Below, piece after piece: positions 1-33,966 of a DNA stretch of 33,966 nt. The position numbers and the translations under genes were made by a program. The notes beneath the pieces are model-generated. The model saw nothing but the letters and a program-made list of their open reading frames with translations, had not been told where the DNA came from and ran no database searches. Location: IMG/VR virus record IMGVR_UViG_3300042940_001787, positions 1 through 33,966 of that record. One strand, 5' to 3'. Within the stretch, counting starts at the first letter, position 1. Each line of letters starts with the position of its first letter. Source of the DNA: a virus (Duplodnaviria; Caudoviricetes).

Positions 1-1
1 C

Positions 2-532
2 CTGCACACGATCAACCCGTCGAGCCAGCCGAACTGGAAGGCGTACGTGAACAGCAACGGCGGCACCAACCGTGCCGTGTCGGAGACGCTGATCACCGGT
101 GCAATCATGAAGACCCTGATCGCCTCCGGCAAGAAGCCCACGCTTCTCGTCTCGGCTGAGGGTGTTCACCTGTCCGTCGCCAACCTGTTCCTGTCGCTCA
201 AGCGCAACATGGAGCAGACCCAGCTCAAGGGTGGCTACGCCGGTATCCAGTACTACTCGCCTTCGGTCTCCGGCCAGGGCGATGAGGGTCCGACTGTCCT
301 CTATGCAGACTTCGACTGCCCGAACAACAGGCTCTACGGAATCAACCCCGAGAGCCTGGTGTGGCATCAGGTCGGCGAGGGCTGGCAGTTCATGGACCTG
401 GACGGCGCAGTGATGAACCGCAAGCCGGACCTGGACGCCTACGAGGCGACCCTGACCTGCTACGCGGAGCTCGCCTGCAAGCAGCGGAACAGCCACTTCG
501 TGATCTCCGACCTGACGGAGACCTCGATCTGA
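2..532 (+). CDS. major capsid protein, C-terminal part (5'-truncated)
   Basis: Frame is open from position 2 (LHTINPSSQPNWKAYV...). The C-terminus 'WQFMDLDG...DAYEATLTCYAELACKQRNSHFVISDL' resembles HK97-fold coat protein ends. Codon usage is strongly C/G-ending, and virion genes follow. Confidence 0.8.
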   Translation: MHTINPSSQPNWKAYVNSNGGTNRAVSETLITGAIMKTLIASGKKPTLLVSAEGVHLSVANLFLSLKRNMEQTQLKGGYAGIQYYSPSVSGQGDEGPTVLYADFDCPNNRLYGINPESLVWHQVGEGWQFMDLDGAVMNRKPDLDAYEATLTCYAELACKQRNSHFVISDLTETSI

Positions 533-533
533 C

Positions 534-854
534 ATGGCCGCTTCGGTTAGCGTCGTCACCGGCCCCGAGGTTCCGGGGAATCGGAAGTTTGTCACCGCTG
601 ACGTGACGTTCGACTCGTCGTACGCTACGGGGGGTGAGGCCATCTCGGTCTCATCCCTCGGGCTGACGAGGCTGGACTTCATGTGGGTTTCGGGCGATGA
701 CGGCTATGTCCCCCAGTGGGACGGATCCCTCACCGCACCCAAGATCAAGCTGTATTGGGTTGACACCACCACCGATGGCGCACCGATGGCAGAGGTTGCC
801 TCAACGACAGACGTTTCATCCGTCGTCGTCAAGGTCTTCGCCTTCGGAGCGTAA
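534..854 (+). CDS. putative head decoration / minor capsid protein
   Basis: 106 aa, beta-rich ('VTFDSSYATGGE'), starting 1 nt after the capsid stop and followed by a strong hairpin. Confidence 0.6.
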   Translation: MAASVSVVTGPEVPGNRKFVTADVTFDSSYATGGEAISVSSLGLTRLDFMWVSGDDGYVPQWDGSLTAPKIKLYWVDTTTDGAPMAEVASTTDVSSVVVKVFAFGA

Positions 855-866
855 GCAAATCATTCT

Positions 867-902
867 CCGGCCGGGGGGTTTCTCCTTTCCCCCCGGCCGG
901 TT
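867..902 (+). terminator. 12-bp GC hairpin with anti-SD loop (terminator/attenuator after capsid genes)
   Basis: CCGGCCGGGGGG (867-878) pairs with CCCCCCGGCCGG (889-900); loop TTTCTCCTTT; only TT follows. Confidence 0.65.
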
Positions 903-917
903 GAACACGGAGGAAAA

Positions 918-1372
918 ATGTTTGCAAGAGATCTGATGGGGGGTCATATCCCCGATTCCGACCAGTGGATCGAAGTTTCTTTTGACGTTTTCGACATTGT
1001 TCGGAGAATCAGAGAGGGCGACGAATCCGGCTGGAGGGGTGACCCAAACGCCAGCATTATGTTCAATCCAGTCACCCGTCACTTTGAGGTGTGGTTGGTG
1101 GACGACAAGAACATTCCCTACATCGCCTGCAGTTCCGAGCGTTGCGACCATTCGCTGATCGTAAAGCTCATTGAAGGGGACTGGCAAAAGGGGAAGAAAC
1201 TCCTTGAGGAGATTCAAAAGAAGAACCGCCTAGCCCATGAGGCAAAACTCAGCATGGACAGGGACCGCGCGGAGGAAATTGCTGATAAAATGCATTGGGC
1301 CATCATCAGGGATCTCGGTCACCTGGAGGGTGGAACACGCCGGCAATATTCATTCAACGAAAAAGGTAAGTA

Positions 1373-1373
<1 letters not shown>
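918..1373 (+). CDS. hypothetical protein (morphogenesis region)
   Basis: 151-aa ORF with GGAGG RBS; its stop overlaps the next start. Confidence 0.75.
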
Positions 1374-3359
<1,986 letters not shown>

Positions 3360-3360
<1 letters not shown>

Positions 3361-3701
3361 TGGCTGTCAATGATGTTTTTCCCAAGATGCTGTTGGTCCC
3401 CACCCAGTTGACAACCTCTAGTTCGACCCTGTTTACCGTTACGACAAACTACCAGTGGACAGTAAAGCAGATCATCATTTGCAACACGGACGGTGTTGAG
3501 CGGTGGTTTTCGTTGGCGTACAACGGGGCATCTTCTACGGCAGCAAACTGTTTCGTGTATCAGCTGCCTATCGCGGCATATGACACCGTGGTGTTGGATA
3601 CAGCGTTGGTGTTTGATTCGGGGCAGACTTTGCGTGGTCAGGCTGACACCGCGTCTAAGGTGACGGTGTGCGTGACGGGTTGGGAGAGGCAGACGGCCTG
3701 A
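3360..3701 (+). CDS. small virion structural protein
   Basis: 113 aa, beta-rich ('TVKQIIICNTD'), with TAATG and TGATG translational coupling at its ends. Confidence 0.7.
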
Positions 3702-4381
3702 TGGGTATTTCGTCGGGTTTGGGTACGGCTGGGTTGACTCCCGGTGTGTGTACGTCTTCAACTCGTCCTGCTTCTCCGTTTGAGGGGCAGATGATTTATG
3801 AGACGGATACGAACCGGGTGTTGGTGTATGACTCGGCGGCTTGGGTGATGATTGCCGACACGGACACCCCACCGGGGCTAGAACATATCAAGACCCAAAC
3901 ATTCTCGGCTTCAACTGCCGTAAATGTTGACTCGGTATTCAGTTCAACATACGACAACTACGTTATAGAACTGAACGTGACAGGAGCATCCGCGTCAACC
4001 GGTGTCTATATGAGAATGCGAACCGGTGGCACAACTAATGCCAATAGCAACTACGCTCTCGCTGGTTTCAATTCATACGCTGGTTCCAACATTCTCAACG
4101 CGGCTAACAGCGGTGGTGCCACAACGGACTGGTATCTAGGCGATCACAATACGGCCAACTATTCTGCAACATCTTTTCGGGTTGAAGTCATGCAGCCCTT
4201 CTTGTCGTATCGAACCTGCATTTTTTCCTCAGGTTTTATTCCTGTTGACCCGCTCCCCTATTATCGCCATGTTGGTGGGGCCATGAGCGTCACTACTTCG
4301 TATGACGGTTTTGCTCTTGTCCCGAATAGTGCCAGTTTCAATATTACTGGCACGGTTCGGGTGTACGGGTATAGGAACTGA
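3701..4381 (+). CDS. putative fibre/receptor-binding protein, paralog 1
   Basis: Start moved to ATG 3701 (TGATG overlap). N-terminal module PGVCTSSTRPASPFEGQMIYETDT; C-terminus GTVRVYGYRN. Confidence 0.75.
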   Translation: MGISSGLGTAGLTPGVCTSSTRPASPFEGQMIYETDTNRVLVYDSAAWVMIADTDTPPGLEHIKTQTFSASTAVNVDSVFSSTYDNYVIELNVTGASASTGVYMRMRTGGTTNANSNYALAGFNSYAGSNILNAANSGGATTDWYLGDHNTANYSATSFRVEVMQPFLSYRTCIFSSGFIPVDPLPYYRHVGGAMSVTTSYDGFALVPNSASFNITGTVRVYGYRN

Positions 4382-4383
4382 AC

Positions 4384-4938
4384 ATGGCTATTTCCAATGT
4401 TTCTAACGGTTTCCGACCCGGTGTCTGCACCTCCACCACACGGCCTACTGCACCGTTCGAAGGCCAAATGATTTACGAAACCGACACAGACAAGGTGCTG
4501 GTGTGGAACGGGTCTGCGTGGTATGCGAACTGGAACACCGCCTGGGGAAAGGTTGCCTCCGTCAGCCTTACATCGGGAATTATCGTAAGCGGGGTTACTG
4601 CTGTTACGGATATAACGGGCGCGAGCATCACATTTACCGCTATTGCTAACAGGCAATACAAACTGGGATTCCATATTTATACGAACACAACCGCATCAAG
4701 CGCGACAACGAATGTGATGATTTATGAAGGGACAACGCTTCTTCAGCAATCAACGCAGACTGCCGGTACTGCAACTATTGGTTGTTTCTCGCAGGGTTTT
4801 GTTCTTCTTCAACCATCTGCCGGTTCTCATACCTACAAGTTGCGGCTTCAATTGCAGGCCGGTACTGGCACCTGCAGCGCAGAGGGTGGTTCAACATACC
4901 CGGCATGGTTTTGGGCTGAAGATATAGGACCGGTCTGA
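4384..4938 (+). CDS. putative fibre/receptor-binding protein, paralog 2
   Basis: Same N-terminal module (PGVCTSTTRPTAPFEGQMIYETDT) with a different C-terminal beta domain ending 'WAEDIGPV'. Confidence 0.75.
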   Translation: MAISNVSNGFRPGVCTSTTRPTAPFEGQMIYETDTDKVLVWNGSAWYANWNTAWGKVASVSLTSGIIVSGVTAVTDITGASITFTAIANRQYKLGFHIYTNTTASSATTNVMIYEGTTLLQQSTQTAGTATIGCFSQGFVLLQPSAGSHTYKLRLQLQAGTGTCSAEGGSTYPAWFWAEDIGPV

Positions 4939-5600
4939 TGGGACTTTCGAATTATTTGCCGTCTAGCCGTCTAATCCAGCCGGGGGTTTGCACTAGCACG
5001 ACACGCCCCGCGTCACCGTTCAACGGTCAGGTCATTTATGAGACTGACACGAAGCAGACGTTGGTGTGGCAAGGATCAAGCTGGGTGATGTTGACTGATG
5101 CAGACACCCCACCCGGAATGGTGCTGATAAAGACGCAGACGATTGGTTCAAACGTTACAAGCGTGACCGTAACTGATGCTTTTTCATCAGGGTTTGATGT
5201 TTATCAAATTACTGTATCCGGTGGTGCCATGAACTCAGGCGACTACGGCCTGAATATGTATCTAGGTTCAACTAGAAGCGGTTACTACTATACTGGCACA
5301 TACCATACATACGGAAACACTTCGGCCTGGATTGGTGCGGCGAACGCAGCCGAGTGGGGCGCAGTTGGTATTGCCACAACAAATACCCTCCAAGCAAATA
5401 TTTCATTATCCGGGCCTAACTTGGCAAAGAACACCTATTTCAGCAACACCTACATTTATGGTCATCCAGCCGGGGGTCGCGCTGCTATGGGTGGGTATTT
5501 GGCAGATAACACCCAGTACACAGGTTTTACCTTGTTTATCAACGCAAGCACTATGACTGGAGGAACCATCCGTGTCTATGGATACAGAAACACCATCTGA
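4938..5600 (+). CDS. putative fibre/receptor-binding protein, paralog 3
   Basis: Same N-terminal module; C-terminal domain homologous to paralog 1 (DTPPG..IKTQT...GTIRVYGYRN). Confidence 0.75.
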   Translation: MGLSNYLPSSRLIQPGVCTSTTRPASPFNGQVIYETDTKQTLVWQGSSWVMLTDADTPPGMVLIKTQTIGSNVTSVTVTDAFSSGFDVYQITVSGGAMNSGDYGLNMYLGSTRSGYYYTGTYHTYGNTSAWIGAANAAEWGAVGIATTNTLQANISLSGPNLAKNTYFSNTYIYGHPAGGRAAMGGYLADNTQYTGFTLFINASTMTGGTIRVYGYRNTI

Positions 5601-5700
5601 CGACCGACCCAACATCCAAATCGACGACCTCGTTCGGCCCATGACCGACGACGAATACGACGAATGGCTCGCACGGCCCACACCCGAACCGTTAGCCTGA
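5578..5700 (+). CDS. small acidic protein, possible fibre assembly chaperone (not in ORF track)
   Basis: MDTETPSDDRPNIQIDDLVRPMTDDEYDEWLARPTPEPLA*, 40 aa. It fills the gap after the fibre genes, with GGAGG at 5559-5563. Confidence 0.6.
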   Translation: MDTETPSDDRPNIQIDDLVRPMTDDEYDEWLARPTPEPLA

Positions 5701-5719
5701 CCACCACTAGGAGGGGACC

Positions 5720-6763
5720 ATGAAAATCGGTATCTACACCATCGCCAAAAACGAAGCCCAACACGTCCGCAGATGGGCAAAGTCATGCGAGGACGCAGAC
5801 CACCGGCTGATCCTGGACACCGGTTCAACCGATAACACGCGGTTTACCGCAGACGGCTACGGCGTGGACGTACATGTCGCCAAGTTCGACCCGTGGCGAT
5901 TCGATGTCGCCCGCAACCACGCACTATCCCTCCTGCCTGAAGACATCGACATCTGTATCGCGCTAGACATGGACGAAGTTCTGAATCCGATGTGGCGTGA
6001 GCAGCTTGAGTACTACCTTGGGGCCAATCCACACGTCACGCGACCCAGGTACAAGTACGTCTGGAGCTGGCAGCCGGACGGGTCGGAAGGGCTGGTCTAC
6101 GGCGGGGACAAAATCCACGCCCGCCACGGCTATAAGTGGAAGCACCCGGTTCATGAGGTCATAACACCCCTTGACGGCGAGGTGCAGGGGTGGGTCCCGG
6201 GATTGGAGATCCACCACCACCCCGACCCCACAAAGTCCAGGAGCCAGTACTTTGACCTCCTCAAACTGGCGGTTGACGAAGAACCGGATGACGACCGCAA
6301 CCAGTTTTATCTTGGCCGGGAGTATTACTACCGAGGCGAAAAGAGTTCTGCGACCCGCCACCTCATCATGGCTACCCTGCTGTCGAAGTGGCCCCCCGAA
6401 AAGGCTGCCGCCTACAGAATGCTGTATGCAATGAACGGCAATCTGACCGATCTGTATCGGGCTCTTCAGCAGGACCCGTGCCGAAGAGAAAATCTTGTGG
6501 CCCTGGCCAGGCACTACCACGACCATCATCAATGGCAGCCCTGCCTGCAGTACGTCAATGCAGCCCTGGACATCGAGTCCAAGCCTCTCGACTATCTCTG
6601 CGAGGCAGATGCCTGGAGCTGGTTGCCGTACGACCTTGGGGCAATCGCTGCCTATCACCTGGGGGATTCCGGTCTTGCTAGGGAGTATGGTCAGATAGCC
6701 ATTGGATATCGGCCCGATGATGAGCGCCTTCGTGCTAATATGGGATTCTATGAATCGCGGTGA
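5720..6763 (+). CDS. glycosyltransferase family 2 with C-terminal TPR-like repeats
   Basis: IAKNE, DTGSTD, FDVARN, DMDE (DxD) and HPVHE motifs, then helical 'FYLGREYY' TPR-like segments; AGGAGG RBS. Confidence 0.92.
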   Translation: MKIGIYTIAKNEAQHVRRWAKSCEDADHRLILDTGSTDNTRFTADGYGVDVHVAKFDPWRFDVARNHALSLLPEDIDICIALDMDEVLNPMWREQLEYYLGANPHVTRPRYKYVWSWQPDGSEGLVYGGDKIHARHGYKWKHPVHEVITPLDGEVQGWVPGLEIHHHPDPTKSRSQYFDLLKLAVDEEPDDDRNQFYLGREYYYRGEKSSATRHLIMATLLSKWPPEKAAAYRMLYAMNGNLTDLYRALQQDPCRRENLVALARHYHDHHQWQPCLQYVNAALDIESKPLDYLCEADAWSWLPYDLGAIAAYHLGDSGLAREYGQIAIGYRPDDERLRANMGFYESR

Positions 6764-7370
6764 AATCAGAGATGCCGTAAAGCAGCGCCTGGCAATCCCG
6801 GCGAGTGGTGACGGCCAGCTAACCAATACCGTCCTTGACGACTTGATCAACCGCGCCCTGACGGTAATTGCCGGCGCTCGGGACTGGCCCTGGCTCCTCA
6901 GTACGTTTTCCCTGACTTTCGAGACCTCAACCGGGCAGGCTTTTCTCCCCAACGACTTTATCCGCGCCCGCCAGCTTGTCTACAACGGCTACCCTGTTCT
7001 GTGGGTTCAGTTGGAAGATTTCCTCAATCCCGACAGGACATACGCGACCTTTGCCTGGACAATCATTGGGAACAAGGCTCAGATCACCCCGGTTCCGTCG
7101 ACCGACATCTCGGCAACCCTGTACTACTACAGGAACGAGCCTGAACTGATCAGCGACTACTCTGCCCCACTGATGCCGTCCAAGGACCATAACATCATCG
7201 TCGCCTATACCGCGTATCTTGGGGCGATGGTCCGCCAGGATGATGCCCGCGCCGCCACCTACATTGCCGAGTACCGTTCCCTCCTGAACGACATGAGGGA
7301 CGACCTGAAGCAAAGCACCAGCAGGCGCATCAGGTACGGCAGTGGTTATACCTACGCCTCCTGGTCGTGA
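6750..7370 (+). CDS. head-tail adaptor / tail tubular protein A-like
   Basis: Start moved to ATG 6750. Pattern 'LINRAL...RDWPWL...LPNDF...ITPVPST...LYYYR' typical of podovirus adaptor proteins. Confidence 0.7.
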   Translation: MNRGEIRDAVKQRLAIPASGDGQLTNTVLDDLINRALTVIAGARDWPWLLSTFSLTFETSTGQAFLPNDFIRARQLVYNGYPVLWVQLEDFLNPDRTYATFAWTIIGNKAQITPVPSTDISATLYYYRNEPELISDYSAPLMPSKDHNIIVAYTAYLGAMVRQDDARAATYIAEYRSLLNDMRDDLKQSTSRRIRYGSGYTYASWS

Positions 7371-7371
7371 A

Positions 7372-8985
7372 ATGGCAGAGTTTGGTTTTCAGTGGGAGGA
7401 CTTCAGGGGCGGCTACTACGTAGGGCCGTCCGAAATCAAGCAGCCCGCAACAACATGGAAGGGCTACAACGTCACCATCGCGGACGACGACGCCACCCTT
7501 GTTCCGACCTACGCACCGGTCCAGCTCACCCTCTCCGGCACATCCGTGTCGGGTGGTGTTATCGATAATACGACCACACAGACAACCTGGAGTGACCCGA
7601 CGTACTTCAATGGCTGGGTTGTAGTTACCGGCCGCACCAGCTCGACCTGTTATGTGTATTTCATCAACACCTCGACGGGGGCTGTTACCCGCCGGGATAT
7701 CGGTGTTCTCGGAACATCTGTTGGATCAGCCCCTGTTTGTACCCTGAACGGTTCTTCAGACGTAAATGCCTATGTTGTGATCGGCGATGAGAATATATAC
7801 AAAGTCAGTTCTTCGGGCGCTGGCAGCGTCACGACCATCGCGCAGAACTATTCAGCCACACTCGATCTACACGGTTTGACTTTGTGGAACGCCAGGATGA
7901 TCGCCTGGAGCAACACCTCGGATATTTTTGTTTTTTCTGATGCCCTCACTTTTGATACGGCATGGCCATCGACAAACTACGTCGGGGTTGGCTATGCCAA
8001 TGACGGTATTTCTCGCTGTGTTCCCAGGAACCTGGACCTGGTTGCTGTCAAGCCGTCAGGCTGGTATTCCATTACTGGCGTTTTGGGGATCTCTGCAGCA
8101 GTCCGTCAAATGAACGACACGCTCGGCATTCTCCCCACCGATCCGGTCGAACAGCACAATAACGCTATTTACTACACAACATACGTTGGGTACACAGACT
8201 ACGCCGTCAACTTGTTCCAAATCATTGGTGGCCGCGTTGACATTGCCGCGTATCAGCGGTTTGGGCTGGGGGACAGCAATATCAGGATTTCCCGTACAAA
8301 TATCGGGTATCTCGGCATTACCGCCCTGACAGACGATCCCAGCGGAAGTGTTTACTGCACCATGTATTTGATGGACATGCAGGAGAGGTGGCAACTTCAG
8401 AGGGTCAATAGGGTCATGTCGGGCACGACGAAACCAAAGTTCGCTCTTGCCAGGGGCCAGGTTTCCAGGTACAACAACTCCCAGGACAGAAACCTGTACA
8501 TGCTCGAAACAACCACCGGCGCAACAGACAACCGCCTAGCCGTGGTCAAGATTCGTCCCAACACCGTTGAGCCGGGGCAGACGTCGACCACCACCCCGGC
8601 AACCGGGGTTGTGAAGCTTTCAGACATCACAACTCAGCGGCCTTTCGTTATCAAGGAAGTTCTCGTCGAAGCCGAGATGATGCAGATTCCCACGATCGGC
8701 TCAATGTCGGCGTACACCGGATCCGCATCCTTGACCTGCTACGTCAACAACAACTCCGTTGCAGACATGTCCTTTGACGACGGAGAACAGTCACCGACTG
8801 TGTATTCCAGCACGATGTCGTACCCATTTGCCGACTTCACTTCCAATACTGCAGCGGTCACAACCCAGGTCAGGGTTATCAAATTCCGAGTAAATAATGC
8901 TTCCTACATGTACGCGGGCGAGATTGAGCTTCATTTTGCCGGTCTCAGGATCCGCCGTGTTTGGATCACCGGGGATTCTCGATGA
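7372..8985 (+). CDS. tail nozzle / tail tubular protein B-like (P22 gp10-type)
   Basis: Start moved to ATG 7372. N-terminal 'EDFRGG', beta-propeller-like composition, and position directly after the adaptor. Confidence 0.65.
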   Translation: MAEFGFQWEDFRGGYYVGPSEIKQPATTWKGYNVTIADDDATLVPTYAPVQLTLSGTSVSGGVIDNTTTQTTWSDPTYFNGWVVVTGRTSSTCYVYFINTSTGAVTRRDIGVLGTSVGSAPVCTLNGSSDVNAYVVIGDENIYKVSSSGAGSVTTIAQNYSATLDLHGLTLWNARMIAWSNTSDIFVFSDALTFDTAWPSTNYVGVGYANDGISRCVPRNLDLVAVKPSGWYSITGVLGISAAVRQMNDTLGILPTDPVEQHNNAIYYTTYVGYTDYAVNLFQIIGGRVDIAAYQRFGLGDSNIRISRTNIGYLGITALTDDPSGSVYCTMYLMDMQERWQLQRVNRVMSGTTKPKFALARGQVSRYNNSQDRNLYMLETTTGATDNRLAVVKIRPNTVEPGQTSTTTPATGVVKLSDITTQRPFVIKEVLVEAEMMQIPTIGSMSAYTGSASLTCYVNNNSVADMSFDDGEQSPTVYSSTMSYPFADFTSNTAAVTTQVRVIKFRVNNASYMYAGEIELHFAGLRIRRVWITGDSR

Positions 8986-9761
8986 CGGAGAGATACGACA
9001 ATTTTGCCAACAGCACAGCCCCGTCGGCCACCGGCGCAGAGTCATACCCGTTTACCTGGGAACACCCGGTTTCCTGGGATCAGCTAGAAAAGTTTTTTCA
9101 ACCAGTTCTTCAGGAGGCAACCAAAAAGGTTATTTCCCTGTTGATGGAAAACTCGAAGTCGCTTGAGGATTACCTTGACGGCGCTTTGCTCAAGGTAAAC
9201 GGCGGAAGCATCTACGGCAATATGTCGATTAGCGGAAATCTGTCTGTTGGCGGGTCTATAACAATTCCACCCAGTACTGTTCCGTTGTCCCCGTTCCCAA
9301 TCGGCAGCGTTATGCAGTATGCCGGATCATCCGCACCTTCGGGTTGGCTTTTTTGTGACGGAACTCCGTATTCACAATCTGCGTATTCGGGGCTATATGC
9401 CGCGATCGGAACCACCTACAACACCCACTGCGGACAATCCGCCCCGTCTGCGGGAACATTCAGGGTTCCCAACTACAAGGGCAGGGTATTGGCCGGGTTC
9501 GACTCGGGGGATGGCGACTTCAATGCCCTGACCGATTACGGCGGAGCAAAAACCCACACACTCACTGAATCGGAAATGCCCAGTCACAGTCACGGTATGA
9601 CTCCTAACGCCTCCTTCAATGGCACTTTTGCTTTTGCGGATAGTGCAACCGTTACATCCCTTTCTCAAAACAATAGTTTTCAGACGACCAGCAAGGGCGG
9701 TGGTGCCGCCCACAACAACATGCAGCCGTACGCCGTCGTCAACTACATAATCAAATACTGA
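8982..9761 (+). CDS. tail fibre protein with phage tail collar domain
   Basis: PIGSVMQYAGSSAPSGWLFCDG...LYAAIGTTY...FRVPNYKGR...GGAKTHTLTESEMPSHSH...HNNMQPYAVVNYIIK; ATGA overlap start. Confidence 0.9.
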   Translation: MTERYDNFANSTAPSATGAESYPFTWEHPVSWDQLEKFFQPVLQEATKKVISLLMENSKSLEDYLDGALLKVNGGSIYGNMSISGNLSVGGSITIPPSTVPLSPFPIGSVMQYAGSSAPSGWLFCDGTPYSQSAYSGLYAAIGTTYNTHCGQSAPSAGTFRVPNYKGRVLAGFDSGDGDFNALTDYGGAKTHTLTESEMPSHSHGMTPNASFNGTFAFADSATVTSLSQNNSFQTTSKGGGAAHNNMQPYAVVNYIIKY

Positions 9762-9770
9762 GATAGTCCT

Positions 9771-9798
9771 TTGACGCTCGTTCTACATGTGTCATAAT
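9771..9798 (+). promoter_or_regulatory. sigma70/SigA-type promoter giving a leaderless lysis transcript
   Basis: TTGACG (9771-9776), 16-nt spacer, CATAAT (9793-9798); ATG 6 nt downstream with no SD. Confidence 0.65.
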
Positions 9799-9804
9799 GA
9801 CGGT

Positions 9805-10026
9805 ATGAATGTCAAGAAATTCCTGGTACGTTTCCTGGCTACCGTGTCCAGCACAGCCCTGGCCGCGGCCGGAACTTCTCAGATTTTTGATGTTGCCTTT
9901 GGGAAAACGTTCTCCCTGGCCGTAATTGCCGCCACCCTACCGATTGTCAAGAAGCTTCTCGACGCGAGCAAGGACGGTGATCTGACGGCTCAGGAGGCCG
10001 AAGAGGCCCTGAAGGGGGACCAGTGA
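9805..10026 (+). CDS. putative holin
   Basis: 73 aa with two hydrophobic helices and a charged tail; overlaps the endolysin start. Confidence 0.6.
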   Translation: MNVKKFLVRFLATVSSTALAAAGTSQIFDVAFGKTFSLAVIAATLPIVKKLLDASKDGDLTAQEAEEALKGDQ

Positions 10027-10544
10027 CCTACCCCGTCAAGCCGGTCGTTATGCCTGCCGATATCAAAAAGGCGGAAAACGGCAAGCTCCCCGATTCTGTT
10101 CTTGTCCCCGTTGGGTCGGGGCACCTACACAAACTGGCCGCTTCCGCCTGGAATGCTATGGTCAAGGCGGCAAAGAAGGATGGCGTCATCCTTAAACCAA
10201 CTAGTAAATGGGATTTGTACAGACCATATGATCGTCAAAAGGCTCTATTCCTGGCTCGTTACCAAAAAGCCAATAATGGCTCGAAGGTCACCCGCGAGTG
10301 GCAAGGAACAACCTGGTATCTCAAGAAGGGTTTCGCTCCAGCTGGTGTACCCGGCACCTCGAACCACGGGTGGGGACTGGCGGTTGATGTTGCAGGAGCA
10401 TCAGGGGCGGTCCTGAACTGGCTTCTCAAAAACGCCGACGAGTACGGGTTTTCCTGGGAAGTCAAGGATGGCCCCAACGCCGAGTCATGGCATATCCGCT
10501 ACTACCCGGGCGACAAGGTTCCGGCCAAGGTCAAGGCTTCGTGA
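10023..10544 (+). CDS. endolysin, peptidase M15 (VanY-like)
   Basis: YR...Q, SNHGWGLAVD (SxHxxGxAxD) and ESWH motifs. Confidence 0.9.
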   Translation: MTYPVKPVVMPADIKKAENGKLPDSVLVPVGSGHLHKLAASAWNAMVKAAKKDGVILKPTSKWDLYRPYDRQKALFLARYQKANNGSKVTREWQGTTWYLKKGFAPAGVPGTSNHGWGLAVDVAGASGAVLNWLLKNADEYGFSWEVKDGPNAESWHIRYYPGDKVPAKVKAS

Positions 10545-10545
10545 C

Positions 10546-10797
10546 ATGTCGGCGGCCTGGGCGTCCATCATAGTGGCCCTTATATCGGGACCTATTATGT
10601 GGGTATTATATAGGTTGGACAGAAGGAATACCCAACAGCACGGACAGGCCGTGGATCTTATCAAAGAAATCAAAAGAGACGTCAGCTCAATGAGGCTTGT
10701 CCAAAAGGTTACGAACCAGGTAATCAGAGAGCAGACGGAAATTTTGGAACGCCACCTACAGGAACACGAAGATGCCGACAACGCAGACGTACTATGA
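10546..10797 (+). CDS. single-TM coiled-coil membrane protein (lysis accessory?)
   Basis: Start moved to ATG 10546. N-terminal TM helix, 'RRNTQQH', coiled coil and 'HLQEH'. Confidence 0.65.
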   Translation: MSAAWASIIVALISGPIMWVLYRLDRRNTQQHGQAVDLIKEIKRDVSSMRLVQKVTNQVIREQTEILERHLQEHEDADNADVL

Positions 10798-11473
10798 CCA
10801 GCTAATTGCTAACTCTAATGCTGCTGCGACCGCAAAAAAGGACGCTCTTGACAAGGCTTATGAGCGTATGACTACCGCTACCTTCGACGACCAGGGCAAC
10901 GTTTCCTACAAGAAAGATGCCCAGGGGAACCCCCTGTATGGCTCCATGGACGTTGATTACATGCAGCAGAAGAGGCAGGCGGGGGCCGGGGCTGAGTCTT
11001 CCGGCATGCTCAGATCGGGGCAGTATGCCAGGACCCTGGCCGAAGGACAGGCCGCATACCGTTCGGGCATTATCGGGGCGAGGGAAAGCACCACGGCGCA
11101 AAAGACACAGGTAGACCTTGACACCGCACAAAAGCAGGCGGAATACAAGGCGCTGTATGGAAACACCTCTTCCGGTGGCGGAACTGGTACCAGCACTGGC
11201 GCAGGAACTGGAACAGCGGCTGGTGGCCAAACCGGAATGACCGGGATTACTACGGTCCCCGGATTTGGCGGGACAACTACAGGAACAGCCCCCACGTCAA
11301 ACCTCACCCCAACCCAACAGCAGGGGCTGGCCAGGCGCAACACCGTCCCTGGTGGATTTGGGGCGACCAAGACTCCGACCCAGGCAACATCGGCCAAGCC
11401 CATCACCCGACCCAAGCCGGTAACAACGAAGCCCGGGCAGCGGGTTATGACCCCCGGAAGGAACATGCGCTAA
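10772..11473 (+). CDS. putative internal virion / ejection protein
   Basis: Gly/Thr/Gln-rich, low complexity, with a 'GMLRSG' motif; lies after the nozzle genes. Confidence 0.55.
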   Translation: MPTTQTYYDQLIANSNAAATAKKDALDKAYERMTTATFDDQGNVSYKKDAQGNPLYGSMDVDYMQQKRQAGAGAESSGMLRSGQYARTLAEGQAAYRSGIIGARESTTAQKTQVDLDTAQKQAEYKALYGNTSSGGGTGTSTGAGTGTAAGGQTGMTGITTVPGFGGTTTGTAPTSNLTPTQQQGLARRNTVPGGFGATKTPTQATSAKPITRPKPVTTKPGQRVMTPGRNMR

Positions 11474-11880
11474 TGGCCGACGGACCGATCAGAACAGGAA
11501 TCAACCAGCGCGAATCCCAGCTTCGCAGCGATGTCGACCGTATTTCCAATATGGGTCCGACTCTGCAGAATATTGCCGCCCAGACCTCCGGCCCCGAACA
11601 GTTCAATGTTGGGGACGTTCCGTCGGTTGGGTATCTCGCCAATCTCAAGGCCGGCGCTCAGATGTCTTCACAGGCCAGGGGGGATATGGCAAATCGTCAG
11701 ATCAACCGCCTGCCCCAGTATGTCAAGGGGTATCGCTCCTACCTTCAGTGGCGCTATCCCACTAGGTATGGCGGCGGGGGCGGTGGCTATGGCAGCCCCT
11801 CGGGAGGCGCATCCACGGACTATACTGGTATTCTCGGGCCGATGCCCGGGATTACTGGAGCGCCTGGAGTTAACGGCTAA
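11473..11880 (+). CDS. putative internal virion protein
   Basis: 135 aa, TAATG-coupled, with a Gly-rich C-terminus. Confidence 0.55.
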   Translation: MADGPIRTGINQRESQLRSDVDRISNMGPTLQNIAAQTSGPEQFNVGDVPSVGYLANLKAGAQMSSQARGDMANRQINRLPQYVKGYRSYLQWRYPTRYGGGGGGYGSPSGGASTDYTGILGPMPGITGAPGVNG

Positions 11881-11882
11881 AA

Positions 11883-13034
11883 ATGCTTGGGACTAAGACG
11901 GATCTGATTAAGGCTGCGAACGGAATCTTCCGTCCCCGCGTCGCGCCCCAGGTTGAACAGCCAACACCCCAGGCCCCGCCTTCCCCCTACGAGCAGGCGA
12001 TTTCGCGTCGCCTGGCGTTGTCGATGACGCCCGATCAAAGGCTTGCGTCTACAGAAGCGGCCCCTGGGGCATCAATGGCCCCCACGTCTTCATACCAAAA
12101 GCTTTTGTCCGGCGTTACTCGCCCCATGGGTGGGTTGTCCAGCAAGGGTAAATACGGGGGCTTCTATAGTGCCGGGGACCTTGAGTCCGCAATCTCGGGT
12201 TCGGCTATGCGTTTTGCCACCGAGGTTCCGTCGTACCTGCGCTCGCAGGCGGGACAGCGTTATAGCGATCTTGAAAGTATGTATGGCAAAGCCATGCTGG
12301 GCGGACAAAGCACTGTTGCCCAGCGGCAGGGTGGTGGATTCAGGGCTTTTGAGGAGGCTACGCAAAATAGGTCCCCCCTTCTCAGGGACTACGCCAATAA
12401 CGTTTTGGGCAACTGGTACGCACAAAATGCTGCCCCGGCCGAAGAATATCTTGCTACCGCTCAGCAGATTGAATCTACTCCCGTTTCTAACCTTGCCACG
12501 GCGATCGCCAGCCAGGCATATGGGATGAACCCGGACCTGGCCCGCGGAAAGTTTAGCGGTCTTGATCAAAGAATGTTTGAAGAGCGTCGCAACCAGCAGT
12601 ACATGAGCCAGTTTGGTGTTCCGTATGAACAGTACAAGTTCCAGCAGGACCAGCAGCTTGGTACGGCCCGTGAAATGGCCAAGTCGCAGGTAGCGGCAAT
12701 TGAGGCTGCGACAGGGATGAATCTCAGCCAAATCAGGGATTTCAGCGGTCTCAATGATACGGCCGTGTACAACGCATTGACCATGGGTGATGTCCAGTAC
12801 GAACAAGACGGCGAGATTGTTTCATCCCCTGCGGCGTCTGTTGTTCAAGAGGCATTGGGAATGTTCAATTCGGGCGATGAAGAGGGTCTCAACTCATTCA
12901 TTGAAAATATCCGCCAGTCCGAGGGGCAATCCGACGTTGCAAGACTCATCGAGGCCATTGTTGGCCTGCAGGCACGTAAGTCATCCAGGAACATCGGTTA
13001 TCTTGAGGACTACTGGTTGAACACGGGGCAGTAA
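11883..13034 (+). CDS. putative internal virion / ejection protein
   Basis: 383 aa, helical and Gln/Ala-rich, directly upstream of the giant ORF. Confidence 0.55.
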   Translation: MLGTKTDLIKAANGIFRPRVAPQVEQPTPQAPPSPYEQAISRRLALSMTPDQRLASTEAAPGASMAPTSSYQKLLSGVTRPMGGLSSKGKYGGFYSAGDLESAISGSAMRFATEVPSYLRSQAGQRYSDLESMYGKAMLGGQSTVAQRQGGGFRAFEEATQNRSPLLRDYANNVLGNWYAQNAAPAEEYLATAQQIESTPVSNLATAIASQAYGMNPDLARGKFSGLDQRMFEERRNQQYMSQFGVPYEQYKFQQDQQLGTAREMAKSQVAAIEAATGMNLSQIRDFSGLNDTAVYNALTMGDVQYEQDGEIVSSPAASVVQEALGMFNSGDEEGLNSFIENIRQSEGQSDVARLIEAIVGLQARKSSRNIGYLEDYWLNTGQ

Positions 13035-16000
13035 ATGGCAGAGCAACCCAAACCGCCATTCCCGTTTATTCCTACGCCGACGACCACTCCCGGCCGGTCG
13101 GGTCAGCTGCAGGCTGTCGCGCCAGTCCAGCCCCTCGCACCCGCCGCCACACTCGCCCCGATTAAGCCCATTACCCCGGGGCAGATCAAGCCGCGCCTTG
13201 GCCAGCCCAAGACGTCACCCGGCAAGATGAAGTCACCTGGTCCAAAACTCGGGTTTGACCCTGCACAAACAGTCATCAAACGCCTCGGGACCGAAGCCGA
13301 AATGGGCGGTCGCTTGATCGTTAATGCTATCCCCGGAATGGCTACATTCTTGGGTGGTCTTGCAGCCGACACCAAGGGTCTTCTGTGGAACAAACTTATG
13401 CAGGGGGAAGAGTATGACGCCAACACCGCTCAGATGGTGTGGAATTCTCTTGGGTCAACTGCTGGGTTGGTTTACGATGCCAAGCCAGGGCGCGGCTGGG
13501 GGGCAAGGTGGGGAGATTACTGGCAGGGTCTTAAGGAGGGTACGCCGATTACGCAGCTTCTTCTTGAAGATGTTGGAAACGTTACAATCGTCGGCGGCGC
13601 ACTCTCAAAGGGCGCTTCGCTCGGCGCTAAGGGCCTTGAGACAGGGGCGGCCTGGAATGTCGCCAGTGCTTCCCGGGCAGGGAACGTTTCAAGGTCTGCT
13701 CCCAAAATGTACGCGGCTGCAGAAAGACTTTCCGGCGTAAGCAAGGGTATTAGAACAACCATGGCCCCCGTCAACAGGGCCATGATGCTTCCGATCAAGC
13801 CGTGGTTTTGGACTGCCGGACAGCTAGGCAAACTGGTCCGTAACGGTGCTTATCTTGGGAACGGATACCTAGCCTGGGGCGAGAAGGCGGCGACTGTTTA
13901 TCGACGAAAGGCCGGAGAAACATTTGACAAGATGAAGGATGTTCCTCGCAACAGTGAAGAATTCTCCCTTCTCAACGAAGAATACAACACGTTCAGGAGA
14001 AAGGCAGAACGCAGCGAACGCTGGTCACGTGGTTGGAAGTTTCGGCGCGAGGCATCAGCTGTGGCCCGATCTGCAAGAGACGAAGCGGGACGCGCCTCGC
14101 GCGACATTATTGAAGAAGCAAAGCGCCCGCTGCACAAGGGAGAAACAGACCCCGAAACTGGCGTTACGTATGGCGACCTGAGCATTACCGAACAGGGCGC
14201 GGTATTGGCGGCTCTCGATGGACACGCCCAGCTTCTGTCGCAGCTTTCAAAGCGTTTGGGAATTCCTATTGAAGAGTTGACTCTACTGTCCCGCTATAAT
14301 GCCGCCGAGGGCAAATGGATGACCCCCGAATCGGCCGCTATGGCTGCTGACTTCCTGGACGGCGCTCCCGGCATGAGTCGTATGCAGTATGACCGCCTTG
14401 CCCGCGCGGTTGAAAACGTTGCAAAGTCAATTGCCTCTCAGACTAGCGAAAAGATCATCGGCCTTGGCCGCAAAAGTCCACTTTCTCCGCACCATCTCGT
14501 TCCGGTCCCCGTTGTTGAATATCTTCGCGCCCGTCTTATCGCGGCAGGGCTTGACGACATTGTTGAATTCATGGACAGGGTTGACCACGTTTGGGAACTT
14601 GAGGTCAATGACCCTGACAGGATCGCCCTCCTGCAGTCAATTGTTGAAATCCTGCCTGACGAGATCGCTCTCGACTCTCAGATTTACCCCTCTCCTATGC
14701 GTCCGATCGTCGAGGCGTATCTCCGCATCAGGCGCAATCTTGAGCGCGAAGCCATTGAGGGTGGCACCGGGGAGTTCCCCACATCTCCCAAGTCGGGTCA
14801 GCCCGGAGCCGCTCGTCGCATGGCCGACAAAGCCGGAAGGCTGGCTGACAGGATCAAGGAAAGGATTGATGATCTTGGGAATAGGATTGCCCGCCTGGAG
14901 GAGAAACACGCCAAGTCGGTTGACGACCTCCGAAGACTTGACATCATTGAAGCCCATGTCACTAAAAACCAGCCGGCCCAAAGTCTCGCCGACGAGTTCA
15001 ACGTCCCTGTTCAGGAGATCAACAAGATTCTTGGCAATAGCAGGCTGGTTCAGAGCCATCGCAGAATGCGCCGCCTGTACGAAGAGTACCTCAAAATCCA
15101 GGCAAGAGCCCAGGTTCTAGGCGTTGACGACCTGACCAACCGCTCAATCCTGGAGTCAGAAATCGCCCAGCTAGAAGTTGAGGCCAGGGATGCAAAGGCA
15201 GCGTACGACCTGGAAGTCGCCCGCCTCCAGCAAGAAAGGGCTGCCGTTGACGAAACAATCGAAGTTCTCGAAGAGGACATGGACGGGCTCACCGACGAGA
15301 TGTTCGACGCGGAGGACGATTACATCGATGCCGGTGGCGATCCGGAAGACCTGAATGGTCCCGACGAAACCCTTGCGGAACTTGGTATTGGTCCGGCGCT
15401 TGATGAGGCAAACGTCGATTTTCTTGCCAGGGCTCTCGCCGATGATCCTCAATCCCTGCAGGAAATGGAAGCCGTTCTTCAGCAGAAGGCTTACCTTGAA
15501 GAGCAGATTGCAATTCTTGAAAACCCCACCCCCGAAGAAATTTCCGCGGCAAAGGGTGGACGAATTGCTGAAGCATCTCAAGAGATTGTCAATCTCATGG
15601 ATGAGGCAGAACAGTTTCTTGGCGCCGGGCCGGTCAACGGTCAAATGCGTTTCTACCTTACCCCCGTCAAGGGGAAGCCTGAGTGGGACTGGTGGTATCT
15701 CCTGGACGGGAAAACCAGGAAACGCTGGGGCATGCAGTACTTCCACAGCGAGTCTTCTATTGTGTTGGGCAAGGGCGGAAAAGCCAAGAGGGTCAATTGG
15801 GTCAAGGGCGGAATTGATGGCCTGACCGAACCCCTCAATCTTTCCCCCGACGAATGGGGCGCGAAGTTCATCAACTGGGCCGAGCGTGTTGATGCCGCAA
15901 GGGGGAGACTGAAAGACGCACGGGCGGAAGAACTTACCCCCGCTGAATACAATGCCAAAAACGCCGAGTTGACCCAGGCGTATGACGAGCTTAGTAATCT

Positions 16001-19000
16001 CATTGCAGAGTATGGCCTCAACGACGATGCCATTGCTGCGACTCTGAGGGCCAGGGAGATCGTTGATGGTGGCGGAAAGCTTGCCCCGCCCTCTGCCGAA
16101 TCCCCCACGCCGCGCCTTGCCGCCCCCTCCAAAAAGCCGGAGTTGCCCGAAGGCGACGCCGAGGCATTCCTGGACAGACATGATGGCTGGGAGTTGTATT
16201 ACTCGTCAGAAGATCTTGGCGGAATATCGGAGTATGAATATTTCCAAGAACTAGTTGACATGAAGCGGACGCTCCTGGACAGCTATCAACGGTTCCAGGC
16301 AATGAAGCTTGCCATGGAACAGCCCGATCAATACCCAATGCCGGATATCCCCGAACAGTACAGCGGAATTAGTATCCGCGAGGTCAACACAAATTTGAGA
16401 CAATTGGGGACGGACATCGCCGATCTTGAGGGTCAGATTAGGGACATGATCCGCAGGGCGTCTGAAGTTCCGGTGTCACAGCGTCTTTTGCCCCCTGAAC
16501 TGGCTGATAATCCCCGCATTGTTGAACTTCAATCCAGGGCTGCAGAAATTGAAAAACAGATTGCGGAAGCTAGAGAATCTGATAACTATTTTTCCGGCGA
16601 GGGATATGCTCGCAGGAAAGAATTAGACCGTGAATTAGCGGTTGTACGGGCGGAAATTGAAACCTTCACACAACCAGTCTCCGAATCTGATGTTGTTGCA
16701 CTTCGGGAAGAATATGGTGGTGTTCCGGGCGGTAAGTGGAAGCGCGGAAATGTCGAGTGGTATACACGAAGCGAAATGGCCAGGGAAGGCGATGGCCCGG
16801 GTTACTATACGCCGCAAAATGTACCCAAGGGTGATATTGAACCCGATCGCCTATACAACTGGTTATTGCCCGATTTTCTCGAAGATCGTCCGCAGGATGG
16901 ACTGTTTGTCCGTATTGACAAAGCCCCCAAAGGGTTCGTTGTCGGCGCCGATCCAAGTATCACAATAGCAGTTCCCCCAACATGGTCAGAATTTAAATCA
17001 CGTCTTGACGAAATTATTTCCCGGATTGAGGGTGGACGCAGGGGCGGCCTGGGCAGAGAAGATTTCTATCGTGATAGATATATTGACGGCACAAATAAAG
17101 AAGCTGCCGTTCTACCCGAGGTTAAAAGGCTTCTCAAATTCGTCGAGAAGAAGATCGCTGATGGGGAAACCGTTATCTATGAATCTGGTTCTCCCGCCGC
17201 GATGCCCCGTCTTTCTCCCGCCCCCGCTGTCGCCCCACAAACAAACCCTGCAAACCTCCCGGCATCAGAAATTCCCAACTGGCACTTGTCTACTTCTTCT
17301 AGCGGTTTTCAGAAACAAGCCATAGAGCCGTATTCGGTTGGTAAAAACAAAAACCTGGTTGGCGGTGTTCGTTTTTACCCGCCGGGCGAACCGATGAGTC
17401 GATACCAAGCAAGAAATTCGTTTGGTTACGACTTGATGGAAAACTCCACAATCAACGATGCGATCGCAGCGCTTGAGGATGTTGTTAAAAACCTTGAAAA
17501 AGCTGTTGACCGCGCAGAAAATGGTAATCCAAGTGAATTCCAATTGGGCGGTCTGTGGTCCCAGGTTCCTGGTGAAATGTTTTGGTCACGCTACAGCTAC
17601 ACAACAAACACCCCAGAAATGCTCGCCCAGGCAAAGCTTGTTCTCGACGAAGCGCAAGGCCAACTAAACTTCCTTCGCAATGCTGCGCGTGGCAGAAAGT
17701 CTGCCCCCGCAAGGATGCCTGTTCCCGATGACAGTATCCCCAACGTTGACGAACGAAAGGCTGTCTACGAAAACGATGTCACCCGCGCCCTCTTTGAAAA
17801 GCAGGTCAAGGCCCTCGAAGATGCTCAAACTGCCAAGGAAAAGCTCAAGGCTCTCGATGACCTCCTGATCGCGGCGGAGAGAAACAAGGCTGCATATCAG
17901 ATGTTTGTTGACCAGTTCAACAGGCACAAGGCCAAGCGCTTGTCTATTCTTGACATTCCAAACAAAATTTCCAGGCTGCAAGGTCAGCTGGCAACCCAGC
18001 AGGAACGACTCGCAACGGCAGAGGCCATCCGCGCCGGCATTCTTGAAAGCGAGGCATTCCGAACACTTGAGGAGATGCCGGCGAACTTCCCGCTGACCAA
18101 CGCCCTCGACCCTGACGTCAACTACCCCAGCAGCATGATTCCAATCGACATGGGTGGTGGCGAGTTTATGTCGCCCATTGGCCCCGGCTACGTTCCTGGC
18201 GGAACAAGGACAAGGAGCTACGGCGGCCTGCCTGCTTACGAAGTCCGCGAAGGCATGGAGGGGTGGGTTGACCCCGCCTCCTCAAAGCGCCGCATTGGCG
18301 ACAGGGAGAACATTTTTAACCTTTCAGATCTCGCCGCAAGGGTTGCTGCCGAAGGTGAAAACGTTGTTCAAAACGAGGCTTACCGACTTGTTGTTGCCCA
18401 GCACGGGCGTCTGCCAAAGGACGTTATGGGTGAAGATCTGTTTAATCAGATGTTTGACGAGGCGTCCCGTGAAGCCAAAAACCTCGCTTCGGAAGAACAC
18501 TACGCCATGGTTGGCGATATCCCTCCCGATGATTACATCGCCGGAATCGGTGCGGGGGCTCCGGGAACGCGCAATCCGGCGTGGCTGCTTGAGGCGGCAA
18601 CAAGAATGATTCTTGGAGAAAAGATTGCCAACTGGATGAGGTCTCGCGGCCTTGAACCGGTCGATCCCTATCGTCGTCTTGGGTACAGGTTTAAGGCCCA
18701 CAACATCGGTGAAGAGACCTACTTCGTCCCGGAGTACATTCCCAAGGCAATCACCAGGATGACATCCATCTTGAATCCCGAGCAGCTTCGTGGTCTCAAC
18801 CTGGTTGCTGCCCAAATCAACAAAGTCTTTAAAACCTCCACTCTTGCCTTTTCCATCATGTGGCAGATTGGCGACATCACTACCGCCATGATCCTCGCCC
18901 GTATGACCGGGGTGGATTTTGGGACGATGATCAGCCAAATGAAGAAGGTTTACCAGGAAGAGTATGGCTCTGTCCGCTCCATGTACGACCCCAACTTTGA

Positions 19001-20147
19001 GCGAGCAGATATCGGAGAGCGCGGAAAGTTGGCGTTGTCGTCCCCCGTCCAGGACGTTAGCGTTTCTACTGCGGAAACCAGGTTCCTCCGCAACCTGCCT
19101 CCCGTTATCGGGAAGAAGCCAGTTCTGTCCAGGCTGGGACCCCCGGGGCGCATGGTCCAGGGTCTTGCCGAACGCTCGTTCAAGTTGAACGAAACTCTCA
19201 ACAGAATCTCTCGCCACGCCTTTTTCCTGGAACAGCTCCAGCGGATCCTGAAGAAGAACGGAACCGACCTCGACACTGTTATTGCTGATGGAAGCTGGAA
19301 GAACAACCGCGAAATCCGAGCTGCGATCAACGAGGCCGCAGCCACTGCAAACAAGTGGCTAGGTGACTTTACCGACCTGACCATCGCAGAACGTCGTTAC
19401 GTTTCTCTTGCTTTCCCGTTCTACGCCTGGACAAAGCACATCCACAAGGTTTTCTATGCGCTTGGAAAGGATCATCCGCAGAGCCTGGCGTGGTACATGT
19501 ACATGGGGACTTTGGGAAGCGATGTCGAGAATGACCCACTGGACCTCAGGTTGGGAACGATTCCCGTCTTTGGCGGTGCCGCTTCCATCAACTTCCTCAA
19601 CCCAATTGCTGACGTTGTTGAGGGCCCCATTGGTAGCCTTCTTCTCAAGGGTGACCCGACGAAGCTTGGTCGAGCCACGGGGCCCGCCGTTCGTCTCCCC
19701 GCTGGTCTCGTCGGACTCGATGTTGCCAGGATGGACAGGCTGCGTCGTCCTGCTGGCACTGGGATGTACACACAGACCGGTCTTGAGCAGGCCGGCCTCC
19801 TGAACCCCTCCGACCCTGCAAGTTACTCTGCTTCTCTCGGCTATGCCCTCCAGCAGTTCCCCGTCGCCACGCGCCTGATGAGCCTGCTCCCAACCGGAGA
19901 AATCCCCGGTACGAACATTGCTACTGGCCCCGTTCTGCGGTACTCAACTGGAGAGGCCAGGACACAGGGGCGAAGCGATGTCCCGGTCATGCAGCCTGGC
20001 GGTCAGCTGGCGGCGGCTGGACGCCTGTTCTCGTTCCCGTTCATCCCGTCCCGCTCTGACCAGCAGATCGCAGATGTCTACGCCAGCGCGAAGATCAGGC
20101 TCAAGTCCCTGGAGAAGCTCAAGAAGCGGGCTGAGCAAAATGACTAA
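13035..20147 (+). CDS. giant (2370 aa) putative DNA-ejection / polyvalent virion protein
   Basis: Uninterrupted 7.1-kb ORF with a Pro-rich N-terminus, coiled coils, and a C-terminal 'FPFYAW' helical region like those of large podovirus ejection proteins. Confidence 0.7.
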   Translation: MAEQPKPPFPFIPTPTTTPGRSGQLQAVAPVQPLAPAATLAPIKPITPGQIKPRLGQPKTSPGKMKSPGPKLGFDPAQTVIKRLGTEAEMGGRLIVNAIPGMATFLGGLAADTKGLLWNKLMQGEEYDANTAQMVWNSLGSTAGLVYDAKPGRGWGARWGDYWQGLKEGTPITQLLLEDVGNVTIVGGALSKGASLGAKGLETGAAWNVASASRAGNVSRSAPKMYAAAERLSGVSKGIRTTMAPVNRAMMLPIKPWFWTAGQLGKLVRNGAYLGNGYLAWGEKAATVYRRKAGETFDKMKDVPRNSEEFSLLNEEYNTFRRKAERSERWSRGWKFRREASAVARSARDEAGRASRDIIEEAKRPLHKGETDPETGVTYGDLSITEQGAVLAALDGHAQLLSQLSKRLGIPIEELTLLSRYNAAEGKWMTPESAAMAADFLDGAPGMSRMQYDRLARAVENVAKSIASQTSEKIIGLGRKSPLSPHHLVPVPVVEYLRARLIAAGLDDIVEFMDRVDHVWELEVNDPDRIALLQSIVEILPDEIALDSQIYPSPMRPIVEAYLRIRRNLEREAIEGGTGEFPTSPKSGQPGAARRMADKAGRLADRIKERIDDLGNRIARLEEKHAKSVDDLRRLDIIEAHVTKNQPAQSLADEFNVPVQEINKILGNSRLVQSHRRMRRLYEEYLKIQARAQVLGVDDLTNRSILESEIAQLEVEARDAKAAYDLEVARLQQERAAVDETIEVLEEDMDGLTDEMFDAEDDYIDAGGDPEDLNGPDETLAELGIGPALDEANVDFLARALADDPQSLQEMEAVLQQKAYLEEQIAILENPTPEEISAAKGGRIAEASQEIVNLMDEAEQFLGAGPVNGQMRFYLTPVKGKPEWDWWYLLDGKTRKRWGMQYFHSESSIVLGKGGKAKRVNWVKGGIDGLTEPLNLSPDEWGAKFINWAERVDAARGRLKDARAEELTPAEYNAKNAELTQAYDELSNLIAEYGLNDDAIAATLRAREIVDGGGKLAPPSAESPTPRLAAPSKKPELPEGDAEAFLDRHDGWELYYSSEDLGGISEYEYFQELVDMKRTLLDSYQRFQAMKLAMEQPDQYPMPDIPEQYSGISIREVNTNLRQLGTDIADLEGQIRDMIRRASEVPVSQRLLPPELADNPRIVELQSRAAEIEKQIAEARESDNYFSGEGYARRKELDRELAVVRAEIETFTQPVSESDVVALREEYGGVPGGKWKRGNVEWYTRSEMAREGDGPGYYTPQNVPKGDIEPDRLYNWLLPDFLEDRPQDGLFVRIDKAPKGFVVGADPSITIAVPPTWSEFKSRLDEIISRIEGGRRGGLGREDFYRDRYIDGTNKEAAVLPEVKRLLKFVEKKIADGETVIYESGSPAAMPRLSPAPAVAPQTNPANLPASEIPNWHLSTSSSGFQKQAIEPYSVGKNKNLVGGVRFYPPGEPMSRYQARNSFGYDLMENSTINDAIAALEDVVKNLEKAVDRAENGNPSEFQLGGLWSQVPGEMFWSRYSYTTNTPEMLAQAKLVLDEAQGQLNFLRNAARGRKSAPARMPVPDDSIPNVDERKAVYENDVTRALFEKQVKALEDAQTAKEKLKALDDLLIAAERNKAAYQMFVDQFNRHKAKRLSILDIPNKISRLQGQLATQQERLATAEAIRAGILESEAFRTLEEMPANFPLTNALDPDVNYPSSMIPIDMGGGEFMSPIGPGYVPGGTRTRSYGGLPAYEVREGMEGWVDPASSKRRIGDRENIFNLSDLAARVAAEGENVVQNEAYRLVVAQHGRLPKDVMGEDLFNQMFDEASREAKNLASEEHYAMVGDIPPDDYIAGIGAGAPGTRNPAWLLEAATRMILGEKIANWMRSRGLEPVDPYRRLGYRFKAHNIGEETYFVPEYIPKAITRMTSILNPEQLRGLNLVAAQINKVFKTSTLAFSIMWQIGDITTAMILARMTGVDFGTMISQMKKVYQEEYGSVRSMYDPNFERADIGERGKLALSSPVQDVSVSTAETRFLRNLPPVIGKKPVLSRLGPPGRMVQGLAERSFKLNETLNRISRHAFFLEQLQRILKKNGTDLDTVIADGSWKNNREIRAAINEAAATANKWLGDFTDLTIAERRYVSLAFPFYAWTKHIHKVFYALGKDHPQSLAWYMYMGTLGSDVENDPLDLRLGTIPVFGGAASINFLNPIADVVEGPIGSLLLKGDPTKLGRATGPAVRLPAGLVGLDVARMDRLRRPAGTGMYTQTGLEQAGLLNPSDPASYSASLGYALQQFPVATRLMSLLPTGEIPGTNIATGPVLRYSTGEARTQGRSDVPVMQPGGQLAAAGRLFSFPFIPSRSDQQIADVYASAKIRLKSLEKLKKRAEQND

Positions 20148-20517
20148 ATACAGCCTGACCGTATCGGGACGCCGGCCCTGGACTACCAACCAGGAGCGCA
20201 AGCGGGGTTCCCACTACGAACGGTCAGAGCAGACAAAGTGGTGGCGTGAGGCGTTCCGTGATGCCGCCCTGGAGGCGAACATCCCCCACTTCCAGGCGAT
20301 AACAATCGAGGTAACCCCTATCCTCCCTGACCGCAAAATCCAGGACACCGGGGCGTGCTATCCAGCAGCTAAAGCAGCTATTGATGGTCTAGTAGATGCT
20401 GGTGTTATTGATGATGATGCCCCTAAGTACGTCCCTACCATCACATTCCATTCTCCTGTATTATCTAACTACGCGGGCCTAGAGGTCCTTATCACACCGG
20501 AGATAGAGAATGAATAA
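20140..20517 (+). CDS. rusA: RusA-like Holliday junction resolvase
   Basis: Start moved to ATG 20140. 'PWTTN...DTGACYPAAKAAIDGLVDAGVIDDD' is a variant of the RusA DxDN..K...D.L...DD signature. Confidence 0.7.
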   Translation: MTKYSLTVSGRRPWTTNQERKRGSHYERSEQTKWWREAFRDAALEANIPHFQAITIEVTPILPDRKIQDTGACYPAAKAAIDGLVDAGVIDDDAPKYVPTITFHSPVLSNYAGLEVLITPEIENE

Positions 20518-20812
20518 GGGCATCAAGAAGCTCGCAGAATCCAAGGCCGACAAGGATAAGGACAAGAAGGGGAGGGTTGTCCCACTGGATTACGTTGACC
20601 CCGCTGTTGGTCCCCGTGGTGGCGGTTCTTTCTCTGATTTTAGTGGAAAGAATACGATCTACACACCTGCAAAAAGTGGAGAAGTTCTTGGAACCGAGGG
20701 GCCAATTCGCGGAGCAAGGACCTACGAAGGTGGCGGCAAGTTGAGTAAAAAGGTTACCTTTTACCGTTCCCCCTCTCAGCGCTATGACACCATGTACCGG
20801 GGGCGGAGATAA
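20510..20812 (+). CDS. hypothetical basic protein
   Basis: 100-aa ORF with a GGAG RBS. Confidence 0.65.
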   Translation: MNKGIKKLAESKADKDKDKKGRVVPLDYVDPAVGPRGGGSFSDFSGKNTIYTPAKSGEVLGTEGPIRGARTYEGGGKLSKKVTFYRSPSQRYDTMYRGRR

Positions 20813-20814
20813 CT

Positions 20815-21015
20815 ATGAAGTGTCCCAAGTGCGGTAAAAAGAATTGCTCCTGCGGTGTTAAGGGCGCACTCGCCAAGAAGAAGGTCGAGAAGGTCATGGG
20901 CGAATACAAGCGCGGCACTCTGCATTCAGGCAAGGGCGGCCCCGTTGTGAAGAAGCGCGATCAGGCTATCGCCATCGCCTTGAGCGAGGCCCGTAGGCGA
21001 AATGGGTCAAAGTAA
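20815..21015 (+). CDS. small basic protein, DUF6496-like, with N-terminal Cys cluster
   Basis: 'KVEKVMGEYKRGTLHSG...QAIAIALSEAR' recalled as DUF6496-like; CPKC...CSC at the N-terminus. Confidence 0.7.
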   Translation: MKCPKCGKKNCSCGVKGALAKKKVEKVMGEYKRGTLHSGKGGPVVKKRDQAIAIALSEARRRNGSK

Positions 21016-21160
21016 GAAGTTTTGGGATACACCCAACCCGAATGCCAAATCCGCCAAGCTGAGCCTGGCAAAGAAAAAGGCAGCTAAGGCCAGGGCAAGA
21101 AAGGCCGGTCGGCCGTACCCCAACCTCGTCGACAACGCATGGGCAAAGAGAAATGGCTAG
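21002..21160 (+). CDS. small basic protein (not in ORF track)
   Basis: MGQSKKFWDTPNPNAKSAKLSLAKKKAAKARARKAGRPYPNLVDNAWAKRNG*, 52 aa, filling the gap with overlaps at both ends. Confidence 0.7.
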   Translation: MGQSKKFWDTPNPNAKSAKLSLAKKKAAKARARKAGRPYPNLVDNAWAKRNG

Positions 21161-21422
21161 TGCTGCTTGGCAAAGGAAAGAAGGGCAGAACCCCGAGGGC
21201 GGGCTGAATGCCCGCGGTCGTGCTTCATACAAGAGGCAGACTGGCGGTACCCTGAAGCCACCCGTTAGCAGGGAGCAGGCCAAGAAGTCACCGAAGTCTG
21301 CCGCTCGTCGGGAAGCTTTCTGCCGTCGCATGGAGGGCATGAAGAGCAAGCTGACCAGTGCCAAGACCGCACGTGATCCCGACAGCAGAATCAACAAGGC
21401 ACTACGCAAATGGGACTGCTGA
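21153..21422 (+). CDS. small basic protein, DUF6321-like
   Basis: 'AWQRKEGQNPEGGLNARGRASY...FCRRM...SRINKALRKWDC' recalled as DUF6321-like. Confidence 0.75.
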   Translation: MASAAWQRKEGQNPEGGLNARGRASYKRQTGGTLKPPVSREQAKKSPKSAARREAFCRRMEGMKSKLTSAKTARDPDSRINKALRKWDC

Positions 21423-23806
21423 ACCCGACACCCAGGGACCCTGACAATCCGGGGAGACCCAAGAAGCCGTCGTGGGTTCCCGAGGGCTACCGCCTTTCTA
21501 CGGCCGCCCCGACACAGGCTTTTGTGCGTCCAGGGCAAGCGGCTACCGGCCTTAGAAAGCGTACCGCTGAAGAACTGGCAATCCGCGACGCCTACGAAGC
21601 ATATAACGAGGCCAGGAACCGCAGGGTTATTGGTGATGACATTGGGGCGGCACCGCGGGCTCTCTTTGATGTTGCGTACAGGCATGGCATAAAGTACCCG
21701 GCGGAGTCAATGCAGAGGACGGTAACGGGCACGAACGCCGCCAGTTACCTCGATCCTCGCGGCGGGTTGCGGGCTGGCGAGCGCTTGGCTGGTATCGGCG
21801 AGGATGTTCTAAACATTGCCTCTATCGTCCCGTTCGCCAGAGCTGGTGTTGCTGCCCTGGAAGCACCGTTGATGGCGAGGGCTGTGACCCGCGGTATAGC
21901 CCAGGGGGAAGCTGCTGACCTGGCCCTTCGCCAGCAGTGGCGGGCGTATGACGATGCCAGGGCTGGTTATAAGGCGCGTGAGGCCGCCTGGCGTTCTTCC
22001 CCGGAAGGTATGGCCGCCGAGGCCAAGGCCAAGGCTGCCCATGAGGCCCGCTATGGGAACAAGGGGCCGTTCCCGCCTAGGCCGCCGGCATCGTATGGAG
22101 AAGAAAGCGGATTTCCGAAGCAGCCGGCCCAGCCCCGCCCCGCCGCCCCCCAACCTTCGCGTTACGAGTTGGCAAAACAAAAAGCACAAGAATCAATGGG
22201 CTTGATTTCCCGTAATCCAAATCCTCAACTTTTTGATAGACCGATTGAGGCAGAACCCCTTGCTGACCCGGCGAATACCGTAAGAGTGTGGCATACAAGC
22301 CCAACAGGAGATCCGCTGCCACGACGCCTTAATCCACTAGAGGATTTTTTGGAAATAGATTATTCTCCGGGGAGACGCGGTAATCCGCAAAGAAATCTTC
22401 TTTCGCCCGGTTTGTATACAACCGAAAATAGATCTATTTCCGGCACATATGGCCCGCGGCGTCAGGGACATGTTTATCCGAATTATGAGAGAACCGGCTC
22501 GTATGTACCCAGGGCTTATATGGATGAAACGAGTTTATACACCTATGGTAATGCACCTGAGGCTTTTACGGCCTCATATGATATCAGAAAACCAATTTCT
22601 GAAATTTCTGAACTAAAAATTGGTGACCTTTTAGATAATGGAAGACTTTCAGTAAAGCCCTCCGATTTTCCCCGTCCCTCCAACTGGGAATTAACAACAG
22701 TAAATCGTGGTGATTTGGATATTTCTAAATGGAATTTTGGCGGAAAAGACGTCTCCCAAATAACAATTTTAGACCTACTCAACGCTGCCCCCAACGAACA
22801 GGCTGCCCGTGCTGTAGTTCAATCCCTTGGTAGACCGGTTATCTCTTCAAGTAGGGTTAGTCTTAAATATCCACTTTTCCGATCACCTGGCGGAAAACCC
22901 AGTAGGTTTGCTTTGGGGACCGAAGATGCCCCGGCTTTTCTAATTGAAAATAGTTTTGAGCCCAGGAACTCGTTGTCTCCAACTACCCCTACCGTAAATC
23001 CACCTTCTTCTTCTATTCTTTTTGTTCGTGATCCGCAAACCGGCCAAATTGAAATGTGGGAGCCGCGGCCCTACCAATCACTTACTGGCAATTATTCCGA
23101 AGCCCCATTTCCGCTAAATGCTCCATATGTAACAAAAACTGCGGTTGATATTCCACCAGGTCAAAACTATTTTGATCTTCCGGTAACACGTTCGCCGGAA
23201 GGGGCTATACAAAACGTTGGGGGTATGAGGGCTCTCGATATTGAAAGAATGAGCCCCGACCAAGCGTCTAAAGTTGCCGAATCAACTGGGTCTTTTATGC
23301 GATCAATTGGAATTAGCCCAAATCATCCTGAATATGATGACATTTTGCAACGAATTATGAAACCGAAGGCAAGTCGTGATGAGGCGTGGATGGACTGGAA
23401 ACTTGCACAGGATACGATATTTAGCATTACTGGTGACCCGTATGCAAAATCAAAGTGGTACCAATGGCTTAAAAATGAGATGGGCATCGAGGTCATACCC
23501 CATCCCGGCGGCGCAAACTTGGGCGGCATGATGCACCAGGCATATGTTTTTAATTCCCCCGAAAAGCTTCCTCCGTCGCGGTATATCCCGCCCCGCGATA
23601 TAGAATCTTCGGTTAGCGACATTACATCCCAATACATGAATGACTACCTTCGGGCCACTAGCCAAATGCAACGGGCTGGCTCTTCCGCCGTGCCGTATCG
23701 CCTCCCCCCGGGCCGGCCCGCTGCCGAGTTTTTAAATCAGGCATTCGCCGGGTACATGGCAAACGCTATGCGCCCGCGCCCCCAAAACGGGAACAGCCCG
23801 CGCTAG
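21410..23806 (+). CDS. 798-aa protein with putative ADP-ribosyltransferase (ART-PolyVal-like) motifs
   Basis: VWHTS...PGLYTT....S..Y and distal GIEVIPHPGG...HQAYVFNSP. The 3' two-thirds is more AT-rich. Confidence 0.55.
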   Translation: MGLLNPTPRDPDNPGRPKKPSWVPEGYRLSTAAPTQAFVRPGQAATGLRKRTAEELAIRDAYEAYNEARNRRVIGDDIGAAPRALFDVAYRHGIKYPAESMQRTVTGTNAASYLDPRGGLRAGERLAGIGEDVLNIASIVPFARAGVAALEAPLMARAVTRGIAQGEAADLALRQQWRAYDDARAGYKAREAAWRSSPEGMAAEAKAKAAHEARYGNKGPFPPRPPASYGEESGFPKQPAQPRPAAPQPSRYELAKQKAQESMGLISRNPNPQLFDRPIEAEPLADPANTVRVWHTSPTGDPLPRRLNPLEDFLEIDYSPGRRGNPQRNLLSPGLYTTENRSISGTYGPRRQGHVYPNYERTGSYVPRAYMDETSLYTYGNAPEAFTASYDIRKPISEISELKIGDLLDNGRLSVKPSDFPRPSNWELTTVNRGDLDISKWNFGGKDVSQITILDLLNAAPNEQAARAVVQSLGRPVISSSRVSLKYPLFRSPGGKPSRFALGTEDAPAFLIENSFEPRNSLSPTTPTVNPPSSSILFVRDPQTGQIEMWEPRPYQSLTGNYSEAPFPLNAPYVTKTAVDIPPGQNYFDLPVTRSPEGAIQNVGGMRALDIERMSPDQASKVAESTGSFMRSIGISPNHPEYDDILQRIMKPKASRDEAWMDWKLAQDTIFSITGDPYAKSKWYQWLKNEMGIEVIPHPGGANLGGMMHQAYVFNSPEKLPPSRYIPPRDIESSVSDITSQYMNDYLRATSQMQRAGSSAVPYRLPPGRPAAEFLNQAFAGYMANAMRPRPQNGNSPR

Positions 23807-23809
23807 TAT
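23804..23809 (+). promoter_or_regulatory. -10 element of a leaderless transcript
   Basis: TAGTAT, 6 nt, then ATG at 23816; no SD. Confidence 0.5.
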
Positions 23810-23815
23810 AGGGCG

Positions 23816-24772
23816 ATGCAGCTCAAACTGAATCAGGCGGCACCTGCGTGGCCGGTCGTGCAGCAATCACCCAAAATCATTGTACCCCGCAACAGGACGC
23901 AGCCCGTGTCATCGGAGATGCAGCGTTGCGTCGTTCTCCCCGACGCACAGATCGGATACTTCCGCAACAGAAAGAACAAACTGGAGCCAACACACGATGA
24001 AAAAGCCATTTCGCTTGCCCTGGACATTACTAGAATGGTCAACCCGGACATTGTTGTTCTCCTGGGAGACAACCTCGACCTTCCTGAACTCAGCAAGTAC
24101 CGCATTACGCCGGCCTACCAACAGACAACCCAGGCCACAATCGACAGAGCGGCCATATTTTGTGGACAAGTTAGAGATGCTGCCCCTCACGCAAGGATCG
24201 TTTGGCTGGCGGGTAATCACGAAGAACGGCTCCCAAACCACATCCTCGACAACGCCCGGGCAGCTTTCGGTCTACGACGCGGCAATATACCCGACACGTG
24301 GCCAGTCCTCTCGGTTCCTTACCTATGTCGCATGGAGGATTTCGGCATCGAATACCATCCGGGCTATCCGGCGAATCATGTATGGCTGAACAGCAAGATC
24401 AGAATCATTCATGGCAACAAGGTGAAGAGCAGTGGGTCAACCGCTCACATGTATCTTGCGAATGAAAAGCACAGCGTCATTTATGGTCACATCCACCGAA
24501 TCGAAACCGCCTACAAGACGCGAGAGGACTTCGAGGGTCCTCGCACGATTATGGCAGCCTCTCCGGGATGTCTTGCTCGCATTGATGGTGCTGTCCCAAG
24601 CACTAAGCAGGGAATGGATATCGATGGTCGGCCGCTCGTTTCAACGGAAAACTGGCAACAGGGACTAGCGATAGTTGAGTATGAAACCAGCGGAAAGCAG
24701 CGCTTCACCTATGAGTGTATCCCGATTTTTGGGGGCACTGCCAATTACAGGGGTAAGTGGATTACCATATAG
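23816..24772 (+). CDS. calcineurin-like metallophosphoesterase
   Basis: DAQ, GDNLD, GNHE, HG and GHIH motifs. Confidence 0.9.
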   Translation: MQLKLNQAAPAWPVVQQSPKIIVPRNRTQPVSSEMQRCVVLPDAQIGYFRNRKNKLEPTHDEKAISLALDITRMVNPDIVVLLGDNLDLPELSKYRITPAYQQTTQATIDRAAIFCGQVRDAAPHARIVWLAGNHEERLPNHILDNARAAFGLRRGNIPDTWPVLSVPYLCRMEDFGIEYHPGYPANHVWLNSKIRIIHGNKVKSSGSTAHMYLANEKHSVIYGHIHRIETAYKTREDFEGPRTIMAASPGCLARIDGAVPSTKQGMDIDGRPLVSTENWQQGLAIVEYETSGKQRFTYECIPIFGGTANYRGKWITI

Positions 24773-24775
24773 GCC

Positions 24776-25096
24776 ATGAGCCTCGACTTTGACCTTGTTC
24801 CCGTTCTTATTGAGTGGCACGACGCGCATGTGGGTGTCGACGGATGGGCAGAACGCTGCGATCTCGACGACAACGCTCCGTGCATTGTCCACAGTTGCGG
24901 TTTTCTTCTGCCCACAGACATGGGTGGAAAAGAAAATCATGTGAGCCTGGTGGCTACATGGTCGGATGACGATATGGTACATTCTGTGTTCCACATTCCA
25001 CTGCAGATGGTGCAGAGGATTACTAGATTGATGAGGTCTCATGAACTGGCGAATGTTGCTGTATTTCCTGACGAACAAGGTCGTTCCAGCGGGTGA
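24776..25096 (+). CDS. hypothetical phage protein
   Basis: 106 aa with 'IEWHDAH...SCGFL...HIPLQMV'. Confidence 0.7.
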   Translation: MSLDFDLVPVLIEWHDAHVGVDGWAERCDLDDNAPCIVHSCGFLLPTDMGGKENHVSLVATWSDDDMVHSVFHIPLQMVQRITRLMRSHELANVAVFPDEQGRSSG

Positions 25097-25172
25097 TTAC
25101 GAGACCGATCAGCTGCTGAACCTCGTCGAAGAGGTGCAGAAGATCATTCGCGCACAGAACCAGGCCGCTTAG
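25041..25172 (+). CDS. small hypothetical protein (not in ORF track)
   Basis: MNWRMLLYFLTNKVVPAGDYETDQLLNLVEEVQKIIRAQNQAA*, with GAGGT upstream; overlaps the previous gene by 56 nt. Confidence 0.45.
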   Translation: MNWRMLLYFLTNKVVPAGDYETDQLLNLVEEVQKIIRAQNQAA

Positions 25173-25181
25173 TGCTATACT
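25173..25181 (+). promoter_or_regulatory. extended -10 promoter for the Rpf-RecT operon
   Basis: TGcTATACT, upstream of the AGGAG RBS and ATG 25216. Confidence 0.55.
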
Positions 25182-25215
25182 GGTAAAGGTGGTCATTGCC
25201 TTAGGAGCTGAACCA

Positions 25216-25398
25216 ATGTCTGAACAATTGGAAATCGGTACGGAAGTGCGCGTCCTCAATCAGCCGGGCACTTACACCGTTTACAGTTACAACAAAGACG
25301 GTAGCTACTGCCTGTACGGCGGTACGCTTACTCATCGGGCGTTCCGCGACGTGATGCCGAATCGGGTTCGTCCCGCCAAAAAGAAAGAACGCAAATGA
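25216..25398 (+). CDS. small SH3-like beta protein
   Basis: 60 aa with TTAGGAG RBS; ATGA-coupled to the next gene. Confidence 0.7.
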   Translation: MSEQLEIGTEVRVLNQPGTYTVYSYNKDGSYCLYGGTLTHRAFRDVMPNRVRPAKKKERK

Positions 25399-25841
25399 AG
25401 CGCATCCTTGCCGGCGTCCTCGCCGGCTTTTTTCTCTTTCCGACCTCGGTTGGTGCCAGTACTCAGGGCTGCATCTCCAAGGCCAGTGTCCATGTCATGC
25501 CACCCCGCTACTGGGATTTGGTTGCGATCTGTGAGAGCAGCCAAGACGGCGAAACGGCCAACTGGCAGGACCGGGGCAACTGGGCTGGCGGTCTCGGCAT
25601 CGCCCGTGGAACCTGGAACAGATACGGAGGTCGACAGTTTGCGGCCACCCCCGACAAGGCAACCAGGGAAGAGCAAATAATTGTTGCCAATCGAATATCT
25701 GTGTTGGGTTTCACATACAAAGACGGCTACTATAAGTGGCCAGTAGGGTTCTTCGGTTGGGGATGCATCAAGAACAGGTCGTCTCTCCACCCGAAGAAAT
25801 GGGAACACGCAGCAAGGAAGCAGAAAAGATGTCCGAACTAG
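25395..25841 (+). CDS. secreted resuscitation-promoting-factor-like lytic transglycosylase
   Basis: Signal peptide MKRILAGVLAGFFLFPTSVGA; WDLVAICES, NW, GGLGI...TWNRYGG and ATREEQIIVA match the Rpf domain. Confidence 0.85.
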   Translation: MKRILAGVLAGFFLFPTSVGASTQGCISKASVHVMPPRYWDLVAICESSQDGETANWQDRGNWAGGLGIARGTWNRYGGRQFAATPDKATREEQIIVANRISVLGFTYKDGYYKWPVGFFGWGCIKNRSSLHPKKWEHAARKQKRCPN

Positions 25842-26344
25842 AGAAAGTCAACCAGCTACCGGAACAGGCCACCCCGGAGCTAATCGCAGCATTTCAGCAG
25901 GCGCTCGTCCACATGGATGATTTTCGCCAAGACCTTGCAGAGCAGGGGAACTGGGAAGCTTTGGCGCAGGGCTTGATCCACCTCAACGAGTTTAAGAAGA
26001 ATCTCAGCATTCTTATTGAGGCGATCGAGCTGAACATCAACGAGACACTGCCCGACAAAAAGGTCGTGGCCCCCGGTATCGGCGTCATTGAGAAGCGAAC
26101 CAGCTCCAGCAAGAAGTGGGAGAGCGAAAGGCTGCTCAATGAGATCGTGCGTAGCTGTCTCGACAATGGGACTGGCGAGATCACACCGTCTGACGTGATG
26201 GGGCTGATCGACGTGCTGAAGCGTGTCTTGCCCCTCACTGCATCTCTCGGCTGGCGCAGTACAGAACTTGAACGACACGGGTTTGCACCCAAGGAGTTCA
26301 GCGATACAGTGTGGGGACGCAAGACCGTCAGCATCAAGAAGTAG
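25829..26344 (+). CDS. hypothetical protein (recombination module)
   Basis: Start moved to ATG 25829; 171 aa. Confidence 0.7.
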   Translation: MSELEKVNQLPEQATPELIAAFQQALVHMDDFRQDLAEQGNWEALAQGLIHLNEFKKNLSILIEAIELNINETLPDKKVVAPGIGVIEKRTSSSKKWESERLLNEIVRSCLDNGTGEITPSDVMGLIDVLKRVLPLTASLGWRSTELERHGFAPKEFSDTVWGRKTVSIKK

Positions 26345-26352
26345 GAGGCCCA

Positions 26353-26778
26353 ATGCAGACATTTGTTCCATACGCATCGTTCCATTTGTCGGCCATGTCG
26401 CTCGACAGGCAACGTCTCGGCAAGCAACGTGTAGAGACGCTCCAGCTGCTCAACGCGATTACTGGCCGTAGCAAGGGCTGGACCACACACCCCGCTGCCG
26501 TCATGTGGCGCGACAATCCCGCCGGCCTCGCCGCATACGGTGTCGCCGTGTGTCAGGTGTGGCGTTCGCGCGGTTACAACGACACGTGCGAGTCCAAAAT
26601 CATCGACATAGTGCAACCCGATGCATCCGACCTTCCCGAGTGGTGGGGCGATGATCGTGTACACTCATCCCATCGCGCCAACTTGCTCCGGAAGTTCCCC
26701 GAGCATTACAGCAAGTTCTACTGGAAAGAAGATCCCACAATGCCATACTTTTGGCCCACACAGGAGGTAACAGCATGA
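26353..26778 (+). CDS. pyrimidine-dimer DNA glycosylase / endonuclease V family (MSMEG_6728-like)
   Basis: MQTFVPY...LDRQRLGKQRVE...HPAAVMWR...HSSHRANLLRK...PYFWP; AGGAGG RBS. Confidence 0.85.
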   Translation: MQTFVPYASFHLSAMSLDRQRLGKQRVETLQLLNAITGRSKGWTTHPAAVMWRDNPAGLAAYGVAVCQVWRSRGYNDTCESKIIDIVQPDASDLPEWWGDDRVHSSHRANLLRKFPEHYSKFYWKEDPTMPYFWPTQEVTA

Positions 26779-27632
26779 CCGATATGGTCCCCGTCAACTA
26801 CGAAATGATGTGGAAGGTGAGCCAGCGTGTCACCAACACACCGTTCGTTCCCAAGGGTTTGCAGGGCAAGCCCGAAGCAGTCCTCGCCTGCATTCTGTAC
26901 GGCGCAGAGATGGGCATCGGCCCAATGCAGTCGCTCAACAGCATCCACGTCATCGAGGGCAGGGCTGCAATGTCTCCCGAACTGATGAGGGCGATGGTCG
27001 CGCGGCATGGCCACAGAATCGACGTGTTGGAGAACAGCAGCACGGCTTGCGAGATGAAAGGCAGCCGAAGCGACACGGGCAGCACGGCCACAGTGCGATG
27101 GACGATGGACGACGCAAAGCTCGCCGGCCTCGCCGGCAAGAACAACTGGAAAACGTACCCCAGGGCAATGCTCATGGCGCGATGCACCAGTGAACTTTGC
27201 AGAATCCTGTTCCCCGACATCATTGCCGGCCTCAGCTACACACCTGAAGAGGTCGCCAGCATCGAGGGCGTTGAGGTGGACATGGTTGACGAGATCCCCG
27301 AGGTCGTCGAGGAGCCAGCAGTCGAGGAACTTGTGGTCGCGGAAATCATCGACGAGGAGGACGACGAGCGCAGGGTCAAGATTGGCAGTGCGGTTCAGGA
27401 CATCGCCAAAGAGATGGTCGAGTCCGGTGTCGTGGGCAATGCCACCACCCCCTCATACGAAGAGCGCCTCCGCATTGCAGAGACATGGGGTGGGTGGCCA
27501 CTGGTGAGGGCCGTTGCAAATGCAACCGCAAATCAAATCAAATGCGACAAGCCGATCTCGTTCCCCGAACTTGCCCATAACGAACCGCTGTGGATCCGGG
27601 TGAAAGAAAAGATGGAAGATCGCGGCCGATGA
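26775..27632 (+). CDS. recT: RecT-like single-strand annealing protein
   Basis: FVPK...GKPE...GAEMGIGPMQSLNSIHVIEG...WTMDDAKLAGL..KNNWKTYPRAML.AR...FPD...YTPEE. Confidence 0.8.
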   Translation: MTDMVPVNYEMMWKVSQRVTNTPFVPKGLQGKPEAVLACILYGAEMGIGPMQSLNSIHVIEGRAAMSPELMRAMVARHGHRIDVLENSSTACEMKGSRSDTGSTATVRWTMDDAKLAGLAGKNNWKTYPRAMLMARCTSELCRILFPDIIAGLSYTPEEVASIEGVEVDMVDEIPEVVEEPAVEELVVAEIIDEEDDERRVKIGSAVQDIAKEMVESGVVGNATTPSYEERLRIAETWGGWPLVRAVANATANQIKCDKPISFPELAHNEPLWIRVKEKMEDRGR

Positions 27633-27706
27633 GCTGGGAAGCTTTCGCAACAATGTACGTCATTGCCAGCATCGCAATGATTGTCCACATCCTCCGCAAG
27701 TACTAA
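27629..27706 (+). CDS. 25-aa hydrophobic peptide (not in ORF track)
   Basis: MSWEAFATMYVIASIAMIVHILRKY*, ATGA-coupled to recT and ending just before the hairpins. Confidence 0.5.
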   Translation: MSWEAFATMYVIASIAMIVHILRKY

Positions 27707-27709
27707 ATT

Positions 27710-27804
27710 GGTGACCCCCGGCGTAGGAGGCACCGCCGGGGGTCATAACAATGATAAACGAAAACCCCGGGGCTGGTTAGACCCCGGGGTTTTGCGTTAG
27801 GAGC
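27710..27804 (-). ncRNA. candidate antisense small RNA with anti-SD 5' end and anti-SD loop
   Basis: Minus-strand TATAAT (27811-27816), 6 nt, then 5'-GCUCCUAA, hairpin 27761-27793, and 12-bp hairpin 27712-27745 with loop GUGCCUCCUA. Confidence 0.45.
27761..27793. terminator. bidirectional intrinsic terminator between convergent operons
   Basis: AAAACCCCGGGG...CCCCGGGGTTTT, giving T-tracts on both strands. Confidence 0.8.
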
Positions 27805-27841
27805 GAAGTGATTATACATCGCGCCTGGGTGCGAGTGGAGG

Positions 27842-28126
27842 CTAGAAGAGCGGAATCTTTCTGCCGTAGACGGTCGTTCCCTTTTCGGTCTTACGTGCGA
27901 CAAATTCGTACTGGTCGCCGTACTTTTTCTGTGCGTCCGAAGCTCGCTGGTAGCCCGACTGCTTGGCGCTGTATGTGTGGAACACCGCCCATACGCCCTC
28001 GTTGGCGTCGAGAAAGGCCACGAATTCGCTCATCAGCGGAAGCCCCTCGCGGTACCCATTGCGGGGCGGCGGGGGAGATTCGATTTGAAATCCGAGTGCG
28101 TTATCGTCACTGTGATGTGTCGGCAT
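27842..28126 (-). CDS. hypothetical protein (possible small DNA-binding protein)
   Basis: 94 aa, with TAGGAG RBS on the minus strand and its own promoter. Confidence 0.75.
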   Translation of the reverse strand: MPTHHSDDNALGFQIESPPPPRNGYREGLPLMSEFVAFLDANEGVWAVFHTYSAKQSGYQRASDAQKKYGDQYEFVARKTEKGTTVYGRKIPLF

Positions 28127-28172
28127 GATTTGCTCCTATGGGGTTGAGTGTCACGGTGCGTGACATGGTGCG

Positions 28173-28201
28173 AGTGTAGTACACGGAAGCGGAACTTCCA
28201 A
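28173..28201 (-). promoter_or_regulatory. promoter for the 27842-28126 gene
   Basis: Minus strand TTGGAA, 17 nt, TACACT; followed by inverted repeat TGTCACG-N3-CGTGACA (28149-28165). Confidence 0.55.
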
Positions 28202-28241
28202 CGCGGCGAGTCGCCTTCGCCGGGGGCTTCGCCCCCTGGGG

Positions 28242-28535
28242 CTACACGGGTATCCAGTAGTGGCGGCTCGCGGTAGCAACTTCCAGCGTGAACCGCATCG
28301 CCTGCGCGAGCGTGTCGGGGAAGCCTTTTAGCTCACTCTGCTGGCGCACCACGATCAGCTCGCCTGCGGCTGTTTGGTACTCGATCCGGAGTGCGTATGT
28401 TCCGGCACCTGTTCGGGCGATAATCCAACGGCCCGTTCCGGGGATAGTGTTCACGATCCCGGCAAGCTGTGGTGGGGGCGGCATTTCTTCGGTCAGACGG
28501 TCTGCCAAAATTTCTAGGTCGGAAATAGTTGCCAT
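28242..28535 (-). CDS. hypothetical protein, leaderless
   Basis: 97 aa; minus strand TAGTAT, 6 nt, ATG; small GC hairpin at 28220-28239 after the stop. Confidence 0.65.
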   Translation of the reverse strand: MATISDLEILADRLTEEMPPPPQLAGIVNTIPGTGRWIIARTGAGTYALRIEYQTAAGELIVVRQQSELKGFPDTLAQAMRFTLEVATASRHYWIPV

Positions 28536-28557
28536 ACGGAGATACTACTGGTACATT
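28529..28557 (+). promoter_or_regulatory. early promoter overlapping the divergent leaderless promoter
   Basis: TTGCCA, 17 nt, TACATT, with a TGn extension. Confidence 0.7.
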
Positions 28558-28595
28558 GCGTCCCGTCACACCCACAACCAAGAAAGAAGGACACC

Positions 28596-29447
28596 GTGAC
28601 TACCACATCCACCCCGAGCTGTTGGTCAGACCTTGACCTCGCTCTCGCCAGCGGTATCGACCGCATCCTGCTGTACGGCAAGCCCGGAACGGGCAAAACC
28701 TACTACGCACTCACGCAACAGCTGAACCACAACCGCCGCACACGGAACGCCTATCGCGTCCTCTGCTCGCCCGACATGACCACCGCCGAGGTGGACGGTC
28801 TGTGGCGACCCAGCAAGGACGAGTGGAAGTTCGCGGAAGGCTCCGCGCTCCGTGCGTGGACGGACGGGGGCAGGCTCATCCTGGACGAGCTTGACCAGGC
28901 TTCCGGCGATGTGCTGACGGCTCTTCTGCTCATCTGCGACTCTGACGGTTCTGCCGTGCGCGAGCATCCCGAGACGGGAGCGAAGATGACCCCGAAGGAA
29001 GGCTTCCAGATCATTGCCACGACCAACGCCGAGCGACTGAGCGATCTCCCAGCAAACCTGCTTGACCGCTTCCCCGTCCGTATCAACATCAACACGGTGA
29101 ACCCAGCCGCGCTGGAAGGACTGCCCCACAACCTGCGCCCCATCGCACAGTCCTACGCCGAACGGGAGAAGAACAGGTACAGCCTGCGCTCGTTCTTCGC
29201 CTACGACCGCCTCGCCAACACGGCCGGGGTCGAGCGTTCCACCGCCCTGCGCCTTGTGTTCGGGGAAGTCGAGGCACGGCAAATCGACCAGGCACTCAGC
29301 ATCGCTGACCTCACCGCCAGCGCAGAGGGCGGTAGCGCGTTCCCCGAGGAGACTCGCTACACGCCTTCGGCCTCCACGCACATCGTGGGCCCCGTTTGCG
29401 AGTGCGACCCCGAACTGGACGAGTCCTGCGAGGAGTGCGACTACTGA
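28596..29447 (+). CDS. MoxR/CbbQ-type (dynein-related) AAA+ ATPase
   Basis: Walker A GKPGTGKT, Walker B LILDE, sensor-1 ATTN, Arg finger LLDRF, sensor-2 SLR. Confidence 0.92.
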   Translation: MTTTSTPSCWSDLDLALASGIDRILLYGKPGTGKTYYALTQQLNHNRRTRNAYRVLCSPDMTTAEVDGLWRPSKDEWKFAEGSALRAWTDGGRLILDELDQASGDVLTALLLICDSDGSAVREHPETGAKMTPKEGFQIIATTNAERLSDLPANLLDRFPVRININTVNPAALEGLPHNLRPIAQSYAEREKNRYSLRSFFAYDRLANTAGVERSTALRLVFGEVEARQIDQALSIADLTASAEGGSAFPEETRYTPSASTHIVGPVCECDPELDESCEECDY

Positions 29448-30991
29448 TGGAGCGCCACACCCCACCAACAGCAGCCCCCGAGTGGGTTGTTGCCGACCGG
29501 GGCGACCTCCGTATCAACGCTGACGAGCTGGTCGGTGGATGGGTCACGCGCCCATCCACCGTCACTCGCGGGTCGGCGTACACGGACTTGTCGCGCCGCG
29601 AAATGGCAGTCCCCGAGGGGGACTCTGACATCGCTCGCGCCATCCAACAGCATGAGCTTGCCCACGCACGGTTCTCGCCCATTGAGATACCGCGCCAGCT
29701 GTGCGAGCAGATGGGCGTGTCTCTGGAAACGGTACGAATCGCTGAGGAGACCCGGATCAACCTGTTCCTCTCGACCACAGATGTTGCTCGCCGTCACTTT
29801 CCCCTGAACGAAGAAATGGCGCGTCTCAACCGCCTGCTGTCGGACGGCACCGAAGGGCAGGCTGCTGATTCGGCACGGGACAGGGACGACTTCCGGCAGG
29901 CCGTGTATCTGATGTTCGGCACCTATGGTTTGGACTGTTTCCGCACCGTGAAGCGCCGTCTGAAGATGAAGAAGGGGTGGTCTACGGCGGTTGAGGGAAT
30001 CGCGGATTACCTCAAAGCCGAGTTTCCCCTGACGCGCCGTTGGACAACGGTTCACCGCTTCACCTCTACGGATGCCGTCCGTTATGTGTGGATGGACGGC
30101 AAGGAAATAACCGAGACGATGCTTCCGTTGGGGTTCACCGACCTGACGCTCGACATAGCTCAGCAGATGGAGGCGATTATCGCCAACGGCGGTGCTGGCG
30201 CGAAGCGCGTGGACAAGGACAAGGACGGCGAGGAGGGTGACGAGAAGGAGCCTGGTGACGGGAAGGGTATGGGCCGGGTGTCCCGTATTCCGTGGGTCGG
30301 GCTGCGTATCGGCATTACCTCGCTCACCGAACAGACCGCAAGCTTTATTGGACGGCGCAAGCGTCCGTCCATCACGGGCAAGTATCCGCGCCGACCTGAC
30401 CGCCTGATAACCGACCCCGACCGCCGTATCTTCCGCGAAACGGTGCGTGGGGCTGGTGGCGTGGTCGTCTTTGACTGCTCCGGGTCGATGGGAGTCGATC
30501 ACGACACGATTCAGCAAACCGCTGAACTGTTCGCCGGGGCAACCATTCTCGCGTACTCAATGCCGTCCCACGGCAACAAGGGGCAACCCAACGCTTGGGT
30601 ACTGGCACGGGACGGTCGCCTCATCTCTGGTAGCGAAATGCGGAAGCTGCCCCTGAACCGTGGTAACGGGGTCGATGGGGAAGCTTTGCGGTGGGCGGTG
30701 CGCCAGCGCAAGAACCGCAAGGATTTCGTGCTATGGGTGAGCGACTTCGGCGTGACGGGCAAGAACGATGACCAATGCGAGGAGCTGATGGTGGACTGCG
30801 CCGAAATCGTCCGGCGCGAGCGCATCATCCAGGTGGGAAGCTGCCGGGAGGCGATCGCGTTGCTGACCGACATGAAGCGCACGGGCCGTGTCCCTCACGG
30901 TCAGACGGAGGACTCCAGCCTTCGGCACTACATTGAGGGTCTTACCAACGGGACTGTTGCTAGGGTGACGGTTCCAGTAGTCCACCACTAA
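29447..30991 (+). CDS. HExxH metallopeptidase-like plus von Willebrand A domain protein
   Basis: Start moved to ATG 29447 (TGATG). HELAH...EETRI, a charged linker, then the MIDAS DCSGS...GNG...VSDF. Confidence 0.85.
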   Translation: MERHTPPTAAPEWVVADRGDLRINADELVGGWVTRPSTVTRGSAYTDLSRREMAVPEGDSDIARAIQQHELAHARFSPIEIPRQLCEQMGVSLETVRIAEETRINLFLSTTDVARRHFPLNEEMARLNRLLSDGTEGQAADSARDRDDFRQAVYLMFGTYGLDCFRTVKRRLKMKKGWSTAVEGIADYLKAEFPLTRRWTTVHRFTSTDAVRYVWMDGKEITETMLPLGFTDLTLDIAQQMEAIIANGGAGAKRVDKDKDGEEGDEKEPGDGKGMGRVSRIPWVGLRIGITSLTEQTASFIGRRKRPSITGKYPRRPDRLITDPDRRIFRETVRGAGGVVVFDCSGSMGVDHDTIQQTAELFAGATILAYSMPSHGNKGQPNAWVLARDGRLISGSEMRKLPLNRGNGVDGEALRWAVRQRKNRKDFVLWVSDFGVTGKNDDQCEELMVDCAEIVRRERIIQVGSCREAIALLTDMKRTGRVPHGQTEDSSLRHYIEGLTNGTVARVTVPVVHH

Positions 30992-31004
30992 CAAGGAGAG
31001 AACA

Positions 31005-31829
31005 ATGGACGACATACTCAACTCGCGCCCGTCAGAGGTGCTGAACGAATACTTGACCTACGCTGGTTACGACCGCACGGGAAAGACCGACCGTGGAACG
31101 CTGTGCGAGATGCTCGCGTGGTACGACTTCTACGACCCCGAGACGGACGATTTCCGTGGGCGGTTCGTGTCGCTCGGCGTGGGGCAGGAGCCGGATGCCG
31201 CGATTCAGGACGGCTACCTCAACGCGATTCGGATGTACGAGGACGATTACCGCCACGGGCGTACCGAGACCTGCCGGAAGCTTTCCGCCCTGGTGGTTGT
31301 GTTCCGTGCCGAGGGTCGGGTCGTGAACAACCCCGAGCGAGTCGCGGAACCCAACGCCGAGAACGCGCCGTTCCTCCAAGCTGCTGGGTGGGGGATGTGC
31401 CAGACGCGCATTATCCAGGTGCTGACGGTGGACGGTTTCGCCACTCATTCGATCGTGTTCCCTCCCGAGGGGGTCGATGCCGAGCCGCTGGTGGACACCG
31501 CCGAGCTGTTCACGGGGTTCGGGCCGCTCATGATGGACGAGCCCGAGGTGACGGGGAAGATGGGCGCGATACCGTTTATCACGCCCACGCTGTCAATGGT
31601 GCTGGGCATCCTGCTTCTGCTGGGTTTGGCATTGGAGGACGGGCTGCCCCCGACCATTCAGAACCTCGCCCGTGTCGCGTCCCGATACCGCACGGATGAC
31701 GGCGACACGATGGGCGATGAAGTGATGAACCTGCTGGAACGGTTTGCCGACCAACTCGACATTCACCCCTTTGATGGTGCCGAGGGTCTGAGCGAAACCC
31801 TGCGGAGGTTGATGGAGGACGGCGACTAG
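31005..31829 (+). CDS. hypothetical acidic protein
   Basis: 274 aa with AAGGAG RBS. Confidence 0.8.
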   Translation: MDDILNSRPSEVLNEYLTYAGYDRTGKTDRGTLCEMLAWYDFYDPETDDFRGRFVSLGVGQEPDAAIQDGYLNAIRMYEDDYRHGRTETCRKLSALVVVFRAEGRVVNNPERVAEPNAENAPFLQAAGWGMCQTRIIQVLTVDGFATHSIVFPPEGVDAEPLVDTAELFTGFGPLMMDEPEVTGKMGAIPFITPTLSMVLGILLLLGLALEDGLPPTIQNLARVASRYRTDDGDTMGDEVMNLLERFADQLDIHPFDGAEGLSETLRRLMEDGD

Positions 31830-31838
31830 CGGTAGCCT
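31809..31838 (+). promoter_or_regulatory. putative promoter for the three-hairpin RNA
   Basis: TTGATG, 18 nt, TAGCCT. Confidence 0.5.
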
Positions 31839-31844
31839 CCCGAA

Positions 31845-31962
31845 GAAGTGCGGTGCGGGGTTTGGTTGTTGCCCCCGTTCCGCGCGAGTCCGTGGTTCTC
31901 CTTTCCCACGGCGAACGAGCCCCGGCGCGAGTGTCCCCCACTTGCGCCGGGGCTTCGTTTAT
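31845..31962 (+). ncRNA. candidate three-hairpin antisense small RNA
   Basis: Stem 31848-31885 (loop UUUGGUUGUUGC), stem 31890-31911 (loop UUCUCCUUUC), and long terminator stem ~31913-31960 (loop UCCC) followed by a U-rich run. Confidence 0.6.
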
Positions 31963-31972
31963 TCTCCTGGGC

Positions 31973-32191
31973 ATGAGCTATCAAGTGCTGTTAATGTGGT
32001 TGGGGTATTTCGCGCTGTGTGCGGGGTTGGTCGTGTTCGTGCGGTGGGGGATGCCAGAGGACGACCCGAGCGAGTACGCCGCCGATCTCGACCCACGGGT
32101 TCCGCCCCGGATCAAAGGGACGAAGGCACACGCCTACAAGCTGACGCGCCCCCGGTGCCGCTGTTGCGGTCGGCGGTTGCGCCGTTGGTGA
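31973..32191 (+). CDS. small membrane protein with C-terminal Cys motif, leaderless
   Basis: TATTCT, 7 nt, ATG; N-terminal TM helix; CRCCG near the end. Confidence 0.6.
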   Translation: MSYQVLLMWLGYFALCAGLVVFVRWGMPEDDPSEYAADLDPRVPPRIKGTKAHAYKLTRPRCRCCGRRLRRW

Positions 32192-32194
32192 TTC

Positions 32195-32223
32195 TTGACA
32201 GGTGGCACGGGGTCGGTTATTGT
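32195..32223 (+). promoter_or_regulatory. strong sigma70/SigA promoter
   Basis: TTGACA, 17 nt, TATTGT. Confidence 0.8.
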
Positions 32224-32255
32224 TCCCCCGTCACTCAACTACCAAAGGAGACACC

Positions 32256-32759
32256 GTGACTACTTCACCAACACCGCTGGCACTCTTGGAGTGTCCAGAC
32301 CTTCCGCCGTGGGTCTCATCCGACCTCGGGCCGTCCTGGGCGAATCACCCTGCGCGACTTGATGACGGGATGACGCGCCCGGAGCTGTGGCAGATTCTCG
32401 CTGACGGTCAGGGCATCCGCTGGGCTTCTGACGCGCTCGATGTGTACGACCTGCTGTGCGAGTACGGCGACGCCCTGCGCCTGTTTCCCCAGTCCGACGA
32501 TCTCGCCGGGGTCGTGCTGTTCACTTCGGGTTGGGCCGCCCCCATGCCCGAGGACGGCTCAGACCTCATTGGCGCACCGTCTGCCCATGCTCTGCGGAGG
32601 CGCGTCTATCTCGCGGTCTGCGTGGATTCGCGCGGTATCGCCTCGCGTCTGCGTTTCGCGGATTCCTCCGAGGTCGTGGACGATGAGGAAGGCGGCGCTA
32701 CGGGTTCGCTCGCGGATGCCATTGCCGAGACTGTCGCCCCCCTGTGGGGTGGCAAGTGA
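32256..32759 (+). CDS. hypothetical early protein
   Basis: Start moved to GTG 32256 after AAAGGAG; 'TSGWAAP...PSAHALRRRV'. Confidence 0.8.
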   Translation: MTTSPTPLALLECPDLPPWVSSDLGPSWANHPARLDDGMTRPELWQILADGQGIRWASDALDVYDLLCEYGDALRLFPQSDDLAGVVLFTSGWAAPMPEDGSDLIGAPSAHALRRRVYLAVCVDSRGIASRLRFADSSEVVDDEEGGATGSLADAIAETVAPLWGGK

Positions 32760-33085
32760 GCGCGGAGGAAACCCCCGTGACCGTGTGGGACTACACCGAG
32801 TCCGCACACGGCACATGGGCGGAGCCCCTCGCGGTGCTCTGGTCGTGGGGGCTGAACTGCTCGGACGAGGGTGACCCGTGGGCGGCGTTCCTTGACCTGT
32901 CCGGCATCGCGCCCGATGAACTCGGCGTGGCGGTGTTCCCGTGGCATCGTCTGCCCGACTCGCGCGGTGGCTGGTCGTTTGGCTTCATGGAACTCGACTA
33001 CCTCGCGGACGCTCTGCGTCTGTTCGCTGACCGTCCGCAGGACTGCCGGGAGTGGGTCGCCGGGTTGTGGGGGTGCGAGGGCTGA
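32756..33085 (+). CDS. hypothetical early protein
   Basis: GTGA overlap start; Trp-rich acidic ORF. Confidence 0.7.
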   Translation: MSAEETPVTVWDYTESAHGTWAEPLAVLWSWGLNCSDEGDPWAAFLDLSGIAPDELGVAVFPWHRLPDSRGGWSFGFMELDYLADALRLFADRPQDCREWVAGLWGCEG

Positions 33086-33152
33086 CGGCCCGCGCGAAGA
33101 TCACCGCGCCGACGATCTCCGCGCCTGCCCCCACCTGGGCGCGGAACCAAGA

Positions 33153-33191
33153 CAGCCCCACCGTCACCCCCTGGCGGTGGGGCTGCTCTTT
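33153..33191 (+). terminator. intrinsic terminator with C5 loop
   Basis: 14-bp stem CAGCCCCACCGTCA / TGGCGGTGGGGCTG, then CTCTTT. Confidence 0.75.
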
Positions 33192-33216
33192 GTGTCACCA
33201 CTTGCCTGCGGTGACC

Positions 33217-33225
33217 TGCTATCCT
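33217..33225 (+). promoter_or_regulatory. extended -10 promoter
   Basis: TGcTATCCT, preceded by inverted repeat GTCACC-N10-GGTGAC (33194-33215). Confidence 0.5.
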
Positions 33226-33270
33226 CCCCCGTAGCGGCGAGACCCTCGCCCCGAACAAAGGAGAGAACCA

Positions 33271-33702
33271 ATGACCAGAGACCCCGACCCGACACCGCCC
33301 CACGGCATCCCACGACCGCCAGCGTTCGCGCCCACGGACATTGACCGCGCTCGCGCCTTCGTTCGTGACTGGACGGGCATAACGAACGCCCCCGAACACC
33401 TGCGTGACCTCGCCACGCTTGCCCAAGTGCTTGACCTCGTGGAAGGGTTCGCTGCTTCGTACTTCGCTGAGGACGCGCACGGCGTGGACTTGTACGCGCA
33501 GGAGGCTGGCGCGCTGTCGGTGTTCCGGGCCTGCGCGAACTGCCGCACTTGGCATGACCGCGCCGACCTGGACGGGTTCGGGCTGTGCGAATGGTGCCAG
33601 GACGAGGAGGACGAGGAGGAGGACGAGGACGACCTCGCGCCGTCCCCGTGGGAGCGTGTCACGGACGCTCGGCACCCGTTCGGTAACGCGCTGGAACGCT
33701 GA
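33271..33702 (+). CDS. hypothetical protein with CxxC-CxxC zinc ribbon and acidic tract
   Basis: AAAGGAG RBS; CANC...CEWC followed by DEEDEEEDEDD. Confidence 0.8.
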   Translation: MTRDPDPTPPHGIPRPPAFAPTDIDRARAFVRDWTGITNAPEHLRDLATLAQVLDLVEGFAASYFAEDAHGVDLYAQEAGALSVFRACANCRTWHDRADLDGFGLCEWCQDEEDEEEDEDDLAPSPWERVTDARHPFGNALER

Positions 33703-33716
33703 CGGGAGGGCAGGAC

Positions 33717-33878
33717 ATGACACCGACCGACCAGACCGCGCACCTGCGCCACATCGCTGCCCTCCTTGCCCAAGACGGCGACAGCAAGACGGACGGGGAG
33801 TGCCTCAACGAAGTGTGGCGGTATCTCCAAAGCCTCGGAGTGAACCCCGACAACTTCCGACCCGAGCGCAACGACTGA
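33717..33878 (+). CDS. small hypothetical protein (not in ORF track)
   Basis: MTPTDQTAHLRHIAALLAQDGDSKTDGECLNEVWRYLQSLGVNPDNFRPERND*, 53 aa, with GGGAGG RBS. Confidence 0.7.
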   Translation: MTPTDQTAHLRHIAALLAQDGDSKTDGECLNEVWRYLQSLGVNPDNFRPERND

Positions 33879-33912
33879 CCCCGTAGCGACTCCGTAGCGC
33901 GTCCTGCGCTGG

Positions 33913-33955
33913 CATAGCGGCCCCTGCCCCCTCGGGTGGGGGTCGTTGTGTTTCT
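33913..33955 (+). terminator. intrinsic terminator
   Basis: 17-bp stem (several G-U pairs), CCTC loop, then TTTCT. Confidence 0.75.
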
Positions 33956-33966
33956 CGGGGGCTGTG

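Follow-up and report, generated by a model that had tools for sequence, protein, structure and literature searches.

A conserved hairpin-and-terminator element, probably a regulatory antisense RNA, in phages of likely actinobacterial hosts

The CI RNA of P4 is, like c4, a multi-loop antisense RNA of a phage, and c4 matures by processing out of the transcript under its control. Cuckoo sRNAs of the Alphaproteobacteria (RSs0680/CcsR-type) consist of two to four hairpins, with the motif CCUCCUCCC in each loop (PMC4615179). The 6C sRNA of high-GC Gram-positives is reported to bind several mRNAs through pyrimidine loops, independently of a chaperone in mycobacteria (PMC6486639). For c4 of phages P1 and P7, the accounts describe a phage antisense RNA with loops that pair near the RBS of the phage's own mRNA and so block translation, and with a lineage-specific action seen as heteroimmunity (PMC12197685, PMC8198154).

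The element considered here lies on a phage contig of 33,966 nt detected in lake and freshwater metagenomes, and "the window" denotes this whole stretch of analyzed DNA. An earlier note on the DNA had named C4/CI and the cuckoo sRNAs as precedents; the predicted mode of action is indeed c4-like, but membership in the c4 and cuckoo families does not follow. Like c4, the element appears to be a phage-encoded structured RNA with loops predicted to pair near the phage's own RBSs and a lineage-specific match between RNA and target. Unlike P1/P7, there is no c4-icd-ant immunity operon here and no integrase in near-complete relatives, the predicted targets are several separately transcribed early cassettes, and the element has its own -10 box and terminator in a phage with a probably actinobacterial host. 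This layout suggests a transcription start of its own, unlike the processed c4. The Rfam C4 model found no match on the element at E<=1 and none at gathering score in the loci of five relatives. Adjacent hairpins, variable stems, an anti-SD-like loop, and a terminator-like hairpin downstream recall the cuckoo sRNAs, whereas the present element is phage-encoded, probably in a host outside the Alphaproteobacteria, and has one anti-SD loop, which is variable and tracks phage leaders; the motif CCUCCUCCC occurs in none of its loops, which differ from each other. Pyrimidine loops, several mRNAs as (here predicted) partners, and the probable host phylum are shared with 6C, but the loops of the element are U/C-mixed where those of 6C are C-rich, and the predicted targets lie on the phage itself. 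The 6C model (RF01066) has no match on the element, its sole 6C-like match being at 33113-33191 with 33.3 bits against a cut-off of 47 (E 0.79). Membership in c4, cuckoo, or 6C was rejected by these model, motif, and context tests, and the Rfam search proposed in the earlier note returned no covariance-model match on the element at E<=1.

In the literature consulted, mostly outside subscription papers, an RNA of this type is not described for any actinobacterial phage. The element may be among the 8,495 unnamed IMG/VR RNA candidates of PMC10690425; six contig ids were not found in three of that paper's supplement files. The element is real and conserved and is probably a regulatory antisense RNA. 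The reading favored here, held with somewhat better than even confidence from comparative sequence evidence, is that the conserved hairpin and terminator behind a -10 box form an sRNA of ~118 nt (75-110 nt in relatives) whose loop would pair with the RBSs of the phage's own early genes and lower their translation.

Genome setting, architecture, and conservation

The window encodes tail-fibre, adaptor, endolysin-like peptidase, RusA, RecT-like, DenV-like, and Rpf-like transglycosylase proteins, and several orphan genes share its right end with the AAA ATPase operon (Table 1), in which the partner of the ATPase is a putative vWA-like protein named by its motif (PHROG 33218). Relatives with a capsid protein 89-93% identical have genomes of 42-44 kb, and thus ~8-9 kb is missing from the window genome. 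The host is likely an actinobacterium, because one relative carries a WhiB gene and 17 of the 18 vWA-like relatives in genome bins fall outside the Proteobacteria, most of them titled Actinomycetota, Acidimicrobiia, or Ilumatobacteraceae. None of the three near-complete relatives encodes a tyrosine integrase (PF00589), a serine recombinase (PF07508), or an HTH_3 repressor (PF01381), no antirepressor family matched the ORFs neighboring the element, and the phages are apparently lytic. A distant vWA-like relative sits within a long chromosomal contig of 647 kb from an actinobacterial bin (L319), so that integration may occur in part of the wider family. We infer that the right-end cassettes are early from their host-type promoters and layout.

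Table 1. Coordinates of the element, its predicted targets, and neighboring features in the window
Feature	Position	Strand	Remarks
Post-capsid hairpin, loop-2 sequence	867..900	+	12 bp; after capsid and next gene; 8 nt before next RBS
Second candidate antisense RNA	27761..27816	-	-10 box 27816-27811; unpaired seed ~27804-27794 (~11 nt); terminator 27793-27761
AAA ATPase leader	28574..28582	+	Possible loop-1 target, weak
MoxR-type AAA ATPase	28596-29447		Right end of window
RBS of ORF 31005	30993..30999	+	Possible loop-2 target, 7 nt
Gene 3, 274 aa, no family	31005..31829	+	Upstream of element; AAA ATPase / vWA-like / gene 3 operon
Proposed -35 hexamer TTGATG	31809..31814	+	In last codons of ORF 31005-31829; unconserved, doubtful
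-10 box TAGCCT (TAnnnT)	31833..31838	+	18 nt after TTGATG; predicted start ~31845
Hairpin 1	31848..31885	+	U/G-rich loop 31861-31872; window's lineage only
Hairpin 2	31890..31911	+	Anti-RBS loop 31896-31905; conserved core, likely pairing site
Hairpin 3, intrinsic-terminator-like	31917..31962	+	17-bp stem 31917-31955, then U-rich tail
-10 box	31960..31965	+	Overlaps terminator tail; 7 nt before ATG of ORF 31973-32191
Promoter of ORF 32256-32759	32195-32223	+	Strains: spacer with many changes, TTGACA and TAnnnT constant
Leader of ORF 32256-32759	32236..32251	+	Predicted main target; loop 2 8 bp at 32244-32251, loop 1 10/11 at 32236-32246
RBS of ORF 33271-33702	33257..33264	+	Predicted loop-2 target

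The region 31843-31965 folds into three hairpins with an MFE of -72 kcal/mol (z -6.78), equaled by none of 200 shuffles. Loop 2 is open, with an opening cost of 0.01 kcal/mol, and its target sites are accessible at 1.2-2.3 kcal/mol. The comparison with strains rests on X20 and X21, contigs that span the element in full; X16 covers it in part. Contigs from the two RNA-labelled runs, X22 and X23, do not extend over the element and are uninformative as to its transcription. Eight element positions differ in X20/X21, of which six are in stems with all pairs kept, one is in a stem mismatch, and one is in loop 2, while six random stem transitions would all be pair-keeping in 4.5% of trials (p ~0.045). 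The changes in hairpin 3 comprise the compensatory G31919A+C31953T and three further pair-keeping substitutions, and in hairpin 1 G31855A turns a G-U pair into A-U and T31854C sits in the mismatch. Among the rows listed, X17 has both the compensatory G31919A+C31953T pair and T31897A, and loop 1 and the leader at 32236-32251 are invariant in the strains. Fold, z score, shuffles, and strain substitutions all agree with the earlier description of three consecutive stems closing in a terminator.

Syntenic relatives were collected by a scan with AAA alignment, and in each the homologous third gene is followed by a -10 box, then a single pyrimidine-loop hairpin, and lastly a terminator, the tail of which overlaps the -10 box of a next cassette that opens with a small predicted membrane protein. 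In the window this protein (ORF 31973-32191, +) has no RBS and is probably leaderless; the relatives' gene at that position has a strong RBS, which pairs with their own loop. A covariance model (R1) built from eight relatives, with the window excluded, matches 31878-31965 in the window (hairpin 2 plus terminator) at E 1e-9, and all 12 close-relative contigs that cover the region have a match at the corresponding position. Eight of these are training rows and three more are near-copies of training rows, the remaining contig (L098) being independent. One further contig (L182) ends 58 nt past gene 3 and hence was unscored for the element, which is absent from L107 and L144 (AAA 50-54%). Both sides had changed in 11 of 21 stem pairs, a count reached by none of 500 shuffles and by none of the slid controls, in an alignment that is fitted to the structure. 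Stem covariation among homologs, one of the checks the earlier note had set out, is thus present.

The promoter proposed in that note, TTGATG-N18-TAGCCT, was confirmed as a sequence and for its -10 box, but its -35 hexamer is coding and a TTG-type hexamer at 16-18 nt spacing is found in none of eight relatives. TAnnnT precedes the first stem by 4-9 nt in all nine members examined and by exactly 7 nt in six, against a background of 3-5% per site at random places, a spacing that would place the 5' end of the RNA at its own stem. No ORF lies between the -10 box and the terminator in these members. The promoter-led unit of three hairpins is therefore real in the window, but the conserved core is smaller: a -10 box, one anti-RBS hairpin, and a terminator. 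A counterpart of hairpin 1 is absent from the relatives examined and was seen in the window's lineage only; a three-hairpin relative was not found in 15 of 64 parts of the metagenome scan, which is not proof of absence. The stem of hairpin 1 aligns with the relatives' single hairpin, which suggests a duplicated hairpin with an altered loop. The exact two-loop pattern occurs at 97 loci in viral contigs with no homolog among the best 40 by stem length, a stem-loop pattern scan (10 of 64 parts) gave 120 loci with one true member, a near-copy of L104, blastn/tblastn against GenBank phages gave no match, and single-protein locus scans were likewise empty. Two further roles for the sequence were rejected: the loop as a minus-strand RBS, as a start codon at usable distance is lacking, and the element as an inverted copy of a leader, as the motif order is unmirrored.

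Pairing of the loops with early-gene leaders

The matches given in the earlier note hold at 32236-32246 (10/11), 28574-28581, 32244-32251, 33257-33264, and 30993-30999. The note had treated loop 1 as the key evidence, beyond what SD similarity explains, and this emphasis did not survive. The fit of loop 1 is not clearly above chance against shuffled loops (p 0.074), none of its 25 best genome-wide sites is a named leader, and the leaders of relatives that have no loop 1 fit it equally well or better (-9.8 to -11.7 vs -10.3 kcal/mol), since A/C-rich stretches are general in such leaders. Window-wide there are 11 loop-1 matches at <=2 mismatches, itself included, vs 8.55 expected, and the leaders rank within the top 2-3% of windows. 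A short hairpin whose loop is A/C-rich opens the early leaders at L100 3066, L103 777, L104 8700, and L183 3719 as well as several leaders of G003; this hairpin is missing from the window's leaders, and the 3' part of loop 1 is its exact complement over 8 nt. Loop 1 may be an accessory contact or may have its target in the missing part of the genome, and hairpin 1 might perhaps add contacts on the A/C-rich leader stretch.

Conversely, the loop-2 matches, which had been discounted as likeness among SDs, gain in weight because the loop-2 equivalent tracks each phage's own RBS variant. In the window, the RBSs at 32244 and 33257 each pair with the loop over 8 nt. In L101 a C-run loop pairs over 8-9 nt with that phage's own G-run RBSs, the L104 loop pairs over 9 nt (11 counting G-U) with its own 8293 leader, and the L098 loop pairs over 7 nt with three of its own RBSs; L105 has the weakest loop-leader fit among the relatives. 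An Atlas search with the protein of ORF 32256, downstream of the main predicted target, yielded nothing beyond viral clusters without names and one lead, to PPA1309, at 0.85.

Co-variation of loop and target, the second check set out in the earlier note, was assessed by scoring every loop against every leader, correcting the matrix for row and column effects, and was tested by permutation, using leaders chosen by hand after an SD-type regex. Own leaders are favored over relatives' leaders in 26 of 28 phage pairs, an advantage with a permutation p of 0.0001 over eight phages and 0.0004 over seven lineages, the tree of which is star-like save for the sisters L100/L103. The advantage persists within the five C-run phages (p 0.017) and when any one lineage is left out (p 0.001-0.003). 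It is weaker when only Watson-Crick runs are counted (p 0.014-0.097) and when the loops are lengthened to take in part of the stem (p 0.017-0.024). The predicted pairing is short, at 7-11 bp and ~-10 kcal/mol, and the named leaders are only two of loop 2's 12 best genome-wide sites. In the strains, T31897A in loop 2 (X17, X21) is not accompanied by a corresponding change at 32244-32251, and among the rows listed part of the X17 contigs carry a 2-nt deletion at 33261, which would eliminate the 2-nt bulge of the proposed loop-2 pairing.

These controls bear on the view that the locus is only a terminator with a stabilizing hairpin, and that its pyrimidine loops fit purine RBSs simply through base composition. 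Hairpin 3 has the form of a textbook terminator, leader composition explains loop 1, and AAGGAGA by itself is unenriched in the window (5 vs 3.9 expected), all as that view would have it; the plus-strand copies are early-gene RBSs in three of three cases. However, none of 60 sets of composition-kept shuffled loops reaches the observed own-phage advantage, such an advantage is seen neither for windows within the coding sequence of the genes concerned (p 0.29-0.40) nor for automatically called non-early leaders (p 0.99), and the spacing of the -10 box is conserved, which leaves an explanation by composition quite unlikely.

A generic anti-SD RNA, mimicking the 16S tail and broadly lowering host translation with incidental phage matches, receives a similarly low probability. 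Loop 2 of the window is identical over 8 nt to the 16S tail from an Acidimicrobiia genome, the loop of the post-capsid hairpin is nearly invariant and 16S-like, and the loops of the distant phages L147 and L253 are 16S-like as well. Yet most relatives' loops depart from the 16S tail, losing complementarity to the consensus SD and gaining it to their own early RBSs, which argues for targets on the phage and not in the host.

Distant phages and companion hairpins

Beyond the close relatives, L280 and L281 have a hairpin and terminator after the vWA-like gene (L280 6604-6682), and the L280 loop matches its phage's own unusual RBS variant in six leaders by 8-9 nt. A de novo scan of 184 distant loci gave seven elements, of which four favor their own leaders (L280, L281, L250, L185) and three do not (L141, L197, L247); the loops of L240 and L241 match their own leaders poorly. 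Hairpin-plus-terminator units or terminator loops complementary to the phage's own RBS variants were seen in the distant AAA/vWA phages L280, L256, L147, and L253.

All seven loci examined also have, on the minus strand, a second candidate antisense RNA. Its seed in the window matches the RBS at 25201-25208 (+), and in five of six genomes the longest plus-strand match of the seed, its own site aside, falls on the RBS of one homologous gene (8-13 nt); in G005 that RBS ranks third, behind two 9-nt matches, one of which is the AAA RBS. A strong hairpin with a CCUCC loop (27745-27712, -) stands directly behind the terminator of this RNA in five of seven loci with changed stems, and the copy in the window has an 8-nt match to the RBS at 26342-26349. 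Two small leftward genes, 27842-28126 (-) and 28242-28535 (-), are divergent from the AAA promoter; the former is 67-81% identical in close relatives, has no Pfam or PHROG family match, and is a candidate regulator. The post-capsid hairpin is kept, with differing stems, in all four relatives that hold the region (G001, G002, G003, and G005). At 33113-33191 (+), two hairpins have C-run loops, the second resembling a cassette terminator, and a similar pair occurs in L101 at 14559-14642.

A rival reading takes the hairpin as the 3' tail of the AAA/vWA/gene 3 mRNA, intact or processed, with the same pairing of loop and RBS but lacking a separate promoter. In its favor, the element invariably comes after the last stop codon of the operon, no -35 is conserved, the L280 copy follows the vWA stop without a -10 box, and the hairpin at 867-900 likewise lies within an mRNA. 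The near-fixed distance of TAnnnT from the stem in nine of nine members speaks against an mRNA tail, as does the division among leaders, with no own-phage advantage for those of the upstream operon itself (p 0.15) and a clear one for those of the downstream cassettes (p 0.001). An origin as an mRNA tail is accordingly judged improbable, though less so than either compositional matching or a generic anti-SD effect.

A proposed role in timing early expression

In the favored reading, a separately transcribed sRNA, host RNA polymerase would start at ~31845 and the RNA would begin with a protective stem, be stable, and build up after infection. The open pyrimidine loop could then bind exposed early RBSs without a chaperone, as is reported for mycobacterial 6C (PMC6486639), and by masking these RBSs the RNA would feed back negatively, with a delay, on expression of the early cassettes, 32256 and 33271 being affected first. 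The earlier note had inferred an sRNA that shuts off early genes or gives immunity; the former is supported by conservation, the geometry of the -10 box, and the co-variation of stems and of loop with leader, while immunity has little support, since the lack of an integrase or repressor in the three near-complete relatives makes such a role unlikely. The same mechanism could serve to exclude later-arriving kin phages, or to maintain a carrier state, if stored RNA blocked the early translation of a newcomer. The lineage-specific loop would fit, by comparison with P1/P7 c4 heteroimmunity (PMC12197685), but the absence of the integrase, recombinase, and repressor families and the cross-reaction of loops between relatives weigh against it, and kin exclusion is considered about as unlikely as an mRNA tail.

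The sRNA reading can be extended, tentatively and with the odds against it, to a set of small antisense RNAs by which lytic actinobacterial phages would time expression instead of using a repressor. The element would co-evolve with the lineage-specific RBS that the early cassettes share, the tiny RNA at 27804-27761 would be directed against the foremost RBS in the operon that follows, and the 16S-tail-like hairpin of the capsid message would act late. The proposal bears on how small lytic phages with neither a repressor nor a polymerase of their own lower their early genes, and to our knowledge few phage sRNAs with several phage targets have been described. If the proposal is true, the RBS variant would serve as an address through which a phage can switch off its genes as a class. 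As the loop and its targets differ between relatives in matching fashion, the mechanism would be approachable without the uncultured host.
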